Assembly (NCBI GenBank): GCA_965242565.1
Contig: OZ251457.1
Location: forward strand, 1,935,863 to 1,999,862
Reading direction: 5' to 3'
DNA from: Dehalococcoidia bacterium
GTDB lineage: Bacteria; Chloroflexota; Dehalococcoidia; Bin125
Length of the DNA: 64,000 bases
Below the pieces are notes generated by a model. It saw nothing but the letters and a program-made list of their open reading frames with translations, was not told the origin of the DNA and did no database searches. The position numbers were made by a program, and so were the translations under genes. Within the stretch, counting starts at the first letter, position 1. Every line of letters begins with the position of its first letter. This document shows positions 1 through 64,000 of the stretch, in pieces.

Positions 1-300
1 CAAATCTCGGAGCGGGTTAAGCAGCGCCGCCACCGCCAACTGATGACCCTGCTCGAAGCGATCGCCGCCGAGCGCAGCGCCGAGCAGGTCGGCCGCGAGC
101 TCGAAATCCTTGTCGAGTCCGAACCCGGCCAAACCACCGACGACGGCGCGCCCGTCTTCGCGGGCCGCAGCTACCGCGAAGCCCCCGAAGTCGACGGCCT
201 CGTCTTCTGCGACGGCATCGCCGCCCCCGGCGCAATGCCCACCGTCCGCATTACCCAGGCCCTCGGCCACGACCTCTGGGCCACCCCGCTCCACCCCTGA
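1..300 (+). CDS. Radical-SAM methylthiotransferase (RimO/MiaB family), 3' end only (C-terminal TRAM domain); 5'-partial at window edge
   Basis: Frame 1 is open from nt 1 (QISERVKQRRHRQLMTLLEAIAAE...EVDGLVFCDGIAAPGAMPTVRITQALGHDLW). The pattern is typical of the C-terminal TRAM domain of RimO/MiaB enzymes. Stop at 298-300. Confidence 0.55.
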   Translation, partial: QISERVKQRRHRQLMTLLEAIAAERSAEQVGRELEILVESEPGQTTDDGAPVFAGRSYREAPEVDGLVFCDGIAAPGAMPTVRITQALGHDLWATPLHP

Positions 301-560
301 CCCGCCCCCATCCCCCCGTCATTCCCGCCCCCATCCCCCCGTCATTCCCGCCACCCCTTTTCCCGTCATTCCCGCCACCGAGCGGGAATCGCCCCCATCC
401 CACCTCAAACACCCGTCAACCACCCCCTCCGTCGCCCCCGCGAACCACCCTTCCGTCGCCCCAGACTTGATCTGGGGCCCAAACCCAACCCCGTTCGCAG
501 CGCCGGAGACCCAAACCGCCCCCAACGCCCGTCCGCAGGACATCCAGGCACCTCGCCGCC
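300..560. repeat. Intergenic structured-repeat cluster: copies of 'gtcattcccgcc...gagcgggaatcg' hairpin module and a 'cagacttgatctggggcccaaacccaaccccgttcgcagcgc' module (459-510)
   Basis: The same modules recur at 3080-3340, 3757-3865, 6935-7085, 16478-16600, 27290-27545, 37120-37565, 44140-44560 and 62805-62965. Stems are perfect inverted repeats (ttcccgc/gcgggaa; ccccaga/tctgggg). Confidence 0.6.
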
Positions 561-570
561 CCGAACGCCC

Positions 571-867
571 CTACAAATGAATCGTCTCCGTCTCCACCGA
601 CCGCACCTCCGCGTCGATCGACAGCCCCTCCACGAACCGCTGAATGTGCTGCGCCGTCGCGTGGCTCCGCGCCTCAGCGTTGGACACCGTCGCAAACACC
701 AACTCCGCCCGCGTCGGATCATCCAGCTCGCCGACCTCGGCCACCGCGGCGTTGAACCGCTGCCGCACCCGATCCCGCACCCGTCGCACCACCGCCCGCT
801 TCTCCTTCAGCGACGCCGACTCAAACAGCGCCAGCTCCAGCCGCAACACGCAAACCGCGGCGCTCAC
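571..867 (-). CDS. DUF503 (YlxP-like) family protein
   Basis: 98-aa ORF MSAAVCVLRLELALFESASLKEKRAVVRRVRDRV... matches the DUF503 signature (hydrophobic-x-L-x-L-x-L...SLKEKR). It overlaps the scpB stop by 4 nt (operon). Confidence 0.65.
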   Translation of the reverse strand: MSAAVCVLRLELALFESASLKEKRAVVRRVRDRVRQRFNAAVAEVGELDDPTRAELVFATVSNAEARSHATAQHIQRFVEGLSIDAEVRSVETETIHL

Positions 868-1511
868 TCCGACGACCCCTCGACCGGTTCCCCAGCTGGT
901 TCCACAACCGGCTCTTCAACCGCCTCCGACGCCTCCAGCGGCAGCGACGCCTGCTCGGCCGGCGGCGGCACATCCTCCAGCGGCGGCAGCTCCGCCAGAC
1001 CGCTCAGCGCGAAATGATCCAGAAAACGCGGCGTCACGCTCCACAACAGCGGCTGCCCGGGCGCCTCCAGACGCCCCACCGGCTCGATCAAATCCCGCGC
1101 CCGCAGCGTGCGCAGCGCCCCGTCCGCGCCTACCCCGCGCGTCTGCTCGATCGCCCCCCGCGTGATCGGCTGCCGATAGGCGATGATCGCCAGCGTCTCC
1201 AGCGCCGCGCGCGACAGCCGATTCGGCGCCTCCAGCCCCAGCAACCGCTCCACCCAGGGCGCCGCCTCGGGCGCGCTGACCAGCGCCACCGTCGCCCCGT
1301 GCCGCCGCAGCCGGGCGCCCCGCCCCGCCCGCGCTCCCAGCTCCGCCAGCGCCTCCTCCACCGCGTCCGACGAAACCCCGCAGACCCGCGCCAGCAACTG
1401 AATCGTCGGCGGCTGCTCGGCCACCAACAACAGCGCCTCCAGCACCAGCGGCAAATCGTCGGGCCGCTGCGCGCCGGCCGCCGCCGCCGCGGATTCGGTC
1501 GCGTCGCTCAT
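864..1511 (-). CDS. scpB: Segregation and condensation protein B (ScpB)
   Basis: 215 aa with two winged-helix ScpB motifs (LEALLLVAEQPPTIQLLARVCGVS..., LETLAIIAYRQPITRGAIEQTRGV) and an acidic C-terminus. It overlaps the upstream MTTase stop (1508-1511). Confidence 0.8.
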   Translation of the reverse strand: MSDATESAAAAAGAQRPDDLPLVLEALLLVAEQPPTIQLLARVCGVSSDAVEEALAELGARAGRGARLRRHGATVALVSAPEAAPWVERLLGLEAPNRLSRAALETLAIIAYRQPITRGAIEQTRGVGADGALRTLRARDLIEPVGRLEAPGQPLLWSVTPRFLDHFALSGLAELPPLEDVPPPAEQASLPLEASEAVEEPVVEPAGEPVEGSSE

Positions 1512-2875
1512 CGCCCCGCCAACTTCCCAAGCGCGGCCGGCGCGCCCTCCCCGTCCGATGCCAGCCCCACGATCTCCACCGCCGTCAGCCAGTTCAGCGG
1601 CGGCGCTTCCCCCTCCCCGTCCACCAGCCGGTCCGCCAGCCCGTCCACCGGCCAGTCCACCAGCACCGGCGCGTAGGTGTCCGTCAGACCGTGCAGACGC
1701 GCCCCATCGAACGACTCGAAAAGCACCGGCAGCGTCTCGCCCGCCAGCTGCCCGCGAAACCGCGTCGCCTGTTCCACGGCCAGCTCGCGCAGCCGACGCG
1801 CCCGCTCGCGTTTGACCGGCGGCGCGACATCATCCTCCAGCAGCGCCGCGCCGGTGCGCGGGCGCGGCGAGTAAGGGAAAACGTGCATATCGGCGAACGC
1901 CGCCTCGCGGCAGAGCGCGTAGGTCCGCTCGAAATCCTCCTCCGTTTCGCCCGGAAACCCCACAATCACATCCGTCGTGATCGCCGCGCCCGGCGCAGCC
2001 AGTCGAATCCGCTCCAGCGCCTCCAGAAACTGCGCCGCGCTGTAGCGCCGCCGCATCCGACCCAGCACCGCGTCCGACCCGCTCTGCAGCGCCAGATGAA
2101 AATGACGGCAGAGCCGCGCATCGTCCCAGCAGGCCAGCAGCTCGGGCGTGATGTCCTGCGGCTGAATCGACGAATAGCGCAACCGCGGCGCGTCGGTCTC
2201 GCTTAACAGCGTCTCGAGCAGCCGCGCCGCGTTCGTCCCGTCGCCGCGATCGCGCCCATACGCGCCCGGCTGCGTGCCGGTCAGCACCACCTCCTGCACG
2301 CCCTCCGCCACCCGCTCCCGCACCTCCGCCGCCACCTCCGCAATCGGAACCGCGCGCTCCCGCCCCCGCACGCTGGGCACGATGCAGAAGGCGCACACAT
2401 CGTCGCAGCCCTCCTGAATCTTCACGAACGCCCGCGTCCGTCCGCCCGCTCGCCCTGATCCCTCCGCTCGTCCTGCCGCCCCGTTGCCGTCGGCCCGTCC
2501 CAACGCGCGCAGCACCGCCTCCGCCGCGCGCGCCTTCTCCGCATTCGGCACCACCGCAGCCACGCCCAGCTCGACCGCCAGCGCGCCGCCCGCATGCTCC
2601 GTGTAGCAGCCCGTCACCACCACCGGCGCGTTCGGCGTCAACCGCCGCGCCAGACGAATCAGCCGCCGCGCCTTGCGATCCGCCGTATGCGTCACGCTGC
2701 ACGTGTTGATCAGCCAGGCGTCGGCCTCGGCCGGGCGATCCACCGTCACGCAGCCCGCGCCCCGCAGCGCGCGCGCGGCCGCCTCGGTTTCCGCCTGGTT
2801 CAGCTTGCAACCCAGCGTCAGCGCGGCGACGACGGGCGCGCGCCGCTCCGGCGCGCCGCTGCGGAGATCTGCCAC
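1508..2875 (-). CDS. MiaB-like tRNA methylthiotransferase (MtaB-type radical SAM enzyme)
   Basis: N-terminal MTTase domain (LTLGCKLNQAETEAA...INTCSVTHTADRKAR). Radical-SAM CxxxCxxC (EGCDDVCAFCIVP). C-terminal TRAM-like region. The ORF-track N-terminal extension to 3478 runs through a repeat cluster. The likely start is GTG around 2875, possibly further in at about 2833. Confidence 0.7.
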   Translation of the reverse strand: MADLRSGAPERRAPVVAALTLGCKLNQAETEAAARALRGAGCVTVDRPAEADAWLINTCSVTHTADRKARRLIRLARRLTPNAPVVVTGCYTEHAGGALAVELGVAAVVPNAEKARAAEAVLRALGRADGNGAAGRAEGSGRAGGRTRAFVKIQEGCDDVCAFCIVPSVRGRERAVPIAEVAAEVRERVAEGVQEVVLTGTQPGAYGRDRGDGTNAARLLETLLSETDAPRLRYSSIQPQDITPELLACWDDARLCRHFHLALQSGSDAVLGRMRRRYSAAQFLEALERIRLAAPGAAITTDVIVGFPGETEEDFERTYALCREAAFADMHVFPYSPRPRTGAALLEDDVAPPVKRERARRLRELAVEQATRFRGQLAGETLPVLFESFDGARLHGLTDTYAPVLVDWPVDGLADRLVDGEGEAPPLNWLTAVEIVGLASDGEGAPAALGKLAGR

Positions 2876-2949
2876 ATACCGCTCCTTCGCCGCTACGATA
2901 TATCGCAGCCGCGGGCGCGCCGCCCGCGCCCACCGGAAAGCAGCGCCCC

Positions 2950-3076
2950 CATGGTTGAAGTCGGCCTCGCCATCCTCTTTATCGCCATCCTGGTCGGCGC
3001 CGACCGCCGCCGCTACGAGCGCCTCGGCGAGCGCATGCGCGAAGTCGTCGACTGGCTCGACCGCCCCGAGCAATAG
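2950..3076 (+). CDS. Small hypothetical membrane protein (41 aa)
   Basis: ATG at 2950; MVEVGLAILFIAILVGADRRRYERLGERMREVVDWLDRPEQ has one TM helix plus a charged tail. No homology call possible. Confidence 0.3.
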
Positions 3077-3077
3077 C

Positions 3078-3340
3078 CCCACCCACCGCACACCTCCCCC
3101 CGTCGCCCCGCCCTTCCCCGTCACTCCCGCTCCTCCCGTCGCCCCTGCTCCTGTCCGTCTCGCCCCTGTCCCCATTCCACGCCCCGTCCCCGTCCGTCGT
3201 CCCCGCCCCTGTCCGTTGCCCTCGCCCCCGTCCGTTGCCTTCGCCCCCGTCCGTTGCCCCCGACTTGATCGGGGGCCAAACCCAACTCCGTTCGCAGCGC
3301 AAGAGGTCCGAGCCATCCTCCAACGCTCATTCGCAGAGCG
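3078..3340. repeat. Intergenic structured-repeat cluster (pyrimidine-rich degenerate direct repeats 'ccgtccgttgcc' x3 plus the hairpin module 'cccccgacttgatcgggggccaaacccaactccgttcgcagcgc' at 3258-3300)
   Basis: Same repeat family as 300-560. The hairpin stem carries compensatory changes relative to other copies (cccccga/tcggggg versus ccccaga/tctgggg). Confidence 0.6.
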
Positions 3341-3462
3341 CCCGACACGCCGCGCCGCTGGCAATCGCTGTCTGGATTCCTGTGTTCCAGCCGGAGCCAA
3401 ACCACAACCTCGCCACCGCCGCCGCCGCGCACCGCCCCCCACAGCAGCCATAACGACGCCGC

Positions 3463-3492
3463 TTGACAAGCACAGCACTCACGTTCTATGAT
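3463..3492 (+). promoter_or_regulatory. Sigma70-like promoter candidate (TTGACA-18 nt-TATGAT)
   Basis: cTTGACAagcacagcactcacgttcTATGATcgc is followed by gagg and an ATG at 3523. It is a rare AT-rich consensus in a 70% GC context. Confidence 0.3.
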
Positions 3493-3522
3493 CGCACCAC
3501 AACGCTCAGAGAGCGAGGTGCG

Positions 3523-3753
3523 CAAATGACGCTCTCCACCCACACCCGAGGCATCCAGCTGGCGCTCGCGGCCCACCGGCCCCGCCCCGAGCGCGGGCGC
3601 GGCCTTGTCCACCCTCCCTGCCCCGTCTGCGCCGGCCCCACCGCGAGGCATGGGCGCCGCGTCGTCTGCGTCATCTGCGGCCACGGCGCGCAGGAACGCC
3701 CCCGCCAGCCCACTCGCCAACCCGCCCATCACCCCCGCCGCCACCCCAACTGA
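3523..3753 (+). CDS. Small hypothetical zinc-ribbon protein (about 76 aa)
   Basis: MTLSTHTRGIQLALAAHRPRPERGRGLVHPPCPVCAGPTARHGRRVVCVICGHGA... has a CPxC...CxxCGH pattern. It lies downstream of the promoter-like element. Coding status is uncertain. Confidence 0.3.
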   Translation, partial: QMTLSTHTRGIQLALAAHRPRPERGRGLVHPPCPVCAGPTARHGRRVVCVICGHGAQERPRQPTRQPAHHPRRHPN

Positions 3754-3756
3754 TAG

Positions 3757-3865
3757 CCCCACTCCCCACCGCCGTCCGCCATTCCCGCCCCCTTCCGTCA
3801 TTCCCCGCCCCCTTCCGTCATTCCCGCCCCCGAGCGGGAACCCAGACCCGCCCACAGCGCAAGAG
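3757..3865. repeat. Repeat cluster ('ccttccgtcattccc(c)gcc' x3 plus 'cccgagcgggaac' hairpin)
   Basis: Same family as 300-560. Confidence 0.55.
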
Positions 3866-3934
3866 GCGGCAATCCGCCCCAACGGGCGTTCGCCGGAAGC
3901 CCGCCCCAGTGCAGCGCCTTACCCCGACCAAACC

Positions 3935-4080
3935 CGACCACTCCCGAACAAACCCGAACAACGCCGACCAAACCTGACCACGACCGACCACCGCCGGCCA
4001 GGGAAAACACGAAGATCGCCGGAGCACACCACCTGACCACTCCCGAACAAACCCGAACAACGCCGACCAAACCTGACCAC
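3935..4080. repeat. 46-bp perfect direct repeat 'gaccactcccgaacaaacccgaacaacgccgaccaaacctgaccac' (3935-3980 and 4034-4080)
   Basis: Two identical copies about 53 bp apart, ending about 65 bp upstream of the PBP start codon. The related motif 'aaacctgaccac/ctctgaccaac' recurs at 27480-27540 upstream of the RM gene. Confidence 0.6.
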
Positions 4081-4145
4081 CCCCTGCTGTGGCGCACGGC
4101 GCGCGGGCGCGGTACCGTAAGGACGGCGGGTGCGCAGGCATTGCC

Positions 4146-6476
4146 ATGCGAGTTGGTTGGGCGGCGCGGCGAGCAGCACTGCTCGCCGCATTCCTCGCGG
4201 CGCTGATCTCGAGCGCGTGCATCTTCGGCGGCGAGTCGGAGCGCGACCTCTCCGAGTACTTTCCGCAAGCCCAGCAGCAGGCGCAGCAGCAGCCCGACCA
4301 ACCAGCCGCCCCCGCCGCGCAGCAGCAAACCCAGCCCGGCTCAGCGCTGCCGCCGCTGGAGCGGCTCGAAGACACCTCGCGCGCGCCGGTCAGCGCGCTC
4401 GAAGCCGTCCAGCGCTTCTTCCACCTGCTCGCCACCGACCGCCTCGCCGAGGCTTGGACCACCATCAGCGTCGAGGGCAAAGAGCGCTACGACGCGGAGC
4501 GCTTCGCGCAGCGCTACCGCGACATCTGGGCCGAGGCGACGATCCGCGGCTTCAGCTGGGAGATCGTCGAGGGCGACGACGTCAACGCGCCCGCCTTCGA
4601 CGTGATTCTGCGCTACCAGACGACCTTTTTCGGCGAGATCGAGGAGCGCGTCTTCGCTCCCGTCCTGCGCCAGCCTCACTGGGTCGTCGACTGGTCGCCC
4701 AATCTGATCTTCGACGGCCTCGGACCCGAGGGCTTCCTGATCCACACGCTGGTCGAAGTGCCCGAGCGCGGCCGCATCCTCGACCGCAACGGCGAGGTGC
4801 TGGCGGGCGAGGCGCAGGTGGCGATTGTGGGCGTGCATTGGGACGTGGTGACGGACGAGGATTTCGTGATCGATTTCTTCGTGGAGCGGCTGGGCATGGA
4901 TGAGGCGGTGGTGCGCTCGCTGATCTACCAGGACGTTCCGAGTTATCAGTTTCTGCCGGTGGCGGAGTTGCCGATCGGCACGCCCGAGGAGCTGATTGCG
5001 GAGTACGACCAGCTTTCCGAGCACGGCATTCTGGTCAGCCGCGACACGCGGCGCTGGTATCCCCACGGCGAGCTGGCCTCGCATGTCGTCGGCTACCTCC
5101 AGGAGATCAACGCCGAGGAACTGGAGCAGCGCTTCACCGAGGGCTACCGCGCGGGCGACCGGATCGGGCGCGACGGCATCGAGCACTCGTTCGAGAACGC
5201 GCTGGCCGGGCGGCGCGGCGGCTCGCTGGTGATCCTCGACGCGAGCGGGCGGCCGATCCGCGAGATCACCGTCCGCCCCGCCGTGCCCGGCTCCGATGTC
5301 CGCCTCACGCTCGATCTGCGCGTGCAGCAGCTGGCCGAGGCCGCGCTCGGCGAGCAGCCCGGCGCCGCCGTCGCGCTCGATCCCCGCAACGGCCAGATCA
5401 TCGCCATGGCTTCCTATCCGCGCATCGACCCCAACGCCATCACCGACGGCTTCACCCAGGCGGAAGTCGATCTCTACTTCAACGACGAGCGCCAGCCGTT
5501 CATCAACCGCGCGGTCGAACAGGTCTACGCGCCCGGCTCGACCTTCAAGTCGATCACCCTCGCCGCCGCACTCGAAGAAGGCGGCTACGAGGTCAGCGAC
5601 CGGCTCGATTGCCCGGTCTCCTGGATGGGCGTGGGCGACCAGCCGCTGCGCAACTGGAAAGACACCGACCAGGGCTTGATCAGTCTGGCGCGCGCTCTGG
5701 CCGAGTCCTGCAACACCGTCTTCTACGAAATCGGCCTCCAGCTGGACCGCCGCGACGACCGTTTGCTGCCCTCGATCGCGGCCGGTTTCGGCTTCGGCGC
5801 GCCCACCGGCGTGGTCGGGCTGGCCGAGGAATCCGGCGTCAACCCGTCGCCCGCCTGGAAGCGCGCCGCGCTCAACGAGCCCTGGTACACCGGCGACACG
5901 CTCAACACCAGCATCGGCCAGGGCTTCGTCGCCGTCACCCCGCTGCAAATGGCCAACGCCTACGCCGCGCTCGCCACCAGCGGCGTGCTCTTCACGCCCG
6001 TCATCGTCCACTCGATCGAGCCGCGCGGCGCGCCGCCGGAGCCGATCGAGCGCCGCGCGATCAACGTGCTGCCCGTCTCCGCCGAAACACTGAGCCAGCT
6101 CAAGGCCGCCCTGCGCGGGGTCGTCTCCCAGCCCTTCGGCACGGGTTGGGGACCGTTCAACGGCAGCGCCCTGCGTGTCGCCGGCAAGTCGGGCACCGCC
6201 GAAGATCAGGTGATTGACGCCGAAACGATCGCCACCGTCGACGAAGCGCAGCAGGCCGCCCAACAGCAGGCCGGCCAGCAGTCGGAGCAGGAACAGCCGC
6301 CCGAGCAGGTCGGCCCCTTCTTCACCCACGCCTGGTTCGCCGCCTGGGCCAACTACGACGACCCCAGACTGGTCGTGGCGATCGTGCTCGACGACGGCAA
6401 GTCGGGCGCGGACGACGCCGGACCGATCGCCCGTCGCGTGCTGGAAGGCGCAATCCTCACCGGCGCGGTACCGTGA
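4146..6476 (+). CDS. Class B penicillin-binding protein (PBP2-like transpeptidase) with NTF2-like N-terminal domain
   Basis: Signal/TM segment MRVGWAARRAALLAAFLAALISSACIF. Transpeptidase motifs STFK (APGSTFKSITL), SxN (LNTSIGQG) and KSG (GKSGTAE). Q-rich low-complexity linkers. Start ATG 4146 is preferred over 4089. Confidence 0.85.
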   Translation: MRVGWAARRAALLAAFLAALISSACIFGGESERDLSEYFPQAQQQAQQQPDQPAAPAAQQQTQPGSALPPLERLEDTSRAPVSALEAVQRFFHLLATDRLAEAWTTISVEGKERYDAERFAQRYRDIWAEATIRGFSWEIVEGDDVNAPAFDVILRYQTTFFGEIEERVFAPVLRQPHWVVDWSPNLIFDGLGPEGFLIHTLVEVPERGRILDRNGEVLAGEAQVAIVGVHWDVVTDEDFVIDFFVERLGMDEAVVRSLIYQDVPSYQFLPVAELPIGTPEELIAEYDQLSEHGILVSRDTRRWYPHGELASHVVGYLQEINAEELEQRFTEGYRAGDRIGRDGIEHSFENALAGRRGGSLVILDASGRPIREITVRPAVPGSDVRLTLDLRVQQLAEAALGEQPGAAVALDPRNGQIIAMASYPRIDPNAITDGFTQAEVDLYFNDERQPFINRAVEQVYAPGSTFKSITLAAALEEGGYEVSDRLDCPVSWMGVGDQPLRNWKDTDQGLISLARALAESCNTVFYEIGLQLDRRDDRLLPSIAAGFGFGAPTGVVGLAEESGVNPSPAWKRAALNEPWYTGDTLNTSIGQGFVAVTPLQMANAYAALATSGVLFTPVIVHSIEPRGAPPEPIERRAINVLPVSAETLSQLKAALRGVVSQPFGTGWGPFNGSALRVAGKSGTAEDQVIDAETIATVDEAQQAAQQQAGQQSEQEQPPEQVGPFFTHAWFAAWANYDDPRLVVAIVLDDGKSGADDAGPIARRVLEGAILTGAVP

Positions 6477-6480
6477 GCGG

Positions 6481-6906
6481 ATGCAACGCGCACGCTTCCG
6501 CCGCCTGGTCGCCCAGGCGCTCGACGAAATCCCCGACGCGCTCGCCGAGCGGATGGAAAACGTCGTGATCCTCGTTCGCGGCCGTCCCGAGCCCGAAGAC
6601 CTGGCGCTGGTCGGCCTCGGCCCGCGCGACCTGCTGCTCGGCCTCTACAGCGGCCGACCGCTCACCAGCCGCGGCAACTACGGCGAGGTGCTGCCGGACC
6701 GCATCTACATCTACCAGGAGCCGATCGAGACCATCTGCCATTCCGAGCAGGAGATCGTCGAGCAGGTGCGCGAAACCGTGCTGCACGAGGTCGCCCACCA
6801 TTTCGGCATCGACGACGATCGCCTCGACGAAATCGGCATCGCCCCCCGCCAGGACGCCCACATCCAGCCCGAACCAACCCATCCCCGCTACGCCCCGTTC
6901 CTCTAG
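6481..6906 (+). CDS. DUF1025-type zinc metallopeptidase family protein
   Basis: 141-aa product MQRARFRRLVAQALDEIPDALAERMENVVILV... with an HExxH motif (LHEVAHHFGIDDDRLDE). The start is 5 nt after the PBP stop. Confidence 0.65.
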   Translation: MQRARFRRLVAQALDEIPDALAERMENVVILVRGRPEPEDLALVGLGPRDLLLGLYSGRPLTSRGNYGEVLPDRIYIYQEPIETICHSEQEIVEQVRETVLHEVAHHFGIDDDRLDEIGIAPRQDAHIQPEPTHPRYAPFL

Positions 6907-6934
6907 CGCCCGCCGCCCCGCGAGATCGCCGCCA

Positions 6935-7085
6935 CCCCGTGCTCCACCACTGCCACACCCACGCTCCACCACCGTCACACCCGCGCCCCACCTCCGCCAT
7001 GCCCACGCGCCCCACCTCCGTCATGCCCACGCTCACCATTTCCGTCATACCCGCGCTTGCCGCGGGTATCTCGACGCAACCGCCT
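6935..7085. repeat. Repeat cluster: degenerate tandem copies of 'tccaccNccgNcaNacccgcgc' ending in the intact palindromic module 'tccgtcatacccgcgcttgccgcgggtatctcgacgc'
   Basis: Perfect hairpin tacccgcg-cttg-ccgcgggta. The same module occurs at 27340-27375, 37240-37300, 37420-37455, 44275-44310 and 62840-62880. Confidence 0.6.
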
Positions 7086-7103
7086 CAAACGCCGTCTCCT
7101 CGC

Positions 7104-7373
7104 TCAGTCTCGCTCGGGCGCCGCCCGCTCGTAGCCCTCGTAGGCGATCGGTCGCGGTCGCACGCGAATGATCCGGATCTCGCGGCTCTCCCGATCCACC
7201 TCATACAGGACGCGCAAACTGCCCACGCGAATTCGCCACACATCCTCGTACCCCTGAAGCGGCGCGCCGCCCAACACACTGGCTCCGTTGCTCAGCGCGC
7301 GTCGTACTCGCTTCACCTCGCGTCGAGGTCTGGGGCTGAGCTGAGCGAGCTCGCGGTCCGCCTCCTCCGTCAC
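7104..7373 (-). CDS. Type II toxin, RelE/ParE family
   Basis: 89 aa; ...GYEDVWRIRVGSLRVLYEVDRESREIRIIRVRPR is the canonical RelE/ParE C-terminal signature. Confidence 0.75.
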   Translation of the reverse strand: MTEEADRELAQLSPRPRREVKRVRRALSNGASVLGGAPLQGYEDVWRIRVGSLRVLYEVDRESREIRIIRVRPRPIAYEGYERAAPERD

Positions 7374-7402
7374 AACGACGCGCCAGAGCCGATGCTGAGC
7401 CG

Positions 7403-7840
7403 CTATCGTTCTGCCCTGAAGAAATAGTCGGCCCCGAGCAGGTCGTCCATGTCCTCGGGGAACTCCTTATGGACCATGAAGAAGAACTCGCGGCTCTCCG
7501 GCGTGTAAGGGTCGAACACGAAGCGATCCATCTTTTCCAACGCGCCGGGGAGCTTCGCCTCGAGCGCGCGGTTCCACGCCTCTTCCTCCGCATCTTCCAC
7601 TTCCCAGCGGGCTTCAATTTCCTCGGCCGGAATGATCCTGGCGGTTGCCCGCCGCTCGGCCGCCACACGCGCGTCCTCGGCGTCCCATTCCGGCGTGAGG
7701 TCCTCGTCGAAGCCGACCACCTTCATCCACTCGGCGAACTCGTGCTCGCCGATCTTGATGGCGAGCTCAACCCGCTGCCGGCGATCCAGCCCCCGCCACG
7801 CCTCATGCATCAGCTGCTGCGCCTGCTCGTTGGTGACCAT
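7403..7840 (-). CDS. Putative antitoxin partner of RelE (addiction-module-like segment with an acidic C-terminal extension); atypical
   Basis: It ends 30 nt upstream of the RelE start on the same strand. The internal segment EWDAEDARVAAERRATARIIPAEEIEARW resembles the C-terminus of TIGR02574-type addiction-module components. The protein is 145 aa, much longer than usual. Assignment is tentative. Confidence 0.4.
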   Translation of the reverse strand: MVTNEQAQQLMHEAWRGLDRRQRVELAIKIGEHEFAEWMKVVGFDEDLTPEWDAEDARVAAERRATARIIPAEEIEARWEVEDAEEEAWNRALEAKLPGALEKMDRFVFDPYTPESREFFFMVHKEFPEDMDDLLGADYFFRAER

Positions 7841-7870
7841 GCCCGGCTCCTGTTCCCTGCTGCGCCCAAT

Positions 7871-8980
7871 CTATCGCAACAGCGCCCGCCCGACCGCCTC
7901 GGCGACCAGCTCGGGCGCACGCGCCATCGCCTCCTCTACGGGCATCCCCGATGGCGTGGACTGCTCGCCGGACGTCAGGCCCGGCAGCCGCCCGTCGCCC
8001 TCGATCAGACCGCAGACGGCGATGCACGGCTTGCCCGCCGCCTGCGCCAGCAGCGCCACCCCGGCGACCGACTTGCCCCATGCAGATTGCGTGTCCAGCC
8101 GCCCCTCCCCAGTCAGCACCAAATCCGACCGTGCGACCCGCTCGGCCAGCCCGATTGCGTTCGCCACCGCGTCGAAGCCGGAAACGAGTAGCGCCCCGCA
8201 AAACGCGGACAGCCCCGCGGCCAGCCCGCCCGCCGCGCCCCCGCCCGGCAGTTCCGCGATACGCACGCCCAGATCGCGCTCCACGATCCCCGCGTAGTTG
8301 GCCAGCGCGCGATCCAGGTCCGCCACCGCCGCCGCACCCGCGCCCTTCTGCGGCCCGTAGACCGCGCTCGCGCCGTCCGGCCCGATGAGCGGATTCTGCA
8401 CATCGCAGAGCACCGCGATTTCCGTCGCGGCGAGGCGCGAGTCCAATGCCGAGACATCGATCCGCGCCAGCCGCGCCAGCGCCGCGCCGCCAGGCGCGAG
8501 CGGACGCCCCACGTCGTCGAAGAACCGCGCGCCCAGCGCTGCCGCCGCGCCCGCTCCGCCGTCATTCGTCGCGCTGCCGCCCACCCCAATCAGCATCCGC
8601 TCCACCCGCGCCTCCAGCGCGTGCCCGATCAGCTCGCCCACGCCGTGCGTGGAGGCGCGGCGCGGATCCAGCTGCTCCGCACCCAGCAGCGTCAGCCCGG
8701 CCGCCGCCGCCATCTCGATTACCGCCGTGCGACCGTCGTCGATCCGCCCCCAACGCGCGTCAACCGGCGCGCCCAGCGGTCCGGAAACGCGGGCGATCGA
8801 GGTGCGCCCCCGCGCCGCCCGCACGATCGCCTCCACCGTGCCCGGCCCGCCGTCGGCGATCGGCGCGAGATCGAGCTCCGCGGCGGGATGCGCGCTGTGC
8901 GCGGCGTCGGCGAAACAGTCCGTCGCCTCCACCGCCGTCAGGCTGCCCTTGAACTCCTGCGGCGCGATGAGAATCCGCAT
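7871..8980 (-). CDS. glxK: Glycerate kinase
   Basis: MRILIAPQEFKGSLTAVEA... N-terminus, a Gly-rich nucleotide loop, and length 369 aa are typical of GlxK/GarK. Confidence 0.85.
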   Translation of the reverse strand: MRILIAPQEFKGSLTAVEATDCFADAAHSAHPAAELDLAPIADGGPGTVEAIVRAARGRTSIARVSGPLGAPVDARWGRIDDGRTAVIEMAAAAGLTLLGAEQLDPRRASTHGVGELIGHALEARVERMLIGVGGSATNDGGAGAAAALGARFFDDVGRPLAPGGAALARLARIDVSALDSRLAATEIAVLCDVQNPLIGPDGASAVYGPQKGAGAAAVADLDRALANYAGIVERDLGVRIAELPGGGAAGGLAAGLSAFCGALLVSGFDAVANAIGLAERVARSDLVLTGEGRLDTQSAWGKSVAGVALLAQAAGKPCIAVCGLIEGDGRLPGLTSGEQSTPSGMPVEEAMARAPELVAEAVGRALLR

Positions 8981-8996
8981 ACCGACCTCCCGGCGC

Positions 8997-9173
8997 TCAG
9001 CCGAGACCGAGGATGCGGATCCCGCCGATCACGATGATCGCCGCCGCCCAAAGCAGCGCCACCAGCCGAATGCGGCGGTAGAGCGACGTAATCCCGCCCA
9101 GCTTGATGTAGCCGCCCGCCCACAACACGGAGAGCACCAGCACCGCCACCACGAAGATCAGCCCCGCGCTCAT
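8997..9173 (-). CDS. Small hypothetical membrane protein (58 aa)
   Basis: MSAGLIFVVAVLVLSVLWAGGYIKLGGITSLYRRIRLVALLWAAAIIVIGGIRILGLG has two TM helices. It is absent from the ORF track because it is under 60 aa. Confidence 0.3.
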   Translation of the reverse strand: MSAGLIFVVAVLVLSVLWAGGYIKLGGITSLYRRIRLVALLWAAAIIVIGGIRILGLG

Positions 9174-9271
9174 ACCACCCCATCCTACCCGTCGGCCGGT
9201 GCGTGCCGCCGCGCTTGCCTCAACCCCGCATGCTGGCTAGCTTGCGCGTCGCGGGTGCGAACGGCGGCGGC

Positions 9272-12200
9272 ATGATCCACATCACCACGGAACGAGCCCG
9301 CCGCCTGATCGCGCTGGCGATGCTCTGCGCGCTGGCGGCGGTCGTCGCCCTCGCCCTCTCCGGACGCACGGATCCGCTCTATCGGCTGGTCGGCGCGGTT
9401 GACGCGCACGCCTCCGTGACCGTGACAGCCGAAGACGCCGCCGCAATCACCATCCCGCCCAACCCCGACGACGCGGGCGCCGCGATCAGCGCGCGCGTCG
9501 TGCCGCAGCAGGAGCTGCCGCCCGCGCCGGCGCAGTTCCCGGACTACCTGGGGGCGTGGGAGTTCAGCATTGAGGGCGGCATCGATGGTGCGGCGACGCT
9601 GCGCGCGCCGGCACCCGATGTGGACGGCGCATGGACTGTGGTTGTCTGGGTCGACGGCGAGTGGCAGCTCACACCGTTCGCCGTCGAGGGCGGAACGATC
9701 GTCGCTCCGCTCGTACCGCCCGACCTCAATCTCGGGCGGATTAGCCGATGGGCTGGCGCCGTCGTAGGGTGCTTCGGCGATCCGATCAAGTGCGCCGGGG
9801 ACCTGGCGGGCGTCGCGTCCGATTGCATCGCAAACGTCGCGAAATGCACAGTCGCCAGGATCACGGCGCATTGGGAACTGACCAACGCCTTCTGGGAAGC
9901 CGCCGTTGAGGGCACCCGGATCGTGGTCGGTGAGGACTCGGTCGTCTACTCCATCGTCAAAGGTTCAGTTGGCACACTCGTCGAGATCAGCGATGCAGCG
10001 AAAGAGAAGTTCAGGGAGGCCACGACCGATCTGCTGAGCTTCGTGTTAGGCCAGCCTACGCCGATCCGCTGCCGACCCGATGACCGATCGATTATCTACA
10101 CGCCGAGTGCCTGGCAGGAGGTGCTCGACGGCTGCGCCCAGCAGACCTCCGACGGCTCGCTGCTGCGGGTCAAGAACATGCGCCGCTTCTGGGTGCAAGT
10201 CTGCCCCTCCAACACGCGCAATGTCGAGCGACGCGGCGCATTCGATCTTTTCGGTCCGCTCTCCAACTGCCGCGGCGTTGAGGGCGGCACAATGCTCGGC
10301 CCGAGCGCCGAAGCCGCCTGGGATGCTGACGACAACGCCGCGCTCAACGTCAACGCCTACTTCACGCCCCGCGCCGCCCTGATCACGCTCACCGACTGGA
10401 TCCTCTCCGCCGTGGGCATCGGCGACTTCGGCGGCAAGGTCGGCATGCTGCTCAGCGTGCTCGAGTCGCTGCGCTCGATCGACGAAGTCCAGAACGTCAT
10501 CCAGGCGGTCGAGCAGGGCCGGATCGCGGATGCCTTCGAGCGCTTCGCCGCATTGATCCGCAACGAAGTCGCCCGCGGGCGCGTGATCGAACTGCTGGCC
10601 AAATCCGGGATCGTCCAGACACTCGGCGTACATCTCTCGGCCGACGCAATCAAGGCCGCCGTTGGTTGGGCCGCAGTGGTTGAGCTGAGTCTTGATGTCG
10701 CCAACCTTGCAACCCTCCGAACCCGCTCCAACGGCTACGCCGGCTCCGTCTCGTTCCGTTCGCTTCGCGCCGCGACTCCACGCGCCGAACAGGTGCGGCA
10801 GGCGGGCGGCGAAATGGAGCGCGTCGAGCAAACGCGCCGCGCCAGCGACCGCACCGCTGTCGAACCGCCCACCACCGAGCGCGCCGCGCCCGATCACGTG
10901 CTGATCCGGGAGGTTGGCACAATCGACGTCTTCCTCACCCGAATCGCCGCCGGCAAACGCTTCAAGCGCCTGCTGCTCAACCCGGCGGTCTTCGAGAGCT
11001 ACGGCTTCGACTGGCAGTCGGTGCGCGATGTGAGCGCCGAGGAAATTGGCCGCTGGGCGCACAGCAGCCTCGTACGGCTGGAAGGCGATTACCGGGTCTG
11101 GCAGCTCTTCCCCGACGGCGACGAAGGCGAGCGGCGCTGGCTCGACATCACCGCCGAACAGTTCGTCGCAGCCGGCTTCGACTGGGACTCCGTGGCGGAG
11201 ATCAACCGCACCGAGTTCGAGGCCTACGACGAAGGCCGCCCGGTCACCGCCGCCGAACTCGGCCTGGCCGGCGCGCCGCCCACCGCCGGCGGCGCGCTGC
11301 GGTTCGTCGCCGATGTCGGCGACCGCACCCTCACCATCGGGGAGCACTCCGGCAATGTCATCCTCCCCGCGGCCGTCGGCGGTCGCGCGCCCTACACCTA
11401 CCGGCTCTCGCCGCCCTCCGGGATGAGCTTCAACCCCGCAACGCGCCGGTTCGGCGGCATCCCCAACGGGCCCGCCGGCGATCACACGCTCAGCTACCGC
11501 GCAACCGACGGCGTCGGAAATGAGGTTCGCGCCGATTTCGCCATCTCCATCGTCTCAGACTTGCAGCGCGATCCGTCTCCTTCGGCGGGTGGCAGTCGCG
11601 CGCAAGCAGTCACGGTCGGTGATCATCATGCCTGCGCGCTGCTCGACTCGGGCGCGATCGAGTGCTGGGGACGCAACTACTACGGCCAGGCGGACGCGCC
11701 GGGCGGGTCGTTCAGCGCCGTCAGCGCGGGCGGGAGGCACACCTGCGGGCTGCGCACGAGCGGCGCGGTCGAGTGCTGGGGAGACAACTACTACGGCCAG
11801 GCGGACGCGCCGGGCGGGTCGTTCAGCGCCGTTAGCGCGGGCGACTGGCACACCTGCGGGCTGCGCACGAGCGGCGCGGTTGAGTGCTGGGGAAACAACG
11901 ACTCCGGCCAGGCGGACGCGCCGGGCGGGTCGTTCAACGCCGTCAGCGCGGGCGAGTGGCACACCTGCGGGCTGCGCGCGAGCGGCGCGGTCGAGTGCTG
12001 GGGATGGAACCGCTACGGCCGGACGGACGCGCCGGGCGGGTCGTTCAGCGCCGTTAGCGCGGGCGGGTTGCACACCTGCGGGCTGCGCGCGAACGGTGAG
12101 ATCGAGTGCTGGGGATGGAACGACGATGGCCAGACGAACGCGCCGGGCGGAGCGTTCAGCGCCGTCAGCGCGGGCGGGAGCCACACCTGCGGGCTGCGCA

Positions 12201-13306
12201 CCAGCGGCGCGATCGAGTGCTGGGGATACAACGGCTCCGGCCAGGCGGACGCGCCGGGCGGGTCGTTCAGCGCCGTCAGCGCAGGCGGGGACCACACCTG
12301 CGGGCTGCGCGCGAGCGGCGCGATCGAGTGCTGGGGAGACAACGACGACGGCCAGACGGACGCGCCGGGCGGGTCGTTCAACGCCGTCAGCGCGGGTTGG
12401 TGGCACACCTGCGGGCTGCGCACGAGCGGCGCGGTCGAGTGCTGGGGAGACAACTACTACGGCCAGGCGGACGCGCCGGGCGGGTCGTTCAGCGCCGTCA
12501 GCGCGGGCGCGAACCACACCTGCGGGCTGCGCGCGAGCGGCGCGATCGAGTGCTGGGGGGACAACGGCTCCGGCCGGGCGGACGCGCCGGGCGGGTCGTT
12601 CAGCGCCGTCAGCGCGGGCGTGTTCCACACCTGCGGGCTGCGCACGAGCGGCGCGGTCGAGTGCTGGGGAGCCAACCGCTACGGCCAGGCGGACGCGCCG
12701 GGCGGGTCGTTCAGCGCCGTCAGCGCGGGCGAGTGGCACACCTGCGGGCTGCGCGCGAGCGGCGTGATCGAGTGCTGGGGCTACACGTTCGACGGCCAGG
12801 CGCAGCCGCCGGCGGGCAGACACACCGCGATCAGCTCCGGCGCCCACCACGCCTGCGCGCTGAGCGAGGACGGAACCGTCGCCTGCTGGATGATCTACAA
12901 CGGCGCGGCCGATGTCCCCGCCTGGCTGCGCGGAGTGGAGAGCGCCGACGGCGCGATACAGGCGTTCGAGACCGAGCCGGCGCGCGGGCGGATCATCGCC
13001 CGCCGCCTGCCGGATGGCCGCACTGAGTTCGGCTGGCTGCCCGTGGGCGCGGACGATCGCATTCTGCCGCGCTCCCGCTACTTCCCCACCGATGCGCAGC
13101 CCACCCGCTGGCTGCGCTCCAGCCCGATCGAGGTGAGCGGCATCGTGATCGGCCGGATCAGCGCCCGCCTGCTCGCCGACGGGCGAATCGAATTCGCCTT
13201 CACCCCGACCAGCGGCGAGCGCATTCTGCCGCCCTCGCGCTTCTTCCCGGCGGACGCGGCAGTCGGCCGCTGGCTGCGCAGCACGGAGATCGAGCTCAGC
13301 CGCTAG
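9272..13306 (+). CDS. Large secreted RCC1-repeat (beta-propeller-like) protein, paralog of 37604-41381
   Basis: Signal peptide (MIHITTERARRLIALAMLCALAAVVALALSG). Central domain shared with the paralog. About 11 tandem 37-aa repeats GGSFSAVSAGxxHTCGLRxSGAxECWGxNxxGQADAP. Two C-terminal about 50-aa repeats (GRIIARRLPDGRTEFGWLP...RWLRSSPIEVSG). Alternative start at 9203 or 9230. Confidence 0.65.
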   Translation: MIHITTERARRLIALAMLCALAAVVALALSGRTDPLYRLVGAVDAHASVTVTAEDAAAITIPPNPDDAGAAISARVVPQQELPPAPAQFPDYLGAWEFSIEGGIDGAATLRAPAPDVDGAWTVVVWVDGEWQLTPFAVEGGTIVAPLVPPDLNLGRISRWAGAVVGCFGDPIKCAGDLAGVASDCIANVAKCTVARITAHWELTNAFWEAAVEGTRIVVGEDSVVYSIVKGSVGTLVEISDAAKEKFREATTDLLSFVLGQPTPIRCRPDDRSIIYTPSAWQEVLDGCAQQTSDGSLLRVKNMRRFWVQVCPSNTRNVERRGAFDLFGPLSNCRGVEGGTMLGPSAEAAWDADDNAALNVNAYFTPRAALITLTDWILSAVGIGDFGGKVGMLLSVLESLRSIDEVQNVIQAVEQGRIADAFERFAALIRNEVARGRVIELLAKSGIVQTLGVHLSADAIKAAVGWAAVVELSLDVANLATLRTRSNGYAGSVSFRSLRAATPRAEQVRQAGGEMERVEQTRRASDRTAVEPPTTERAAPDHVLIREVGTIDVFLTRIAAGKRFKRLLLNPAVFESYGFDWQSVRDVSAEEIGRWAHSSLVRLEGDYRVWQLFPDGDEGERRWLDITAEQFVAAGFDWDSVAEINRTEFEAYDEGRPVTAAELGLAGAPPTAGGALRFVADVGDRTLTIGEHSGNVILPAAVGGRAPYTYRLSPPSGMSFNPATRRFGGIPNGPAGDHTLSYRATDGVGNEVRADFAISIVSDLQRDPSPSAGGSRAQAVTVGDHHACALLDSGAIECWGRNYYGQADAPGGSFSAVSAGGRHTCGLRTSGAVECWGDNYYGQADAPGGSFSAVSAGDWHTCGLRTSGAVECWGNNDSGQADAPGGSFNAVSAGEWHTCGLRASGAVECWGWNRYGRTDAPGGSFSAVSAGGLHTCGLRANGEIECWGWNDDGQTNAPGGAFSAVSAGGSHTCGLRTSGAIECWGYNGSGQADAPGGSFSAVSAGGDHTCGLRASGAIECWGDNDDGQTDAPGGSFNAVSAGWWHTCGLRTSGAVECWGDNYYGQADAPGGSFSAVSAGANHTCGLRASGAIECWGDNGSGRADAPGGSFSAVSAGVFHTCGLRTSGAVECWGANRYGQADAPGGSFSAVSAGEWHTCGLRASGVIECWGYTFDGQAQPPAGRHTAISSGAHHACALSEDGTVACWMIYNGAADVPAWLRGVESADGAIQAFETEPARGRIIARRLPDGRTEFGWLPVGADDRILPRSRYFPTDAQPTRWLRSSPIEVSGIVIGRISARLLADGRIEFAFTPTSGERILPPSRFFPADAAVGRWLRSTEIELSR
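11580..12790. repeat. Intragenic tandem repeat, period 111 nt x about 11 (encodes the RCC1-like 37-aa units)
   Basis: Near-identical units (...ggcgggtcgttcagcgccgtcagcgcgggcg...cacacctgcgggctgcgc...gagtgctgggg...). They are coding repeats, not a CRISPR array. Confidence 0.8.
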
Positions 13307-13344
13307 ACTGCGCACAAGCCGCGCAGCAGCTGAGAGGGCGCAAC

Positions 13345-14520
<1,176 letters not shown>

Positions 14521-14583
14521 CGCGCCCACCGCCGACGGAACCTTCGCGCGCCTCGCAGCGTTAAGGCGGGCAGGAGGTCCGAC

Positions 14584-16449
14584 ATGCGTTCATTCGTCAT
14601 CCGCCGTCGCAATGCGTTCACCGCGCTGGCGCTGGCCGCGCTCTGCGCCGCAGCGCTGATCCCGCCCCTCGCGCTCTCGCAAGGCCGCCAGGGCTGCAAC
14701 GACCTGCTCGCCTACTACCGCGAAGCCGCGCGCGCGCCGCAGATCTACTACGAAGAGGCCGTCGAGGAAGAGGAAGCAGCGGTGGCGGATGAGACGGAAG
14801 AGGCGGATTTCGGCTTTGCAGAAGACGCGATGTCAGGCGACGGTGCGATGCCGGCGAACGACGGTTTCGCCCTCCCGCAGTCAGACGGCGGCCCGCCCGC
14901 TGACCTTGGCGAGCGCTCCGAAACCGGCACCAACGTGCAGGTCGCCGGCGTTGACGAATCCGACATCGTCAAGACCAACGGCTCCGAAATCTTCGTCCTG
15001 CGCGACGACTCCCTGGTCGTCGTCTCCGTGCGAGAGGACCCGCCGCAGGTCATCGGCGGGCTGGCTCTCGACCGCGACGCGTCGACTTCTGCCGGCGAGC
15101 CGCGCGAAATGCTGTTGGCCGGTGAGCGCCTGCTGATCTTCCGCAACGTGATCTACGACAGCCGCTTCTGGTCGCAGCCGGGCGTGCAGATCATGGAAGT
15201 GGACGTGAGCGATCCGGCGAGCCCTCGCGCGCTGCGCACGCTCGACGCCTACGGCGAGTTTGTCACCGCGCGGTTGGCCGGCTCCGGCGTGCGAGTCGTG
15301 ATGAGCCACGACGGCGCCGACAGCCCCACGCTCACACCGCGGCCGGGCGAGACATGGGAGCAGCGGATCCGGCGGAGCGGACTCTCCACCTGGCTGCCCC
15401 TCTACACCCTGACCGATCGTGAAGGAGCGCGGAGCTGGGGCCTGCTCACCCCCTGCGACGCGGTGCAAATGCCGGCGACCGAGGACCGGCGCTACGGCAA
15501 CACGGAGACCACGCTGCTACTCAGCTTCAACCTCGCCGAAGGCATCGCCGACTGGAACGCGGCCGGCTTCGTCGGCTCGACCGACGCCGTCTACGCCGGC
15601 TCCAACTCGCTCTACATCGCCTCCTCGTTCGGCGGCTGGATCCCCAACACGCGCATTCACCGCTGGGACACGCCGCCCGGCGGCGCACCCGTCTACCAGG
15701 GCACCGCGGAGGTCGAGGGCTGGCTGATCAACCAGTTCGCAATGAGCGAATACCGCGGCAGGCTGCGCGTCGCCACCACCATCGAGGGCTCTTGGCCAAT
15801 CAGCAGCCGACTCACGATCTTCGACATCGGCGATGACGGCCTGACCGAACTCTCGAAGCTGGACGGGCTGGGCCCGTCCGAGCGGATCTACGCCGTCCGT
15901 TTCCTCGGCGAGCTCGGCTACGTCGTCACCTTCCGTCTGATCGACCCGCTCTACGTGCTCGATCTCTCCGATCCCGAAAACCCCGCCGTCGCCGGCGAGC
16001 TCAAAATCCCCGGCTTCTCTTCCTACCTGCACCCGCTCGGCGGCGGCCTGCTGCTCGGCGTGGGCCAGAACGCCGACCCGCACACCGGACAGCCGCTCGG
16101 ACTACAGGTCTCGCTCTTCGACGTCTCCGATCCCGCCGAACCGACGCGCCTGGACCAGGTCGATCTCTCGGCGGGTTCGCGCAACGTGACATTCGAGCAC
16201 CGCGCCTTCACCTACCACCAGGGCCGCGCCTACATCCCCGCCTCGCCCACCAACGACCTCTTCGCCGTGCGCGTCACGTCCGAAGCCCTGGAACTCGAAC
16301 GCCAAATCACCGCCCAGGACGAAGTGCTGCGCAGCCTGCCCGTCGGCGACCGCCTGCACCTCCTGCTCGAAGGTTCGCTCGCCACCCACGACCTGGCCAC
16401 CCTCGACCTGCTCAGCGGCGTCTACCTCGTCTCGCCGAGCAGCCGTTGA
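14584..16449 (+). CDS. Secreted beta-propeller domain protein (Beta_propel-like family)
   Basis: Signal peptide MRSFVIRRRNAFTALALAALCAAALIPPLALS. C-terminal motifs IYAVRFLGELGYVVTFRLIDPLYVLDLSDPENP...LGVGQNAD are typical of the 'beta propeller domain' family. Confidence 0.5.
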   Translation: MRSFVIRRRNAFTALALAALCAAALIPPLALSQGRQGCNDLLAYYREAARAPQIYYEEAVEEEEAAVADETEEADFGFAEDAMSGDGAMPANDGFALPQSDGGPPADLGERSETGTNVQVAGVDESDIVKTNGSEIFVLRDDSLVVVSVREDPPQVIGGLALDRDASTSAGEPREMLLAGERLLIFRNVIYDSRFWSQPGVQIMEVDVSDPASPRALRTLDAYGEFVTARLAGSGVRVVMSHDGADSPTLTPRPGETWEQRIRRSGLSTWLPLYTLTDREGARSWGLLTPCDAVQMPATEDRRYGNTETTLLLSFNLAEGIADWNAAGFVGSTDAVYAGSNSLYIASSFGGWIPNTRIHRWDTPPGGAPVYQGTAEVEGWLINQFAMSEYRGRLRVATTIEGSWPISSRLTIFDIGDDGLTELSKLDGLGPSERIYAVRFLGELGYVVTFRLIDPLYVLDLSDPENPAVAGELKIPGFSSYLHPLGGGLLLGVGQNADPHTGQPLGLQVSLFDVSDPAEPTRLDQVDLSAGSRNVTFEHRAFTYHQGRAYIPASPTNDLFAVRVTSEALELERQITAQDEVLRSLPVGDRLHLLLEGSLATHDLATLDLLSGVYLVSPSSR

Positions 16450-16477
16450 GGAAGCCCTCCGGCCTGTTCACATCTCC

Positions 16478-16600
16478 CGCCACACCCGCCGCCGCCTTCC
16501 GTCATTCCCGCCCCCGAGCGGGAATCGGCCCCGAACCCGCCTCCGCCGCCCCTTTCGCCGCAACGGCACACCCCACCAAGCCCGCCCAACTTGATAAGCG
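16478..16600. repeat. Repeat cluster ('ccttccgtcattcccgcccccgagcgggaatcggcccc' plus a degenerate 'cccaacttgataagcgcaaacgcagc' module)
   Basis: Same family as 300-560. Confidence 0.55.
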
Positions 16601-16662
16601 CAAACGCAGCCGGCGCGGACACCGGCGGCTCATATACTGCGGCAAGTGGACGGGAGACTTCG

Positions 16663-19110
16663 ATGACTGCTGTGTTCGACGACATCCGCGTGCTGGACCT
16701 CTCCAGCGGACCAGTCGGCGGGATCGCCACGATGGTGCTCGCGGACTTCGGCGCGGAGGTCGTGAAGCTGGAGCGCCCCGGCGGCGATCCGCTGCGCTCG
16801 CTCGCCGCCGCCCCGATGTGGCTGCGCGGCAAGCGCAGCGTCGAAGCCGACCTCAAGAGCGACGCCGGCCGCGCGCGCCTGCGCGAACTGAGCCGCGAAG
16901 CCGATGTCGTCGTGACCACCCTGCGCCCCGGCAACGCCGAGCGCCTCGGCGCGGACTACGCCGCGCTCGCCGCCGACAACCCGCGCCTGATCTACTGCTC
17001 AATCACCGGCTTCGGCCCGCGCGGGCCCTACGCCGATTACCCCGCCTACGAGGGTGTCGTCGCCGCCAAATCGGGGCGCATGCAGGGCTTCACCGGCCAA
17101 CGCAAGCGCGAAGGCCCCGGCTTCGCCGCCGTGCCCGTCGGCGCGCACGCCGCCTCGCAGGGCGCGGTCCACGGCATCGCCGCCGCCTTGATCGAGCGCG
17201 AGCGCTGCGGGCGCGGGCAGATCGTCGAAACCTCGCTGCTCCAGGGCATGCTGCCCTTCGACCTGCTCCAGCTGCTGCTCACCCAACTCCACGAGCGCGA
17301 GCCCGACGTATTCCCCGACATCCTCGTCATCGGCGGCGGCATGCCCACGCTCAACTACCACCCCGTGATGGCCGCCGACGGGCGCTGGATCCAGCTCGGC
17401 AACCTGCTCGAGCACCTCTTCTACGCCTTTATGGACGCCGCCGACCTGACCGAGCTGTTCGCCGAAGAGCAGTGGCAGGGCGGGCAAGCCGAGTGGAGCG
17501 AGCAGGCGGTGGAGGAGATGCGCGACCGCATCCTCGAGCGGATGCAGGAACGCAGCGCCGAAGAGTGGATGGACATCTTCCGCGCCTCCGGCAACGTCGC
17601 CGCCGAAATCTTCACGTCGACCAACGACGCGCTCGACAACCTCGACATGCAGGCCAACGGCGACGTCATCACGATCGAGGACCCAACGCTCGGCCCGGTG
17701 CGCCAGTTGGGGCCGATCGCCCAGCTCGACGAGACGCCCGCCGAGATCACGCGCCCCGCGCCCACCGTCGGCGAAGCCAACGGCCTGCGCTGGCAATCGC
17801 GCAACGGCGCATCGATCACTCCGCCCAACGGTGCCCGACCCAACACTCAGCCGAGCGGTAAGCCGCTCGACGGCCTCACCGTGCTCGAGTTCGCCACGAT
17901 CATCGCCACCCCGATCGGCGTCTCGATGCTCGCCGACCTCGGCGCGCGCGTGATCAAGGTCGAGCCGATCGGCGGCGATCCCTTCCGCGGCATGGGCGGC
18001 GGACCGCTCACCGGCCTGCTCGCCGCCAAAACCAACGCCGCCAAGGAGAGCATCTGCATCGACCTCAAGAGCGAAGCCGGGCAGGCGATCGTCGCCGACC
18101 TGATCAGGGGCGCCGACGCGATCGTCCACAACTACCGTCCGGGCGTGCCCGAGCGCCTGGGTATCGGCTACGAAACCGCCAGCACGCTGCGCCCCGGCAT
18201 CGTCTGGGTCTCGGCCAACGGCTACGGCGCGGATTCGCCCGGCGCGCGGCGTCCCTCCGCCCACCCCGTGCCCGGCGCAGCCGCGGGGGGCGCGCTCTAC
18301 CAGGCCGGCGCGGCGATGCCCCCTGCCGCCTGCGAGGGGCTGGACGAAATCCGCGAAGCCTCGCGCCAGCTGATGCGCGCCAACGAAGCCAACCCCGATC
18401 CCAACACCGGTGTGCTCGTCGCTTCCGCAACCCTGCTCGGCCTCTACGCGCAGCGGCGCTACGGCATCGGCCAGCGCATCTTCGTCAACATGCTCGCCGC
18501 CAACGCCTACGCCAACGCTGACGATTTCGTCGCCTACGAGGGCAAACCGCCGCGCCGCGAGGTGGACGCCGAGCTCTACGGCCTCTCCGCGCTCTACCGC
18601 CTCTACCCCACGGCGGAAGGCTGGGTCTTCCTCGCCGCCCCGCCCGACGCTGAGTGGCGCGCCTTCTGCGAGATCGCCACGCCCGCGCTGGCCGATGACC
18701 CGCGTTTCGCCGACGCCCCAAGCCGCGACGCGCACGACGCGGAGCTCGCCGCCGCCCTCGCCGCCGTCTTCGCAACCCGCCCCGCCGCCGAGTGGGAAGC
18801 TCTGCTCACTCCCCATCGCATCGGCTGCGTCGCCGCCGACGCCCAGAGCGCCGGTCAGTTCTTCGCCCACGACGAGCACATCAAAGCCAACGGCTTCGCC
18901 CCGGTCGCCGAGCACCAGCGCCACGGGGCCCTCCGCCGCTGGGGCCCGCTCACAGTGTGCGCCGGCGGCCGCGAGGACTACGCCCCCGGCGTCCTCGCCG
19001 GCGCCGAAACCGACGCCATCCTCACCGAAATCGGCCGCACAGACGCCGAAATCGCCGCCCTCCGCGCCGCCGGCACTGTCTGGTCCGAGCCTGTCCAGCT
19101 TTCGCACTGA
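16663..19110 (+). CDS. Tandem-fused double CoA-transferase family III (CaiB/BaiF) protein
   Basis: Two complete CaiB/BaiF-like halves. First: RVLDLSSGPVGGIATMVLADFGAEVVKLERP. Second: LTVLEFATIIATPIGVSMLADLGARVIKVEP. The product is 816 aa instead of the usual about 400. Confidence 0.7.
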   Translation: MTAVFDDIRVLDLSSGPVGGIATMVLADFGAEVVKLERPGGDPLRSLAAAPMWLRGKRSVEADLKSDAGRARLRELSREADVVVTTLRPGNAERLGADYAALAADNPRLIYCSITGFGPRGPYADYPAYEGVVAAKSGRMQGFTGQRKREGPGFAAVPVGAHAASQGAVHGIAAALIERERCGRGQIVETSLLQGMLPFDLLQLLLTQLHEREPDVFPDILVIGGGMPTLNYHPVMAADGRWIQLGNLLEHLFYAFMDAADLTELFAEEQWQGGQAEWSEQAVEEMRDRILERMQERSAEEWMDIFRASGNVAAEIFTSTNDALDNLDMQANGDVITIEDPTLGPVRQLGPIAQLDETPAEITRPAPTVGEANGLRWQSRNGASITPPNGARPNTQPSGKPLDGLTVLEFATIIATPIGVSMLADLGARVIKVEPIGGDPFRGMGGGPLTGLLAAKTNAAKESICIDLKSEAGQAIVADLIRGADAIVHNYRPGVPERLGIGYETASTLRPGIVWVSANGYGADSPGARRPSAHPVPGAAAGGALYQAGAAMPPAACEGLDEIREASRQLMRANEANPDPNTGVLVASATLLGLYAQRRYGIGQRIFVNMLAANAYANADDFVAYEGKPPRREVDAELYGLSALYRLYPTAEGWVFLAAPPDAEWRAFCEIATPALADDPRFADAPSRDAHDAELAAALAAVFATRPAAEWEALLTPHRIGCVAADAQSAGQFFAHDEHIKANGFAPVAEHQRHGALRRWGPLTVCAGGREDYAPGVLAGAETDAILTEIGRTDAEIAALRAAGTVWSEPVQLSH

Positions 19111-19176
19111 TGCCGGAACCCGCGATTGCCACGGCGGCGCTACAATCAAGACCGGGTGAGCAAGAAGCGGCGACCG

Positions 19177-21084
19177 ATGTTCAACGGTGCAACCAGAGCA
19201 CGCGCACTGTGCGCGACGCTGATCGCCTTGCTCCTCACTGCGATCGTATTGCTCAGCTCGTGCAGTGATTCGCCGACTGAGCGCCGGCAAACGACACCGA
19301 GCTCAGAGTTCGGCGCGTCGCGGGGCGTCCAACCGGAGCCGTCGCAAACGCCGCCGGCTGAGCCTGTGCTTGCAGCGCCGAGCGCCGGCGTTTCGGAGTC
19401 GCAAGCTTCGGCTGAAGGCGCCGGTGTGCTCGGGGAGGTCGGCGAAGGGGAAGCGGTGGAAGAGCAAGAGGCTGAATCTGATGGCCCACGCGCCGCCGCT
19501 GCGGAAACGAGGGAATTGCGGCTCGGCGCTGCGCTAGACAGCCTGACAGTCAAACTGTCGGAGGCAAAAGAGCCGGTAAACCTGTACGCCGGACCAGGCG
19601 TTGACTGGGCCGTCCGAAGAGTGATCCAGCCCCCTGAATCCATCACCGTTCTTGGTCGGGCGCCGTCAGTGTGGTACGGCCTCGCTGCAAAATGGCTAAA
19701 GGTCCGGCTCGCCGACGACACTGACGGCTGGGTGCGGTCCGACAACCTGGCAATCGATCCAACGCAACTTGACGGCTTGCGCGAGTTTCATCCGCACTCG
19801 ATGGATGCAATCGCCGTTGTCCATGGTGGCGCTTATCTCTACCAACAGCACGATATGGCATCGCCGGCATGTCAGATCCCTGCACCGATCGAGACGAAAG
19901 TCGGCGGCCGCAGTCTCGATCAACAATGGTTCCTTGTGGATTTCGATCGCGGTGTATGCACCGACTCGAACGACTACTGGGTCGGCAAGGGCTGGGTGCG
20001 CGCGAGGCAGATTGAGGCCGCGTCGATGCTAGCCGAGGTCCCGATCGTGCTCACCAGTGGACGTTGGTTGATCTCACCTGATCCGCAAGCGCATCCGATC
20101 GATGGGCTCGACACGAACGAGGCCAAGCCGTGGTGGGCTAGAGCCATCGACGGCCAAGAAGTCAAGGTTCTCCCGTCGCCGACCGGTGAGCACGTGCTCA
20201 CGCACGATCCCTTCGAGCATGGCCGCCCCGACAGCGGCGTCCTCGCGGTCATCAATCGTAGTGGCAGCCGTACCGAAATCGGGAAGCTCTACCTCTACAG
20301 CGAAAACAGCAGGCACCATCCCTTCGAAAGCCATGCACGCTGGTCACCCGACGGCCGTGCCATCGTCGTGATTGATATCCCAAGCTCTCGGTATGTCGCC
20401 TCCGATACACCGGACTTTTGGGTGTACCTCCTCGAAGAAGAGCGCAACGTCGATCTCCGGAGCAAGGGATCTTCCGTTTACGTCAATTACACCGACGCCC
20501 GCTTTCATCACGACGGGCAGTCGATCTACGTCGTCATGCAGGAAAACGCTCCACGGCGGCGCCTGTTGGTTCGACTGACGCTCGATGGCGATGACTGGCC
20601 AGGTTTCGAACCGATCCCGCTGGAACGAAATTTGCGCTACTTCACGTTGGCGCGAGACAACCTGATCATCACCGTCACGCCCGAGTCGGCCTTACTCTGG
20701 ACCGATCGAGGTGAACTGATTGGCGAGCGCCGCGGCACTCGATTTCACGTGCTTCCGGATGGCGAGCGTTTCGCATACTATGCGGAAAACGAATTCGTGG
20801 TCGAGCAATTCTGGAGCGCCGATCAAGTTCACCTCGCGTTGCCCGCGTCGCTCTTCGCCTATACGGACTTGCAGTGGTGGCCCGACGGGCGTCACTTCGC
20901 AATCATTTCGCACCTTCCCAGCCGGGATTCCCACGTATGGAGCTTGCGGCAGCTGCGGATCTACAACCTCGACGGCGAGCTGATCCGCGCGTATCGCACC
21001 TCCGGATGCGCTGCCATCTCACGGCTGCCGCAACACCACCGACTGGTCGTCGTGAACTCGCCTGCGCGCTGTGCAGTTCCGTAG
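19177..21084 (+). CDS. Hypothetical lipoprotein with SH3b-like and WD40/TolB-like beta-propeller segments
   Basis: Lipobox-containing signal (MFNGATRARALCATLIALLLTAIVLLSSCSD). Q/P/E-rich linker. The segment PVNLYAGPGVDWAVRRVI...WLKVRLADDTDGWVRSDNL resembles a bacterial SH3 domain. Confidence 0.45.
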   Translation: MFNGATRARALCATLIALLLTAIVLLSSCSDSPTERRQTTPSSEFGASRGVQPEPSQTPPAEPVLAAPSAGVSESQASAEGAGVLGEVGEGEAVEEQEAESDGPRAAAAETRELRLGAALDSLTVKLSEAKEPVNLYAGPGVDWAVRRVIQPPESITVLGRAPSVWYGLAAKWLKVRLADDTDGWVRSDNLAIDPTQLDGLREFHPHSMDAIAVVHGGAYLYQQHDMASPACQIPAPIETKVGGRSLDQQWFLVDFDRGVCTDSNDYWVGKGWVRARQIEAASMLAEVPIVLTSGRWLISPDPQAHPIDGLDTNEAKPWWARAIDGQEVKVLPSPTGEHVLTHDPFEHGRPDSGVLAVINRSGSRTEIGKLYLYSENSRHHPFESHARWSPDGRAIVVIDIPSSRYVASDTPDFWVYLLEEERNVDLRSKGSSVYVNYTDARFHHDGQSIYVVMQENAPRRRLLVRLTLDGDDWPGFEPIPLERNLRYFTLARDNLIITVTPESALLWTDRGELIGERRGTRFHVLPDGERFAYYAENEFVVEQFWSADQVHLALPASLFAYTDLQWWPDGRHFAIISHLPSRDSHVWSLRQLRIYNLDGELIRAYRTSGCAAISRLPQHHRLVVVNSPARCAVP

Positions 21085-21165
21085 GAGCTGCCGGCCGGCT
21101 GTTGCTCGTGCGTCAACGCTCGATGCGCGCGTAGAATGATCGTCTAAGCCGATTGGAGCCCAACC

Positions 21166-22368
21166 ATGCCCGGACTCACAGGAAACGCAGCAATCGTCGG
21201 CATCGCCGAGTGGAAGCCCGAACGCCGACCCACCGCCCCGCCCATCTTCACCCTTGAACAGTGGGCCCAACTCACCCGCGAGGCGCTCGACGACGCCGGC
21301 CTCTCCCCCGCCGACGTCGACGGCATCTGCGCCACCAACATCCGCGAATCCGACTCCTTCGTGCCCTCCACGATCACCGAATATCTCGGCCTGGAGGTCA
21401 ACTTCGCCGAAGTGGTCGACCTCGGCGGCGCGAGCTGCGCCGCGATGGTCTGGCGCGCCGCCGCCGCCATCGAACTCGGCGTCGCCAACGTGGTCGTGAT
21501 CGCCGCGCCCTCTTGGCCCTCGCCGCGCCCGCCCAATCCGCCGGCCGGGCCGAACAGCTGGCGCTTCGGCGCATCCAGCGCCAACTACGGCTCGCCCCAG
21601 GCCGAGTTCGACATCCCCTACGGCAACGTCGCGCAGAACTGCGGCTACGCGCAGATCGCCACCCGCTACGGCGCGCAGTACGGCTACGACCCCGAAGCTC
21701 TCGCCAAGATCGCCGTTGACCAGCGCGTCAGCGCCAATCACAACCCCGCCGCCGTTTTCCACGACAACCCGATCACCGTCGAAGACGTGATCAACTCGCC
21801 GATGATCGCCGACCCGCTCCACATGCTGGAGATCGTGATGCCCTGCTTCGGCGGCGCGGCGCTGATCGTGGCGAGCAAAGAGGTCGCGCAGCGCTCCTCC
21901 AACCGCCCCATCTGGATCACCGGTTTCGGCGAGCGCGTGCTGCACAAGACGCCCACCTACGCCGCCGACCTGCTCGAAACCGCGCTCCTGCCCGCCGCCG
22001 AGTCCGCCTTCCAAATGTCCGGCCGCAGCCGCGCCGATGTGGACCTGATCGATGTCTACGACTGCTACACGATCACGGTGCTGATGACGATCGAGGACTC
22101 CGGCTTCTGCCCGCGCGGCGAAGGCCAACGGTTCGTGCGCGAGCACGACCTCAGCTACGCCGGCGACTTCCCCTGCAACCCCTACGGCGGCCAGCTCGGC
22201 TTCGGACAGGCCGGCCTGGCCGGCGGCATGTCGCACATCACCGACGCCGCCCGCCAACTGATGCGCCGCGCCGACACGCATCAGGTAGCCGACGCCGATG
22301 TCGCTTTTGTCACCGGCAACGGCGGGCTGATGAGCGAGCAGGTCGCGCTGATCCTGGAAGGCGACTAG
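21166..22368 (+). CDS. Thiolase-like protein (SCP-x/nonspecific lipid-transfer thiolase family)
   Basis: IVGIAEWKP...GICATNIRESDSF...GGASCAAMVWRAAAAIELG. C-terminal thiolase fold. Paired with the DUF35 gene immediately downstream. Confidence 0.75.
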   Translation: MPGLTGNAAIVGIAEWKPERRPTAPPIFTLEQWAQLTREALDDAGLSPADVDGICATNIRESDSFVPSTITEYLGLEVNFAEVVDLGGASCAAMVWRAAAAIELGVANVVVIAAPSWPSPRPPNPPAGPNSWRFGASSANYGSPQAEFDIPYGNVAQNCGYAQIATRYGAQYGYDPEALAKIAVDQRVSANHNPAAVFHDNPITVEDVINSPMIADPLHMLEIVMPCFGGAALIVASKEVAQRSSNRPIWITGFGERVLHKTPTYAADLLETALLPAAESAFQMSGRSRADVDLIDVYDCYTITVLMTIEDSGFCPRGEGQRFVREHDLSYAGDFPCNPYGGQLGFGQAGLAGGMSHITDAARQLMRRADTHQVADADVAFVTGNGGLMSEQVALILEGD

Positions 22369-22371
22369 CAG

Positions 22372-22797
22372 ATGAGCGACACACCGACTGATGGGCCGCA
22401 ACGCCCGCTGCCACAGCCAATCGAGCGCACCCGCCCCTTCTGGGACGGCCTGCGCGAGCGCAAGGTGCGCATCCAGTATTCGCCGTCGTCCGACCAGTGG
22501 GTCTTCTACCCGCGTTCGCACGCGCCGCTCACGCTGGCCGACGACCTCGAATGGCGCGAAATCGCCGGTACCGGCACGCTCTACACCTACACCATCGCCC
22601 GCCGCCCTACCGCCGCCGAATTCGTCGGCGAGGAACCGCAGATCATCGCCGTCGTCGAACTCGACGAAGGCCCGCGCCTGACCAGCACGCTGGTCAACGT
22701 GAAAGAAGACGCGATCACGGTCGGCATGCGCGTGCGGCCGGTCTTCGACGACATCGACGAGCAGATGACGCTGCTGCGCTACGAGCCGGCCGACTAG
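22372..22797 (+). CDS. DUF35 OB-fold/zinc-ribbon protein (thiolase partner)
   Basis: 141 aa; FWDGLRERKVRIQYSPSSDQWVFYPR...GTGTLYTYTIARRP...IIAVVELDEGPRLTSTLV matches the DUF35 family. It starts 1 nt after the thiolase stop. Confidence 0.7.
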   Translation: MSDTPTDGPQRPLPQPIERTRPFWDGLRERKVRIQYSPSSDQWVFYPRSHAPLTLADDLEWREIAGTGTLYTYTIARRPTAAEFVGEEPQIIAVVELDEGPRLTSTLVNVKEDAITVGMRVRPVFDDIDEQMTLLRYEPAD

Positions 22798-22800
22798 TCG

Positions 22801-24129
22801 ATGCGCGCCGTTGCGGCACTCCTACTGCTCGCCGCGTTCTGGCTGGCGCTCGCCGCCTGCGGCGGCGGGGCGGAGCCGGCGCCCACGGCTGCCGAGCCGC
22901 AGACGCAGCCCCAACAAAACGATGAGCAGCCTGCGCCGCCCGATCAGTCTGAAGAAGAGGCCGACCAGCCCAACCAGCCCGAACCGGCGGCGCAGCAAGC
23001 GGCCGGATCGCAGCAGACCCAGCCGCCCGACGAGCCTGAGCCGCAGGCCGCGCCCGCGGACCCGCCGCCGGAGATCGCCGAGTTTGTCGAAGCGCTCGGC
23101 GGGCGCGCGTTCGAGCAACCGATCGAGCTGCTCGCCTGGCCGGGCGGCGGACTGCTCGTCGCCGAGCAGCGCGGCGGCGTCTCCCTCTATCTCGGCGACG
23201 GCTCGGTGCGCGGCGTCCTCGACCTCAGCGAGCGGGTGATCTTCCGCGGCGAGCAGGGGCTGCTCAGCGTGGCGCTCGATCCCGAGTTCGTCGATCACCC
23301 CTTCCTCTACGTCTGGTACTCGCCGCGCGGAACGAACATCGCGCGGCTCTCCCGCTTCCCGGTGGAGGGCGCGCTGGCCGACGCCGAGCGCGAGCTGATC
23401 ATCATCGAAGTCGCGCAGCCCTTCCCCAACCACAACGGCGGCGCGGTGCGCTTCGGACCCGACGGCATGCTCTACCTCGGCATCGGCGACGGCGGCGCGG
23501 CCAACGATCCGCACGGACACGGACAGAACGCGCAAACGCTGCTGGGCGCAATCATCCGCATCGACGTGCGCGACGCCTCCACGCAATATCCCTACCGCGT
23601 GCCCGCCGACAACCCGCTGCTGGGCGTCGCCGGCGTCCGCCCCGAAATCTACGCCTGGGGCATGCGCAACCCCTGGCGCATGGCGTTCGATCCCGAAACC
23701 GGCGCACTCTGGTATGCCGATGTCGGGCAAAACCGCGTCGAAGAGGTGGGCATCATCGCGCCCGGCGGCAACCACGGCTGGAACGTCTTCGAAGGCACGG
23801 AATGCTTCGGGCGCGACGACGACTGCGCCGCGCTCGACCACATCCCGCCGCTCGCCGAGTACGGCCACGATCTGGGCTGCTCCGTCACCGGCGGCGTGGT
23901 CTACCGCGGCGCGGAATTGCCCTGGCTCGACGGCGCCTACCTCTTCGCCGACTACTGCTCGGGCCGCGTCTGGGCGCTCGAGCAGCTCGACGGCGCGTGG
24001 CAAATGCGCGAACTGGCGCAGCTCGACGCCCTGATCGCCTCCTTCGGCATCGACGCCGCAGGCGAGGTCTACCTGCTCACCTTCGACGGCCCCATCCTCC
24101 GCCTCAGCGCCGCCGCGGCGGGCGGGTAG
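22801..24129 (+). CDS. PQQ-dependent sugar (glucose/sorbosone) dehydrogenase family lipoprotein
   Basis: Lipoprotein signal (LAACGGG) with a Q/P/E-rich linker. GSDH beta-propeller motifs: ELLAWPGGGLLVAEQRG, HNGGAVRFGPDGMLYLGIGDGG, HGWNVFEG. Confidence 0.8.
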   Translation: MRAVAALLLLAAFWLALAACGGGAEPAPTAAEPQTQPQQNDEQPAPPDQSEEEADQPNQPEPAAQQAAGSQQTQPPDEPEPQAAPADPPPEIAEFVEALGGRAFEQPIELLAWPGGGLLVAEQRGGVSLYLGDGSVRGVLDLSERVIFRGEQGLLSVALDPEFVDHPFLYVWYSPRGTNIARLSRFPVEGALADAERELIIIEVAQPFPNHNGGAVRFGPDGMLYLGIGDGGAANDPHGHGQNAQTLLGAIIRIDVRDASTQYPYRVPADNPLLGVAGVRPEIYAWGMRNPWRMAFDPETGALWYADVGQNRVEEVGIIAPGGNHGWNVFEGTECFGRDDDCAALDHIPPLAEYGHDLGCSVTGGVVYRGAELPWLDGAYLFADYCSGRVWALEQLDGAWQMRELAQLDALIASFGIDAAGEVYLLTFDGPILRLSAAAAGG

Positions 24130-24168
24130 CATTGGGGCAACGGCCGGCGAACACTGAAGGAGGGCCAT

Positions 24169-25662
24169 GTGGCGCAATCGAGAGCATTCGGAACGACGCC
24201 GGCCCCGGAAATCCCCGACGGCCTCACCTGGCTTAACACCGGCCGCGACCTCACCATGGCCGACCTGCACGGGCGGCTCACCATCCTCCACTTCTGGACC
24301 TACGCTTGAATCAACTGCCTGCATGTGCTTCCGCAGTTGCGGAAGCTTGAGCGCCGCTACCCCGACACCGTCCAGGTCGTCTCCGTCCACTCGCCCAAAT
24401 TCCCCACCGAGCGCGAGACCGCCAACCTGCGCCAGGCCGTGCTGCGCCTGCGCATCGAGCACCCCGTGCTCAACGACGCCGACTTCCAGTTCTGGCAGCG
24501 CTACGGCGCGCGCGCCTGGCCCACCATCTTCTTCATCGACCCGCGCGGCAACGTGATCGGTCTGCACGAGGGCGAACTGACCGAGGACATGGCCGCCCCG
24601 CTGATCGACGGCTGGCTCGCCGAGTACCAACAGGAATCCGTGCTCGCTGGTGAGCCTCTCGCCCTGACCCGCGAAACCGGCGCAGAGAGCGCCCTCTCCT
24701 TCCCCGGCAAGGTCGCCTGGGACGACGCGAGCGGGCGGCTGATCGTCGCCGACACCAACAACGACCGCATCCTCGTCGCCGATCTCGAGGGCAACGTCTC
24801 GCTGGTCGTGGGCGGCGCGGGCGCGGGCTTCGAGGACGGTGGCGCGAGCGAGGCCAAGTTCAACCAGCCGCAAGGCGTCGCAATTGACGGCGACGCGATC
24901 TACGTCGCCGACAACGAAAACCACGCCATCCGCCGCATCGATCTGCCGTCGGGCGAAGTGCGAACCATCGCCGGCACCGGCGAGCAGGCGCGGATGATGC
25001 CCTCCGGCGCGCCCGCCGCCCAGACCGCGCTCAGCTCCCCCTGGGATGTCGCCGTGCGTGACGGACAGCTCTACATCGCCATGGCCGGCATCCACCAACT
25101 CTGGTCCATGGACCTGCGCGCCGGCGACTCCGCGACCGTCGCCCCTTGGGCCGGCAGCGGACGCGAGGGCATCGTCGACGGGCCCCGCGAGCAGGCCGAA
25201 CTCGCCCAGCCCAGCGGACTCGCCGTGGGCGAGTCGGGGTTGGCCTTCGCCGACAGCGAATCCAGCGGCGCGCGCGAGGTGACCTGGGACGGCCGCGTCG
25301 AAACCTTCATCGGCAAAATCGGCAGCCTCTTCCACTTCGGCGACGAAGACGGCGCCCGTGAGCGCGCCAAGCTCCAGCACCCGCTCGACCTCGCCTGGCT
25401 CGGCGACGAGCTCTACGTCGCTGACACCTTCAACCACAAAATCAAGCAGGTCTACCCGCGCATGCAGAGCGTCCAGACCGTCCTCGGCGGCCACGGCGAC
25501 GCCCTCGGCGCGTTCTCCGAAACCCAACTCAACGAGCCCGGCGGCCTCTGCGCCGGCCCCGACCGTTCCCTGATCGTCGCCGACACCAACAACCACCGCA
25601 TCGTCCAGCTCGACCTCGCCTCAGCCCGCTCCCGCGAAATCCCCCTCCGCCTCGATCGGTAG
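24169..25662 (+). CDS. Thioredoxin-fold (TlpA/redoxin-like) + NHL-repeat protein with in-frame UGA (Sec) at 24307-24309: candidate selenoprotein (UxxC)
   Basis: GTG 24169 lies 6 nt after the SD 'aaggagg'. The frame reads ...LTWLNTGRDLTMADLHGRLTILHFWTYA-[TGA]-INCLHVLPQLRKLERRYPDTVQVVSVHSP..., which is the WCxxC block of thioredoxin-fold oxidoreductases with TGA at the first Cys. Downstream are four NHL repeats (NNDRILVADLEGN, DNENHAIRRIDL, DTFNHKIKQV, DTNNHRIVQLDL). The ORF track split this gene into a wrong-frame piece (24167..) and 24325... Confidence 0.6.
24327..24346 (+). promoter_or_regulatory. SECIS-like RNA hairpin (8-bp perfect stem gcttccgc/gcggaagc, loop AGUU) starting 20 nt 3' of the UGA
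   Basis: Loop centre is about 28 nt from the UGA, with G-U in the apical loop. This fits bacterial SECIS spacing and loop criteria. Confidence 0.4.
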
Positions 25663-25690
25663 AGTGGGTGATCAGGGGAGGAGTCGAACG

Positions 25691-26719
25691 ATGTCGATCA
25701 GCGATCGCGCCGGCCAGCGGGGCGCGCCCTCGGGGACCGTGGAGGCGACGCCATCGGTGATTGCGTGGGCGCTCGCCGAGTCCGGTATGGACGCGGCGGA
25801 ACTCGCGCGGCGCGTCGGCGTGTCGGAGGGCGAGATCGGCAGCTGGATCGCGGCGGAGAGTCGGCCGCGACGCAACGAGTTTCGCAGGCTCGCCCAAGCG
25901 GTAGGCCGCCCCGAGGCCGTGTTCTTTCTGCCGTCGCCGCCCGCGGAATCGGGCATTCCCCAACAGTTTTGTTCGCTCGGCAAACCGGACCCGATGCTGG
26001 ACCGCCGGTTAGTGCTTGAGATCCGCCGCGCGCGGCGAATTCAGGAGCTGATCAGCTGGATACGCAAGGATGCGGGCCAGCGTCCGGCCTGCTCGTCATC
26101 CTTGCCGCGCCTGCGCGTTGGCGAGGATATCCCAACGGCGGCGGCGGAGCTGCGCCGCTGGCTTGGCCTGCCCGCTGCCGCGCAGGACGACCCGCCCGGT
26201 GCGCCGAATGAGTTTCGCTCGCTGCGCGAGGCATTGGAGCGCAGCGGAGTGATCGTGATGCAACGGCGAGTGGGGGACGAGCAGATTCGGGGTTTCGCCG
26301 TCGCCGACGACCGGGCGCCGCTGATCGTCGTCAACCTCGCGGAAGCCTCACATAAGCGCGCACTCACCCTGATCCACGAGTTGGCTCATCTCGCGTCGGA
26401 ATCTGTTTCGGTCTGCGTTGCGCCGAGCGTCGATCCCGAGCTGCGCGATATCGAAGAATGGTGCGATCTCGTCGCCGCCGACGTCCTGTCGTCTTACAAC
26501 GCGGGAGAGCAGCTGACGACCTCCGGCGACTTGGCTCCGAACGGCGCGGCGGCGCGTCGCATCCACGAGTTCGGCGCGCCGGTCATACAGGTGCTCCATC
26601 ACGCTGAGCAACGGGATCGAATTACGCTCCACGATGTGTTCGATCACCTCGAACTCAACAGCGATGAATGGGACGATCTGCTAAGCGAACTCAAACAGCC
26701 GGAGCACCCGCTTGCCTGA
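25691..26719 (+). CDS. HTH (XRE-like) + ImmA/IrrE family zinc metallopeptidase (DUF955) fusion protein
   Basis: N-terminal HTH (MDAAELARRVGVSEGEIGSWIAAES). C-terminal HExxH (LTLIHELAHLASE). SD ggggaggag 7 nt upstream of ATG 25691. Confidence 0.7.
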   Translation: MSISDRAGQRGAPSGTVEATPSVIAWALAESGMDAAELARRVGVSEGEIGSWIAAESRPRRNEFRRLAQAVGRPEAVFFLPSPPAESGIPQQFCSLGKPDPMLDRRLVLEIRRARRIQELISWIRKDAGQRPACSSSLPRLRVGEDIPTAAAELRRWLGLPAAAQDDPPGAPNEFRSLREALERSGVIVMQRRVGDEQIRGFAVADDRAPLIVVNLAEASHKRALTLIHELAHLASESVSVCVAPSVDPELRDIEEWCDLVAADVLSSYNAGEQLTTSGDLAPNGAAARRIHEFGAPVIQVLHHAEQRDRITLHDVFDHLELNSDEWDDLLSELKQPEHPLA

Positions 26720-27224
26720 TGTCTGGATCTTCGACAGCTCGGGCATTATCGACATCCGCCGTGAGATCCCCGATACGCGAGCAGCCATCCGCCGCGAACT
26801 CCTCGCTCGGATGGCCGCGATGGTGGACGCGGAGGCGCTCTGCTTTCCCCATCAGGTGTACAGCGAACTGACTGCGCAACCGACGGACGACATCTTCGCA
26901 GTGTGGGCGAAACAGGTCCGCCGGGGCATCCGCCGCCACTACGCGCCGCCCGAATCGATAGTGCGCGAAGTGCTTGCGCGACAGCCGCTGCTCGCCGACG
27001 CGAGAAAGCAGACCGTGGACGCGGATCCCTACGTCGTTGCTCAGGCGCTCGCGATTCGGCGAGATGGGTCAAGCGTCGCAATCGTCACCCGGGACTACGT
27101 CGACAGGTTGCCGCACACAACCTCGATCGCAACCGCGTGCGACGATCCGGCAATCGCCGTTCCACACATGCGTTTGCCTGAGTTCTGCGACGCCATCGGC
27201 TTCGATCTGGCGCGCGATCCATAA
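26712..27224 (+). CDS. DUF4411-like (PIN-like) protein, partner of the ImmA/IrrE gene
   Basis: MPDVWIFDSSGIIDIRREIP... The start overlaps the upstream stop by 8 nt. DUF4411 genes classically follow HTH-ImmA genes. The call is from N-terminal pattern and context. Confidence 0.5.
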   Translation: MPDVWIFDSSGIIDIRREIPDTRAAIRRELLARMAAMVDAEALCFPHQVYSELTAQPTDDIFAVWAKQVRRGIRRHYAPPESIVREVLARQPLLADARKQTVDADPYVVAQALAIRRDGSSVAIVTRDYVDRLPHTTSIATACDDPAIAVPHMRLPEFCDAIGFDLARDP

Positions 27225-27289
27225 ACGCTCGATTACCGTCTAGCGCCCAGCTGACGTTGACCGCTGTGAAGCTGTCTGCCTGATCCGCA

Positions 27290-27545
27290 GCCACTCCTCC
27301 CCGTCATACCCGCTCCCACACCTCCGCCCTACTCGCTCCCACCTCCGTCATACCCGCGCTTGCCGCGGGTATCTCGACGCAAACAGCACCATCGTCGCGC
27401 CTCACCACCCCCTCCGCCATCCACGCCCTCGACCAAATCGGCGCGACGGAGAGTTGGGCGACGGAGGCGAAGCGCTGCGCGACAACATACCCTGACCACC
27501 CCCTGCCAAACCTGACCAAAGCCAACCACCTCTGACCAACGCGGC
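27290..27545. repeat. Repeat cluster (palindromic 'tccgtcatacccgcgcttgccgcgggtatctcgacgc' module plus 'aaacctgaccaa/ctctgaccaac' motifs)
   Basis: Same family as 6935-7085 and 3935-4080. Confidence 0.55.
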
Positions 27546-27591
27546 GACTACCTCGAACGCCCGTTCCCTGACATCCGCTACACTGTCCCCC

Positions 27592-30500
27592 ATGCCCGCC
27601 CACGAACACACCATCAACACCGCCCTCGGCGAGGTCCTCCAGGAACTCCGACCCACCAGCTGGAACGTGCGCGCTGAAGAACGCGGAACGCTCCGGAACA
27701 GCGCAAAGCGCCCCGACATCCTGATCCTCGAACCCGCCGGTTGGCCCGTCGTGATCGAAGCCGAGCGCGAGAACTACGCCAGCGCCGAGCAAGACGCCCG
27801 CGCCCGCCTCGGCGAAACCGCCACAGGAGCCAGCGGCCGCATCGAAAGCGCCATCGCGCTCGTCTACCCGCCCGATGTCCGCGAGCAGACGGGCGGCAGA
27901 GCGATTCGCGCCGCGCTGAGAGCGACGGACGCTCTCGAGTACGCCCTCTACAGCGCCACCTCCGTCGATGCCGTCGAGCGCCTCCCCGAATCCGGCTGGC
28001 TGCGCGGCAACGTGCGCGACCTGGCGATGCTCGCCCAGCGCGCCGCCATTCCCGCCCAGCGCGTTGAGCGCCTGGTCGACGCGCTCGAATCCGGTGTGAG
28101 CGCGGCGGCGGGCGAGTTCAACCGCCGGCACCGCTCGCACGGCGTCGGCATCGGGGGAGCCGTCGCCGAGGTGTTGGGCCAGAGCGACGACCAGGCCGGG
28201 CAGACCCGCCTGATGGCGATGACCGTACTGATCAACGCGCTGATCTTCCACGAGTCGCTGGCGCAGGCCGGGCTGGCGCTGGACGACGAGCGGACCGTCG
28301 CGCTCGCGCAGCAGTTCAACTCAACCGCGTCGGGCTTCGATCAGCAGGCGATCATCGCGGAGTGGCGGGCGATCCTGGAGGTCAACTACTGGCCGATCTT
28401 CGCGACCGCCGGCGAGATTCTCCAGCGGCTCCCAATCGCGACCGCGAACGCCGTGCTGCAACCGCTCTGGGAAGCCGCCCGGCAGCTGATCCGCGGCGGC
28501 GTGACCAAGTCGCACGACCTGACCGGCGTGATCTTCCAGCGGTTGATCGCCGATCGCAAGTTTCTCGCCACCTACTACACGCGCCCGGCCGCCGCCGCGC
28601 TGCTGGCCGGCTTGGCGCTGCATCCGCGCGGCGCCTCCGACGGCGCGGGCTGGGGCGACGCGGAGGCGGTCGCCGGTCTCCAGATCGGCGATTTCGCCTG
28701 CGGCACGGGCACGTTGCTGGCGGCCGCCTACCAGCGCGTCTCGCTGCTGCACGAGCTGCACGGCGGCGACCCGCAGGCGCTGCACGCGCCGATGATGCGC
28801 GACGGCCTGGTCGGGCTGGATGTGCTCAACATCGCCGTGCATCTGACCGCCACGATGCTGGCCGGCAGCCATCCCGACACGCCGTTCGACGGCGACTGTC
28901 TGCTCACCATGCCCTACGGCACGCAGAACGGCGACTCGGTCGCGATCGGCTCGCTCGACCTGTTGGCCGCGGAGACGCAGGGCAACCTGATCGACGCCGC
29001 GGTGGCGATGACGGCGGGCGGCCACGCGCCCAAGGAGGTGCCGGACCTCGTCTCGCGGCTCGGACACGGCAAGTTCGACCTGGTGATCATGAATCCGCCG
29101 TTCACCCGCTACACCGGCAACGAGGGCTTCAAGATCGGCGCGGGCAATCCGGCCTTCGGCGCGTTCGAGACGACCGAGCACGACCGCGACCGCATGCGCC
29201 GCGCGTTGCAGCGCTCGCGCGGCGCCGGCACCTTGGGCGGCGGCAACGCCGGGCTGGCGGCGGATTTCCTGGACCTCGCGCTGCGCAAGCTGACCGAGCG
29301 CGGCGCACTGGCGCTGGTGCTGCCGCTGAGTGCGCTCAGCGGGGTGGACTGGCAGGCCGCGCGCGCCGCGCTGCGCAATCAGTTCGACGAGCTGACGGTC
29401 GTCACCGTGGCGGGCGCGAAGTCGGACGACTCGTCGTTCTCCGCCGACACGGGCATGGCCGACTGCCTGATCGTCGCCGCGCGGAGCGGCGCGCAGGCTG
29501 ATCGGCCGCGCGCGGAGCGGGCGCGGTTCATCGTGCTGGACGCGCGGCCGGGCTCCGCGCAGGAAGGCGCGCTGCTGGCCGCCGAGATCCTGCGGGCCGG
29601 CGCGAACGGATCGGTCGCGCGGCTGGAAGACCCGACCAGCAGCACGACGCTGCGGCTCGGCGGCGCGGCCTACGGCTCGATCGTCGACGCGCCGCTGCCG
29701 GACGAAGGCGGTTGGCCGATCGCCGGCGTCGCCGACCTGCAGCTGGCGGCGGCCGCGCACAACCTCGCCGGCTCCGGCGCGTTCCCGCTGCTCTTCCACG
29801 GCGACGACGGTGTGCGCATTCCGGTCGCGCCGCTGGGCGCAATCGCCGAACGCGGTCCGTATCACATGGACATCAAGGGCAAGAACAGCGACGGCACGGC
29901 GCGCGGCCCGTTCAGCATCACCCGCCCGCCGCGCGTGCCTGTGCCAACCTACCCGGTGCTCTGGAGGCACGACGCAAAGCGCGAGCGCACCTTGCAGATC
30001 GAGCCGGACACGCAGGGCGAGGTGATCAACGGCGCGACCGATGAAGAGCGGGCCGCCATTCTGCGCAAGACGCCCGAAGTCTGGGCCAGCGCCACCCGCG
30101 CCCACTACAACCGCGATCTACGGTTCAACTCGCAATCGCTGATCGCCGCGATGACGGAGCGGAAGTGCATCGGCGGGCGCGGCTGGCCGTCCGTGATCTT
30201 CGCGGACACCGCGCACGAGTACGCATTCGCGCTCTGGTGCAACTCCTCGATCGGCTTGCTGATCCACTGGTGGGTCAGCAACAAGACGCAGGCGGGGCGG
30301 GGCTCTACGCCGATCACGAGCATCCCCGCCATCCCAACGCTCGATACCCGCGCGCTGACCGATGCGCAGCACGCCGCCGCCCGCGAAGCGTTCGAAGCGA
30401 TGCGCGAACTCCGCTTCCTCCCGTTCGACCAGATCGACGAGGACCCGGCCCGCGCGGAGCTGGACCGCCGCCTGCTCGTCGACGTCCTCGGCCTGCCAGC

Positions 30501-30642
30501 TTCCCTCTGCGAGGAGGACGGCCCCATTGACCTGCTCCGCCACAAGCTCGCCAGAGAACCCCAAATCCACGGCGGCAAGAAATCCCGCGTCGTCTTCACC
30601 GAAGACGGCGAGAAAACCGAGCGCCGCACCGACCGCGATTAG
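27592..30642 (+). CDS. Fused restriction-modification enzyme, type IIG/IIL-like (N-terminal PD-(D/E)xK-like nuclease + gamma-class N6-adenine methyltransferase + C-terminal putative TRD)
   Basis: N-terminus RPDILILEPAGWPVVIEAERE (D...ExE/K-like). MTase motif I DFACGTGTLLAAAYQ precedes motif IV LVIMNPPFTRY (gamma order, as in MmeI/Eco57I-type enzymes). 1016 aa; no separate S or R gene nearby. Confidence 0.6.
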   Translation: MPAHEHTINTALGEVLQELRPTSWNVRAEERGTLRNSAKRPDILILEPAGWPVVIEAERENYASAEQDARARLGETATGASGRIESAIALVYPPDVREQTGGRAIRAALRATDALEYALYSATSVDAVERLPESGWLRGNVRDLAMLAQRAAIPAQRVERLVDALESGVSAAAGEFNRRHRSHGVGIGGAVAEVLGQSDDQAGQTRLMAMTVLINALIFHESLAQAGLALDDERTVALAQQFNSTASGFDQQAIIAEWRAILEVNYWPIFATAGEILQRLPIATANAVLQPLWEAARQLIRGGVTKSHDLTGVIFQRLIADRKFLATYYTRPAAAALLAGLALHPRGASDGAGWGDAEAVAGLQIGDFACGTGTLLAAAYQRVSLLHELHGGDPQALHAPMMRDGLVGLDVLNIAVHLTATMLAGSHPDTPFDGDCLLTMPYGTQNGDSVAIGSLDLLAAETQGNLIDAAVAMTAGGHAPKEVPDLVSRLGHGKFDLVIMNPPFTRYTGNEGFKIGAGNPAFGAFETTEHDRDRMRRALQRSRGAGTLGGGNAGLAADFLDLALRKLTERGALALVLPLSALSGVDWQAARAALRNQFDELTVVTVAGAKSDDSSFSADTGMADCLIVAARSGAQADRPRAERARFIVLDARPGSAQEGALLAAEILRAGANGSVARLEDPTSSTTLRLGGAAYGSIVDAPLPDEGGWPIAGVADLQLAAAAHNLAGSGAFPLLFHGDDGVRIPVAPLGAIAERGPYHMDIKGKNSDGTARGPFSITRPPRVPVPTYPVLWRHDAKRERTLQIEPDTQGEVINGATDEERAAILRKTPEVWASATRAHYNRDLRFNSQSLIAAMTERKCIGGRGWPSVIFADTAHEYAFALWCNSSIGLLIHWWVSNKTQAGRGSTPITSIPAIPTLDTRALTDAQHAAAREAFEAMRELRFLPFDQIDEDPARAELDRRLLVDVLGLPASLCEEDGPIDLLRHKLAREPQIHGGKKSRVVFTEDGEKTERRTDRD

Positions 30643-31868
30643 CGCGCTGCGTCACCCACAATCGGCGCGCCCGCCTGAATGACACAGGTCGGCGCGTCCA
30701 GCGCCCGGATATCCGCCGCAGGATTCCCCGCAAACGCCGCCAGGTCCGCAGTCTTGCCCCGCGCGATCGCCCCAACCTCGCCGCCGATCCCCAACGCCTC
30801 CGCCGTCTGCGCCGTCATCAGCCGAATCGCCTCCCACTCCGACAGGCCGACCTGCTCCACGAACGCCCAGGCCTCCGCCGTGGCGCGGTCGAAATCGGCG
30901 TAGGCCATCCCCATATCGAGGCCCGATGTGAAGCGCGCGCCCCGCGCGTACATATCGCGCAGCATCTCCAGCCGTTGCTCGCGCGGCGGCGCTTTGCCGC
31001 GCATCGAAGGGTTGCGGCGCGGCGATGCGTCGCCCCGCGCCCGCGCCTCCGCCGCGACCAGCCCCAAGCCGATCGTCGGATTGACCCAGACGCCCTCATC
31101 CACAATCCGCTCGGTCAGCTGCGGGTCGTAGTCGTAACCCCCGTCCGGATCCTCGTCCAGCCAGCTGCAATGGATCAGGTGGCGCACGCCGGCTTCAACC
31201 GCCGCGCGGATGCCGACCGTCGCGTGCGCGTGCGCCGCCACATCGAGCCCGGCCGCGTCGGCGGTCTCCACGATCCGCGCCAGTACTTCGGCCGGGTATT
31301 GCAGCGAGCGCGGGCTGGAGCTCGGCGTGAAGTTGCCGCCGCTGGCCATCACCTTGATCAGGTCCGCGCCCTCGTCGATGTGACGTCGCGCCATCGCCGC
31401 GACCTGCTCCGGGCTGTCCGCCTCGCCGCCCCAGAACCAGCAGTGGTCGCGCGTGCGCGTGATCGGCGCGCCCGCCGCCAGCAGCCGCGGCCCGGGGATC
31501 GTTCCGTCGGCGATCGCCTCGCGGATCGCGAACGCCACCTCGTTGCGCGCGCCAAGGTCGCGCATCGTCGTCACCCCGCTGCGCAGCGCCTGGCCGACCG
31601 CTGCCGCCGCGCGCAGCAGCCCCCGCTGCAACGGCTCCTCGCTGATGATGTCGAACGCATCGACGCGCGGCGGGCAGGGAATGTGCGAGTGCGCCTCGAT
31701 CAGCCCCGGCAGCAGCGACACATCGCCGAGGTTGGTTGTCCGCTCCGCCGGCGCCCGCTCCGCCGGCAGCACATCGCGGATCCGCCCGTCCTCAACCGCC
31801 ACTGCGTGGTCCGGCAGCCAGCCGTCCAGCCGCGCATTGGCAACCCGCGCCGCCCGCCAAAAGCGCAT
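30639..31868 (-). CDS. Amidohydrolase family metal-dependent hydrolase
   Basis: GLIEAHSHI (HxH metal site), ...HAHATVG..., and the aspartate-containing C-terminal region of the amidohydrolase fold. Confidence 0.7.
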   Translation of the reverse strand: MRFWRAARVANARLDGWLPDHAVAVEDGRIRDVLPAERAPAERTTNLGDVSLLPGLIEAHSHIPCPPRVDAFDIISEEPLQRGLLRAAAAVGQALRSGVTTMRDLGARNEVAFAIREAIADGTIPGPRLLAAGAPITRTRDHCWFWGGEADSPEQVAAMARRHIDEGADLIKVMASGGNFTPSSSPRSLQYPAEVLARIVETADAAGLDVAAHAHATVGIRAAVEAGVRHLIHCSWLDEDPDGGYDYDPQLTERIVDEGVWVNPTIGLGLVAAEARARGDASPRRNPSMRGKAPPREQRLEMLRDMYARGARFTSGLDMGMAYADFDRATAEAWAFVEQVGLSEWEAIRLMTAQTAEALGIGGEVGAIARGKTADLAAFAGNPAADIRALDAPTCVIQAGAPIVGDAAR

Positions 31869-31871
31869 CGC

Positions 31872-32639
31872 CTATTGCGCCCGCCACTCGGCGCGGCGCT
31901 TCTCGCGGAACGCCGCCGGGCCTTCTTTGGCGTCCGACGTCTCACGCGCCACCCGCCGCATCGTCTCGCCGAAGCGGATCGCCTGCACGAACGGCAGCTC
32001 CTGTCCGCGGTGCGCCACCTCCTTGGTCGCCCGCACCGCCAGCGGCGCGCCCTTGCAGAGCCGCTCGGCCAGCGCCCGCGCCTCATCCATCAGCCGCTCA
32101 TGCTCGACGACCGCCCAGACCAGCCCCATCTCCTTCGCCCGCTGCGCGTTCACCCGGTCGCCGATCAGCAGCAGCTCCATCGCGTGATGCCAGGCGACCT
32201 TCTTGGGCATCCGAATCGCGCCCTGGATGGTCGGCACGCCGATCTGCACCTCGGGGAAGCCGAACTCCGCGCGGTCGCTGGCGATCGCGAAGTCGCAGGC
32301 CGCGACCAGCGTCAGCGCGAAACCGAGCGCGTAGCCGTTGACCGCCGCGATGGTCGGCTTCCAGATTTCCATCCCGCTTTCCAGCGAGGTCAGCGAGGGC
32401 ACCTCCCAGAACGTGTGCTCTTCCGGCGGCGCCGGGCTGCGCAGGTCCGCGCCCGCCGAGAACGCGCGCCCCGCGCCGGTCACGATCGCCACCCAGGCGT
32501 CGTCGTCCTCGCGGAAGGCGCTCCAGGCCGCGTTGAGGTCCTCACGCAGCTCGTGGTTGATCGCGTTTAGCGCCTCGGGCCGGTTGTAGGTGATCGTGGC
32601 GATGCGTCCATCGCGCTCATAAAGGGCAGTGTCGGTCAT
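31872..32639 (-). CDS. Enoyl-CoA hydratase/isomerase (crotonase) family protein
   Basis: MTDTALYERDGRIATITYNRPEALNAINHELREDL...TGAGRAFSAGADL. Start at ATG 32639 rather than the ORF-track 32723. Confidence 0.8.
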   Translation of the reverse strand: MTDTALYERDGRIATITYNRPEALNAINHELREDLNAAWSAFREDDDAWVAIVTGAGRAFSAGADLRSPAPPEEHTFWEVPSLTSLESGMEIWKPTIAAVNGYALGFALTLVAACDFAIASDRAEFGFPEVQIGVPTIQGAIRMPKKVAWHHAMELLLIGDRVNAQRAKEMGLVWAVVEHERLMDEARALAERLCKGAPLAVRATKEVAHRGQELPFVQAIRFGETMRRVARETSDAKEGPAAFREKRRAEWRAQ

Positions 32640-32700
32640 GCGCGCCTCTCTGCGACAATCGGGGGTTGCCCGCACGATACCGCCCCACCAGAAGCGCCGC

Positions 32701-33861
32701 TCAGAGCGGCTCCGTCCCTTCACTCAGGATGTCCAGATACTCGCCGTAAGCGAAGAGCCGATTGCGGCGCTGGCCTGTGATCTCGCGCACAATGCCGAGC
32801 TCGGCGAGCAGCGCGGTCGCAACAGTGATGGTCGATGCAGCGATGCCTGCGTCCTCTTGAATCGCGGATGCGGAGAGAACGGGGCGTCGTATCAATGCAT
32901 CATGCACCCGCAGCGCCGCCATCGCGCGGCGTCCGGTCTGTTCGATCCGGCTGCGATCAGTGGCGAAGAGCGTCGAGAGTCGACGCGCGCTGCGCACTCC
33001 GTCTTCAGCGGTGATGCGTACGCCCCGGATGAAGAACTCGAGCCAACTCTCCCAATCTCCCAGGGTGCGCAGCTGGCTCAGATGATCGTAGTAGCGAGAT
33101 CGGAGTTCCTTGAAGTAGAGACTGAGGTAGAGGATCGGATCACTGAGGATGCCCGCATCGTGCAGCATCAGCACGATTAGGAGACGCCCGACCCGGCCGT
33201 TGCCGTCGAGGAACGGGTGGATGCTCTCAAACTGCGCGTGGACCAGGCCGGCGCGAACGAGCGCTGGTATACCGTCGTGCGTGTCGTGAATGAAGCGCTC
33301 GAGCGCAGCCATGCAGTCTTCGACTTCCGAGGCCGGCGGCGGCACATAGACAGCACGGCTCGGCCGTGGGCCGCCGATCCAGTTCTGCGAACGACGGAAT
33401 TCCCCCGGCAGCTTCTCGCTGCCCCGACCGGAGCGCAGAAGCACGCGATGCATCTCGCGGATCAGGCGATTGCTCAACGGCAGCCCCTCACGGAGAAGAC
33501 GCCGACCGTGCTCGAGCGCTGCGACGTAGTTGGACACCTCCGTCACATCGTCGATCTGCGCTTCCGGCGTGTGCCCAAGCTCGAACTGGAGGAAGTCGGT
33601 GAGCGACGACTGTGTGCCTTCGATCTGTGAAGAGAGGAGCGCTTCCCGACGCACGTAGGCGTAGAGGAAAAGGTCGCTGTTCGGCAGCTGCCGGGATTCT
33701 GCGTCGAGTCGTCCAAGCGCCACATGCGCCGCCTCCAGGGATTGCAGAAGCCAGTCGAACTCAAGCGGTGGATCCGGCGGCAGCGGTGGTGGAACGAACG
33801 CTCGCACCGTCTCGTCGGCGAAGGTCGTGACGACGTAACGACCCTTGTTCTCGCGTCGCAT
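32701..33861 (-). CDS. Fic family protein (canonical HPFxDGNGRxxR motif) with C-terminal winged-helix
   Basis: HPFLDGNGRVGRLLIVLML is the Fic active-site motif. N-terminal Fic_N-like region (LSSQIEGTQSSLTDFLQFE). Start ATG 33861 (MRRENKGRYVVT...). Confidence 0.75.
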   Translation of the reverse strand: MRRENKGRYVVTTFADETVRAFVPPPLPPDPPLEFDWLLQSLEAAHVALGRLDAESRQLPNSDLFLYAYVRREALLSSQIEGTQSSLTDFLQFELGHTPEAQIDDVTEVSNYVAALEHGRRLLREGLPLSNRLIREMHRVLLRSGRGSEKLPGEFRRSQNWIGGPRPSRAVYVPPPASEVEDCMAALERFIHDTHDGIPALVRAGLVHAQFESIHPFLDGNGRVGRLLIVLMLHDAGILSDPILYLSLYFKELRSRYYDHLSQLRTLGDWESWLEFFIRGVRITAEDGVRSARRLSTLFATDRSRIEQTGRRAMAALRVHDALIRRPVLSASAIQEDAGIAASTITVATALLAELGIVREITGQRRNRLFAYGEYLDILSEGTEPL

Positions 33862-33879
33862 GGCTGATTGCCTCTTTCG

Positions 33880-34060
33880 CGCGAACTTGGAATAGCGGGC
33901 CGCGCTATTTCGCCTACGTCGTGATCTTAGAATAGCACCACGGATTCGTAGGTCGCTATGAAAGAACTTGGAACAACGCGGAACAATGCCGCCCGCTGTT
34001 CCAAGTTTGTCACGTACTTGGAACAGCGGGCGGCATTGTTTTGAGTTGCGAACCTGGCGA
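33880..34060. promoter_or_regulatory. Operator-like repeats upstream of Fic gene
   Basis: '(g)aacttggaa(c/t)agcgggc' appears at 33884 and 34012. Inverted repeat 'cttggaaca-N21-tgttccaag' at 33960-34005. Confidence 0.35.
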
Positions 34061-34149
34061 CCTGTAGACGCCCTTGCTGGTCTGTAGAGCTGCCACGTTG
34101 GGCTACCTATGCCCTCGGTGTGGCAAGGCAACGGATGCGTTGCGCCCCA

Positions 34150-35037
34150 TCACGACACCTGCAGCGCCCCCAGATGCTCCGCCGCGAACTGCTGGAGCAG
34201 CGTCTCCGGATCCGGTGCCGCCGGGTGCAGATTGACGATCGCGTGGTCGAAGCCCAGCGCACGCATCTCGCCCAGACGCTCCGCCGCCTCGCCCAGCCGC
34301 CCCTCCTCCAGCGCCGCGATCCGGTTGATCCCCAGCCGCAGCGCCCCGGCGTCGCGCCCCGCGTCCGACGCCGCCTGACGCACCCGATCCCAGTCCGTCG
34401 CCAGCGTGTCGAGCATCGCCGGGTTGGCCAGATAGCCGTCGGCCAGCCGTCCGGCGCGGTCCAGCTGGCGCGGGTGGTTGCCGCCCAGCCAGATCGGCAC
34501 CCGCCGCGGCGGCTGCGGGCGGCTGTACCAGCCCTCGGTGTCGTAAAACTCCCCGCGGAACGAGCCCACCTCGTTCTCCCACAGGTCGCGCAGCACCGCC
34601 AGATACTCGTCCATCCGCGCCCCGCGACGGTCGAACGGCATCGAGAGTGCCTCGAACTCCTCCTTCCACCAGCCCACGCCCGCGCCCAGAATCACCCGCC
34701 CGCCGGCCAGATGATCGAGCGTCGCGATCAGCTTCGCGTGCAGCACCGGCGCTCGCATCGGCAGCACCAGCACCGCCGTGCCCAGCTCGACCCGCTCGGT
34801 CACCGCCGCCGCGTAGGTCAGCAGGGTCAGCGGCTCCAGGAACGCGCTGTCGGCCGGCACCAGAAAGCGCCCGTCCTCGCTGTAAGGGTAGTCGGAGCCC
34901 TGATCCGGCCGCAGCACCACGTGATCAAATGCCCAGAGCGAGTCGAAGCCCGCCGCCTCGACCGCGCGCGCCACCCGCACCACCTGCTGCGCCGTCGCCG
35001 CCGGACCGACCTGCGGAACGTAGACACCGACTTTCAT
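34150..35037 (-). CDS. LLM-class (luciferase-like) F420/flavin-dependent oxidoreductase
   Basis: MKVGVYVPQVGP...GFDSLWAFDHVV...ILGAGVGWWKEEFEALSMPFDRRGARMDEYL is a typical LLM-family pattern. Start at 35037. Confidence 0.7.
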   Translation of the reverse strand: MKVGVYVPQVGPAATAQQVVRVARAVEAAGFDSLWAFDHVVLRPDQGSDYPYSEDGRFLVPADSAFLEPLTLLTYAAAVTERVELGTAVLVLPMRAPVLHAKLIATLDHLAGGRVILGAGVGWWKEEFEALSMPFDRRGARMDEYLAVLRDLWENEVGSFRGEFYDTEGWYSRPQPPRRVPIWLGGNHPRQLDRAGRLADGYLANPAMLDTLATDWDRVRQAASDAGRDAGALRLGINRIAALEEGRLGEAAERLGEMRALGFDHAIVNLHPAAPDPETLLQQFAAEHLGALQVS

Positions 35038-35120
35038 TTCAGCCCTCCTCCGCTGCGCGGGCGGTAGCATCGCCCGATGCACCGCAGTATCGCGCACGCG
35101 CCGGCCCGCTGGTGAGCGGC

Positions 35121-36368
35121 ATGAGCGAGTCGGGCGATCGGCGGCGCTTCGAGCGCCCGCCTCTGCGCCGCGTCTTCGCGATCCGCGACTACCGCATGCT
35201 CTGGTCCGGCGCGCTGGCGATGATCATCGCCCAGCAACTCCGCTTCCTCGCGATCCCCCAGTGGGTGCTCGACGAAACCGGCGAGTTCGCCCAGATCGCG
35301 ATCATCGGCGCCATCCAGCTGCCGGTGCAGATCATCGCCGTGCTCTACGGCGGCGTGCTCGCCGACCGCTTCGACCGCCGCTGGCTGATGGCCGGCTCCA
35401 ACGCGATCGTCTTCCTCCTGCTGGTGCTGCTGGCCGCCGCGGCGACTGCGGACATATTGCTCGTCTGGCACACCTGGGTCGTGCTCGCCGTGTTGGCCGC
35501 CCTGGCCGTGTTCGTCGCCCCCGCCCGCGCCACGATCACCCCCCGCGTCGTGCCCGAGCGCTACCTCTCCACCGCCGTCACCATCGACACCGGCACTCAG
35601 AACGGCGGCTGGATCCTCGGCAACGTGCTCTTCACCGCGATCGTCTCCCTGATCGATGTCACCGCCGCGCTCTGGGCCGCCGCCGGCTTCGCCGCCGTCT
35701 CCACCCTGATGCCGATGCTGATCCGCACCTCCGCCCGAGCCGCCGGCGAGCGCGCCGGTGCGCTCGCCAGCGTCGTCGCCGGCGGACGCTTCGTCGCCCG
35801 CCACCCGATCCTGCCCGGCCTCTTCCTGCTCGATTGGGGCATCACCGTCGTCTCCTACTACCGCGAAATCCTGCCCGTGCTCTCCACCGGCCTCTTTATG
35901 GCTGGCGCGAGCGCCGCCGGCGGACTGGGCACGGCCAACGCAGTCGGCTCCGTCGGCGGCATGCTGCTCGCCCTCTTCCTCGTCCACGAGCGCGCCAAAG
36001 GGATGCTCGTGCTGATCGCCTCGCTGGTTTACGCCGCCCTGCTCTTCGCCATGGGCACAGCGCCCTGGCTCTGGCTCGGACTGATCGTGATCGCCATGCT
36101 CGGCGCAGCCGACGCCGTCACCGTCGCCGTGCGACAGTCCACCGTCCAACTGACCACGCCCGACGAAATGCGCGGCCGCGCCTTCTCCTTCATGGTGCTC
36201 GCCGCGCAGACCGCCAACAATGTCGGCATCATCTGGGTCGGTTTCTGGGCCGGCTCGATCGGCGCGCCCAACGCGATGCTGCTCGGCGGCGCGCTCGGCA
36301 TCGCCGCCACCCTGCTGATCGGCCTGCTGTGGAAATCCGTCCGCGCCTACCGCGCCCCGGCCGTCTGA
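35121..36368 (+). CDS. MFS transporter (EntS/YbdA-like)
   Basis: 12-TM hydrophobic profile. N-terminal motif GALAMIIAQQLRFLAIPQWVLDETG...LYGGVLADRFDRRWLM. Confidence 0.7.
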   Translation: MSESGDRRRFERPPLRRVFAIRDYRMLWSGALAMIIAQQLRFLAIPQWVLDETGEFAQIAIIGAIQLPVQIIAVLYGGVLADRFDRRWLMAGSNAIVFLLLVLLAAAATADILLVWHTWVVLAVLAALAVFVAPARATITPRVVPERYLSTAVTIDTGTQNGGWILGNVLFTAIVSLIDVTAALWAAAGFAAVSTLMPMLIRTSARAAGERAGALASVVAGGRFVARHPILPGLFLLDWGITVVSYYREILPVLSTGLFMAGASAAGGLGTANAVGSVGGMLLALFLVHERAKGMLVLIASLVYAALLFAMGTAPWLWLGLIVIAMLGAADAVTVAVRQSTVQLTTPDEMRGRAFSFMVLAAQTANNVGIIWVGFWAGSIGAPNAMLLGGALGIAATLLIGLLWKSVRAYRAPAV

Positions 36369-36422
36369 GTGGATACGCTCACTGCACGCACACACATCTA
36401 CGCCCACGGACGGAGGCCCACA

Positions 36423-37115
36423 ATGACCACCGCAGCGCAGGCCGGTTTCGGCCCCGAACTGTTCGACTTCCTCGAAGAGCTCGAGCTGAACAACCGCCGC
36501 GACTGGTTCGAGGCCAACCGCGAGCGCTACGAGTCCGACCTCCGCGAGCCCGCCTTCGAGCTGATTCGCGCCGTCCGCCCGCTGCTCGCCAAAATCTCGC
36601 CCGCGATCATCGCCCGCGACGCCAAAGTCGGCGGCTCGCTGATGCGCATCCACCGCGATGTCCGCTTCTCGCCCGACAAATCGCCCTACAAAACCAACGT
36701 CGGCATCCAATTCCGCCATCGCGCCGGCAAGGATGTCCACGCGCCCGGCTACTACATCCACCTCTCGCCCGACGACTGCTTCTTCGGCGCCGGCAGCTGG
36801 ATGCCCGACCGCGACGCGCTCGCCGCCTACCGCGAGGCCATCGCCGAACACCCCAAAGAGTGGAGCAAGCTCGCCCGCCGCTACCAGAAGTCCCCCTGGC
36901 GCATCGACGGCGACAAACTCAAGCGCCCGCCCAGAGGCTGGAGCGCCGACCACCCCATGATCGAAGAGCTCAAGCGCAAACACTTCATCGCCGTCCGCAA
37001 CTTCACCCACGAAGACGCCCTGAGCGACACCTTTCCCGTCCAAATCGCCGCCTGGTGCAAGGCAACAGCCCCCCTCATGGCCTTCCTTTGCACCGCCGCC
37101 GCCCTCGACTTCTAA
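36423..37115 (+). CDS. TIGR02453/DUF2461 family protein
   Basis: FLEELELNNRRDWFEANRERYE...HRDVRFSPDKSPYKTNVGIQF matches the DUF2461 signature. Confidence 0.7.
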   Translation: MTTAAQAGFGPELFDFLEELELNNRRDWFEANRERYESDLREPAFELIRAVRPLLAKISPAIIARDAKVGGSLMRIHRDVRFSPDKSPYKTNVGIQFRHRAGKDVHAPGYYIHLSPDDCFFGAGSWMPDRDALAAYREAIAEHPKEWSKLARRYQKSPWRIDGDKLKRPPRGWSADHPMIEELKRKHFIAVRNFTHEDALSDTFPVQIAAWCKATAPLMAFLCTAAALDF

Positions 37116-37119
37116 GCCC

Positions 37120-37565
37120 TGCTCACACTCCCGCCATTCCCGCCCACATCTCCGTCATACCCGCCGCCCCCTTTTCCCGTCATTCCCGCCCCCGAGCGGG
37201 AATCGGCCCCGATACGCCGCCGCCCCCTCCCGTCATACCCGCGCTTGCCGCGGAGCCTGCCCCTGGCTCGAACAGGGGTATCTCGACGCTAACGCACCAA
37301 ACGCCACGAACCGCCCTCACCTCCCCCGCTCCAGCGCCTCTCCATCGCTCACCCGCCCCTTTTCCCGTCATTCCCGCCCCTGAGCGGAAATCGGCCCCAA
37401 CACCCCACCACACCCCCTCCCGTCATACCCGCGCTTGCCGCGGGTATCCCGACGAGAACAGCACCAACGCCGCATCCCGCCACCTGTCCATCATTCCCGT
37501 CCCTTTTCTCACCATTCCCTTCCCCCCGAGCGAGAATCAGCCTCGGCCTGCGCCAGAGCAACGGC
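37120..37565. repeat. Large repeat cluster (several copies of 'catacccgcgcttgccgcgg...tatc(t/c)cgacg' and 'ttttcccgtcattcccgcccc(c/t)gagcgg(g/a)aatcggcccc' modules; one copy carries an inserted secondary hairpin gcccctggctcgaacagggg)
   Basis: Same family as 300-560 and 6935-7085. Confidence 0.6.
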
Positions 37566-37603
37566 ACTTAGCAGTGCTCGAATCAGTCCTTCTGCGCGCT
37601 GAA

Positions 37604-40600
37604 TTAACGAACCAGGAGCCCCCAACACCGGACAGTGCCGTCGTCGCGCAGCCCACAGGTGTGTCCGCCACCGGCGCTAACGGCGGCGAAGCGGTCGCTC
37701 GGCGCTTCCGTTTGGCCGGAGCCGTTCGTTCCCCAGCACTCGACAGCACCGCTCTCGCGCAGCCCGCAGGTGTGCCCGCGACCGGCGCTAACGGCGGCGA
37801 AGCGGTCGCTCGGCGCATCCGTTTGGCCGGAGCCGTTCGTTCCCCAGCACTCGACAGCACCGTTCTCGCGCAGCCCGCAGGTGTGCCAGCCACCGGCGCT
37901 AACGGCGGTGAAGCGGCCGCTCGGCGCATCCGTTTGGCCGGAGCCGTTCGTTCCCCAGCACTCGATGGCACCGCTCTCGCGCAGTCCGCAGGTATGGAAG
38001 CTGCCGGCGCTGACGGCGGTGAAGCGGCCGCTCGGCGCGTCAGCCTGTCCTCTATCGCCGGAAGCATAGGGGAGCTCCTCGGCTCCCCAGCACTCGACGG
38101 TGCCATCATAGCGCAGTCCGCAGGTGTGCTGGTCGCCTGCGGTAACGTCTCTGAAGCGTCCGCTAGGTGCGTCTATTTGGCCGAACTCACCGTATCCCCA
38201 GCATTCAACAGTGCCAGTTTCGCGCAGTCCGCAGGCGTGGCTGACAAGCTCGCTTCCATGGTACGAGCCAGTAGAACCAGTGCTGACGGCTATGAACCGC
38301 CCGTCAGGACTGCCGTATTGGGTGTATCCCCAACATTCGACGGTACCATCGTCGCGCAGCCCGCAGGTGCTGGTTGAGCTGGCGCTAATCGCGGAGAAGC
38401 GACGATTTTTAGGTGTGGACTCTCCGTATTCGTTCCGTCCCCAGCATTCGACGGTGCCGTCGTCGCGCAGCCCGCAGGTGTGATGCGTACCGGCGCTGAT
38501 GGCGGTAAACCGGCCACTAGGTGGGTCGGATGTGCCTCCCCAGCATTCGACAGTGCCGTTGTTGCGAAGCCCACAGGTGTGGGACCTACCAGCGCTGATG
38601 GCAGTAAACCGGCCGTTAGGTGAGTCGGATATGGTTCCCCAGCATTCGACAGTGCCGTCGTCGCGCAACCCACAAGTGTGAGAGCCACCCGTGCTGACGG
38701 CGGTGAATTGGCCACCGGGGTCATCGGACTGGCCTGCTCCGTTGCTCCCCCAACATTGAACGGTGCCATCATCGCGCAACCCACAGGTGTGGACGGAGGG
38801 GGTGTCGTCACTCCAAGTACCGGGCTGGCCCCAGCCGGCGCTAATCGCGGTAAATCGTCCTCTCGGCGCGTCGGACTGACCCAGATCGTTGTCTCCCCAG
38901 CATTCGACAGTGCCGTCGTCGCGCAGTCCGCAAGTGTGCCAGGCACCCGAGCTGATCGCGCTGAAGCGGCCGGCCGGAGCGTCGGCCCAGTCGCTGAAGT
39001 CACTTCCCCAGCATTCGACAGTACCGTCGTCGCGCAGTCCGCAAGTGTAGCCGCCGGCGCTGACGGCCTTAAAAGCACCAGGCTGCGGATGTCTCTGTCC
39101 AGAGCTGTTGTTTCCCCAACACTCGATTTCCCCGCTCACGCGCAGCCCGCAGGTGTGCCCACTGCCAGCGCTGACGGCCTGGAACACATCTTCGCCGCCC
39201 GCCAATTCCACACGCAGCTCGAACTCTCCGGTTTGCCCTGCACCGCGATTCGCCACCTCGATCGTGTACAGGCCGGCCTCCATCTCCGCGCGAGCCCAGT
39301 CCGACGCCTCCGTGAAGACGCGCACCGGCTTCGCCGTGCGACTCGTCTCCCGCGAGACGTAGACCGCGGAGCTCTGCTCCGAATCCAGCCCAAGAGTGGC
39401 CTCCTGCGCCTCATCCAGCTCGAACCGGTAGTAGCGCGCATAACTCCCGTCGAGCCGCTGCGACTGGCAGGCATGATTCCAGCGCCCCTTCACCGTGCCC
39501 TCGGTGATATCCCCGCCCCAGCACACCGACGGCGGCACGTCATATGCGACTGTGCCCAGACGCTCCTCGTCGTTGGCGATCAGCACCTTGAAGAACTCGA
39601 CACCACGCTGCACTCCATTCACGAGCTTCTCGCCCACCTTGTAGGCCCCGTACACTTTGATCAGCGCAGCCTTCTTAATCGTGACGCCAGCGTGCTGAGC
39701 GGCAGCGATTATCAGGTCGACCAGCGCTTCGCCCATCTCCGGCGTCAGGAGCACACCCGCCACCGTCTTCAGCGCCGCCTCACGGTTGCCGTTGTCCCAC
39801 TGGTTAAACGCTTGCACGAGGTCCTCGCTGCGCAGCAGTACTGATACCAGGTTGGTCAAGGCGGGTATCGGCACAGCGAAACCGATGACCTCTTCAACCA
39901 TCTCCTTGATCGGTTGGTAGAACACTGTCATGCCCGCCGCGGTCCAGGTCATCTCGGCATTCAACCGAACGGCCCCATCGCGCGTCGGCCGCCAGCTGCC
40001 GACTGCTCCCGGCGCGAGCAGGGTGCCCTCGTGATCGCTCAGCCACTTGTAGAGATCGACCGAAGTAGCGTGCTCAGGGTTGCCCTCAATCGGCCGCACT
40101 TCAAACCAGATGTGGCGCGGATTGCGCGCCAACAGCAGCGGCCCGTCGTCCGTCCGTTGAGCGCACCCTTTCAGGTACACGCCGACGATCCGATCGATGA
40201 GACTGCCGCCGGAGGGGTTGCGAACGGTCACGGTATCGTCGGGCTTCTCGCAGATGATCTGGTCTTTCAGCCCCAACTGCTCCGCTCCCCAATCCACCGT
40301 CCAGGTGATCCCGTCCCAGATGCCCTCCCCAATCGTCGTCACGCCTTCGACTATGTATCCGCCGATGTCTTCGAGGCCCTGGGCGACATCGCCGATCACC
40401 GGAAGACCCTTGACCTTCTTCCAGAAGCTCAGCGAGTCGGTTTGGACGATGATCTGATCGCCCTCGACCGTGAACGGTTCGAGAATCCAGTGTTCGCCGT
40501 TGTAGTGCGCCAGGAACCAGGTTTCGTCTTCGTCGGCCGGCGACGGCAGCGACAACGTCACCGTCCCGGTCAGCTCACCCTCCACCTCGAAGTCCCACGC

Positions 40601-41381
40601 GCCCAACGTCTCGGTTCCCCCGGCGGGCAAGGGCGGCAATTCTTCCTCGGAGACGACCCGAGCGGTGATCTTCGCGCCCACCGACGCCGCGCCGGGCGGC
40701 ACCGTGATCGCCGCTCCATCTTCCGCTACCGCGGTACCGCCGCCCGCGCCCACCTCGCCCTCCGTCGGCTCTGGCCGCTCCGCCGGCACGGCGATCAGGC
40801 TGCTGCGCAGCCACTTGCTCGCGCTGTTGTCAATCAGCCGCCGTGTCAGAAAGCGATTCGTCGGAAAAACATCGTCGCCCCCGCTCTGCTCCCCGCGCAC
40901 ATCCTCGCCCCAGCCCGGCCGGAAACCGAAGCCAATCCGCGTCAGCCGCCCGTTGTCGTCCACTTCGGCGCGGGCGATGATCCGCCCGCGCACGCCGTCC
41001 TCTGACCCGTCGGCGTCGGGAATCAGGATCTCGCTGCTGCGCAGCCAGCGCCCGGCGCTGCTCTCGATCAGCCGCTGCGTCAGGAAGCGGTTCGTCGGGA
41101 AGAGGTCGTCCGGCCCGTCGCCGCCTCCGCGCACATCCTCGCCCCAGGCCGGCCGAAAGCCGAACTCCACCCGCGTCAGCCGGCCGTCGTCGTCCACCCA
41201 CGGGGCCACTACGATCCGACCGTCGACGCTACTCACACTGTCATCCTGCGCATTCGCAGGCTGTGCCAAAACAAGCGCGGCGACGGCTGCGACAAGCGCC
41301 GCCAGCCCTATCAGCAGCGCCTTAGTGAGGGTTTTTACCCCCCCCCCCCCCGAGATCCATGCAAACGTGCAGACGCATGAG
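37604..41381 (-). CDS. Large secreted RCC1-repeat protein (paralog of 9272-13306, permuted domain order); reading frame disrupted or phase-shifted at a G14 tract near the 5' end
   Basis: Body frame: signal-peptide-like VKTLTKALLIGLAALVAAVAALVLAQPANAQDD. Two about 50-aa repeats (GRIIARAEVDDNGRLTRIGFGFRP...WLRSS). Central domain homologous to the paralog. About 18 RCC1-like 37-aa repeats at the C-terminal end. Candidate ATGs at 41381/41360 (SD gaggggaa) are +1 out of frame with the body because of the poly-G tract (14 G on the coding strand). Confidence 0.6.
41338..41351. repeat. Homopolymeric tract C14 (G14 on coding strand) between candidate start codon and signal-peptide coding region
   Basis: Direct count: 41338-41351 is all C. 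It is the only homopolymer of 10 nt or longer seen in the window. Confidence 0.9.
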
Positions 41382-41552
41382 CTGTTTCCCCTCTTGTCCG
41401 ACCTCCGCGATCCGGCGCACGGGCAGCAGACTACGGGCATGCGAACTGTTCGGTCAAACGAATGAGGGGACTTGGGCTGACGCGTCGCCAGTCCGCCGCT
41501 CAGAGGGAGGCGCGTACCCTGCCCCCAACCCTCGATCAGAAGGAGCACCCCA

Positions 41553-42044
41553 ATGACCCAGCGCGAACCCGCCAACATGCCTCCCGAAGCCCCCGCCCTC
41601 GACACCGAACCCATCCCCCCGCCCGACGACGCCCGCTTCGTCGTCAAGGCCGTCGCCGACATCCCCGAGACCGTCGGGCGCAACATCCACGCACGACGCA
41701 TGTTCACCGCCGCCGAGGGGCGCTTCGAGAGCTCGCTCTCCTTCGTCCTCTTCAACCGCCTGCCCGTCGGCGAGACCAACGTCCGCCACATCCACGAGGA
41801 CGTCGAGAAGGTCTACTACTTCCTGCGCGGCAACGCGGAGATCGACTGCGGCCCCTGGCGCGCCGCCGCCGCCGCCGGCGACTTCCTCTTCTTCCCCGCC
41901 GACATCGCCCACCAGATCCGCAGCCTCGGCCCCGACGACCTCGAATTCATCGTCTGCGCCGCCTCCACCGTCGGCGAGGCGCGCGGAATGTCCGACGGCG
42001 GCCTGCTCGACCAGCCGGCCGGCGACGGCGAGGACGCCTCATGA
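41553..42044 (+). CDS. Cupin domain protein
   Basis: RHIHEDVEKVYYFLRGNAEIDCG...AGDFLFFPADIAHQIRSLG is the cupin two-motif pattern. Confidence 0.6.
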   Translation: MTQREPANMPPEAPALDTEPIPPPDDARFVVKAVADIPETVGRNIHARRMFTAAEGRFESSLSFVLFNRLPVGETNVRHIHEDVEKVYYFLRGNAEIDCGPWRAAAAAGDFLFFPADIAHQIRSLGPDDLEFIVCAASTVGEARGMSDGGLLDQPAGDGEDAS

Positions 42045-43093
42045 CCGACATCGACGCCACCGAAATCCTCCCCCTCGAGCCGCTCCGCGACTTCGGCGAG
42101 GCCGTCTATCAGGCCTGCGGCGTGCCGCCCGCCGACGCCGCGCTGACCGTCGAAATCCAGCTCACCGCCGACCTGCGCGGCGTCGACACCCACGGCTTCC
42201 AGCGCCTGCCCTGGTACGCCGGACACCTGCGCGAGGGCCGCTACAACCCCACGCCCAGCCTGGCCGCAATCCGCGAGACGCCCGTCTCGCTGCTGGTCGA
42301 CGGCGACGGCGGCATCGGTCAGCTGGCCGTCGCCCGCACCATGCAGCGCACCATCGCAAAGGCGCGCGAAACCGGCCTCGCGCTGGGCGCGCTGCGCAAC
42401 TCCAACGACTGGGGCATGGGCGCTTACTACCCGATGCTGGCCGCCGCCGAAGGCTTCGTCTCCTTCTGCACCACCACCTCCGTGCCCACCCTCGCCCCGT
42501 TCGGCGCGCGCACCCGCATGACCGGCAACAACCCCATGGCCTTCGCCGCCCCGCGCACCTCCGGCCCGCCGATGGTGCTCGACATGGCGCTCACCCCCGT
42601 TGCGCTCGGCAAAGTGATGCGCGCCCGTGCCGAGGGCCGCGAGATTCCTGAAGAGTGGAGCTTCCTCGATCTGGAGGGCCAGCCCACCACCGATCCGCAA
42701 ACCGCGCTCGGCGGCATCATCCCCGCGCTCGGCGCGGTCAGCGCTTACAAGGGCAGCGGCCTCAGCCTCTTCATGAACCTGCTCGCCGGCGCGCTGCCCG
42801 GCAGCGCCCACTCCGCCGCCGTCGAAATCGGAAAGCGCGGACAGTTCCTGCTGGTCGTCTCCCCCGACCTCTTCGGCGAGGCCGCCGAGTTCGAGGCCGC
42901 CGTCGACGAAATCTGGCGCCAGGTCAAATCCGCCGACCCGCTGCCCGGCGTCCAGGAGGTGCTCGCCCCCGGCGAGCAAGAGCAGCGCACCCACGACGAA
43001 CGCAGCGCCGCCGGCCAAATCGCCTACCCCGCCTCCACCGTCCGCGACCTCCGCGACCTCTCCGCCGACCTGGGCATCCCCCTCGATGCGTAA
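42041..43093 (+). CDS. Ldh_2 family malate/L-lactate/sulfolactate-type dehydrogenase
   Basis: [22 protein letters not shown]..., [10 protein letters not shown], and [29 protein letters not shown] are Ldh_2 (YlbC/AllD-like) signatures. ATGA start/stop overlap with the cupin gene. Confidence 0.75.
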
Positions 43094-44132
43094 GCGCGCC
43101 GCGCTCGCCGTCGTCGTCGCGCTGCTGATCGGCGCATTCGCCGCGCTCGTCGGCTGCGCTGAAGACGATCCGCCGCCGCCCGCGCTGCAACAGGTCGAGC
43201 AGGAAGATCCGCAGCCGGCCAAGCAGGACGACGGCCCGCCGCAGGCCGCGCAAGCGCCGCCGCAAGAGCAGCAGGCGGAGCCGCAATCCGAACGACCTCA
43301 GCCTGAGCCGTCATCGAGCGATGGCCTGCCCTTCGCCGAGGACGCCGCGCTGCTCGCTCGCTTGCAGGTCGCGGACGAGTGGGACGGCGACGTCGACTAC
43401 GACCGCGATACTTACCTACCCGGCGGCTGGGGCGACGCCGACGGCGACGGCTGCAACACCCGCGAGGAGGTGCTGATCGCCGAAGCGCGCGCGATCACCA
43501 GCGTCAACCAGTGGTGCCGTCCCATCGACGGCATCTGGTGGTCCTGGTACGACGAAATCGAGTTCGACGATCCGGGCGAGATCGACATCGACCACATGGT
43601 GCCGCTTTTCGAGGCGCACCACTCCGGCGGCTGGCAGTGGTCCGGGCCTCGGCGCATCGCCTTCGCCAATGACCTGGACGAGCCGGCCGCGCTGACTGCC
43701 GTCTCATCTCGCAGCAACCGCGAAAAGAGCGCCGATGATCCCGCAGAGTGGCGTCCACCCGCGCGTTCGGCGTGGTGCCAATACGCGCGCGACTGGATCA
43801 CCGTCAAAGCGCGCTGGTACCTCACAGCCGACCAGGCCGAGGTCTCGGCGCTGCGAACAATGCTCGAAACCTGCGAAGCGCCGCCCGAATCTCGCCCGGC
43901 GGAACAGCTCGATCGCCCTGTCCGCCGCGTCGAAGTGGGCGAGCGGGAGAACGACCGACCAGCACCTCAGCCGACAGGCGAGCGAAAGGCTGTCTACGAC
44001 TCCTGCGACGAAGCCGAAGCCGCCGGCGAGCCGCGCATCCAGGGCGAGCGCGGTACAGGCCAAGGCTTCCCCGCCGCAAAAGTCCCCGCCGCCCGCGACG
44101 GCGACGAAGACGGCGTCGTTTGCGAGCGATAG
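43086..44132 (+). CDS. Secreted lipoprotein with DUF1524 (His-Me finger/HNH-like nuclease) domain and C-terminal Excalibur Ca-binding domain
   Basis: Lipobox [27 protein letters not shown]...[30 protein letters not shown] is the DUF1524 pattern. C-terminus [14 protein letters not shown] is Excalibur-like (DxDxDGxxCE). Confidence 0.55.
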
Positions 44133-44139
44133 TCGCGCC

Positions 44140-44560
44140 CCTCGCCCCTCGCCCCTCGCCCCTCGCTCGATCTACCCATCGCCTCAGTCATGCCCACGTT
44201 TGCGTCTCCGCCGTACCTGTGCCTGCGCTCCTGCGGTACCCGCACTTGCATCCCCGTCATACCCGCGCTTGCACTTCCGTCATACCCGCGCTTGCCGCGG
44301 GTATCTCGCCGTGAGTAGCGCCGATTTCCGTAGCGTCCCCTTATCCCGTCCGGCCCCGCACACACGCACCCACTCGTCGCGCCCGACTTGATCGGGCGCC
44401 CAAACCCGCCCCCGTCCGCAGCACAAGGGATCCGAACCATCCCCGACGTCTGTGCGAGGGCATCTCGGTACGCCGCCCCGCCAGCCGTCGTCGTATGGAT
44501 TCCCGCTCAAGGTGGGAATGACGGAGTGGGGAGGCATGACGGAATAACCATCTCCGCCGG
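44140..44560. repeat. Repeat cluster (palindromic 'ccgtcatacccgcgcttgc(a/c)...' modules and 'gcccgacttgatcgggcgcccaaacccgcccccgtccgcagcacaag' at 44379-44430)
   Basis: Same family. This copy of the hairpin module again has compensatory stem changes (gcgcccga/tcgggcgc). Confidence 0.6.
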
Positions 44561-44585
44561 CAACTGGAGTTTCGCTCTAGAACCC

Positions 44586-44942
44586 CTATGCAGGGGGACT
44601 GCCGCTTCCAGCGGTTGGGCGGTCGGCCGCCCCACCAGCAAGCGTCCTCTCGTGGCGCACCAGCGCCGCTGCCGCAACCGCGCCCGACAACCACGACGCC
44701 CCGATCAGCGCCCACAGACCCGCCTCCAACCCAACCAACCCCCAGACCGCCGCGAAGACCGCCACCGCTCCCTGCACCGCCAGCGCCTCCGCCCGACGCT
44801 CCACCAGCGACGCCGCCAGACAGACCGACAGCGCCAGCCCCGCCGCCGCCGACGCCCACCAGGCGCTCTCCAGCCACGCGACCGCCGCAACGATCGCAAC
44901 CACGGCGGACAGCGCCGCCCACGGACCGATTTGTTTCCACAT
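44586..44942 (-). CDS. Hypothetical membrane protein
   Basis: 118 aa with 3-4 predicted TM helices. No recognisable family; coding status uncertain in high-GC DNA. Confidence 0.3.
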   Translation of the reverse strand: MWKQIGPWAALSAVVAIVAAVAWLESAWWASAAAGLALSVCLAASLVERRAEALAVQGAVAVFAAVWGLVGLEAGLWALIGASWLSGAVAAAALVRHERTLAGGAADRPTAGSGSPPA

Positions 44943-45074
44943 GTCGCCGCCCCAATCGCCCGCAGACTACTCCCCCGCGTGCGCCGTCAAACCCTGCCGC
45001 GCGACAGAACACAGTTACGCGGCGGCTATCGTGCGCAGCGAAGGGGGACGCCGGTGGACGAACGCGAACAACGC

Positions 45075-45989
45075 ATGCGCCTCGCCGCATTCGCCCATGC
45101 CGAGCGGCTCAGCCGCGCCAACGGCGGACTGACCGGCGACCAGCTCAACGCCGGCTTCCCCTTTGAGGGCGAATACATCCCGCTCGTCCGCCGCCAACAG
45201 GGCATCGGCAAGGTCGCCGCCATGCCCCATCTGCTCTCGCTGCGCACCGCTTGGTTGAAGAGCAACTCGATCTACGACGACCAGGCTTTCGCGCACGATC
45301 AGATTGTCTCGAACGACGGAGAAATCACCTACGAATTCATGAAGGGCGGCCCCGACCACCCGCTGAACCAGCACCTCCTCGCCGCGTGCGATCTGGAAAT
45401 CCCCGTGATCTACTTCCTCGCCGTCGCCCAGGGCTTCTATCACGCCTTCATGCCCGTTTGGATCGTCGATTGGTTGCCCCACGCCGGCGAATACGGCCAA
45501 GTCCGTCTCGCTTTCGGGCTGCCCGGCGGCGATCGCCCCGTGCTCGCCGCCGAGCGCCGCGCCGGGCTGGTCGCCGCCCAACGCGGCCTGCGCGGCGCCC
45601 GTTTCCGCGAGCAGGTCGTCCACGCCTACCGCCAGCGCTGCGCCATCTCCGGCGAAGGCGGCGACAGAACCGCCGCCGATCGGCGGCGCGCCCGCCGCCT
45701 GCTCGGCGTCCTCGACCTCAACGGCGAGCGCGCCGAATCCCGCTCGCCCGCCCACGGCCTGCTGCTCGGCAAACTCCACCGCGCCGCCTTCGAGTCCAAT
45801 CTGATCGGCATCGACCCCGACTACCGCGTGCGCGCCTCCCAACGCCTGCTCGCAGAGACCGACGATCCCCTGACGGCCGCCCTGCGCGAGCTCGACGGCG
45901 CCCCGCTACGGCTGCCCAACTACCCTGAGCACCGCCCCGACCGCGACCTGCTCGCCGCCCACTACCACGACTTCCTCCACGCCGATTAG
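45075..45989 (+). CDS. HNH_2-like (restriction-endonuclease-like) domain protein
   Basis: ARFREQVVHAYRQRCAISGE...PAHGLLLGKLHRAAFESNLIGIDPDY resembles the HNH_2 family (F-R-x-x-V-x-x-A-Y...C-A-I-x-G ... L-H-x-A-F-D). The middle segment is atypical. Start ATG 45075 within the longer ORF-track frame. Confidence 0.45.
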   Translation: MRLAAFAHAERLSRANGGLTGDQLNAGFPFEGEYIPLVRRQQGIGKVAAMPHLLSLRTAWLKSNSIYDDQAFAHDQIVSNDGEITYEFMKGGPDHPLNQHLLAACDLEIPVIYFLAVAQGFYHAFMPVWIVDWLPHAGEYGQVRLAFGLPGGDRPVLAAERRAGLVAAQRGLRGARFREQVVHAYRQRCAISGEGGDRTAADRRRARRLLGVLDLNGERAESRSPAHGLLLGKLHRAAFESNLIGIDPDYRVRASQRLLAETDDPLTAALRELDGAPLRLPNYPEHRPDRDLLAAHYHDFLHAD

Positions 45990-46087
45990 CACGCCGATCA
46001 GCGCGCCGACTGACCCCGCGCGCCGACGCGCCCAGCGCTCTATCCTGTGCGCAACGCCCTGCGCAGGCGACGCGGAAGGATGAACCA

Positions 46088-47224
46088 ATGGCCAGCAGCA
46101 TCTACTACTCGTGCGACTCCCACGTGGTCGAAGCCCCCGAAGTCTTCGACGGACTCGTCGACCGCTTCGGCGACCGCGCCCCCCGCGTGGTCGACAAGTG
46201 GAAGGACCGCGAAGCCGTCTTCGTCGCCTGGCCCAGCATCGACTTCGCCATGTCCGTCGGACGCCTCGGCATCGCCGGCGCCAACCTCAACCTGCCCGAA
46301 ACCAAGGAGAAGATCGCCCGCGGCTGGGACCTGATCAACCCTGGCGTCAAAGACCCCGTCGCGCGCCTCTCCGAGCAGGAGCAGGACGGCATCGTCGGCG
46401 AGGTCATGTACCCCTCGATCAACATGCTCACCTACATGGTCGACGACGTCGAAGTCGTCAACGCCGTCTTCCAGCGCCACAACGACTGGATCCGCGACTA
46501 CTGCTCGCACGCCCCCGAACGGCTGATCGGCGTCGGCTGCGTCACCCTGCGCGACGTCGACCTCGCCATCGCCGAGCTCAAGCGCTGCGCCGACATGGGC
46601 ATCAAGGGCGTCGCCATCCCCTGCACCGCGCCCGCCGACAAGCCCTACTCCGCCCCCGACTACGAGCCCTTCTGGGAGGCCGCCGAAGACATCGGCCTGC
46701 CGCTCACCATGCATATCTTCTGCGGCTCCGAGCCCGGCATGAGCCTGCCCAAGGAGTGGGACCAGGTCGTCTCCTACACCCTCGCCCACGCCGCCGCCTG
46801 GAACACCGTCTCCAACCTCGTCACCTCCGGCGTCTGCGAGCGCCACCCCAACCTCCGCTTCGTCATGGCCGAGTGGGAAACCGGCTGGATCGCCCATGTC
46901 CTCCAGCGCTGGGACCACGCCTACTACCGCGCCCGCGCCGTCGACCAGACGCCCGAACTGCCGATGCTGCCCACCGAATACTTCCGCCGCAACTTCATGG
47001 TCACCTTCGAGGACGACGACATCGGCGTCCAAACCCGCGAGCAGATCGGCGTCGAAAACCTGCTCTGGGGCAACGACTACCCCCACCACGACGCGATCTG
47101 GCCCAACAGCCGCAAGATCCTCGACGAGATCATGGCCGGCGTCCCCGCCGAAGAGGAAGAGGCGATGGTCTGGGGCAACGTCCAAAAGCTCTACAACATC
47201 AACCGCGCCGCCCTCCCGGCCTGA
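46088..47224 (+). CDS. Amidohydrolase-2 (ACMSD-like metal-dependent hydrolase/decarboxylase) family protein
   Basis: YYSCDSHVVEAPEVF..., ...HIFCGSEPG..., NLLWGNDYPHHDAIWPNS are Amidohydro_2 signatures. Confidence 0.75.
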   Translation: MASSIYYSCDSHVVEAPEVFDGLVDRFGDRAPRVVDKWKDREAVFVAWPSIDFAMSVGRLGIAGANLNLPETKEKIARGWDLINPGVKDPVARLSEQEQDGIVGEVMYPSINMLTYMVDDVEVVNAVFQRHNDWIRDYCSHAPERLIGVGCVTLRDVDLAIAELKRCADMGIKGVAIPCTAPADKPYSAPDYEPFWEAAEDIGLPLTMHIFCGSEPGMSLPKEWDQVVSYTLAHAAAWNTVSNLVTSGVCERHPNLRFVMAEWETGWIAHVLQRWDHAYYRARAVDQTPELPMLPTEYFRRNFMVTFEDDDIGVQTREQIGVENLLWGNDYPHHDAIWPNSRKILDEIMAGVPAEEEEAMVWGNVQKLYNINRAALPA

Positions 47225-47251
47225 GGCCGGCCGCCATCGCTTTGAGATCAC

Positions 47252-47275
47252 GTGATCTCAAAGCGATTGTTGGGC
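47252..47275. terminator. 24-bp perfect palindrome (ctttgagatcacgtgatctcaaag) just 3' of the amidohydrolase gene; terminator or operator
   Basis: Perfect self-complementarity followed by gattgtt. It lies in a locally AT-richer segment (47230-47450). Confidence 0.4.
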
Positions 47276-47304
47276 CGGTGAAAAGGCTCATCGGATCGCT
47301 AAGA

Positions 47305-47440
47305 ACCTGTCAGTGTCAATGATTCTGACACTAAACTGACAGTTCCAGCGACGCCTGATGGCGATCTGGTAGCGTATGCCGCGCCGTCCTGATACTGTCA
47401 GTGTCAGCGAAATTGACACTCAACTGACAGTTCCGCAAAG
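47305..47440. promoter_or_regulatory. Two about 40-bp nested-palindrome operator-like sites (ctgtcagtgtcaNNgaNNNtgacactNaactgacagttcc) upstream of Fic gene 2
   Basis: Copies at 47309-47348 and 47395-47435 are nearly identical. Each contains ctgtcag...ctgacag and gtgtca...tgacac inverted pairs. Confidence 0.45.
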
Positions 47441-47449
47441 GGACGTCAT

Positions 47450-48799
47450 ATGCGGCTGCCTGAGCCCTCCCCACCCCTGCCGGCCCTGATGCGCGAGTTC
47501 CAGTCGCTCGATCCGGAGCGCCAGGTCCGCCTGATCGACGAGTCGGAAACGCTTGACTCCAAAGGCCGCTACCTGCATTGGGATCAAGTCCGCCGCCGTC
47601 CACCGCCGGACGGACTGTCGCACCGCGCCTGGTGGCTCGGATTTGTTCTCGCGCGTCGCACCGGGCGCCAACGACTGCCGCTGCTCGGCAAGGGCGGCCT
47701 GCCCTTCTGGTTCTGTCACGTTGCGCCGGTGCTGGCGCCGCTGCAACGCCTCGACCGCGAGATGGCGGGCCACATCCTGCTTGACGAGCGCGTCGTCGAC
47801 CGCAGCGATCGCGACCGTTACCTGGTGAGCTCGCTGATGGAGGAGTCGATCCGCTCCAGCCAGCTCGAGGGCGCCAACACGACGCGACTCGCCGCGCGGG
47901 AAATGCTCCGCTCCGGGCGTCGCCCGCGCGATCAGGGCGAGCGAATGATCTTCAACAACTTCGCCGCCATGACCACCGTGGAGCGCTGGGCTCAGGACAG
48001 CCGTGCCGTCACCCCCGACCGCCTGCTCACGCTGCACGAAATCGTGACCCGCGACACCCTCGGCGATCCCGCTGACTCGGGGCGGATCCAGCAGCCCGGC
48101 GAAGCCCGGGTCTCAGTCGTATCCGGCGACGGCTCTGTGGTGCATACGCCGCCGCCCGCTGAAGAGCTGCCGGAGCGGATCGAACGTCTCTGCGCGTTCG
48201 CCGCCGGCGACCTCGACGAGGGCTATCTCCACCCCGCCATCCGCGCCATCCTGCTCCACTTCATGATCGGCTACGACCACCCCTTCGTCGACGGCAACGG
48301 CCGCACCGCCCGCGCCCTCTTCTACTGGAGCCTGTTGCGCTCCGGCTACTGGCTCGCCTCTTATCTCTCGATCTCCAACCTGCTGCGCGCGGCGCCCAGC
48401 AGGTACTCCCGCGCCTATGAGTACGTCCACGCTGATGCCAACGATGCCACCTACTTCCTCATCCACCAGCTGAGCGTGATCGAGCGCGCCGCTGATCAGC
48501 TGCAGGAGTACATCGCCCGGCAGACGCGCCGCGCCGCCGCCGTCGCGCTGGCGCTCAAACAGATCCGCGGCCTCAACAAGCGGCAAGAATTCGTGCTTGA
48601 GCGGGCGCTGCGCCAGCCGGACGCGGAATTCACCGTCGCGGGACACGAGATCGAATATCGGGTCTCCTACGGCAGCGCCCGCTCCGACCTCACCGATCTG
48701 GTTGAGCGCGGCCTGCTGATCCGGCGGCGCAGCGGCAAAAAATTCGTCTTCCGCCCCGCCCCGGACCTCCCCGACCGCCTCGGCGGCGATGCGCGCTAG
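47450..48799 (+). CDS. Fic family protein (second copy; HPFVDGNGRTAR motif)
   Basis: HPFVDGNGRTARALFYWSLL is the Fic motif. N-terminal Fic_N region (SSQLEGANTTRLAAREM). C-terminal winged-helix-like tail. The start may instead be MREFQSL at about 47489. Confidence 0.75.
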   Translation: MRLPEPSPPLPALMREFQSLDPERQVRLIDESETLDSKGRYLHWDQVRRRPPPDGLSHRAWWLGFVLARRTGRQRLPLLGKGGLPFWFCHVAPVLAPLQRLDREMAGHILLDERVVDRSDRDRYLVSSLMEESIRSSQLEGANTTRLAAREMLRSGRRPRDQGERMIFNNFAAMTTVERWAQDSRAVTPDRLLTLHEIVTRDTLGDPADSGRIQQPGEARVSVVSGDGSVVHTPPPAEELPERIERLCAFAAGDLDEGYLHPAIRAILLHFMIGYDHPFVDGNGRTARALFYWSLLRSGYWLASYLSISNLLRAAPSRYSRAYEYVHADANDATYFLIHQLSVIERAADQLQEYIARQTRRAAAVALALKQIRGLNKRQEFVLERALRQPDAEFTVAGHEIEYRVSYGSARSDLTDLVERGLLIRRRSGKKFVFRPAPDLPDRLGGDAR

Positions 48800-48802
48800 C
48801 CT

Positions 48803-49717
48803 GTGGAGGAGGAGGCGCACATGCCGTCGGAACGCGAGGAAGCCGGGCTGCCGCACTATCCCGAACTGCGCTGGGTCACGTTGCAGGCGATGCGCGCCAT
48901 GCCGCTTCCGGCGTCGAACGCGGAGATCAACGAGGCCGTCGCCGACGCGCTTGGCCTGACCGACGAGCAGCGAGCCGTGATGCACTACCAAAGCTCCGGC
49001 ACTCGCCGGACGGAGTTGGAGTATCGCGTCGCTTGGGCGCGGACTGCTCTGCGGGTCGCGGGCGCAATCGACAGCGCCGGTCGCGCCGCGTGGACCGTGA
49101 CGGCTGAAGGCCGCCGAATTCGTCAGGATGTCATCAATCGGCGCTACGAGAGGCATTTGGCCGAACGCGCCGAACAACGCAGGCAGCAACAGGGAGTCGA
49201 CGCGCCAACGCCGCCCGTTGACAACGGGCCCGAATCGCCTGCTGATGTCGATTGGAAAGAGCAACTGCTCGCCCGGTTGGGCGAACTGTCGCCTGCCGGA
49301 TTCGAACGACTCGCTGGCCGTCTGCTCGTCGCGGCGGGATTCCACGATGTCGACGTACTCGGTCAGAGCGGCGACGGTGGGATCGACTGCGTCGGCATGT
49401 ACCGTCTGTCGTTGATCTCGTTCCCAACCTACGTTCAGTGCAAGCGCTATCAAGGATCGGTGAGCGCCGGCATGGTCCGTGATTTGCGCGGCGCGATGGT
49501 CGGTCGCGGAGATCGCGGTCTCCTGATCACCACCGGTACCTTCACCAAAGCCGCTCAATCCGAAGCGACACGCGACGGAGCGCCGCCAATCGAACTGATC
49601 AACGGCGAGGCGCTCTGCGACTTGCTCAAAGAATACGAACTCGGTGTCCGCGCCACGAAGCGCACCGTCGAAGACATCGATATCGAAGACGACTACTTCG
49701 AGAGGCTCGAACCATGA
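48803..49717 (+). CDS. mrr: Mrr-family type IV restriction endonuclease (Mrr_N winged helix + Mrr_cat PD-(D/E)xK)
   Basis: N-terminal Mrr_N-like segment (LRWVTLQAMRAM...INEAVADALGLTDEQRAV...SGTRRTELEYRVAWARTAL). Catalytic segment GQSGDGGIDCVG...YVQCKRYQG. Confidence 0.75.
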   Translation: MEEEAHMPSEREEAGLPHYPELRWVTLQAMRAMPLPASNAEINEAVADALGLTDEQRAVMHYQSSGTRRTELEYRVAWARTALRVAGAIDSAGRAAWTVTAEGRRIRQDVINRRYERHLAERAEQRRQQQGVDAPTPPVDNGPESPADVDWKEQLLARLGELSPAGFERLAGRLLVAAGFHDVDVLGQSGDGGIDCVGMYRLSLISFPTYVQCKRYQGSVSAGMVRDLRGAMVGRGDRGLLITTGTFTKAAQSEATRDGAPPIELINGEALCDLLKEYELGVRATKRTVEDIDIEDDYFERLEP

Positions 49718-50826
49718 CCAACCAACCCACCGTCGCCGTACTCCCCGGCGACGACGCCGCGCCCGAAGCGGTGCATGCCGTGATGACCGTGCTCCAGGCG
49801 ATGGTATTGCCCATCGAGTGGCGCATTCTGCCCGATGGCGAGGAGATCGCCCGCACGATGTCCCGCGAAGAGGGCGAAGCCTTGGTCCGCAACGCCGCCG
49901 ATGAGTGCGATACCGTGCTTTTCGGCTCCACCAATGGCCAGACGCCCGGCGTCGGTTACTTCCGCTGGGGCCGCGAAACATACGCCAACGTGCGGCCCAT
50001 TCGCTGGCGGTCCGGCTTTCGCTCGCCGCTTGCCGATCCCGAGGGCATCGACTACGTGATCGTGCGCGAAAACCTCGAAGACCTCTACGCCGGCATCGAG
50101 GGCGACCTCGCTGAGGTCGCGGCCTCCGGCATCGCCGACGGACCGCGCGTGGGCGGCGTCTCGCGCACGCCGATCGCGGGCGGCTTCCAACACTTCGCCG
50201 AGGCCGAAGGACGTTACGCCATCAAGTACTTCACCCGCGCCAACGTCGAGCGCGTCGCCCACTTCGCCTGCCGCCTCGCGCAGCGCCGCCGCGGGCAGGG
50301 GCATCCCGGCAAGCTCACCTGCTCCGCCAAAACAAACGTACTGCGCCGCAGCGACGGCTGGTTCGTCGAAATCGCCGGCGAGGTCGCCGCCGGCTACCCC
50401 GACATCGAATTCGAAACGTTTATCGCCGACGATTTCGCCCGCCGCCTCGTCGCCAGCCCGCACGACCTCGACGTCGTCCTGCTCCCCAACCTCTACGGCG
50501 ATATCTTCTCCGACGAGGGCGCGGGCACCATCGGCGGCCTCGGCCTCGCGCCCTCCGGCTGCTTTGGCGACGACTGGGCCTACTTCGAATCCGTCCACGG
50601 CACCGCGCCCGACATCGCCGGCCAGCACCGCATTAACCCCACCGCTACGATGCTCTCCGCCGCGATGATGCTCGACCACCTCGGCCTCTCCGAGCAGGGC
50701 GCCCAACTCGAGCGCGCCGTCGAAGCGACCTACGCCGCCGGCGACCGCCTCACCCCCGACCAGGGCGGCGACGCCACCACCGAGCAGTTCGCCGAAGCCG
50801 TCTTGGACGCGCTCGCCATATCCTGA
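49714..50826 (+). CDS. Isocitrate/isopropylmalate dehydrogenase family protein (tartrate/IPM dehydrogenase-like)
   Basis: NLYGDIFSDEGAGTIGGLGLAPSG and HGTAPDIAGQ...NPTATMLSAAMML are family signatures. ATGA overlap with mrr. Confidence 0.8.
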   Translation: MTNQPTVAVLPGDDAAPEAVHAVMTVLQAMVLPIEWRILPDGEEIARTMSREEGEALVRNAADECDTVLFGSTNGQTPGVGYFRWGRETYANVRPIRWRSGFRSPLADPEGIDYVIVRENLEDLYAGIEGDLAEVAASGIADGPRVGGVSRTPIAGGFQHFAEAEGRYAIKYFTRANVERVAHFACRLAQRRRGQGHPGKLTCSAKTNVLRRSDGWFVEIAGEVAAGYPDIEFETFIADDFARRLVASPHDLDVVLLPNLYGDIFSDEGAGTIGGLGLAPSGCFGDDWAYFESVHGTAPDIAGQHRINPTATMLSAAMMLDHLGLSEQGAQLERAVEATYAAGDRLTPDQGGDATTEQFAEAVLDALAIS

Positions 50827-50839
50827 TCACGGGTGTGGA

Positions 50840-50937
50840 TGGCGGGAGCGCATGGGAGTCGAACCCACCCGAGACGGCGCGGGCCGCCCCGCAACGGTTT
50901 TGAAGACCGGGAGGGCCACCGGGCCCCTTCCGCTCCC
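50840..50937 (-). tRNA. selC: tRNA-Sec (selC), anticodon UCA
   Basis: Minus-strand sequence GGGAGCGG-AA-GGGGCC-CGGT-GGCCCT-CCCGGT-CTTCAAA-ACCGTT-(24-nt extra arm GCGGGGCGGCCCGCGCCGTCTCGG)-GTGGG-TTCGACT-CCCAT-GCGCTCCC-G-CCA. D-stem 6 bp with 4-nt loop CGGT. Anticodon loop CU-UCA-AA. T-loop TTCGACT as in E. coli selC. 9-bp variable-arm stem. Discriminator G and encoded CCA. About 8-nt acceptor strands (one G-G mismatch at the last pair). Confidence 0.7.
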
Positions 50938-50967
50938 ACGCTCACTCTACCCGACCAGCCGCGCCGA

Positions 50968-51396
50968 CTAGCGATCGGGCACCGCGAGATGCATGTCCCC
51001 GGCGACGACGAGCTTCTGAAGCGCCCGCGACAGCCGCGGCGTTTCTCGATGTAGTCCACTGATCTCGCTGTGCGACGGGAAGCCGGCGAGCGGAGCATGC
51101 CTGATGTGCAAGAACTGCCCGGGCCGCAACCGTGCCGCATCTCTCGCCTGTCCCACGTTGATCACCGCGAATCGGCCGTTCCGTCGCAACCGCAGGTTCG
51201 CCCCAACCTCACGGCCCAGATCGTTGAATGTAGCCTCGTCCGCCACATCCCCAAAGTGCTCGACCCAAACGACCGATAAGGGCGCGTCGAGCGGTTCCGG
51301 CACGAACGCATCCAGCAGCGGCAGCCCGTCCACGACCATCCGTGGACTGCAATAGCGGGCGACGTGATCGGCGTCCGGTAGGTCGTCGCCCGTCAT
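50968..51396 (-). CDS. Hypothetical protein (142 aa), second gene of a two-gene cassette next to selC
   Basis: ORF with ATGA overlap with the upstream ORF. No family recognised. Confidence 0.35.
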   Translation of the reverse strand: MTGDDLPDADHVARYCSPRMVVDGLPLLDAFVPEPLDAPLSVVWVEHFGDVADEATFNDLGREVGANLRLRRNGRFAVINVGQARDAARLRPGQFLHIRHAPLAGFPSHSEISGLHRETPRLSRALQKLVVAGDMHLAVPDR

Positions 51397-51827
51397 CGAC
51401 GCAGCAGCCTGTCAATGAACGGTTGCATCGCAACCTCGGCCTCAGCCGGTGTCAGCGTGCTGTTGACGGGTGCGCAATTCGGCATGCGCTCGGGCTCGTC
51501 GAACGCTGCGTAGATGCGGATCAGACCGTCGGCCAGGAAGGTCAGCGCCACAATTCCGGGAGGATCGAGCAACCACTCGATCTGAACGAGCCCGTTGGGC
51601 TTTACGCCGATGCGCGGATCGGGCAGCGTGGAGCACCGTCGCAACAGCTCGGCGAACCGGCGCAGCGACTCGATGTTGATCGGCTCCTCGTCCGGATCGT
51701 CGCCGTCCAGGCTGAGCAGATACGTCACGCGCTCTGCCGCTGTGAAGCGTTGACGCGCCTCGAGCTCGCGCACGATCTCATCGGCGCGCGGGTCCGCCGG
51801 CGTCGACTGCTCCCGTAGTGTCGTCAT
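51393..51827 (-). CDS. Hypothetical protein (144 aa), first gene of two-gene cassette
   Basis: ORF only; no family recognised. Confidence 0.35.
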   Translation of the reverse strand: MTTLREQSTPADPRADEIVRELEARQRFTAAERVTYLLSLDGDDPDEEPINIESLRRFAELLRRCSTLPDPRIGVKPNGLVQIEWLLDPPGIVALTFLADGLIRIYAAFDEPERMPNCAPVNSTLTPAEAEVAMQPFIDRLLRR

Positions 51828-51910
51828 CCGGACATCCTCGCTCCATCCCGTGCCGGGAGCCGCCCGCTCATTCTAGCGCGCTCGACGGAGTCGGGCGCGA
51901 CAGAACTCGA

Positions 51911-52516
51911 TCACCCCAATTCCTCCGCCACGCCGTCCAGTAGGCGCCCCAGCATCGTCGCCGTCGCGCCGAAGATACGGTGTCCCTCGAACCAGTACTC
52001 CCGCATCCGAAACGTTGTGCCGTCCTCCCGCGTGCGCGTCTCATAGCGCGTATTCGCCGGATCCAGCAGATGCGAGAGCGGCGGCGTAATCACCTCCGCC
52101 ACCTCGATCTCCAGCGGCCGAAACCGATACGGCGCGCGGTCCAGCAACCCCACGAACGGAATCACGTGAAAATCCGTGATCGTGCGGTAGTGGCTCTGCT
52201 CGCCCAGAATCTCCACATGCTCGGAGAGGATGCCGACTTCCTCGTCGGCCTCGCGCAGCGCCGCCGCCAGCGGCGCCTCGCCCGCATCCAGCGCGCCGCC
52301 GGGGAACGATATCTCCCCCTTGTGATGCTCCACGTGCTGGCTGCGCACCGTCAGCACCACCTGCGGATCGTCATACGGCAGTACCGCGATCAGCACCGCC
52401 GCCGCCCAGCTGCCCGTGCCCTCCACCATCGTCTCCACGCTGTGCGCCGCCACCGCCCGTCGAATTGCCGCGATCATCGGCGGATCGGCCGCCTCTGCGC
52501 CTGTCGTATCGCTCAT
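51911..52516 (-). CDS. NUDIX hydrolase (CoA pyrophosphatase-like)
   Basis: Nudix box GEISFPGGALDAGEAPLAAALREADEEVGI. The upstream LTVRS...H pattern is typical of NudL-type CoA pyrophosphatases. Confidence 0.75.
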   Translation of the reverse strand: MSDTTGAEAADPPMIAAIRRAVAAHSVETMVEGTGSWAAAVLIAVLPYDDPQVVLTVRSQHVEHHKGEISFPGGALDAGEAPLAAALREADEEVGILSEHVEILGEQSHYRTITDFHVIPFVGLLDRAPYRFRPLEIEVAEVITPPLSHLLDPANTRYETRTREDGTTFRMREYWFEGHRIFGATATMLGRLLDGVAEELG

Positions 52517-52555
52517 CGTCGACCTCCTGTCTGTCCGTCTGTTCGCGCTGTTGAA

Positions 52556-53224
52556 TTACCCCACGTACAGCTCGGCCTGCGCCGGCGCGACCGCCTCACC
52601 GAGCGCCGACTGAAATTCCGCCCAGCGATCGTCGAAGCGCGACGAACGGAAACGCACGTGCAGACTCGTCGTCTCCGCATTCTGACTGCTGCTCTCGTGC
52701 CGCACTCCCTGTAGGTTGGCGTTGAGGAAATCGAGCAGCGCGCGCTCGTGCTCCGCGTAGTCTGCCGCCGCCATCGTCACGATCAAATCCCGTCCCGACG
52801 GCAGCAGCGAGCGCAGCGAGGACCCGCTCAGGAAGCGCTGCAACACCAGCACCGCGAGGGCGATCGCAAACAGCAGCCCGATCATCTCGTAGTTGTACGT
52901 CGCCGCGCTGATCGACGACGCGATCACCAGCAGCAGGTATCCGATCTCCGCCGGATCCTTCACCGGCGTGCGGAAGCGCACGAACGAGAGCGCTCCCAGC
53001 AGCCCCAGCGAGAGCGGCAGCGAGTTCTGAATCGCTACGAACAGCACCGTGATCGCCGGCCCCGCCAGCAGAAATGTGCGGTACACGCCCGCGCCGCGAT
53101 CCCAGTCGCGGTAGAAGATGATGTACATCGCCCACGCCGCCACCGACGCCGCGAGCGAAATCAGCATCGCCACCGCGAACGACGAGAACTCGATGTCGGA
53201 GATCGGTCCGAACCACTCGTCCAT
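52556..53224 (-). CDS. DUF4956 domain membrane protein
   Basis: VRFRTPVKDPAEIGYLLLVIASS is the DUF4956 signature. It forms the usual genomic partnership with the VTC-domain gene immediately upstream. Confidence 0.6.
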   Translation of the reverse strand: MDEWFGPISDIEFSSFAVAMLISLAASVAAWAMYIIFYRDWDRGAGVYRTFLLAGPAITVLFVAIQNSLPLSLGLLGALSFVRFRTPVKDPAEIGYLLLVIASSISAATYNYEMIGLLFAIALAVLVLQRFLSGSSLRSLLPSGRDLIVTMAAADYAEHERALLDFLNANLQGVRHESSSQNAETTSLHVRFRSSRFDDRWAEFQSALGEAVAPAQAELYVG

Positions 53225-53258
53225 TGCCCTGCTCCGATCCTGTTACCTGTTGTGCATG

Positions 53259-54014
53259 TTATGCCCCGCCGCGCCAGATGCGCGAGGAGATGCGCTCGAC
53301 CGCGATCGCGTACTTGGAGTGCGCCTCGCGCCGCAGCCCGAGCCGCTCCAGTCCGTTCAGCCGCGCCGGCAGCGGTCCCGCCGACTTCAGCTCCAGCACC
53401 GCGCCGTCGGCGATGCCGAGCCATGCCGCGCCGCGCCGCGGCTCGGCCGCCCGCACCCGCGCGTCGATCGAGACCCGCAGCCCGCTCGCTGCGTCCTCCC
53501 AGCGCCGCCGCGCGTAGCGCACCAGCACGGTCGGCTCCAGCGTCGGCGCAGCCGGCGCGCTCAGCTCGCGCAGCGCGTCGGCCAGCTGCCCGCGCGTCGG
53601 CAGCCGGATGCCCTCCGTCAGCGCCGCACCTTCCGCAGGGTCGAGCCGCAGCCGCAGCTTCCGTCCCGTCCAGCCCTCGCGCAGCTTCACTTCCAGCCAG
53701 CAGCCGTCCGCCGCGTCAACCGGCTCGCCGTACCAGCGCAGCCGCAGCTTCGCCTTGCCCCAGAAGCCGTCCGCCGCGCCCCAGTAGGCGTCCAGCGACG
53801 CGCTGTCGTAGTAGCACGACGTGATCACCCCGCGCGGGTAGGCCGGATCCGGCGCGACGCGCGCTCCGATCCACGCCGCCAGCAGCTCCACTCGCCCTTC
53901 CGCCAGCGGATACTTGCGCTCCTCGCGCGCTCCGCGATCAGGGCGATCAGGGCGATCGGGCTGCGCGGCGGGCGAATCGGCGGCGGACGGCGGCGACGGT
54001 GCTGAGTTGACCAT
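53259..54014 (-). CDS. VTC-domain (polyphosphate polymerase-like) protein
   Basis: RKYPLAEGRVELLAAWI...ITSCYYDS...WLEVKLREG...LELKSAG matches the bacterial VTC domain pattern. Adjacent to DUF4956 and divergent from CotH. Confidence 0.6.
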   Translation of the reverse strand: MVNSAPSPPSAADSPAAQPDRPDRPDRGAREERKYPLAEGRVELLAAWIGARVAPDPAYPRGVITSCYYDSASLDAYWGAADGFWGKAKLRLRWYGEPVDAADGCWLEVKLREGWTGRKLRLRLDPAEGAALTEGIRLPTRGQLADALRELSAPAAPTLEPTVLVRYARRRWEDAASGLRVSIDARVRAAEPRRGAAWLGIADGAVLELKSAGPLPARLNGLERLGLRREAHSKYAIAVERISSRIWRGGA

Positions 54015-54052
54015 TTTGAGATGTTAACATCGCGATCACGGAGGCGCTCGCC

Positions 54053-55552
54053 ATGATCCGACACGGCGCGAACCCGCGCATCCTCCTCGCCCTGCTCGCC
54101 GCCGCGGCCGTGCTCGCCGCCGCCGTCGGCATCGGCGCTTCCAACGACGACCTCTCTCCGCCGCCCGACCTCGCCGCCGATGTCGTCCGCTTCGGCGTCA
54201 ACCAGGCCCGCAGCGACCCGCGCGGCTACGTCTTCGACATCGAACAGGTGCGCACCTACTCCATCGAAATCGAGCCCGCCGAGTTCGAGCGCCTCCAGGC
54301 CGACCCCCGCGCCGAGCAGTTCGTCCGCGCCTCCGTTCGGCTCGGCGACGAACGCTGGGAAAACATCGGCCTCCGCTACAAGGGCTTCTTCGGCATCCTC
54401 TTCACCTGCTTCGACGATCAGGGCAATCAGCTTTGCCCCAAACTCGCCTACAAAATCAAGTTCAACGAGTACGAGCCGCGCCAGCGCTTCTACGGCATGA
54501 AGCGGCTCAACTTCCACCCCATGAAGGACGACGCCGCGCAGATGCGCGAGGTGCTTTCCTACGAACTCTTCCGCGAGTTCGGCGTCGCCGCGCCGCGCTC
54601 CGTCTACGCCCGCCTCGAACTCAACGGTAAACCGCTCGGACTCTTCACACTAACCGAGGACATCGACGACCGCTTCATGGCCGACCGCTTCCGCGACGGC
54701 GGCGCGGGCGTGCTCTACAAGGAAGTCTGGCCGACCAGCGCCCGCACCGCGGGCGAACTCGCCGAGTACCAGGGCCGCGCCGGCGTCAACGCGACCGCCG
54801 GCGCGCGCACCGCCGCGGCCGCGCCGGCCAACGCACGCCTGCCCGTCGGACTCGCCGAAGCCGTCGCCCGCAACCCCAACGACCGCCCCGCCACCGGCTT
54901 CCTCGACTTCGCCGCGGCGCTGCTCGCGCACGAGGACGACGACGCGGCGCGCCTCGCCGCGATCGAACGCAACCTCTCCGACATCGACGCCTTCTGGCGC
55001 TACCTCGCTGTCGATCGCTTGATTGACAACTGGGACGGCATCGTCGGCTGGTACTGCGTCCCCGTCTGCCAGAACCATAACTACTTCTGGTACGAAAACG
55101 CCAACGACGGCCGCTTTACCCTGATCCCCTGGGACCTCGAGCAAAGCTGGCGCGACCCCAGCCCGATCCGCACCTATTTCGATATGCCCGACTGGGATGA
55201 TCTGCACCGCAGCTGCCGCACCCGCAAGGTCTTCTGGAACCTCGACGCCGTCGCCCCTTTCTGCGATCCGCTGATCGGCGCAGCCGTGCGCGAGGGTTGG
55301 GGCCGATACATCGCCGCGTCGCGCGAGCTGATCGAAGAGCGATACTCGCTCGATGTCCTGCACCGGCGCATCGACGAGCTCGCCAAGATCGTCGAACCCC
55401 ACGTAACGACCGACGAGTTCGGCCCCGGCGAGCGCGAGTGGCGCCGCGCCGTCGAGCTGCTGCACAGTGAGGTCGAGGCGCGGTTCACTTACATCGCCGA
55501 CAAAATCGCAGCCTGGGACGCCAAACGGGAAGGGGCCGACGACGATGCCTGA
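54053..55552 (+). CDS. CotH kinase family protein (secreted)
   Basis: Signal peptide. CotH core YSIEIEPAEFERLQADP...ENIGLRYKGFFG...KLAYKIKFNEY...MKRLNFHPMKDDAAQMREVLSYELFREFGVAAP. Confidence 0.7.
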   Translation: MIRHGANPRILLALLAAAAVLAAAVGIGASNDDLSPPPDLAADVVRFGVNQARSDPRGYVFDIEQVRTYSIEIEPAEFERLQADPRAEQFVRASVRLGDERWENIGLRYKGFFGILFTCFDDQGNQLCPKLAYKIKFNEYEPRQRFYGMKRLNFHPMKDDAAQMREVLSYELFREFGVAAPRSVYARLELNGKPLGLFTLTEDIDDRFMADRFRDGGAGVLYKEVWPTSARTAGELAEYQGRAGVNATAGARTAAAAPANARLPVGLAEAVARNPNDRPATGFLDFAAALLAHEDDDAARLAAIERNLSDIDAFWRYLAVDRLIDNWDGIVGWYCVPVCQNHNYFWYENANDGRFTLIPWDLEQSWRDPSPIRTYFDMPDWDDLHRSCRTRKVFWNLDAVAPFCDPLIGAAVREGWGRYIAASRELIEERYSLDVLHRRIDELAKIVEPHVTTDEFGPGEREWRRAVELLHSEVEARFTYIADKIAAWDAKREGADDDA

Positions 55553-57131
55553 CCTGATCATTCGCGGCGCGCAACTGATTGACGGCAGCGGCGCCGACGC
55601 GCTCGGCGCCGATCTCGCCGTCGACGGCGACCGCATCAGCGCGATCGGCGACCTCAGCGGCCAAACCGCGGCGCGCGAGATCGACGCAACCGGCCTGACC
55701 GTAACGCCCGGCTTCATCGACACCCACGCCCACTCCGACGGCATCCTGCTGCGCGAACCGCAGCACGCAAGCGGTCTGCTGCAGGGCGTGACCACCGAAA
55801 TCATCACCCAGGACGGGCTCTCCTATGCTCCGCTCTCCGCCGAAAATCTGGCGTCCTACGGACGCTATCTGGCCGGACTACTCGGCCCGCCGCCGACCGA
55901 TCTCGACATGTCCAGCATCGCCGCGATGCGCGGGCATTACCAGGGCAAGGGCTGCAACGTCGCCGTGCTCGCGCCGCACGGACCGATCCGCCTCTCCAGC
56001 GTCGGCTTCCGCGATGTGCCGCTCGTCGGCGACGCGCTGGCCGAGGCGCAGCGGCTGATCGCCGAGAGCATCGAGCAGGGCGCGCTCGGCTTCTCCACCG
56101 GCCTCTCCTACTACCCCAACTCCTACAGCGATACCGAAGAACTGGTCGCGCTCAACCGGACCGTCGCCGCGTACGGCGGCGTCTACGTCGTACACGTCCG
56201 CAACCATAACGACGATCGCGCACCAGGCGGCACAGGCATCACCGAAGCCCTCGAAATCGGCCGCCGCACCGGCGTACCGGTTCATGTCTCCCACTACCGC
56301 ACCCATCCCAATAACGCCGGCCAGGTCGCGGAGCTGATGGCCGAGATCGACGAAGCCAAGGGCGACGGCGTCGACGTCACGCTCGAAACCTACCCCTACG
56401 CCGCTGCCGCCACCGTGCCCGGCTACTTTCTCGCCGGCGAATTCCACGAAGGCGGCGTAGACGCCTTGCTGGAGCGGCTCGCCGACACCGGACTCCGCCC
56501 CCGCCTGCTCGAATCGATGCGCACCCTCTTCCCCGGCGCGCTCGAGGGCTCTGCCTGGACCTGGATCGATCATCCGCGCCTGCGCCGCTTTGAGGGCGTG
56601 GCGATGGCGGACGCCGCCGCCTCGCAAGGCCTCAGCGTCGAAGAACACGTACTCGATGTGATGCTCGAATCCAGCCTCGCCTGCGGCTTCCGCTATCTCC
56701 CGCCCGCCAGCGTGACCGTCACCCGCCAGATCGAAGCCGACGTGATAGCGCTGCTGCGCCGCCCCGATTACACCGTCGGCAGCGACGGCATCCCCTTCAC
56801 CGACGGTATGCCGCACCCGCGCGCCTACGGCACTTTCCCGCGCATCCTTGGACGCCTGCGCCGACGCCACACCACGATCCCGGTCGAGCATCTCGTGCGC
56901 GGTATGACCGGCCTCTCAGCCGAGCGCTTCAAGATCACCGATCGTGGCCTGCTCCGCGAAGGCGCGTTCGCCGACATCGCCGTCTTCAACGCCGAAACGC
57001 TCGTCGACGGCGCGTCGTTCGAGGACCCCAAAGCGCCGCCCGCCGGTATGGAGTATGTGCTCGTCAACGGCCAGATCGCCGTCGAACGCGGCAAGGTCAC
57101 CGGCGCACTGGCCGGCCGCGCTGTGCCCTGA
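55545..57131 (+). CDS. D-aminoacylase (N-acyl-D-amino-acid deacylase) family amidohydrolase
   Basis: MPDLIIRGAQLIDGSGA...TPGFIDTHAHSDG is the N-terminus of the D-aminoacylase family. Start ATG 55545 overlaps the CotH stop. Confidence 0.75.
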   Translation: MPDLIIRGAQLIDGSGADALGADLAVDGDRISAIGDLSGQTAAREIDATGLTVTPGFIDTHAHSDGILLREPQHASGLLQGVTTEIITQDGLSYAPLSAENLASYGRYLAGLLGPPPTDLDMSSIAAMRGHYQGKGCNVAVLAPHGPIRLSSVGFRDVPLVGDALAEAQRLIAESIEQGALGFSTGLSYYPNSYSDTEELVALNRTVAAYGGVYVVHVRNHNDDRAPGGTGITEALEIGRRTGVPVHVSHYRTHPNNAGQVAELMAEIDEAKGDGVDVTLETYPYAAAATVPGYFLAGEFHEGGVDALLERLADTGLRPRLLESMRTLFPGALEGSAWTWIDHPRLRRFEGVAMADAAASQGLSVEEHVLDVMLESSLACGFRYLPPASVTVTRQIEADVIALLRRPDYTVGSDGIPFTDGMPHPRAYGTFPRILGRLRRRHTTIPVEHLVRGMTGLSAERFKITDRGLLREGAFADIAVFNAETLVDGASFEDPKAPPAGMEYVLVNGQIAVERGKVTGALAGRAVP

Positions 57132-57145
57132 GCACTACATGGGCG

Positions 57146-58384
57146 CTACTGAATCACGCCCTCGATCAGCAGCTCCGTAAATTCCTCCTCGCTGTAGCCC
57201 AGCAGCTCGCGGTAGACGTACTCGTTGTCCTGCCCCAGCAGCGGCGCGTGCGCGGGGCGCGGCGGCGGCGTCTCCGACAGCCGCCAGGCCGGGCTTTCGT
57301 AGCTCACCTCGCCGATCACCGGATGCTCGCTGCCCCACCAGTGCTCCCGATCCGCCAGCTGCGCATCCTCGTGCGCGTCCTGCATCGCCGACACTCGGTG
57401 CGCCGGCACGCCCATCGCTTGCAGCGCTTCCTCAACTTCTTCCACGCTGCGCGAGCAGGTCCACGCAGTAATTCGCGCCTCCAGCTCACCCTGCGCCGCC
57501 AACCGCCCTGCTACTGATGCGTAACGCGGATCAGCCGCCAGATTCTCGCCCTCGGATATCACATCCGCCAACGCCCGCCACTGCTCGTCGCTTGTCGCCG
57601 CAATCGCGCACCAGCGATCCTCGCCCGCGCAGCGGAACACCCCGTGCGGCGCATGCCGCAGATCGCGGTTGCCCAGCGGCGGCTGCACTCGCCCCGTATT
57701 GAGCGCGTCGATCAGCGTCGCATCCAGCACCAGCGACGACGCCTCCAGCTGCGATACGTCGATGTACTGCCCTTCGCCCGTGCGCCGCCGATGATCCAGC
57801 GCCGCCAGCAGCGCGATGATCGCCACGTGCGTCGCGATCCAGTCCGTGTACGCCACGCCCGTGCCGACCGGCTCGCGATCCGGCCAGCCCGTCAAACCAG
57901 TGACGCCCGCCGTCGCCTGCAACGTCAGCCCGAAGCCTCGAAAGCCCGCGTGCGGTCCCGTCTGCCCTTCCATCGACATTGAGGCCATAATCAAATCCGG
58001 CTTCACCGCCTGCAAATCTTCCCAGCCCAGCCCGATCCGATTGAGAAAGCCCGGCGCGAACGAATCGGTAACAATGTCCGACACCGCCACCAGCCGCTTG
58101 GCGACCTCGACCGCGCGCGGATGCTGCAAATTCAGCGCCATCCCCAGCTTGCCGCGGTTGAACTTCGCAAAGTACGCGCTTCCGTCAAGCGACGTTACGC
58201 CCGCCGGACGCGGTCCGCCCGCCCGAAACGTATCGGGCTTCAGCGACGACTCGATCCGCACCACCTCCGCGCCGTGAAACGCCATCTGCATCGTCGCGTT
58301 CGGCCCCACGCCGACCCACGCAAAATCGGCGATTCGTACTCCCTCGAACACGCGCAGCGCCGGCGGACGCTCCTCGCTGCTCAT
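57146..58384 (-). CDS. CoA-transferase family III (CaiB/BaiF) protein
   Basis: LRVFEGVRIADFAWVGVGPNATMQMAFHGAEVVRIES. Start ATG 58384 (MSSEERP); the ORF-track extension is Gly/Ala-rich junk. Confidence 0.75.
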   Translation of the reverse strand: MSSEERPPALRVFEGVRIADFAWVGVGPNATMQMAFHGAEVVRIESSLKPDTFRAGGPRPAGVTSLDGSAYFAKFNRGKLGMALNLQHPRAVEVAKRLVAVSDIVTDSFAPGFLNRIGLGWEDLQAVKPDLIMASMSMEGQTGPHAGFRGFGLTLQATAGVTGLTGWPDREPVGTGVAYTDWIATHVAIIALLAALDHRRRTGEGQYIDVSQLEASSLVLDATLIDALNTGRVQPPLGNRDLRHAPHGVFRCAGEDRWCAIAATSDEQWRALADVISEGENLAADPRYASVAGRLAAQGELEARITAWTCSRSVEEVEEALQAMGVPAHRVSAMQDAHEDAQLADREHWWGSEHPVIGEVSYESPAWRLSETPPPRPAHAPLLGQDNEYVYRELLGYSEEEFTELLIEGVIQ

Positions 58385-58389
58385 CACGC

Positions 58390-59184
58390 TCACCGCCCCA
58401 CGAAGCGCGGATCGCGCTTCTCGGCGAACGCTCGCGCGCCCTCGCGGTGATCCAGCGACTGCCGCAGCAGCGACTGATTCAGCTCCTCCAGCTGCGCCTG
58501 CGACCGCACATCCTGGTTCACCGCCGCGTAGATCGCCCGCTTCGTCAACCCCGCCGCGAACGGCGCGTTGCCCGCCAGCCGATCCGCCAGCGCCAGCGCC
58601 GCCGGCATCAGCTCCTCCTGCGGATGCACCTGATTCACGATGCCCAACTCCAGCGCCCGCTCCGCGCCGATCGGATCCGCCGTCCAGAAAATCTCCAGCG
58701 CCCGCGAGTGCCCCACCAGCCGCGTCAGCGTCCACGACGCCGCCCAGTCCGGCCCCAGTCCGCGCCGGATGAACGCCGGATGCAGCCGCGCCGCGTCCGA
58801 CATCAGCCGAATGTCGCAGGCCAGCGCGATCGCGAAGCCCGCACCCGCCGCCGCGCCGTTAATCGCCGCGATTACCGGTATCTCTAGCGCCTGCAGCTCC
58901 GCCGCGAAACCGTAACGCAGGTCCGTGCTCTGCAAGCCCGGCTCGGCTTCCGCCGCCAGCGCCGCGTCGCGGTTCGACATATCCGCGCCCGAGCAGAAAC
59001 CGCGCCCTGCGCCTGTGATCAGCAGCGCCCGCGCCTCGCGATCTGCGGTTAACTCCGCCGCCAGCTCGCGCAGACCGTCGCGCATCGCTCCGTCCAGCGC
59101 GTTCAGCTTCTCTGGGCGGTTCAGCGTAGCCATGACCACGCCGTTCCCGCGCCGCTCCACCAGTAGCGATTCGTTGCCGCTCAT
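58390..59184 (-). CDS. Enoyl-CoA hydratase/isomerase family protein
   Basis: VERRGNGVVMATLNRPEKLNALD...ITGAGRGFCSGADM. Confidence 0.8.
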   Translation of the reverse strand: MSGNESLLVERRGNGVVMATLNRPEKLNALDGAMRDGLRELAAELTADREARALLITGAGRGFCSGADMSNRDAALAAEAEPGLQSTDLRYGFAAELQALEIPVIAAINGAAAGAGFAIALACDIRLMSDAARLHPAFIRRGLGPDWAASWTLTRLVGHSRALEIFWTADPIGAERALELGIVNQVHPQEELMPAALALADRLAGNAPFAAGLTKRAIYAAVNQDVRSQAQLEELNQSLLRQSLDHREGARAFAEKRDPRFVGR

Positions 59185-59188
59185 ACCG

Positions 59189-60415
59189 TCAATTCCCTTC
59201 TGCGGCGATCAGCGCCGCGATTTCCTCGTTGTGCTGCCCGACAGTCGGCGCCGGACGCTCGCGCCACGGCGTACGCGACAGCACCGCTGGCGCGCCCGGC
59301 ATCCGCAGCCGCCCCAGCGCCGGATCCTCCACATCGCAGAAGAACGCCCGCGCCGCCAGCTGCGGACTCTCCGCCAAATCCTGCACCGTGTTCACCGGAC
59401 AGATCAGCACCCGGTGCCGCTGCCCCGACTCGTACAACTGCTGGCTCCCTCGCGCCGCGAAAAACGCCGCGATCTCCGCCTCCAACGCCGCCACCTCGTC
59501 GTCGCCCGGCAGCACCGAGCCGGCGATCGAGATGTTCGACCAATACTCCGCATCAAAGGTCGGTTCCACGCCTTCCGCCCGCATCCACGCCGCCAGATCC
59601 GTCATCCCGCGCGGTATCCGCACGAACGCGACGTAACCGTCCGCGCTCGGATACACAATCCGCGTCGCCCGATCCGCGAACGCACGCGCCCCGCCCGCCC
59701 GCTCCGTCTCGATCCCGTCCATCTCCCAGTACAGCCGCGCGTTGCCCAGCGTGTTCGCCATCGCCGCCTGCATCGACACATCCACATGCTGCCCGCGCCC
59801 CGTGACATGCCGCGCGTGCAGCGCGATCATCGCCGCCGAACCCGCGTTGAGCGCCGTCAGCGCGTAGGCCTGCTCCACGCTCGGACGCAGCGGCGCGCGA
59901 TCGCGGTCGCCGCAGAGCGACATCAGCCCGCCCGACGCCGCCCCGATCAGATCCGACGCCGCCCAGTGCGCCTTCGGCCCCGACTGCCCGAACGGCGTCA
60001 TCGAGACATAGATCAGCCGCGGCGCGCGCTCCCGCAGCTGCTCGTACCCCAGCCCGCGCGACGCCATCGCGCCCGGCGCGTCCGACTCGAAGAGAAAGTC
60101 CGACTCCCGCGCCAGCGCCCGCAGCCGCTCGCGGTCGCCCTCATCTTCCAGATCCAGCGTCACGCTCCGCTTCCCCGCATTCATCTGCGCCCAATAGAGC
60201 GAACCGGAGAGCGAGCCGCGCGGAGCGTCGGCGTCGTCAGCCAGAAACGGTCCGCGACGCCGCGACGGATGCCCGCCCGGCGGCTCCACCCGAATCACAT
60301 CCACCCCGAAGCCCGCCAGGATGCGCGAGGCCAACGCCCCGATCTCGGCGGTCAAATCCAGCGCCCGATACGGCGCGAGCGCAGCCGGTCCTTCTGCCAT
60401 TGTGTCTGCCGTCAT
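59189..60415 (-). CDS. CoA-transferase family III (CaiB/BaiF) protein
   Basis: YRALDLTAEIGALASRILAGFGVDVIRVEPPGG and the conserved Asp-containing middle region. Confidence 0.8.
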   Translation of the reverse strand: MTADTMAEGPAALAPYRALDLTAEIGALASRILAGFGVDVIRVEPPGGHPSRRRGPFLADDADAPRGSLSGSLYWAQMNAGKRSVTLDLEDEGDRERLRALARESDFLFESDAPGAMASRGLGYEQLRERAPRLIYVSMTPFGQSGPKAHWAASDLIGAASGGLMSLCGDRDRAPLRPSVEQAYALTALNAGSAAMIALHARHVTGRGQHVDVSMQAAMANTLGNARLYWEMDGIETERAGGARAFADRATRIVYPSADGYVAFVRIPRGMTDLAAWMRAEGVEPTFDAEYWSNISIAGSVLPGDDEVAALEAEIAAFFAARGSQQLYESGQRHRVLICPVNTVQDLAESPQLAARAFFCDVEDPALGRLRMPGAPAVLSRTPWRERPAPTVGQHNEEIAALIAAEGN

Positions 60416-60514
60416 ACGCGCAGGCTAACGACCGACCGACAGCAGCCGCCAACGCGCCCATCCGCTGTATGATCGCGCTTTGCCCCAGCCTTCCCGAAAC
60501 GAGGGAGAACCGCG

Positions 60515-61567
60515 ATGAGCCGCGTCATCCGCGCAGCGATCATCAACGCCACTGGCTACGTCGGCGCCGAACTCGCCCGCCTGCTCGCGCAGCACCCCAA
60601 CTTCGAGATCGCCTGCGTCACCGGCCGTTCCGAGGTCGGCAAGCGCCTGCCCCAGGTCTTCCCCCACCTTTGGTCCGTGGACCTGCCGATCGTCGCCGAC
60701 ATTGAGGGCGATGTGGACGTGATCTTCTCCGGCCTGCCCCACGCCGCCGCCGCCGAGCGGCTCGCCGTCTACGTGCGCGCCGGCGTGCCCGTCGTCGACG
60801 CCAGCGCCGACTTCCGGCTCTACGAGCTCGAACGCTACGAGCAGTGGTACGGCGAGCACCCCGCCCCCGAGCTGCTCGCCGACTCCGTCTACGGCCTGCC
60901 CGAACTGCACCGCGACGCGATCCGCGAAGCGCGCCTGGTCGGCGTGCCCGGCTGTTACCCCACCTCCGCGATCCTCGCCCTCGCCCCGCTCGCCGCGGCC
61001 GGCTGGCTTGAAGGCCGCACCGTCGTCGACGCCAAATCCGGCGTCTCCGGCGCAGGACGTGGGCTCAAGCTCACCTCCCACTTCTCCGAGGTCGACAGCT
61101 CGCTCAGCGCCTACGGACTGACCGGCCATCGCCACCACCCCGAGATGGTGCAGGAGCTTTCCGCGCTCCAGGACCCGGCCGCCGATGACGTGGAGGTCAC
61201 CTTCGTCCCCCACCTGATCCCGATGACCCGCGGCATCCTTGCCACCTGCTACCCCACCCTGCGCGAAGACGCGCTGCCGCCCGACCCCGACGCGCGCACG
61301 ACCGCCCTGCGCGAGCGCTACGACAAATTCTACGCCGATCACCCATTTGTCCACATCGCCGACGCACCGCCCGCCACCAAGCAGACGCTCGGCGCGAACG
61401 CCTGCCTCGTCTACCCAACCGTCGACGCCCCCACCGGCGAAGTCACCGTGATCAGCTGCATCGACAACCTCGTCAAAGGCGCGGCCGGCGGCGCGGTGCA
61501 GTGCGCCAACCTGATGTTCGGCCTGCCCGAAGACGCCGGCCTCTCCCGCATCGGCGTCTACCCCTAG
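60515..61567 (+). CDS. argC: N-acetyl-gamma-glutamyl-phosphate reductase
   Basis: AAIINATGYVGAELARLL N-terminal NAD motif. Active-site VGVPGCYPTSAILALAPL. Confidence 0.9.
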   Translation: MSRVIRAAIINATGYVGAELARLLAQHPNFEIACVTGRSEVGKRLPQVFPHLWSVDLPIVADIEGDVDVIFSGLPHAAAAERLAVYVRAGVPVVDASADFRLYELERYEQWYGEHPAPELLADSVYGLPELHRDAIREARLVGVPGCYPTSAILALAPLAAAGWLEGRTVVDAKSGVSGAGRGLKLTSHFSEVDSSLSAYGLTGHRHHPEMVQELSALQDPAADDVEVTFVPHLIPMTRGILATCYPTLREDALPPDPDARTTALRERYDKFYADHPFVHIADAPPATKQTLGANACLVYPTVDAPTGEVTVISCIDNLVKGAAGGAVQCANLMFGLPEDAGLSRIGVYP

Positions 61568-61576
61568 GAGGGATTG

Positions 61577-62803
61577 ATGAGCCAGTCCCACAGCATCGCC
61601 CACAGCCAGCTCCACAGCATCGGCGCGATCACCGCGCCGCAGGGCTTCAGCGCCGCCGCCTGCACCGCCGGGATCAAGGAGTCGGGATTGCCCGACCTCG
61701 CCCTGCTCGCCTCCGACCGCCCCGCCGCCGCCGCCGCCCTGTTCACCACCAACCAGACCCAAGCCGCCCCGCTCGGCGTCAGCCGCGACAATGTCGCCGA
61801 CGGCTCCCTGCGCGGCGCGATCATCAACTCCGGCAACGCCAACTGCGCCACCGGCCCGCGCGGCGTCGCCGACGCCCGAACCATGACCGAACTCGCCGCC
61901 GCCCAAATCGGCTGCGACGCCGACGAGATCTTCGTCAACAGCACCGGCATCATCGGCCACTTCCTGCCCATGGACCTGCTCCACGCCGCCGTCCCCAAAC
62001 TCGAGCCGCGCCCCAACGGCGGAGCCGACTTCGCCCGCGCGATCATGACCACCGACACCTTCCCCAAGGAAGCCGTCGCAACTTTCGAGGCCAATGGCCG
62101 CACCTACACGATCGGCGGCTGCGCCAAGGGCGCGGGCATGATCCACCCCAACATGGCCACCATGATCGCCCTCTGCACCACCGACGCCCCCATCGACCGT
62201 GCCCTGCTCGACGCCCGCTTCCGCCGCGCCATCGACCGCTCGATCAACATGGTCACCGTCGACGGCGACACCTCCACCAACGACACCGCCCTGATCCTCG
62301 CCAACGGTGCCGCAGGCGGCCCCACGATCACCGCCGCCGATGCCGCAGCCGTCGCCGCCTTCGACGAAGCGTTGGCCGCCGTCTGCGTCCCGCTCGCCAA
62401 AATGATCGCCACAGACGGCGAAGGCGCGACCAAGCGCATCGAAATGACCGTCATCGGCGCGCCCAGCTGGGAAAACGCCCGCGACATCGCACGCACCGTC
62501 GTCACCTCCCCGCTCGTCAAAGCCGCCCTCAGCAAAGCCGACCCCAACTGGGGCCGCGTCCTCATGGCGGCCGGCTACGCCGGCGTCCCCTACGAACTCG
62601 ACAAAATCAAAGTCTGGATCGGCGACCTGCTCGTCTTCGACGGCATCGCCACCGGCATCCCCGACGCCGAAGCCTCCAAACAAACCGTCGGCCCCGAAGT
62701 CCAAATCCGCCTCGACCTCGCCGCCGGAGACGCAGAAGCCACCGCCTGGGGCTGCGACCTCACCGAAGAATACGTCAGCTTCAACGCCGACTACGTCACC
62801 TGA
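61577..62803 (+). CDS. argJ: Bifunctional ornithine acetyltransferase/N-acetylglutamate synthase
   Basis: ATMIALCTTDAP autoprocessing site. SD aggagg 5 nt upstream of ATG 61577. It follows argC. Confidence 0.9.
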   Translation: MSQSHSIAHSQLHSIGAITAPQGFSAAACTAGIKESGLPDLALLASDRPAAAAALFTTNQTQAAPLGVSRDNVADGSLRGAIINSGNANCATGPRGVADARTMTELAAAQIGCDADEIFVNSTGIIGHFLPMDLLHAAVPKLEPRPNGGADFARAIMTTDTFPKEAVATFEANGRTYTIGGCAKGAGMIHPNMATMIALCTTDAPIDRALLDARFRRAIDRSINMVTVDGDTSTNDTALILANGAAGGPTITAADAAAVAAFDEALAAVCVPLAKMIATDGEGATKRIEMTVIGAPSWENARDIARTVVTSPLVKAALSKADPNWGRVLMAAGYAGVPYELDKIKVWIGDLLVFDGIATGIPDAEASKQTVGPEVQIRLDLAAGDAEATAWGCDLTEEYVSFNADYVT

Positions 62804-62804
62804 C

Positions 62805-62965
62805 CCTCTCCTCCCACCCTCACGTCATTCCCGCGCCGAAGAATCCGTCATACCCGCGCTTGCCGCGGGCATCTCGACGTGACCAGCACCCAACCCCCGC
62901 TCCCAAGATTCCGTCGCCCCAGACTTGATCTGGGGCCCAAACCTAACCCCCCTTCGCAGACCATC
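62805..62965. repeat. Repeat cluster ('cgtcattcccgcgcc', palindromic 'ccgtcatacccgcgcttgccgcgggcatctcgacg', and hairpin module 'ccccagacttgatctggggcccaaacctaacccc' at 62917-62962)
   Basis: Same family; sits in a convergent intergenic region. Confidence 0.6.
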
Positions 62966-62984
62966 CCGCCAGCGCCCTTAGGAA

Positions 62985-63974
62985 CTACTGCAACGGCAGC
63001 GGCGGCTGCCACCACGACGGACGCCCGCTCACCTCCACGCGCACGACCCACTTCACCCACCAATAGCCCCGACGCCCCGGCGCGACCAACCGCAGCGGCG
63101 CGCCGTGACCCGCGCTCAGACGCTCCCCGCCCACATGTGTCGCCAGCAGCAGCCCGCTCGCCTCTGCCGACGAGAAGCGCCGGCTGAAGCCCGTCGCCGA
63201 GCGCACCACCACGCTCTCCGCCTCCGCCGACGCCCCCGCCGCCTCCAGCAGCGACGCCAGCGAGACGCCCGACCAGTCCTGCTCCGTAAACCAGCCGCCC
63301 GTGCAATCCAGCGTCGCCCGCCGACTCGCCGCCGCCTCCAGATCCCCGTAGCCCAACCACAGCGGACGCTCCACCAGCCCGTCTACCGACAGCCGCCAGC
63401 GCTCAACGTCCAACCGCTGGCGATCGTCCGTCAGCCACTGCGTCACCGGAAAATCGTTCCCGCTCAGCGAGCCGCGCTCACGCGAGCCGGTGAAGCGCCG
63501 CGACTGCGCGACGGAATCCGCCCCTGCCCACAGCGCCAGCCCCGCTGTGCCCACCAGCCCCAGCCGCAGCGCATTGCGCCGGCTCGCAAAATCGCTCCGT
63601 CGCGGCCTCGACCAGCGCGCCGCCGCGTGCAGCAACAGCGGAATCGTCAGCCCCAGACCCAGCGCCGTATGCAGCACCAGCGGACGGATCGGCCCGTAGA
63701 GCGGCGCCCGAATCGGCCCGCTATCCGCCAGCATCCACCAGATACCCGTCCCCAGCGCGCCCAGAAACAGCCCCGCCAGCAGCAGCGGCGCAAACGCCCA
63801 AACCCCCGTCCCGCGCCGCCCGAACGACCGCGCGACAATCCGCCACTTCCACCCAATCAGCACCACCAGCGAAAACCCCGCCACCCCATGCACCCAGAAC
63901 ACCCACCGCCCCGAAGGCTCCCCCACCAAAAACCCGCCCAACCCCGAAAGAAGCTCAACCAACAGCAACCCCAA
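62985..63974 (-). CDS. Molybdopterin-dependent oxidoreductase (sulfite-oxidase family) with N-terminal transmembrane segment; the N-terminus may continue beyond the window
   Basis: LDCTGGWFTEQDWSGVSLASLL...LVAPGRRGYWWVKWVVRVEV matches the Oxidored_molyb catalytic domain. Hydrophobic N-terminal region. The frame is still open at the window edge. Confidence 0.6.
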   Translation of the reverse strand: MGLLLVELLSGLGGFLVGEPSGRWVFWVHGVAGFSLVVLIGWKWRIVARSFGRRGTGVWAFAPLLLAGLFLGALGTGIWWMLADSGPIRAPLYGPIRPLVLHTALGLGLTIPLLLHAAARWSRPRRSDFASRRNALRLGLVGTAGLALWAGADSVAQSRRFTGSRERGSLSGNDFPVTQWLTDDRQRLDVERWRLSVDGLVERPLWLGYGDLEAAASRRATLDCTGGWFTEQDWSGVSLASLLEAAGASAEAESVVVRSATGFSRRFSSAEASGLLLATHVGGERLSAGHGAPLRLVAPGRRGYWWVKWVVRVEVSGRPSWWQPPLPLQ

Positions 63975-64000
63975 AATCGCCAGATTCGTAGTCCGCGCCG

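Follow-up and report, generated by a model that had tools for sequence, protein, structure and literature searches.

Genes of the DUF4411.1 group sit downstream of genes encoding HTH-DUF955 fusions, and the arrangement has been predicted to form a "three-component" toxin-antitoxin system (Matelska et al. 2017, PMC5499597). The ImmA/RmrA antitoxins form a hub whose partners are PIN-like toxins and which is enriched in defense systems (PMC10440598). The other relevant systems are the single-chain type IIG/IIL restriction-modification (RM) enzymes, among which the closest with solved structures are DrdV (PDB 7LO5), BpuSI (3S1S), and MmeI (5HR4). In this study, we analyzed a 64,000-nt stretch of a Dehalococcoidia chromosome (contig OZ251457.1, positions 1,935,863 to 1,999,862; here called the window, whose own numbering is used throughout), in which a gene pair resembling the former systems stands next to a large gene resembling the latter.

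RESULTS

The slot has three states among relatives. The three open reading frames that a preliminary description had placed at 25691 to 26719 (HTH-ImmA/IrrE), 26712 to 27224 (DUF4411), and 27592 to 30642 (large enzyme) were all confirmed. They occupy a slot flanked by a conserved NHL-repeat gene on one side and a conserved amidohydrolase gene on the other. The same description read them as one block inserted between two gene neighborhoods and proposed a synteny comparison with relatives, which we ran, and the locus does differ between strains. Both modules are present in the window and in L081, which belongs to a genome of 3,226,952 bp, the pair is found without the enzyme in the same slot in L082 to L085, and the enzyme is found without the pair in L003, the syntenic locus of the closest genome (OZ251529.1). 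Alignment of the window with L003 by blastn and across the junctions showed that a 1.87-kb segment comprising both genes of the pair and the greater part of the intergenic region (25654 to 27521) is absent from L003, which carries 109 bp in its place. Because both modules, the enzyme only, or the pair only can be found in it, the slot is a variable, recombination-prone hotspot, and its contents are neither a single insertion nor one unit. Thus, the strain variability expected from the earlier reading is real, whereas the single inserted block is ruled out by the relatives that carry one module without the other; the putative promoter of the enzyme gene (see below) and the rarity of the adjacency elsewhere also count against it.

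The pair starts only 28 nt downstream of the NHL gene, and 367 bp and a REP-like element separate it from the enzyme gene. A scan of the block for sigma-70 promoters gave no hits, and none was seen for the pair. Among 79 loci of the enzyme family fetched from other genomes, the pair lies within 8 kb of a family member in one. In L045, from an unrelated Nitrospiraceae MAG, the enzyme gene is followed by an HTH-M78 gene, a DUF4411 gene, and a Schlafen/AlbA_2 gene, so that the gene order is reversed relative to the window; the presence of the pair beside a family member there gives a functional link some remaining plausibility.

The HTH-M78/DUF4411 pair. The first gene (25691 to 26719, plus strand) encodes an XRE-type HTH fused to an ImmA/IrrE (M78) peptidase domain, as originally described, and Pfam, PADLOC, and an orthologue alignment point to a predicted RmrA-like antitoxin or regulator. 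Both Pfam cut-offs are passed narrowly (HTH_3, 23.8 bits versus 23; Peptidase_M78, 24.7 bits versus 22), and the M78 match covers profile positions 2 to 57 of 123; the M78 homologue in L045 covers positions 4 to 121. Eleven RmrA models in PADLOC match the protein with partial coverage (best E value, 1.7e-11). The ATG at 25691, from which we number the residues, is preceded by GGGAGGAG at 25676 to 25683. An in-frame GTG at 25664, upstream of this ATG, is a second possible start. The HELAH motif (residues 229 to 233) and the downstream glutamate E255 are invariant in four orthologues, and the HExxH claimed for this gene is kept in a domain that is incomplete: about 55 amino acids of the M78 C-terminal subdomain are missing in comparison with the orthologues in L082 and L085, an internal deletion common to the window and L081. 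The dN/dS ratio of the gene against its L081 counterpart is 0.69 (0.95 in the last third), and its GC3 is 0.77 versus 0.87 to 0.91 in the flanking genes. Because the M78 domain is shortened and the gene has these dN/dS values, the antitoxin or protease function of the protein may be decaying.

The second gene (26712 to 27224, plus strand) starts with TTG and overlaps the first by 8 nt, in agreement with the overlap noticed before. Its product is a PIN-like protein and a predicted nuclease toxin, judging from the Pfam DUF4411 match (31.5 bits versus a cut-off of 23.5; profile positions 2 to 154 of 159), four conserved acidic positions (D8, E52, D103/D105, and D128), and a dN/dS ratio of 0.12, which indicates strong purifying selection. 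Both domain assignments thus hold at the Pfam thresholds. The protein has no PADLOC match at an E value of ≤0.01, so no RmrT model matches it; the PADLOC check accordingly recovers the antitoxin half of RosmerTA and does not allow the system to be called. The pairing had been presented as a recurring module, and the literature already treats it as a predicted toxin-antitoxin or defense module. We likewise regard the pair as a predicted toxin-antitoxin of an already described kind.

The spacer and the upstream region of the enzyme gene. The repeat cluster reported between the modules is real. It is a single copy (27301 to 27375, plus strand) of a dispersed REP-like element, in which degenerate repeats of ~21 nt are followed by the hairpin ATACCCGCG-N5-CGCGGGTAT. 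Copies of the element are spread over at least seven sites of the window (31 matches versus 9.65 expected), and L081 carries a copy at the same position. A CRISPR-like array, an attachment site, and an operator were considered for this cluster and are ruled out by its identity as a dispersed hairpin element. Farther downstream, the ATG of the large gene is preceded at a distance of 7 nt by the -10-like hexamer TACACT (27579 to 27584, plus strand). When upstream regions were compared across the family, 41 of 77 loci had a TAnnnT hexamer ending 6 to 7 nt ahead of the start codon; the background is 0.74 per position. There is no Shine-Dalgarno sequence upstream of the ATG in the window, and this, together with the conserved hexamer so close to the start codon, suggests that the large gene is transcribed from a promoter of its own into a leaderless mRNA.

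Architecture of the large enzyme. The large gene (27592 to 30642, plus strand) encodes a protein of 1,016 amino acids with the domain order of a single-chain nuclease-methyltransferase. Searches of PDB sequences and profiles returned marginal, motif-level matches only (BrxX motif I, E value of 0.21), and the classification of the enzyme therefore rests on its predicted structure, for which the top Foldseek matches are DrdV, BpuSI, and LlaBIII. By this model, its architecture is that of type IIG/IIL enzymes.

Residues 1 to 150 (27592 to 28041, plus strand) form a predicted PD-(D/E)xK-fold domain with conserved E5, N9, E29, P41-D42, E56-x-E58, E66, and R72. The segment "PDILILEP...IEAERE," which had been singled out as nuclease-like, falls within this confidently modeled fold (pLDDT, 88.8). 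The motif reads PD-x13-ExE, not ExK; the third residue is Glu in 67 of 72 homologues, Asp in 3, and Lys in 1. The acids E5, E29, D42, E56, E58, and E66 are kept down to 38% identity and across phyla, and E5, D42, E56, and E58 parallel E21, D60, E76, and K78 of BpuSI. The preliminary description had named a lack of nuclease residues as the mark of an orphan methyltransferase; on alignment, the conserved acids are present. Cleavage by this domain is nevertheless presumed rather than assured, because the motif is D...ExE rather than D...ExK, and the activity could be altered or lost.

A helical connector with an HsdM-N-like region follows (residues ~151 to 350; 28042 to 28641, plus strand) and leads into a domain (28642 to 29391, plus strand) that profile, structure, and conservation evidence assigns to the gamma-class N6-adenine DNA methyltransferases, the class named at the outset. 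Motif I, DFACGTGTLL (residues 367 to 376; 28690 to 28719), precedes motif IV, NPPF (residues 501 to 504; 29092 to 29103), and the 72 homologues show little or no variation in either motif. The most variable segment of the family (29392 to 30171, plus strand; roughly residues 521 to 860, overlapping the end of the methyltransferase) has a median pairwise identity of 0.42, the lowest of five segments, and is 27 to 55% identical to the L003 allele. It is presumed to be the target-recognition region by analogy with the position of that region in DrdV and BpuSI; no target-recognition domain was recognized in the C-terminal region by model or fold search. The protein ends in a conserved domain (residues ~861 to 1016; 30172 to 30642, plus strand) that has no Pfam model. 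Neither Pfam nor NCBIfam holds a model for the nuclease or C-terminal domains of the family, and nothing meaningful came from scanning the N-terminal 350 and the C-terminal 426 amino acids separately against Pfam at permissive settings.

No partner gene is conserved across the 79 loci, in which generic metabolic and transport families recur at inconsistent positions. The idea that an S, R, or BREX-type partner had been overlooked was rejected on this basis, and the statement that there is no separate specificity gene is borne out. The label "MmeI/Eco57I-like" survives for the architecture, but not for membership in either family. The Pfam models MmeI_N, MmeI_hel, MmeI_Mtase, MmeI_TRD, and MmeI_C match neither the window protein nor the 8 divergent members that made up our Pfam scan of the family at an E value of ≤0.05, and MmeI-family membership is rejected. 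When compared by hhalign with the genuine MmeI-family neighbor in L080, only 169 methyltransferase columns were aligned, with a probability of 18.9%. The window protein scores 18.8 bits with the Eco57I methylase model PF07669, under the gathering threshold of 25.3; of the relatives scanned, L063 alone exceeds it (30.3 bits), with L072 a borderline case at 25.0 bits. Some family clusters carry a precomputed PF07669 match.

The enzyme family and a converted tract. The family is very large: its proteins, of ~1,000 amino acids, fall into 1,515 or more clusters at 50% identity. They are uniform in build, show high conservation from end to end, and appear in the sources simply as "hypothetical protein." Dehalococcoidia genomes have up to three copies, which are divergent paralogues; OZ251529.1 carries three distinct alleles, L001, L002, and L003. 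The GC3 of the gene in the window (0.91) is that of a native composition. In a protein-level comparison, residues 84 to 890 (27841 to 30261, plus strand) were identical to those of P0279, another copy carried by this 3.26-Mb genome, whereas toward both ends the gene agrees with the locus-specific allele of L003 and L081, giving a mosaic pattern. Because these 807 residues are identical within one genome, the comparison indicates a recent gene conversion from the paralogue. At a syntenic locus with 96 to 99% identity in its flanks, alleles have been replaced; between the sister genomes, the flanking genes are 94 to 99% identical.

DISCUSSION

The reading that we favor, and consider fairly probable, is that two independent accessory modules lie side by side in a recombination-prone slot, each with a mechanism of its own. 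Both modules are of known kinds; we infer their activities and any role in defense. The first would be a bicistronic, translationally coupled HTH-M78 and DUF4411 operon of the RosmerTA-like "three-component" type, in which the HTH-peptidase represses the operon, neutralizes the PIN-like nuclease, or does both. Phage infection, DNA damage, or another trigger would inactivate or cleave the HTH-peptidase, and the freed nuclease would arrest growth. The second module would be a stand-alone enzyme, transcribed from its own leaderless-type promoter, whose C-terminal part recognizes a specific DNA sequence. Its gamma-class domain would methylate adenine at the recognized site and so mark self DNA, while the N-terminal PD-ExE domain would cut unmodified DNA close to the site. 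Homologous recombination appears to exchange or homogenize the specificity regions among the paralogues of one genome.

Each part of this explanation has competitors. The pair might be an addiction or regulatory cassette that has long resided in the chromosome, is undergoing slow decay in this lineage, and takes no part in active anti-phage defense, a view that we find doubtful but that draws on several observations. The pair is old at its position, because it is found there even in genomes with no more than 70 to 88% identity between the flanking proteins; the window and L081 share the M78 deletion of ~55 amino acids; the ImmA-like gene evolves with a dN/dS ratio of 0.69; and L003 has lost the pair completely. 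Decay does not, however, fit a DUF4411 gene with a dN/dS ratio of 0.12 and intact catalytic acids, the retained HExxH and HTH, or two intact and translationally coupled open reading frames, and defense toxin-antitoxin systems commonly have antitoxin or sensor partners that evolve fast. For the large protein, it is unlikely that we are dealing with what is effectively an orphan DNA methyltransferase, either epigenetic or regulatory or the modification half of a lost system, with an N-terminal domain that is dead or repurposed for DNA binding or oligomerization. BamHI-type nucleases also have Glu at the Lys position, which weakens the argument from the replaced lysine, and the six acids conserved across phyla point to a metal-binding active site. 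The native composition of the gene and a full-length conservation that is unusual for fast-evolving RM genes would suit an orphan enzyme, but up to three divergent paralogues with allele replacement form a pattern of defense specificity turnover, not of a housekeeping methylase.

That all three genes form one system is the least probable of these alternatives, and we regard it as very improbable. The HTH-M78 protein would then regulate the RM-like enzyme much as a C protein or antirepressor does, or the PIN-like toxin would serve as an abortive-infection backup when restriction fails. In the window and L081, the genes are neighbors with a common orientation, and L045 shows an independent adjacency, but there the order is reversed, close relatives have each module in this slot without the other, and the pair accompanies only 1 of 79 family loci from other genomes; the conserved -10 box of the enzyme gene and the 367 bp with the REP-like element between the modules further separate them. 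We give little more credence to a broader proposal, in which the family is an unnamed major clade whose noncanonical PD-ExE site acts unlike classical type IIG/IIL restriction and the twice-independent adjacency in this lineage and the Nitrospiraceae MAG reflects genuine coupling, such as a PIN-toxin backup or a peptidase-controlled switch, instead of mere colocation in defense islands.

With two independent modules as the preferred reading, the locus consists of two ordinary kinds of module and is moderately interesting in its detail. Naming a large family of "hypothetical proteins" that is conserved over its full length would better the annotation of RM and defense genes in Chloroflexota and other phyla. 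The sister genomes constitute a natural experiment, with near-identical flanks, different alleles at one locus, and one converted tract of 807 residues; a comparison of their methylomes could map the part of the enzyme that sets specificity and could show gene conversion removing or duplicating a specificity. For the poorly understood mechanism of the ImmA/DUF4411 pair, the locus offers a syntenic series of orthologues, some with an intact M78 domain and some lacking one.

Among known systems, the pair most resembles the HTH-DUF955/DUF4411.1 toxin-antitoxins (PMC5499597), with a fused HTH-M78 gene upstream of and overlapping a DUF4411 gene with four conserved acids, an arrangement also present in L081 to L085 and L045. 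It resembles RosmerTA (RmrA/RmrT, PMC10440598) by the antitoxin only, since no RmrT model matches the DUF4411 protein. Unlike the described toxin-antitoxin modules, it has an internally shortened M78 domain, and unlike those in typical mobile islands, it sits 28 nt after a conserved chromosomal gene and is syntenic across divergent Dehalococcoidia. The large enzyme is structurally similar to PglX and has a weak, partial match to mad2 of MADS (PADLOC; E value, 1.5e-8), but it differs from BREX PglX/BrxX, type I HsdM, and MADS in having no conserved BREX, type I, or other system genes nearby. Neither PglX nor HsdM is known to have an N-terminal PD-(D/E)xK nuclease domain. The enzyme is instead most like the type IIG/IIL enzymes DrdV, BpuSI, and MmeI, with a predicted PD-(D/E)xK-fold endonuclease and a gamma-class methyltransferase in one polypeptide and motif I before motif IV.

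Results

The three open reading frames lie on the plus strand where the preliminary description had put them, as an ORF check bore out: gene 1, encoding an HTH-M78 (ImmA/IrrE-like) protein (25691-26719); gene 2, encoding a DUF4411 PIN-like protein with a TTG start (26712-27224); and gene 3, encoding a putative nuclease-methyltransferase of 1016 aa, here called the enzyme (27592-30642). They had been taken for a single inserted block. The block is indeed variable among relatives, but it is not one unit, because related genomes show the slot between an NHL-repeat gene and an amidohydrolase gene in three states. Both modules are present in the window and in the related locus L081. The enzyme occurs without the pair of genes 1 and 2 in L003, from the closest genome (OZ251529.1), where the flank DNA is 96% identical to the window up to position 25653 and 109 bp stand in place of window 25654-27521. 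The pair occurs without the enzyme in four further syntenic loci (L082-L085), with ~10 bp between the DUF4411 stop and the amidohydrolase stop. Compared with those of the window, the NHL, amidohydrolase, ECH, and LLM flank proteins of L081 and L003 show 94-99% identity, and those of L082-L085 show 70-88%. Since the pair sits in the same slot at lower identity (ImmA-like protein, 42-51% in L082 and 35% in L085; DUF4411 protein, 56% and 42%), these comparisons indicate that it is old there and fast-evolving. The pair was probably lost in L003, and the enzyme cassette was probably gained separately. A 46-codon small ORF directly upstream of the NHL-repeat gene is conserved and called in all syntenic loci (plus strand; L082-L085 3260-3409, L081 5458-5598, window equivalent ~24170-24320).

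The likeliest start codon of gene 1 is the ATG at 25691, which follows a Shine-Dalgarno sequence, GGGAGGAG, at 25676-25683; an in-frame GTG at 25664 is possible too. Its description as an XRE-type HTH fused to ImmA/IrrE holds narrowly in Pfam, where HTH_3 scores 23.8 bits against a threshold of 23 and Peptidase_M78 scores 24.7 bits against one of 22. The latter match is limited to profile positions 2-57 of 123 because the proteins of the window and L081, compared with the L082 and L085 orthologues, are missing ~55 residues from the C-terminal subdomain of M78; HELAH is kept, as is a Glu downstream of it. Eleven PADLOC models of RmrA, the RosmerTA antitoxin, match gene 1 (best E, 1.7e-11), and NCBIfam gives a sub-threshold match to the spr1629 repressor/antitoxin family and nothing else. 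Gene 2, which was said to be DUF4411-like and to overlap gene 1, does so by 8 nt and scores 31.5 bits (cut-off, 23.5), with the Pfam profile covered almost end to end. It retains PIN-like active-site acids at four positions (D8, E52, D103/D105, and D128). PADLOC, proposed as a check, recognizes gene 1 and, weakly, gene 3 (mad2 and MTase_II), but none of its models matches gene 2. The GC3 of genes 1 and 2 (0.76-0.77) is lower than that of neighbouring genes (0.87-0.91), in a window of ~69% G+C. When the window is compared with L081, DUF4411 has a dN/dS of 0.12, the flanking genes have values of 0.03-0.23, and the ImmA-like gene has 0.69 overall and 0.95 over its final third; by these ratios, the putative toxin DUF4411 is under tight constraint and its ImmA-like partner under relaxed or diversifying selection.

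The repeat cluster noticed before the large gene is real and is a single copy of a dispersed REP-like element. At 27301-27375, between genes 2 and 3, a hairpin, ATACCCGCG-N5-CGCGGGTAT, follows degenerate ~21-nt repeats. The general form is a GTCATACCCGCG...CGCGGGTATC hairpin with 1-3 degenerate repeats of 21-25 nt ahead of it, dispersed at at least 7 intergenic sites in the window (31 matches versus 9.65 expected by chance), with copies at 318-376, 3817, 6974-7072, 16501, 27303-27375, 37154-37450, 44187-44307, and 62824-62858. L081 has a copy at the position matching the window's.

A word-indexed search with the large protein gave 3,316 matches, the best 120 of which are all at least 56% identical and essentially full length. 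An exhaustive profile search over 1.84 billion cluster representatives matched 1,515 clusters at E<=1e-30, and nearly all of the best 150 are ~950-1030 aa long, with full coverage of the profile. Judged by these matches, the protein is a member of a very large, uniform family, whose members, where named in sources, carry "hypothetical protein." The family is centred on MAGs of Dehalococcoidia/Chloroflexota, where a genome can have as many as three paralogues, and is also found in Alphaproteobacteria, Nitrospiraceae, Acidobacteria, Poribacteria, and Gammaproteobacteria.

Because PDB sequence and profile searches gave marginal motif-level matches at most, we predicted the structure. AlphaFold2 modelled the full-length protein with a pLDDT of 74.9 and a pTM of 0.71, and a separate model of the N-terminal 176 residues has a pLDDT of 88.8. 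The latter contains the alpha-beta-beta-beta-alpha-beta core of PD-(D/E)xK nucleases, in keeping with the N terminus first proposed, with E5 in helix 1, D42 at the start of strand 2, and E56-x-E58 within strand 3. Across 72 homologues, down to 38% identity, E5, N9, E29, D42, E56, E58, E66, and R72 are conserved, and Glu takes the usual Lys position of the nuclease motif in 67. The non-canonical site is best written PD-x13-ExE, through which the enzyme may cleave DNA. Motif I (DFACGTGTLL, aa 367-376) lies ahead of motif IV (NPPF, aa 501-504), both invariant, which is the order of the gamma-class N6-adenine methyltransferase predicted earlier. Residues ~521-860 form the least conserved segment (median pairwise identity, 0.42), and conservation is high in the C-terminal ~150 aa. 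No Pfam model matches the first 350 or last 426 aa.

The window enzyme is just 66% identical to the L003 and L081 alleles, which are 96% identical to each other, although the flanks are near-identical. It is a mosaic: its first ~160 and last ~130 aa match L003/L081 at 90-100%, and residues ~120-880 match at 95-100% a paralogue (L001) that sits at another locus of the closest genome, between gatB and a metallophosphoesterase gene. Cluster look-up returned P0281, identical to the window enzyme; P0279, a second copy on the same 3,259,939-bp contig; and a similar pair of records (P0278 and P0283) on a different 3.23 Mb contig. P0279 differs from the window enzyme at 39 positions, confined to aa 4-83 and 891-1013, with zero differences over aa 84-890 at the protein level. 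This pattern is best explained by recent intragenomic gene conversion, in which the paralogue core would have overwritten the locus-specific allele.

Among 79 family loci, no conserved neighbour gene stands beside the enzyme, which is therefore a stand-alone gene, consistent with the claim that it has no separate specificity gene. A -10-like TAnnnT hexamer whose end falls exactly 6 or 7 nt ahead of the start codon is found in 41 of 77 family loci, spanning several phyla, against a per-position background of 0.74; in the window it is TACACT (27579-27584, plus strand), with no Shine-Dalgarno sequence. Together these features suggest that the gene has its own conserved promoter and a leaderless mRNA. 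The pair lies beside the enzyme in 1 of the 79 loci from other genomes, L045 of a Nitrospiraceae MAG, with the HTH-M78 (46 bits) and DUF4411 (72.6 bits) genes both downstream of the enzyme. A Schlafen/AlbA_2-domain gene (L045 13220-14461, plus strand; Pfam, 9.3e-15) directly follows the three, suggesting a genuine defence island. We read this adjacency as co-location in defence islands rather than as an obligate unit.

A Fic/DOC gene (32701-34131, minus strand) gives a PADLOC SoFic match at 2e-117, but its NCBIfam SoFic score of 152 bits is under the 550-bit cut-off, and its true start is probably ~90 codons downstream of the listed TTG. The window allele is 65% identical to the L003 and L081 copies, with flanks at 96-98%, and L082 and L084 have two tandem Fic genes at this place; it is a third variable gene of the neighbourhood. 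A second small defence-type cluster ~17 kb downstream, on the plus strand, encodes an HNH-domain protein (44388-45989; PADLOC HNH, 1.2e-13), a second Fic-like protein (47450-48799; SoFic, 4.7e-36), and an Mrr-like type IV methyl-directed restriction enzyme (48803-49717; mREase_IV, 4e-31; PDC-S02, 2.8e-32). Tandem repeats at 37644-38038 (111 nt, 3.6 copies, 93% identity) and 38438-38715 (99 nt, 2.8 copies, 81% identity) lie within a region of long overlapping ORFs.

Discussion

The earlier reading was largely right, except in treating the genes as a single unit and in the label "MmeI/Eco57I-like," which fits the architecture of the enzyme but not its family. MmeI-family membership is ruled out, as neither the window protein nor 8 divergent relatives have an MmeI_* domain. 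The Eco57I-methylase match (18.8 bits) is below the 25.3 cut-off. A genuine type IIL gene of the MmeI family (Pfam MmeI_N, MmeI_hel, and MmeI_Mtase) occurs in OZ251529.1 (L080 5499-8381, minus strand), two genes from the L001 paralogue with gatB in between; several single-chain RM-type genes, unrelated to one another, are thus present in these genomes. In hhalign, the methyltransferase core alone of the enzyme aligns with the L080 protein (probability, 18.9%). The family is unnamed and distinct from the MmeI and BpuSI lineages, with at best a marginal relation to the Eco57I methylase domain.

Any methylation, cleavage, toxicity, or defence by these gene products is our inference. The best Foldseek match of the enzyme model is type IIL DrdV (E, 1.9e-10; ~710 columns), followed by BpuSI (type IIG), LlaBIII (type ISP), PacII, BrxX/PglX, and type I HsdM. 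BpuSI residues E21, D60, E76, and K78 (PMC3185434) are paralleled by E5, D42, E56, and E58, and the TRD positions of DrdV and BpuSI coincide with aa ~521-860, a putative TRD by position. As far as sequence and predicted structure tell, the enzyme would work like a type IIG/IIL single-chain RM enzyme.

The HTH-M78/DUF4411 pairing is already known. A fused HTH-DUF955 (ImmA) gene with a DUF4411.1 gene downstream was described as a putative three-component TA (Matelska et al. 2017, PMC5499597), and the ImmA/RmrA antitoxin hub has been placed, along with PIN-like toxins, in a zone of the TA network that is enriched for defence (Ernits et al. 2023, PMC10440598). The window pair differs from RosmerTA in its toxin; as DUF4411 matches no RmrT model, PADLOC would not call it RosmerTA. 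By its domains, the pair is another predicted HTH-DUF955/DUF4411 (RosmerTA-like) TA. These are, then, systems of known kinds, and the useful leads lie in how large the unannotated family is, in the polymorphism with its three states, and in the clean tract of gene conversion.

Follow-up and report, generated by a model that had tools for sequence, protein, structure and literature searches.

Described G-tract switches and the locus in the window

Phase variation through homopolymers is regarded mainly as a device of low-GC mucosal pathogens, and in the fim genes of Bordetella, poly-G/C tracts are located in promoters. The closest analogue of the locus described here is the G-tract switch of two sortase-dependent pilin genes of Bifidobacterium breve UCC2003, bbr_0113 and bbr_1889, which are turned ON and OFF by replication slippage within the gene (PMC9187656). 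Their Sec signal and body are encoded in two ORFs split by a tract of G10-12, the reference genome carries the OFF phase, slippage has been measured, and strains share the annotated tract length at a given locus (PMC9187656).

We analyzed a 64-kb stretch of DNA from a Dehalococcoidia bacterium (hereafter, the window), for which a preliminary description had reported a run of 14 Gs between the start codon and the signal peptide of a giant gene with RCC1 repeats. Like the B. breve pilin genes, this gene belongs to a high-GC, possibly host-associated bacterium, encodes a very large, presumably secreted protein, and carries a pure G tract in its 5' coding region; the tract is conserved across strains, and the reference genome would be in the OFF phase, with the gene mis-annotated. 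The layout matches exactly in three relatives (L003, L006, and L013), where a Sec signal ORF, a G tract, and a body ORF follow one another, whereas in the window the tract precedes the h-region of the signal peptide, and only a 9-codon leader (MRLHVCMDL) lies in the other frame. The locus further differs from the pilin genes in its host lineage (Chloroflexota, Dehalococcoidia), in encoding RCC1 beta-propeller repeats with no LPXTG motif or sortase, in its longer tracts (12-14), and in that its switching is putative, whereas that of Bifidobacterium was measured. The earlier remark that such a mechanism would be unusual for a high-GC organism was overstated, since the pilin genes of Bifidobacterium rely on such a tract as well (PMC9187656).

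The poly-G/C loci of Neisseria, Campylobacter, and Helicobacter (gonococcal lgt genes, PMC2192423; Campylobacter phasome, PMC6321876) have a G/C tract near the 5' end of a surface or host-interaction gene, frame-dependent ON/OFF expression, and lengths that vary among strains, and the locus in the window would resemble them in these respects. Those organisms are pathogens of low or medium GC, each genome carries dozens of such loci, and their switching has been measured, whereas here one tract was found in 64 kb of an uncultured MAG lineage. As in tpr of Treponema pallidum (PMC7864442) and in fim, the G/C homopolymer lies just upstream of the coding body of a putative surface protein and may modulate its expression. 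Unlike the tpr and fim tracts, which act through promoter spacing or transcription, it is positioned downstream of the inferred promoter, Shine-Dalgarno (SD) sequence, and ATG. Long homopolymers that part two frames, with conserved out-of-frame lengths, are also a feature of transcriptional slippage (Thermus dnaX, IS elements; PMC1088944); the known cases are A/T runs of about 9, unlike the locus in question, which shows no stimulatory structure and has in-frame alleles in relatives.

A single long homopolymer in the window

The minus strand of the window reads gaggggaaacagctc-ATG-CGT-CTG-CAC-GTT-TGC-ATG-GAT-CTC-(G)14-TAAAAACCCTCACTAAGGCG, the same letters as in the preliminary description. 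The pure G14 homopolymer (41338..41351, C14 on the plus strand), which is the proposed slipped-strand switch, is the sole G/C run of at least 7 nt across the 64 kb, and the homopolymer second in length measures 6. Order-1 and order-3 Markov simulations yielded 9-16 such runs per 64 kb, compared with the one observed, and the maximum run in 200 simulations was 7-12, compared with 14. Glycine codon usage does not account for the tract either, since GGG makes up only 21% of Gly codons, and GGG-GGG is found in none of the 40 Gly-Gly pairs in the two paralogues of the window.

We took the slippage threshold for G/C runs to be about 8 nt or more, uninterrupted and within the 5' coding region. A long uninterrupted 5' repeat is expected of a contingency locus, and here the pure G14 lies 9 codons past the ATG at 41378. 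Such a repeat should also be kept against background and neutral decay, as is found here in the simulations, the codon usage, and the purity of the tract in relatives: it stays pure across lineages at dS 0.2-0.4 and in a 44%-identical homologue. Elsewhere in the window, G/C runs of at least 7 nt are avoided.

A giant, probably secreted RCC1-repeat protein

The body ORF (37604..41338, minus strand) extends from GTA at 41338 to a stop at 37604 and, by translation, comprises 1244 codons; the ORF is indeed giant, short of the 1250 or more residues first given for it. In this frame, a putative Sec-type signal peptide region can be recognized by inspection (41249..41338, minus strand), composed of the n-region VKTLTK with its two K residues, a 19-residue hydrophobic h-region, ALLIGLAALVAAVAALVLA, and the c-region QPANA, with an AxA site at ANA-QDD. 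The region is homologous to the equivalent segments of relatives. The designation "surface protein" is a presumption drawn only from this Sec-type signal peptide.

Two N-terminal modules of ~75 aa (GRIxxR..EFGFRP..WLRSS) come after the signal peptide, followed by a central domain and the RCC1_2 repeats, 13 stretches of which (PF13540) were detected in the body (E 1.2e-97, 318 bits against a cut-off of 22). Pfam reported RCC1_2 and WD40_RLD only, and NCBIfam and PDB sequence searches with the N-terminal 670 aa gave no match. The C-terminus, ...CWGLLVR, is without the LPXTG expected of a sortase-dependent pilin, and none of the neighboring genes (cupin, Ldh_2, GmrSD, and DUF2461) is a sortase. 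The tract-free paralogue that the preliminary description had singled out for comparison (9272..13306, plus strand; MIHITTERARR...) has an intact ORF and its own promoter-like site, TTGCCT-17-TAGCTT.

Translation start and promoter

Two ATGs ahead of the tract, each preceded by an SD sequence, had been placed at 41381 and 41360. The second position is correct and the first is actually 41378 (41376..41378, minus strand); only this first ATG follows an SD-like sequence, GAGGGG (41393..41388 on the minus strand), with a 9-nt spacer. For comparison, GGAGAA lies 9 nt before the ATG in L003, L006, and L013, and AAGGAG precedes the cupin gene. The ATG at 41378 is conserved in L001, and the hypothetical product of a G13 allele, MRLHVCMDLGGGG-VKTLTK..., would have an N-terminus colinear with the real N-termini of distant relatives (MRLHIWTDPRGGKTLTK... 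and MRLRNITDLGGGGVRF...). Specifically, MRLHVCMDLGGGGVKTLTKALLIGLAAL of the G13 product aligns with P0022 (MRLHIWTDPRGGKTLTKVLLVGLAAL), P0047 (MRLRNITDLGGGGVRF...), P0099, and P0115, and the product is also colinear with P0024.

A promoter, TTGACC-18-TAGTCT, is predicted upstream of this ATG from family comparison, with a transcription start near 41421. Its putative -35 box, TTGACC (41452..41457, minus strand), is part of CGyTTGACCGAA, which is invariant in the window, L001, L002, and L012 and is unique in the window at 0 mismatches. The putative -10 box, TAGTCT (41428..41433, minus strand), follows 18 nt later, in line with the family pattern TTGnnn-N17/18-TAGnnT, which occurs once upstream of each of 8 family genes, mostly with TAGCTT. 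A generic promoter scanner scored TTGACC-18-TAGCAT in L002, and the -10 box of the window fell below its threshold. The control region of ~200 bp is bounded by a divergent cupin gene (41553..42044, plus strand; assigned by Pfam), a synteny marker whose neighborhood is also present in L001, L004, L005, L011, L013, and L015. We also considered the tract as a spacer between -35 and -10 boxes and rejected this model: reading TAAAAA as the -10 box leaves no start codon with which the signal peptide would be kept, an acceptable -35 box is missing at 16-18 nt, and the L003-type tract follows the signal peptide.

P0014, the 1278-aa gene call in the public record, instead starts at an in-frame ATG farther upstream (41438..41440, minus strand), the distant Met that had been placed at about 41443 and held out as an alternative beginning of the protein. 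If this were the start, the gene would be in frame as annotated and the tract would encode a Gly4 linker in a long n-region. This ATG is in frame at G14, is conserved in L001, and was chosen by a gene caller, and the long n-regions of L002 and L012 begin at an ATG just past the -10 box (9 nt after it in both). However, judged by the promoter conserved in the family, this ATG comes before the -10 box, within the -35/-10 spacer, and no SD sequence precedes it. Its frame stays open as far as 41791, across the promoter and the start of the divergent cupin gene, as spurious open frames typically do at 69% GC. Furthermore, relatives whose native leaders are in frame have nothing that corresponds to the extension MPVVCCPCAGSRRSDKRGNSSCVCTFAWIS, whereas they do have a counterpart of MRLHVCMDL; the extension, a frame-A peptide, matches only P0083, another odd call with a long extension. 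Four GGG codons in a row are also not expected from codon usage. We thus judge the annotated start to be spurious and consider it very unlikely that the protein begins there.

Given the homologous N-termini of distant relatives and the position of ATG 41440 upstream of the -10 box, ATG 41378 was identified, on sequence grounds, as the genuine translation start. The homologous N-termini and the conserved promoter thereby bear out the core of the preliminary description, namely that the SD-preceded ATG is real, that G14 is out of frame, and that 13 Gs would lead into VKTLTK. A GTG in the same frame, 7 nt past the -10 box (41418..41420, minus strand), may serve as a leaderless alternative start and is likewise out of frame at G14. 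Codon-position GC and the substitutions between the window and L001, inspected by hand upstream of the tract, did not separate the frames, as the sites were too few.

Tract length and reading frame

Tract lengths of n = 1 mod 3 (10, 13, 16) link ATG 41378 to the body, and G14 fails to do so. Frame arithmetic agrees with what had been claimed for both states. From ATG 41378, 13 or 16 Gs enter VKTLTK and continue to ANA-QDD, and G13 would yield MRLHVCMDLGGGGVKTLTK... with the 1244-codon body; at 14 Gs, the frame shared by the ATGs at 41378 and 41360 stops at TAA 41324..41322. The ORF that is open at G14 (41322..41378, minus strand) encodes an 18-aa peptide, MRLHVCMDLGGGGGKNPH, which would be the OFF product. 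A change of one base in the tract would thus toggle the frame, and with ATG 41378 as the true start, the assembled gene is expected to be out of frame and to produce only the 18-aa peptide.

Tracts in related genomes

Relatives had been suggested as a source of information on tract length, and pure tracts indeed recur among them. In related Dehalococcoidia genomes, the site of the window's tract is occupied by G14 in L001 and by G12 in L002, pure in both. The diverged genomes L003, L006, and L013 have a pure G13 at another site, following the signal peptide, which splits the signal-peptide ORF and the body into unambiguously different frames. Across ~90 kb of related loci, only six homopolymers reach 8 nt or more, each of them a tract at this gene's 5' end. 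The syntenic orthologues of L004, L005, L007, L011, and L015 are without a tract. Six tract alleles were read as DNA (the window, L001, L002, L003, L006, and L013), and in none of them is the inferred native start in frame with the body, the offset being exactly one base each time. A frameshift in L010 was taken as assembly noise, as it is on a 3x-coverage contig with no homopolymer there.

We additionally compared the N-termini of 40 relatives and of the window's own call, P0014. Gly4-6 immediately precedes the h-region in 10 calls (nine relatives and P0014). Five of them (P0047, P0071, P0045, P0034, and P0031) have a short native leader in frame, an "ON" state that is known from protein calls only, and the other five begin with an odd, long extension rich in Cys and Arg, as though a frameshift had displaced the start upstream. 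Several further calls are truncated, including P0059, inside a 3.4-Mb contig, whose first 100 residues are identical to residues 31-130 of P0047. Roughly one third are in frame, matching the random-phase prediction. Overall, alleles at the homologous site have lengths of 12 and 14, and in-frame calls, seen as proteins only, coexist with out-of-frame or mis-started ones. Wider searches added little: a scan of JGI metagenomes returned only two loci (L008 and L009, 32% identity), a genome scan two loci, and two profile searches of a word-indexed protein database few matches.

The six out-of-frame alleles would also fit systematic miscalls of homopolymer length, in which case the real tract of the window would be G13, the gene intact, and the frameshift an artefact of assembly or sequencing. 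Every sequencing platform is prone to errors in long G runs, an error of just one base suffices, and in B. breve, the annotated G-tract lengths differed from the true population mode, with an Illumina "G's end" artefact (PMC9187656). Against this, the window and L001, two organisms at 87% DNA identity, independently have 14 Gs, and three independent assemblies from different projects, whose contig-naming styles suggest different assemblers, all have 13 at the second site. One site would need a shorter tract and the other a correction of opposite sign, which a bias toward one direction could not produce. We regard a miscall as distinctly unlikely, and even if the length in the window were wrong, the tract would stay a conserved slippery element.

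Alleles that are out of frame as assembled could likewise be decaying pseudogenes, with the frameshift as a fixed inactivating mutation of no regulatory role, and L013 does contain a second frameshift mid-gene. However, the bodies are long and intact, spanning 1088-1258 codons in the window, L001, and L003 and no fewer than 1124 in L006, the tracts remain pure, and it is in every case the tract, and nothing else, that disrupts the gene. The dN/dS ratio is 0.29 between the window and L001 (dS 0.37) and 0.21 between L003 and L013, that is, 0.2-0.3 over dS 0.2-0.4, and by this measure, the bodies of the tract-bearing genes are under purifying selection. With more than 1000 intact and constrained codons, these genes are not dead, and the pseudogene reading is highly improbable.

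A putative slipped-strand switch

Phase variation is favored by the recurrence of pure G12-G14 tracts at either of two 5' sites within the family, by the presence of alleles that are in frame beside others that are not, and by the purifying selection on gene bodies, and the preliminary proposal of such a mechanism gains support from these comparisons. We consider it probable, though well short of certain, that G14 is a real, selectively kept slippage-prone tract that turns translation ON and OFF in the manner of a contingency locus and is now OFF. Transcription would begin at about 41421 from the family-specific promoter TTGACC-18-TAGTCT, and the ribosome would initiate at ATG 41378 (MRLHVCMDL). 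The tract would then be translated as Gly codons, its length setting whether translation reads through into the signal peptide and the 1244-codon body. Lengths of 10, 13, and 16 would be ON and all others OFF, giving the 18-aa peptide, so that the assembled G14 allele would be a single slip from ON. Replication slippage would change the tract length frequently, and the cells would exploit this.

Some observations count against a switch. Diverged lineages share the same lengths, with 14/14 in the window and L001 (dS 0.37) and 13/13/13 at 89-96% DNA identity in L003, L006, and L013, which is not obviously expected of a freely drifting hypermutable tract, although annotated lengths are shared among B. 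breve strains too (PMC9187656). The same out-of-frame lengths in lineages with selected bodies could instead reflect programmed slippage, in which selection fixes the tract one base out of frame and a low, set amount of the full-length protein is produced constitutively, with no heritable switching of the DNA. The shift might come from RNA polymerase slipping on G12-14 or from ribosomal +1/-1 slippage on GGG GGG and the following A5. Each of the six alleles read as DNA is exactly one base off the native start, and G12-14 is longer than the RNA:DNA hybrid, making realignment physically possible, as established for A/T runs (PMC1088944).

Nevertheless, documented transcriptional slippage in bacteria involves A/T runs and not G runs, and the shift needed varies, being -1 base in the window and L001 and +1 in L003, L006, L013, and L002. 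At a recoding site, all functional orthologues would have the out-of-frame layout, but here it is conserved only within lineage pairs: P0047, P0071, and P0045 are in frame through Gly4-5 with native leaders, and orthologues without a tract exist, so recoding is not obligatory. Nor is there an unusually stable RNA structure that could stimulate slippage, as shuffled sequences fold just as well as the 80 nt that follow the tracts (z = -0.44, +0.33, and -1.89). Programmed slippage is, on balance, unlikely, though it deserves some weight beside the slipped-strand switch.

The slipped-strand switch may be part of a wider arrangement. We tentatively suggest, as a possibility that we rate below even, that a portable 5' cassette, composed of a TTGnnn-N17/18-TAGCTT promoter, a short MRL... 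leader, G12-14, and a signal peptide, has dispersed through the paralogous genes for giant RCC1/PKD-repeat secreted proteins in this uncultured Dehalococcoidia lineage, forming a family-wide phasome of stochastically switched eukaryote-like surface proteins. With such a phasome, Chloroflexota would gain its first described contingency-locus system. Should the association with sponge hosts suspected from sample names also be true, it would be the first in sponge symbionts, where it could plausibly tune host recognition. A conserved, recurrent G-tract switch on giant RCC1 secreted proteins would in itself bring homopolymer-driven phase variation into a new phylum and probably into bacteria that live as mutualists or commensals.

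The locus also illustrates a systematic annotation artefact. Gene callers rescue such genes through spurious upstream starts, as in the 1278-aa call, or through truncated ones, and the signal peptide and the putative switch are thereby hidden from view. Peptides predicted for the locus are MRLHVCMDLGGGGVK and the mature N-terminus QDDSVSSVDGR; a start at ATG 41440 would give MPVVCC....

The G14 tract and its reading frames

On the minus strand, to which all positions in this section refer unless otherwise stated, the 5' region of the gene reads ...caagaGGGGaaacagctc ATG CGT CTG CAC GTT TGC ATG GAT CTC (G)14 TAAAAACCCTCACTAAGGCG..., with the tract at 41351..41338. The body frame, read from the GTA at 41338, is open for 1244 codons to a stop at 37604; it encodes VKTLTKALLIGLAALVAAVAALVLAQPANA followed by QDD..., then two modules of ~75 aa, a central region, and 13 RCC1_2 repeats. 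Two ATGs upstream of the tract (41378 and 41360) lie in the frame disrupted by G14, which stops at a TAA (41324..41322) to give an 18-aa product; with G13, this frame continues into the body. The assembled allele is one base out of frame with its native start, ATG 41378. A third ATG, at 41440, is in the body frame. The sequence and frames set out in the preliminary description were borne out, apart from coordinate slips of 3 nt; its statement that both upstream ATGs are preceded by a Shine-Dalgarno (SD) sequence held for ATG 41378 (SD-like GAGGGG, 9-nt spacer) and not for ATG 41360.

Right after the G tract come T and A5 (41332..41336), with A5 also found in L001, and T and A4 in L002 (3085..3088), two related loci. 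Removing one A from the window sequence also restores the frame, giving ...GGT AAA ACC CTC (GKTL), the exact reading of L002, so that the A run forms a second, shorter slippery element adjoining the G tract.

The genome strongly avoids G/C homopolymers. At the window's GC content of 68.9%, order-1 and order-3 Markov simulations gave 9-16 expected G/C runs of at least 7 per window, and a longest run of at most 12 in 200 trials. The window holds one such run, of length 14; the homopolymer next in length is 6, and 14 G/C runs have exactly this length. In the tract-bearing gene and its paralogue (9272..13306, plus strand), GGG accounts for 21% of Gly codons and GGG-GGG for none of 40 adjacent Gly-Gly pairs; four GGG codons in a row are thus a feature of the DNA and not of the protein. 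The tract is not due to chance and is a real feature.

Native start and predicted promoter

The body frame stays open upstream as far as 41791, crossing the intergenic region and entering a divergent cupin gene (41553..42044, SD AAGGAG) from its 5' end; such spurious open frames are common at high GC. Within this region we found a promoter-like motif, TTGnnn-N17/18-TAG(C/T)(T/A/C)T, mostly with TAGCTT, that occurs once each upstream of eight family genes (the window gene, its paralogue at 9272, and those of L001, L002, L010, L012, L014, and L015), at a chance expectation of about 0.03 matches per locus. The window site, TTGACC-18-TAGTCT (41457..41428, minus strand), is the sole TTGnnn-N17/18-TAGnnT match upstream of the gene, as is the site at 9212..9245 (plus strand) for the paralogue. 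A generic promoter scanner scored the L002 site (2962..2991) and gave no score to the weaker window site. The stretch CGyTTGACCGAA is unchanged between window/L001 and the distant L002/L012. We regard TTGnnn-N17/18-TAGnnT as a family-specific predicted promoter. ATG 41440 falls within its -35/-10 spacer and has no SD; GTG 41420, ATG 41378, and ATG 41360 all lie downstream of the -10 box, in the frame disrupted by G14. The mRNAs of L002 and L012 may be leaderless or nearly so, as an ATG lies 9 nt past the -10 box in both.

HMMER, run exhaustively against 1.8 billion representatives, recovered 99 relatives. The hypothetical G13 product of the window, MRLHVCMDLGGGGVKTLTKALLIGLAAL, aligns colinearly with the N-termini of five of them: MRLHIWTDPRGGKTLTKVLLVGLAAL (P0022), MRLHIWTAPREDTTLTQVLLVGLAAL (P0024), MRLRNITDLGGGGVRFLLL (P0047), MRLRNITDLGVRFLLL (P0099), and MRLRNITNLGKVNL (P0115). 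Since the homologous N-termini match and the -10 box of the predicted family promoter lies downstream of ATG 41440, ATG 41378 is the native start, and the earlier proposal that it yields the full product with G13 is backed by both lines of evidence. The distant in-frame Met, previously considered as a start, is not supported. The public database call for the gene (P0014, 1278 aa) begins at this Met, which we consider an artefact of the frameshift.

Tracts in related loci

The relatives all come from metagenome assemblies, and the two matches in a species-representative genome set are labelled as Dehalococcoidia MAGs. The style of the sample names hints at sponge metagenomes as a possible source. 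The syntenic locus carries cupin, Ldh_2, and GmrSD genes on one side and DUF2461, MFS, and luciferase-like genes on the other. L001, 87% identical to the window in DNA, has G14 at the same site. L003, L006, and L013 (89-96% mutual identity, three different projects) have G13 at another site, right after an intact signal peptide (MRTVRDxRWIQGLLLVxLAMLGVAAGSGIA); here, the frame of the signal-peptide ORF is unambiguously not that of the body, and a tract of 11 or 14 G would be required to bring them together. The orthologues L004, L005, L007, L011, and L015 have no tract and ordinary signal peptides. In another neighbourhood, the 44%-identical homologue L002 carries G12-TAAAAC where the window has its tract, and there the gene is in frame with a distal ATG. 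To judge from the family pattern of a leader of 3-10 residues, a Gly run, and then K-x-L-L-L, L002 probably starts natively at the proximal MLKRTFVR-, which needs G13. No tract is present in L012, the 90%-identical orthologue of L002. Across ~90 kb of related loci, the only homopolymers of at least 8 are the six 5' tracts (window, L001, L002, L003, L006, and L013).

We also surveyed 40 relatives with informative N-termini together with P0014. Gly4-6 stands directly before the hydrophobic core of the signal peptide in ten calls, those of nine relatives and P0014 itself. Five of these, as read from the protein calls, have a short native leader in frame, and five carry a long Cys/Arg-rich extension typical of GC-rich wrong-frame read-through. 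Several further calls begin inside the signal peptide, such as P0059, located in the interior of a 3.4-Mb contig; residues 1-100 of P0059 match residues 31-130 of P0047 without a difference, and the in-frame leader of P0047 is missing. In-frame alleles amount to about one-third, the random-phase expectation. Artefacts of the P0014 type appear as long Cys/Arg-rich N-terminal extensions (P0083, P0113, P0111, and P0005) or as calls that begin within or past the signal peptide (P0001, P0059, P0052, and P0068). A family member on the window's contig but outside the window, P0112, is a 270-aa fragment call starting in the first module (MDEAESWPEAI...) and may be another disrupted or mis-started gene.

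Past out-of-frame tracts, the window, L001, and L003 have bodies that are intact over 1088-1258 codons, and that of L006 is intact over at least 1124. Over the first ~650 codons, Nei-Gojobori dN/dS was 0.29 for window versus L001 (dS 0.37), 0.21 for L003 versus L013 (dS 0.22), and 0.28 for L002 versus L012, and the tracts are still pure over these divergences. Simple pseudogene decay is therefore ruled out, and the pattern points to maintenance of the tract itself. In some assemblies, further frameshifts in mid-gene break up the RCC1 genes, namely those of L013 (~4500..4560, 25x coverage), L010 (~2000..2020), and L011 (~4131..4178; both 3-4x); the L010 frameshift, away from any long homopolymer, is probably an assembly error.

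A predicted phase-variable switch

The most probable reading of the G14 tract is a poly-G contingency switch, assembled in its OFF phase, in the gene for a eukaryote-like secreted repeat protein from an uncultured Dehalococcoidia lineage. Replication slippage (slipped-strand) would alter tract length and thereby act as a translational switch: lengths of 1 mod 3 would express the secreted RCC1-repeat protein, other lengths would abort after 18 residues, and the assembled consensus would be OFF, one step from ON. The preliminary description read the feature correctly, and the phase variation that it proposed as one option is probable, being supported by the recurrence of the tract at two positions and by the constraint on the genes. 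The nearest documented analogue is found in the pilin genes of Bifidobacterium breve UCC2003, where Sec signal and body occupy two ORFs that fuse only when the number of G is right; the reference genome is OFF, the genes are mis-annotated, and annotated lengths are common to homologous loci across strains (PMC9187656). The classical poly-G loci of Neisseria and Campylobacter, which switch by G number (PMC2192423, PMC6321876), work in the same way as proposed here.

The out-of-frame length is identical in diverged lineages (14/14 in window/L001 and 13/13/13 in L003/L006/L013), and all six alleles read as DNA are one base off. This could mean that OFF is favoured and that lengths hover near a 13-14 equilibrium, or else that the protein is made through slippage of RNA polymerase or ribosomes on a tract of fixed length. 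Against obligatory recoding, the shift needed differs in direction between the two sites, in-frame and tract-less alleles exist, and a search of the RNA downstream of the tracts found no unusual structure. A tract-length miscall in the window's single assembly is less likely, as independent assemblies agree and the two sites would need opposite corrections. Contingency switches of this kind are already known; what is new is the phylum, the protein family, and the recurrence at two positions.

Possible mosaic cassettes and neighbouring genes

Sequence comparison places the tract in a putative pattern of exchange across the family, paralogues swapping 5' cassettes of which some carry a tract and others lack one. 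At one syntenic locus in close relatives (cupin >90% identical), the RCC1 genes differ considerably in 5' cassette and central domain (5' regions of L015, 5640..6010, and of L003, L006, L013, L004, L005, L007, and L011), a pattern suggestive of mosaic recombination between paralogues. The signal peptide of L015 resembles that of L010 and comes without a tract, and the central domain differs between L006 and L013.

The ~75-aa module (GRIxxR...(R/I)xEFGFxP...RFxxxxxxxxxRWLRSSxI) occurs in two copies at the N-terminus of the tract-bearing gene (40780..41230, minus strand) and also forms the C-terminus of the paralogue (12900..13300, plus strand). It had no sequence match in Pfam, NCBIfam, or PDB and appears to be an undescribed domain; by HMMER search, its family numbers ~100 representatives, in most of which it is joined to RCC1 or PKD repeats.

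Adjoining the locus is a gene for a GmrSD_C-domain protein with a C-terminal Excalibur Ca-binding domain (43086..44129, plus strand). In L001 and L015, a Mrr_N/Mrr_cat restriction protein follows the GmrSD_C gene, and these genes may form a small defence island beside the variable RCC1 gene.

Follow-up and report, generated by a model that had tools for sequence, protein, structure and literature searches.

Hypervariable restriction loci can lie between conserved genes, as does the E. coli 'immigration control region' (mcrBC-hsdRMS-mrr), where the restriction or defence alleles differ from strain to strain and are exchanged by recombination in the flanks. Among Fic proteins, CccR from Yersinia pseudotuberculosis has been shown experimentally to be a negative autoregulator: it represses the promoter of its own gene through a 10-N26-10 inverted repeat close to the -35 and -10 boxes (PMC9755527). 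SoFic dimers bind the 100 bp that precede their own start codon, and they AMPylate EF-Tu; negative autoregulation was suggested for SoFic as well (bioRxiv 10.64898/2026.07.09.737422). Sofic was also described as an abortive-infection toxin (PMC12249575). Coxiella burnetii Fic2 (PDB 8CIL), with 17-19% identity to the Fic protein analysed here, is an effector that an intracellular pathogen directs at its host (PMC10628234). We analysed a Fic gene and an Mrr gene lying side by side in a 64-kb stretch of DNA (the window). The interval is, in our assessment, likely to consist of two independent single-gene defence-type modules in a conserved slot between an Amidohydro_2 gene and an isocitrate/isopropylmalate-dehydrogenase family gene (Iso_dh; IsoDH), with a Fic that represses its own expression.

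The genes and repeats listed in an initial annotation of this DNA were all found in or close to their proposed places, with small corrections. A conserved Amidohydro_2 gene (46088-47224) borders the slot on the left and is followed on the same forward strand by the Fic gene (47450-48799, 449 aa), the Mrr gene (48821-49717) and the Iso_dh gene (49714-50826), which is the conserved right border. The tRNA-Sec gene (selC, 50840-50937; ARAGORN; Rfam RF01852, 69.7 bits) lies on the reverse strand, with its 3′ end facing IsoDH 13 nt beyond the IsoDH stop. The slot comes between two paired metabolic genes. IsoDH matched Pfam Iso_dh (1.9e-72) and stayed under every NCBIfam equivalog cut-off; its start overlaps the Mrr stop by ATGA, as had been described. 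By its domains, the Mrr protein is an ordinary type IV (modification-dependent) nuclease with an Mrr_N winged helix (7.6e-16) and Mrr_cat (1.3e-28). The PADLOC models mREase_IV (4e-31) and PDC-S02 (2.8e-32) matched it, and its catalytic region GDGGID...VQCK aligned to MspJI (4F0P) and AspBHI (4OC8). The first in-frame Mrr start is GTG 48803 (ORF 48803-49717), 3 nt past the Fic stop. The likelier start, judged from sequence, is ATG 48821, preceded by GGAGGAGGAGG, which leaves a gap of 21 nt in line with the 21-30 nt gaps called in relatives.

The order amidohydrolase-Fic-Mrr-IsoDH-tRNA-Sec was shared by all 10 genomes sampled, which belong to one clade, probably of Chloroflexota. Across the slot genomes the border genes were conserved, with 84-100% amino acid identity for Amidohydro_2 and 80-98% for IsoDH regardless of the Fic or Mrr allele. 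The slot Fic alleles were monophyletic, yet their mutual identity was only 48-95%. Against relative L008, DNA identity fell from 96-100% in the stretch up to about 47200 to 52-80% over the operators and Fic, and rose again to 89-98% from 48800 onwards, whereas the comparison with L001 gave the reverse pattern, with 88-97% in Fic and 41-73% in Mrr. The proteins behaved in the same way, with identities in the flanks, Fic and Mrr of 98-100, 58 and 93% for L008, 93-99, 95 and 48% for L001, and 79-96, 59 and 70% for L007. In L006, Fic was kept with only an Mrr_N remnant and a different Mrr_cat-only gene. Fic and Mrr alleles have been swapped independently, with breakpoints at gene borders. The mixed combinations of deeply diverged alleles point to homologous recombination, acting within the conserved borders and the conserved Fic 3′ end, as in other restriction-gene hot spots. 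The proposed horizontal acquisition therefore stands as far as the genes have been exchanged horizontally, but it resembles allelic replacement inside a fixed slot and not insertion of a new island. We conclude that the locus is a hypervariable defence slot in which Fic and Mrr are of known kinds with a presumed anti-phage role.

The initial annotation had also presented Fic and Mrr as one block, in a combination not recognised from described systems. The two might cooperate, with Fic as an abortive-infection back-up or as a regulator of Mrr, in one autoregulated operon that includes IsoDH. Every slot genome had the two genes side by side, with order and strand unchanged, even at a Fic identity of 48-60%, no terminator was called in the short Fic-Mrr gap, and Mrr overlaps IsoDH. 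Further nuclease-type genes gather around the pair in relatives, and Fic and the Mrr-type gene are probably co-transcribed, as a functional link would likewise predict. Nevertheless, we regard cooperation as unlikely. The window Fic is combined with an L008-type Mrr, the L001 Fic with an Mrr of 48% identity, and the L006 Fic with the remnant described above. The pairing was seen only within this one syntenic clade. None of the 80 distant Fic loci (40-53% identity) taken from other phyla among the matches listed had an Mrr within 10 kb or a conserved neighbour (the largest neighbour cluster held 6/80), and the one Mrr homologue sampled outside the slot stands alone, without Fic. PADLOC also recognises each protein by models of single-gene systems, Fic by SoFic and Mrr by mREase_IV and PDC-S02.

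Fic scored 63 bits against Pfam Fic (cut-off 24), and the PADLOC SoFic model matched aa 122-434 (4.7e-36), while the NCBIfam SoFic equivalog reached 31 bits, far under its 550-bit cut-off. The motif HPFVDGNGRTAR (nt 48278-48313, residues 277-288) is canonical, in agreement with the proposed AMPylation competence. A suggested search for an inhibitory (S/T)xxxE(G/N) helix found SSQLEG within Fic itself (nt 47855-47872, S136-G141, with the glutamate at E140). S136, S137, E140, G141 and the HPFxDGNGRTAR motif were invariant in 20 homologues. Residues 1-107 form an extra N-terminal domain. An AF2 model (pLDDT 84.7) placed the winged-helix elements at H377-388, H396-403, H407-419 and a wing at 423-436, with the recognition helix beginning at Y407-G408-S409 (nt 48668-48706).

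Upstream of Fic, two 40-nt repeats were 85% identical and 88 nt apart, which bore out the claim of two nearly identical nested-palindrome sites. Each contains four half-sites (TGTCA/TGACA), of which two are direct and two are inverted. In the distal site (47307-47346) TGTCA lies at 47308-12 and 47314-18 and TGACA at 47326-30 and 47337-41, and in the proximal site (47395-47434), which ends 16 nt upstream of the Fic ATG, the half-sites lie at 47396-400, 47402-06, 47414-18 and 47425-29. The pattern was found nowhere else in the window, with 0 expected in shuffles, and the core ACTGTCARTGTCA was present twice per locus in 5/200 fetched loci, only upstream of Fic. The sites were conserved upstream of Fic in syntenic relatives, where the two copies changed in step; L006, for example, has GTGTCAAAGTCAAC...TTGACTTC...CTGACAC in each copy. 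At least 28/62 Fic loci from other phyla carried two copies of a palindromic site with at least 18 of 24 positions matching, compared to at most 17 of 24 in shuffles of those same loci, and, relative to the start codon, one site in most of these loci occupied about -150 to -75 and the other about -75 to -25. A putative extended -10-like element read from the sequence, TGATACTGT (TGnTAnnnT, 47390-47398), overlaps the left half-site of the proximal repeat. Other slot alleles have TGTTACTGT, CGTTACTAT and TGATATTAT at the same place, and other phyla have TATACT at this position; a scan with the strict sigma-70 consensus found no promoter.

The half-sites also followed the protein. Fic residues 407-409 were YG(S/T) with TGTCA, YAT with (T/C)ATCA (L008, L009/L013, L021 and L087, on four separate tree branches), YQT with TACTAA, (P/V/T)QT with TGCTAA, and (H/G)ET with CTCCAA. 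Two loci fetched later fitted this covariation, L196 with TATCAA operators and YAT, and L195 with L007-type operators and YWA. The exceptions were L046 and L047, with YET and TACTAA-type sites. The classes largely track the Fic phylogeny, so common descent could account for some of the covariation. Because the same two-site layout precedes homologues in many phyla without a shared neighbour, and because the half-site sequence co-varies with residues 407-409, the two repeats are most likely Fic's own operators, and Fic most likely represses its own promoter. That the winged-helix tail of Fic itself could bind the nested palindromes was the best-supported suggestion of the initial annotation, and CccR and SoFic are published precedents for it.

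Alternatively, the repeats could be RNA hairpins in the Fic 5′ leader that affect stability, attenuation or translation, which we consider improbable. Both fold as bulged hairpins (-14.6 and -15.2 kcal/mol, z about -3), the palindrome is often kept through changes (GTGTCA/TGACAC to AAGTCAA/TTGACTT in L006), and the proximal repeat, probably downstream of the -10-like element, would be transcribed. The distal copy, however, probably lies upstream of the promoter, the repeats had no Rfam matches, both copies in a genome keep one sequence and not just one structure, and the half-sites follow the recognition helix. Homologous sites in other lineages contain direct half-site runs with about 10-11 bp spacing (5+2 in L021 and L061, 2+5 in L030), and a hairpin cannot explain these because direct half-sites cannot pair. 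Another hairpin probably sits at the left edge of the Fic cassette. The perfect palindrome reported as 24 bp exists but spans 32 bp (47236-47267, 12 nt past the amidohydrolase stop), with 16+16 nt arms that are 100% complementary, and as RNA it would have -27.2 kcal/mol (z = -5.0). It occurs once in the window (shuffles expect 0), and a related long hairpin was found only in L001 and L002, which carry the same Fic allele. Identity to L008 collapses from about 47232. It lacks a T-run and was not called by a terminator scan; it is probably a terminator or insulator hairpin.

An island newly acquired at the 3′ end of selC, also proposed at first, is very unlikely: neither this nor a Fic-Mrr system fits, because relatives exchange both genes independently, and the gene order was identical in 10/10 sampled relatives, with IsoDH between Mrr and the tRNA in every slot genome. 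The intergenic segment 47225-47449 is AT-richer, as noted at first (GC 0.53 versus 0.69 for the whole window), and the selC 3′ side takes insertions in relatives (a GmrSD_N gene in L001; DUF1828 and DUF6978 genes in L196), but in the window this insertion site is empty because merely 13 nt separate IsoDH from selC. A second copy of the tRNA 3′ end was absent within 64 kb, as was an att repeat, and a scan of ORFs from 43 to 54 kb turned up no integrase domain. The compositional anomaly held only for Mrr, the sole gene so shifted, with a mildly low GC3 of 0.73, whereas Fic (0.86) was within the flank range of 0.84-0.94.

Under the preferred reading of a slot with an autorepressing Fic, the Fic cassette (about 47232-48790) encodes a class II Fic AMP-transferase whose active site, HPFVDGNGRTAR, is predicted to be kept off by its own glutamate E140 in SSQLEG. 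A Fic dimer would bind the two composite operators through its C-terminal winged helix and, because the proximal operator overlaps the extended -10-like element, occupancy would block RNA polymerase and give negative autoregulation as in CccR. Mrr is probably co-transcribed with Fic and is translationally coupled to IsoDH. By analogy with SoFic only, release of auto-inhibition might lead to AMPylation of a host target such as EF-Tu and to abortive-infection-like growth arrest.

CccR (PDB 7XUX) is, like the window Fic, a class II protein: an inhibitory (S/T)xxxE(G/N) helix lies in the N-terminal part and a DNA-binding domain, predicted in the window Fic, at the C-terminus. Its 10-N26-10 repeat is similar to the outer half-sites CTGTCAG-N23-CTGACAG that overlap the -10-like element. 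In contrast, the two proteins share about 20% identity, about 70-100 residues are added at the N-terminus of the window protein, and in place of the single inverted repeat of CccR there are two composite operators in tandem, each with four half-sites. Unlike for CccR, nothing points to secretion of the window Fic or to a link with a T6SS. SoFic (Shewanella oneidensis SO_4266; PDB 3EQX/3ZCN) is a dimeric Fic-wHTH protein that binds its own promoter region and, like the window Fic, is a stand-alone gene in variable contexts. Transfer of its target or defence function to the window Fic is weak because identity is about 18% and the NCBIfam threshold is far off; the window protein has its extra N-terminal domain, and, unlike at SoFic, Mrr begins 21 nt after the Fic stop and so leaves no space for a small downstream antitoxin ORF of the AS1 type. 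The window Mrr shares Mrr_N plus Mrr_cat, the mREase_IV match and the lack of an adjacent methyltransferase with known Mrr/MspJI-type type IV endonucleases, and differs only in its coupling to IsoDH and its position in a swap slot. The slot itself resembles the immigration control region in its fixed position and conserved flanking genes, a likeness of pattern only, in another organism and with other cargo (Fic plus Mrr), and the common ground between the two is the Mrr family.

The gene block and repeats of the initial annotation proved real, and four co-directional genes plus tRNA-Sec were confirmed in the window, whose GC content is 69%. On the plus strand, Pfam placed an Amidohydro_2 gene (46088-47224), a 449-aa Fic gene (47450-48799) and an Mrr_N + Mrr_cat nuclease ORF (48803-49717) ahead of an Iso_dh-family gene (IsoDH, 49714-50826), which overlaps the Mrr stop via ATGA. 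tRNA-Sec (selC, 50840-50937) lies 13 nt past IsoDH on the minus strand, convergent with it. The 225-nt spacer before Fic has a GC of 0.53. A perfect palindrome was present, as annotated, but it was 32 bp long (47236-47267) and not 24 bp. Fic and Mrr indeed adjoin, but the 4-nt spacing was probably underestimated: the likeliest Mrr start is ATG 48821, preceded by the Shine-Dalgarno sequence GGAGGAGGAGG and 21 nt from the Fic stop, and the called gaps in relatives were 21-30 nt. Rfam returned nothing besides tRNA-Sec, either over 44-54 kb with an E limit of 1 or over the full window under gathering thresholds.

Further genes lie around this interval. On the 5' side of tRNA-Sec, two minus-strand ORFs of 142 aa (50968-51396) and 144 aa (51393-51827) overlap by 4 nt and had no Pfam, NCBIfam, PADLOC or PHROG match. 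This small-gene pair varies among relatives: the 144-aa ORF was found in the comparison loci L001, L007, L008 and L195 (52-92%), and the 142-aa ORF matched only in L001 (87%) and L007 (61%, partial). Upstream of the amidohydrolase gene, a plus-strand ORF (44388-45989) has a long N-terminal stretch that appears non-coding and a 304-aa C-terminal part (~45078-45989) that matched PADLOC 'HNH' (2.7e-14) and, weakly, an NCBIfam phosphorothioated-DNA-binding restriction endonuclease (32 bits against a cut-off of 180), with no Pfam match. A 348-aa protein (43086-44132, plus strand) begins with a signal peptide of lipoprotein type (…LVGCAEDD) and has a GmrSD_C (DUF1524) nuclease domain followed by an Excalibur calcium-binding domain at the C terminus; it resembles a nuclease for export more than a defence enzyme acting inside the cell.

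The Fic protein has the Fic fold, scored above the Pfam family-profile threshold and carries the canonical active-site motif HxFx(D/E)GNGRxxR that had been claimed for it (HPFVDGNGRTAR, residues 277-288). A search for the inhibitory motif (S/T)xxxE(G/N), suggested with the annotation, located it within Fic itself, N-terminal to the core, as S136-S-Q-L-E140-G141 (SSQLEG), which falls within helix 118-139/140 of the AlphaFold model. The active-site motif and S136, S137, E140 and G141 were invariant in 20 homologues (49-79% identity). Since SSQLEG is on the same chain as the invariant active-site motif, the protein is predicted to be a class II Fic, self-inhibited by its own E140. In the model (pLDDT 84.7), an additional N-terminal domain (1-107) precedes the Fic core, which is followed by a C-terminal winged helix-turn-helix whose recognition helix starts at Y407-G408-S409.

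An exact-protein look-up of the window Fic found no identical protein on record. The nearest named homologues were from Chloroflexota for both Fic and Mrr and from Dehalococcoidia MAGs for IsoDH (64-67%), so the lineage may be Chloroflexota/Dehalococcoidia. Fic belongs to a large, uncharacterised subfamily of ~445 aa that occurs in many phyla and on viral contigs. Among IMG/VR contigs predicted to be viral or prophage, about 30 (L115-L146) encode full-length homologues with 33-45% identity, and at least one such contig (L115) had TACTAA/TTAGTA palindromes 5' of Fic. The PADLOC model for SoFic, a known Fic protein with a C-terminal DNA-binding domain, matched aa 122-434 (4.7e-36, 122.9 bits; curated cut-off not displayed). 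The NCBIfam SoFic equivalog gave 31 bits, and since this is far under its cut-off of 550, the window Fic appears to be a relative of SoFic and not an orthologue.

Two 40-nt direct repeats, 85% identical and 88 nt apart, lie 5' of Fic (distal, 47307-47346; proximal, 47395-47434), and each is made up of four half-sites (TGTCA/TGACA), of which two are direct and two inverted. Neither the repeats nor the 32-bp palindrome occurred elsewhere in the window, and the number expected by chance was 0. The predicted Fic promoter region holds putative inverted-repeat operators of the type described for CccR, another Fic protein with a C-terminal DNA-binding domain, in the form of two composite palindromic sites. 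Of 62 loci from other phyla that could be analysed, no fewer than 28 had two copies of a palindromic site in the 250 nt 5' of Fic, matching at 18 or more of 24 positions; the loci's own shuffles reached a maximum of 17. In most of these two-site loci one site was around -150 to -75 and the other around -75 to -25. The two-site layout is a property of the Fic family, not of the window locus.

The half-sites were lineage-specific (TACTAA, TGCTAA, TATCAA, TGTCA, CTCCAA, TACCAA and others), and both operator copies within one genome had the same variant. Direct half-site runs with ~10-11 bp spacing were seen at several sites. The half-site class followed the three residues that open the recognition helix (407-409): YG(S/T) with TGTCA, YAT with (T/C)ATCA, YQT with TACTAA, (P/V/T)QT with TGCTAA and (H/G)ET with CTCCAA. 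The YAT class was found on four separate branches of the Fic tree. Two loci fetched later agreed with the pattern: L196 combined YAT with TATCAA operators, and L195 had YWA, as in L007, with L007-type operators. Family-wide, these three residues may form a code from which the operator half-site can be read, and the covariation predicts that changing YGS to YAT should move the preference from TGTCA to TATCA. Because Fic is the sole gene common to all two-site loci, Fic itself is predicted as the most economical binder of the operators. The earlier guess that the winged-helix tail of Fic acts on the nested palindromes is thus well supported by comparative evidence, namely the family-wide layout and the covariation at 407-409.

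In the window, a -10-like element (TGATACTGT, 47390-47398) overlaps the left half-site of the proximal operator, so that binding would occlude RNA polymerase; the predicted transcription start is at about 47405, within that operator. A -10-like element was at the equivalent place in the other alleles of this interval, and a TATACT box was there in other phyla. The -10 assignment rests on comparison and not on the promoter scan, because the scan found no promoter. Terminator calls were only on the minus strand, within genes, and about as numerous as in shuffles. Another explanation is that the 40-nt repeats act as RNA hairpins, and they do fold with a z of about -3. However, this explains less than protein operators, as direct half-site runs ~10-11 bp apart do not fit any hairpin. 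The 32-bp palindrome, confined to the Fic cassette of the window/L001 type, is most simply a putative terminator or insulator hairpin 3' of the amidohydrolase gene.

Mrr is a protein of ~298 aa with thousands of homologues, named 'restriction system protein' in several sources. Its DNA-binding domain Mrr_N (58.5 bits, threshold 29.5) and its PD-(D/E)xK-type nuclease domain Mrr_cat (99.9 bits, threshold 21) both passed in Pfam, and PADLOC mREase_IV and PDC-S02 matched. The catalytic stretch GDGGID...YVQCK aligned to the MspJI catalytic region in one weak pairwise alignment (E 4.6e-4), which gives candidate D...(Q/E)xK catalytic residues, and AspBHI aligned with the Mrr catalytic region as well. 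The neighbours of Mrr are Fic and IsoDH, and a scan of ORFs over 43-54 kb detected no methyltransferase domain. Mrr is predicted to be a standard solitary Mrr-family type IV restriction endonuclease. IsoDH fell well below every NCBIfam equivalog cut-off, the best score being homoisocitrate dehydrogenase AksF2 (233 bits against 540). Through the ATGA overlap, IsoDH is translationally coupled to the preceding Mrr gene regardless of its allele, as seen for the window and five relatives (L001/L002, L005, L007, L195 and L196).

A single gene order, Ldh_2 ... Amidohydro_2 – Fic – Mrr-type – IsoDH – tRNA-Sec – [variable] – (NUDIX) – DUF4956 – VTC – CotH, was found in ten distinct genomes (the window, L001/L002, L003/L004, L005, L006, L007, L008, L089/L090, L195 and L196), and it was kept even where Fic identity was 48-60%. 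We refer to the interval between Amidohydro_2 and IsoDH as the slot. The loci of one of these lineages (L089/L090) came from a metagenome scan with the amidohydrolase, which added outgroups in which this protein was 68-71% identical. In the outgroups IsoDH is directly upstream of the amidohydrolase gene (L092, 7802-11125; L105, 208-2154; L107, 755-2500; gaps of 37-1150 nt), and no Fic or Mrr was found within 10 kb where flank was available. The adjacency suggests that IsoDH and the amidohydrolase gene are old neighbours whose order was reversed in the slot clade, and the lack of Fic and Mrr near the outgroup pair argues for a single arrival of both beside these metabolic genes, at the root of the slot clade. 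Several relatives have, on the opposite strand and ~7-8 kb upstream of the slot, a second and shorter Fic gene of 386 aa with the SoFic-like architecture Fic_N + Fic (L005, 1-720; L006, 1-31; L089, 2869-3201).

Profiles of identity per 100 nt revealed that Fic and Mrr alleles were exchanged separately. Compared to L008, the window DNA was 96-100% identical up to 47200, 52-80% over 47200-48700 (operators and Fic), 89-98% over 48800-49600 (Mrr) and 90-100% from 49700 (IsoDH); compared to L001, the values for the same segments were 94-100%, 77-97%, 41-73% and 83-97%. The sharp breakpoints at ~47230, ~48790 and ~49700 are gene borders, and one crossover probably fell in the conserved patch at the 3' end of Fic (…KKFVFRPAPDLPDRLG). 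Protein identity to the window, with flanks taking in NUDIX, DUF4956 and VTC where present, was 98-100% for flanks, 58% for Fic and 93% for Mrr in L008; 93-99%, 95% and 48% in L001; 79-96%, 59% and 70% in L007; 65-89%, 57% and 61% in L195; and 58-88%, 48% and 57% in L196. In a tree with 80 Fic sequences of other phyla, from among the matches listed, the slot alleles formed one clade, so Fic diversity in the slot is old, internal to the lineage and shuffled by recombination.

Relatives carry additional nuclease-type genes in several places, namely GmrSD_C, GmrSD_N, DUF4268 and GIY-YIG genes, one gene of 864 aa and a second Mrr gene with Mrr_cat only. The slot has the pattern of a defence hot spot, comparable to the immigration control region of E. 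coli. It exemplifies how defence-type genes are swapped separately, with breakpoints at gene borders, between conserved metabolic genes of an uncultured lineage. The 864-aa gene of L008 (5135-7729), between the amidohydrolase gene and Fic, marks a further variable slot position and had only faint Mrr_cat, Mrr_N and HARE-HTH matches. In L003/L004 the Mrr_cat-only gene (253 aa; L003, 10255-11016) is between Mrr and IsoDH. The same gene replaces full-length Mrr in L006 (9678-10439), leaving an Mrr_N-region remnant (63% over aa 11-88), and in L089 the corresponding stretch (~13950-14730) is an unannotated gap.

Adjacency of Fic and Mrr is universal, and co-transcription probable, within the slot clade, as would be expected of a functionally linked two-gene system. 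However, such a link is improbable. Among the matches listed in a genome-collection scan with the Fic alignment were 80 loci with full-length homologues at 40-53% identity, distant relatives only, which test spread and not the slot clade; they span Dehalococcoidia, Acidimicrobiia, Actinomycetes, Gamma- and Betaproteobacteria, Planctomycetota, Verrucomicrobiota and others. Mrr, IsoDH or amidohydrolase was detectable near none of these 80 listed loci, and ORF clustering across them gave no conserved neighbour, so Fic stands alone there without a fixed partner, like a SoFic-type system. An Mrr homologue outside the slot, P0230, was alone in several contigs of one shared context. The mosaic allele combinations indicate that the two genes are not co-inherited. 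Independent allele exchange, the missing conserved neighbour and the lone P0230 argue that Fic and Mrr are separate single-gene modules sharing a slot. A larger variant, in which Fic-Mrr-IsoDH is a single autoregulated operon where Fic, as repressor and AMPylase, sets expression of the nuclease and dehydrogenase and serves as an abortive-infection back-up once Mrr is evaded, is also quite unlikely; if true, such coupling of function would account for the lasting adjacency of Fic and Mrr in the slot clade despite the deep turnover of their alleles.

Acquisition as a horizontal island integrated at selC was not supported: Mrr is mildly lower in GC3 (0.73) than the flanks (0.84-0.94), but Fic (0.86) is within their range, IsoDH (80-98% aa) intervenes between Mrr and selC in every slot genome, and the last 18-30 nt of tRNA-Sec had no second copy in the window with up to 5 mismatches allowed. 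No integrase was found beside tRNA-Sec, where the flanking ORFs are IsoDH and the 142/144-aa pair, and the ten syntenic genomes showed no presence/absence polymorphism, the block and its order from Amidohydro_2 to tRNA-Sec being the same in 10/10. The Fic-Mrr block is native to one clade. Two readings, a new Fic–Mrr two-gene system and a selC island, are thereby removed as a false lead. The 3' side of selC is an insertion point in some relatives and is empty in the window. Between IsoDH and the tRNA-Sec 3' end, L001/L002 carry a 520-aa GmrSD_N protein (L001, 11409-12971) and L196 carries DUF1828 and DUF6978 proteins (6995-8267).

The architecture, motifs and fold were observed, as were synteny, mosaicism and the conservation and covariation of the operators; beyond these we propose a mechanism in which Fic dimers, or two dimers per composite site, would bind both operators and keep the operon at a low level, with the enzyme presumably held inactive by E140. 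Activation, by analogy with SoFic/Sofic only, would lead to AMPylation of a host target, with EF-Tu as the candidate, and growth arrest; Mrr would cut modified incoming DNA independently of Fic. SoFic AMPylates EF-Tu (bioRxiv 10.64898/2026.07.09.737422), and Sofic is described as an abortive-infection toxin (PMC12249575). In contrast to E. coli Sofic, the window Fic leaves no space downstream in which a small AS1-like ORF could fit. CccR acts as a repressor of its own promoter via inverted repeats (10-N26-10) close to the -35 and -10 boxes (PMC9755527), and dimeric SoFic binds the 100 bp that precede its start codon (bioRxiv 10.64898/2026.07.09.737422). The predicted binding of Fic upstream of its own gene agrees with this published autobinding. 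What is modestly new is the clean cassette exchange at the slot and the family-wide, sequence-readable autoregulatory architecture of the ~445-aa Fic subfamily: autoregulation by the protein's own winged helix was shown earlier for CccR and suggested for SoFic, and here it looks like a general property of a subfamily that can be read from sequence.
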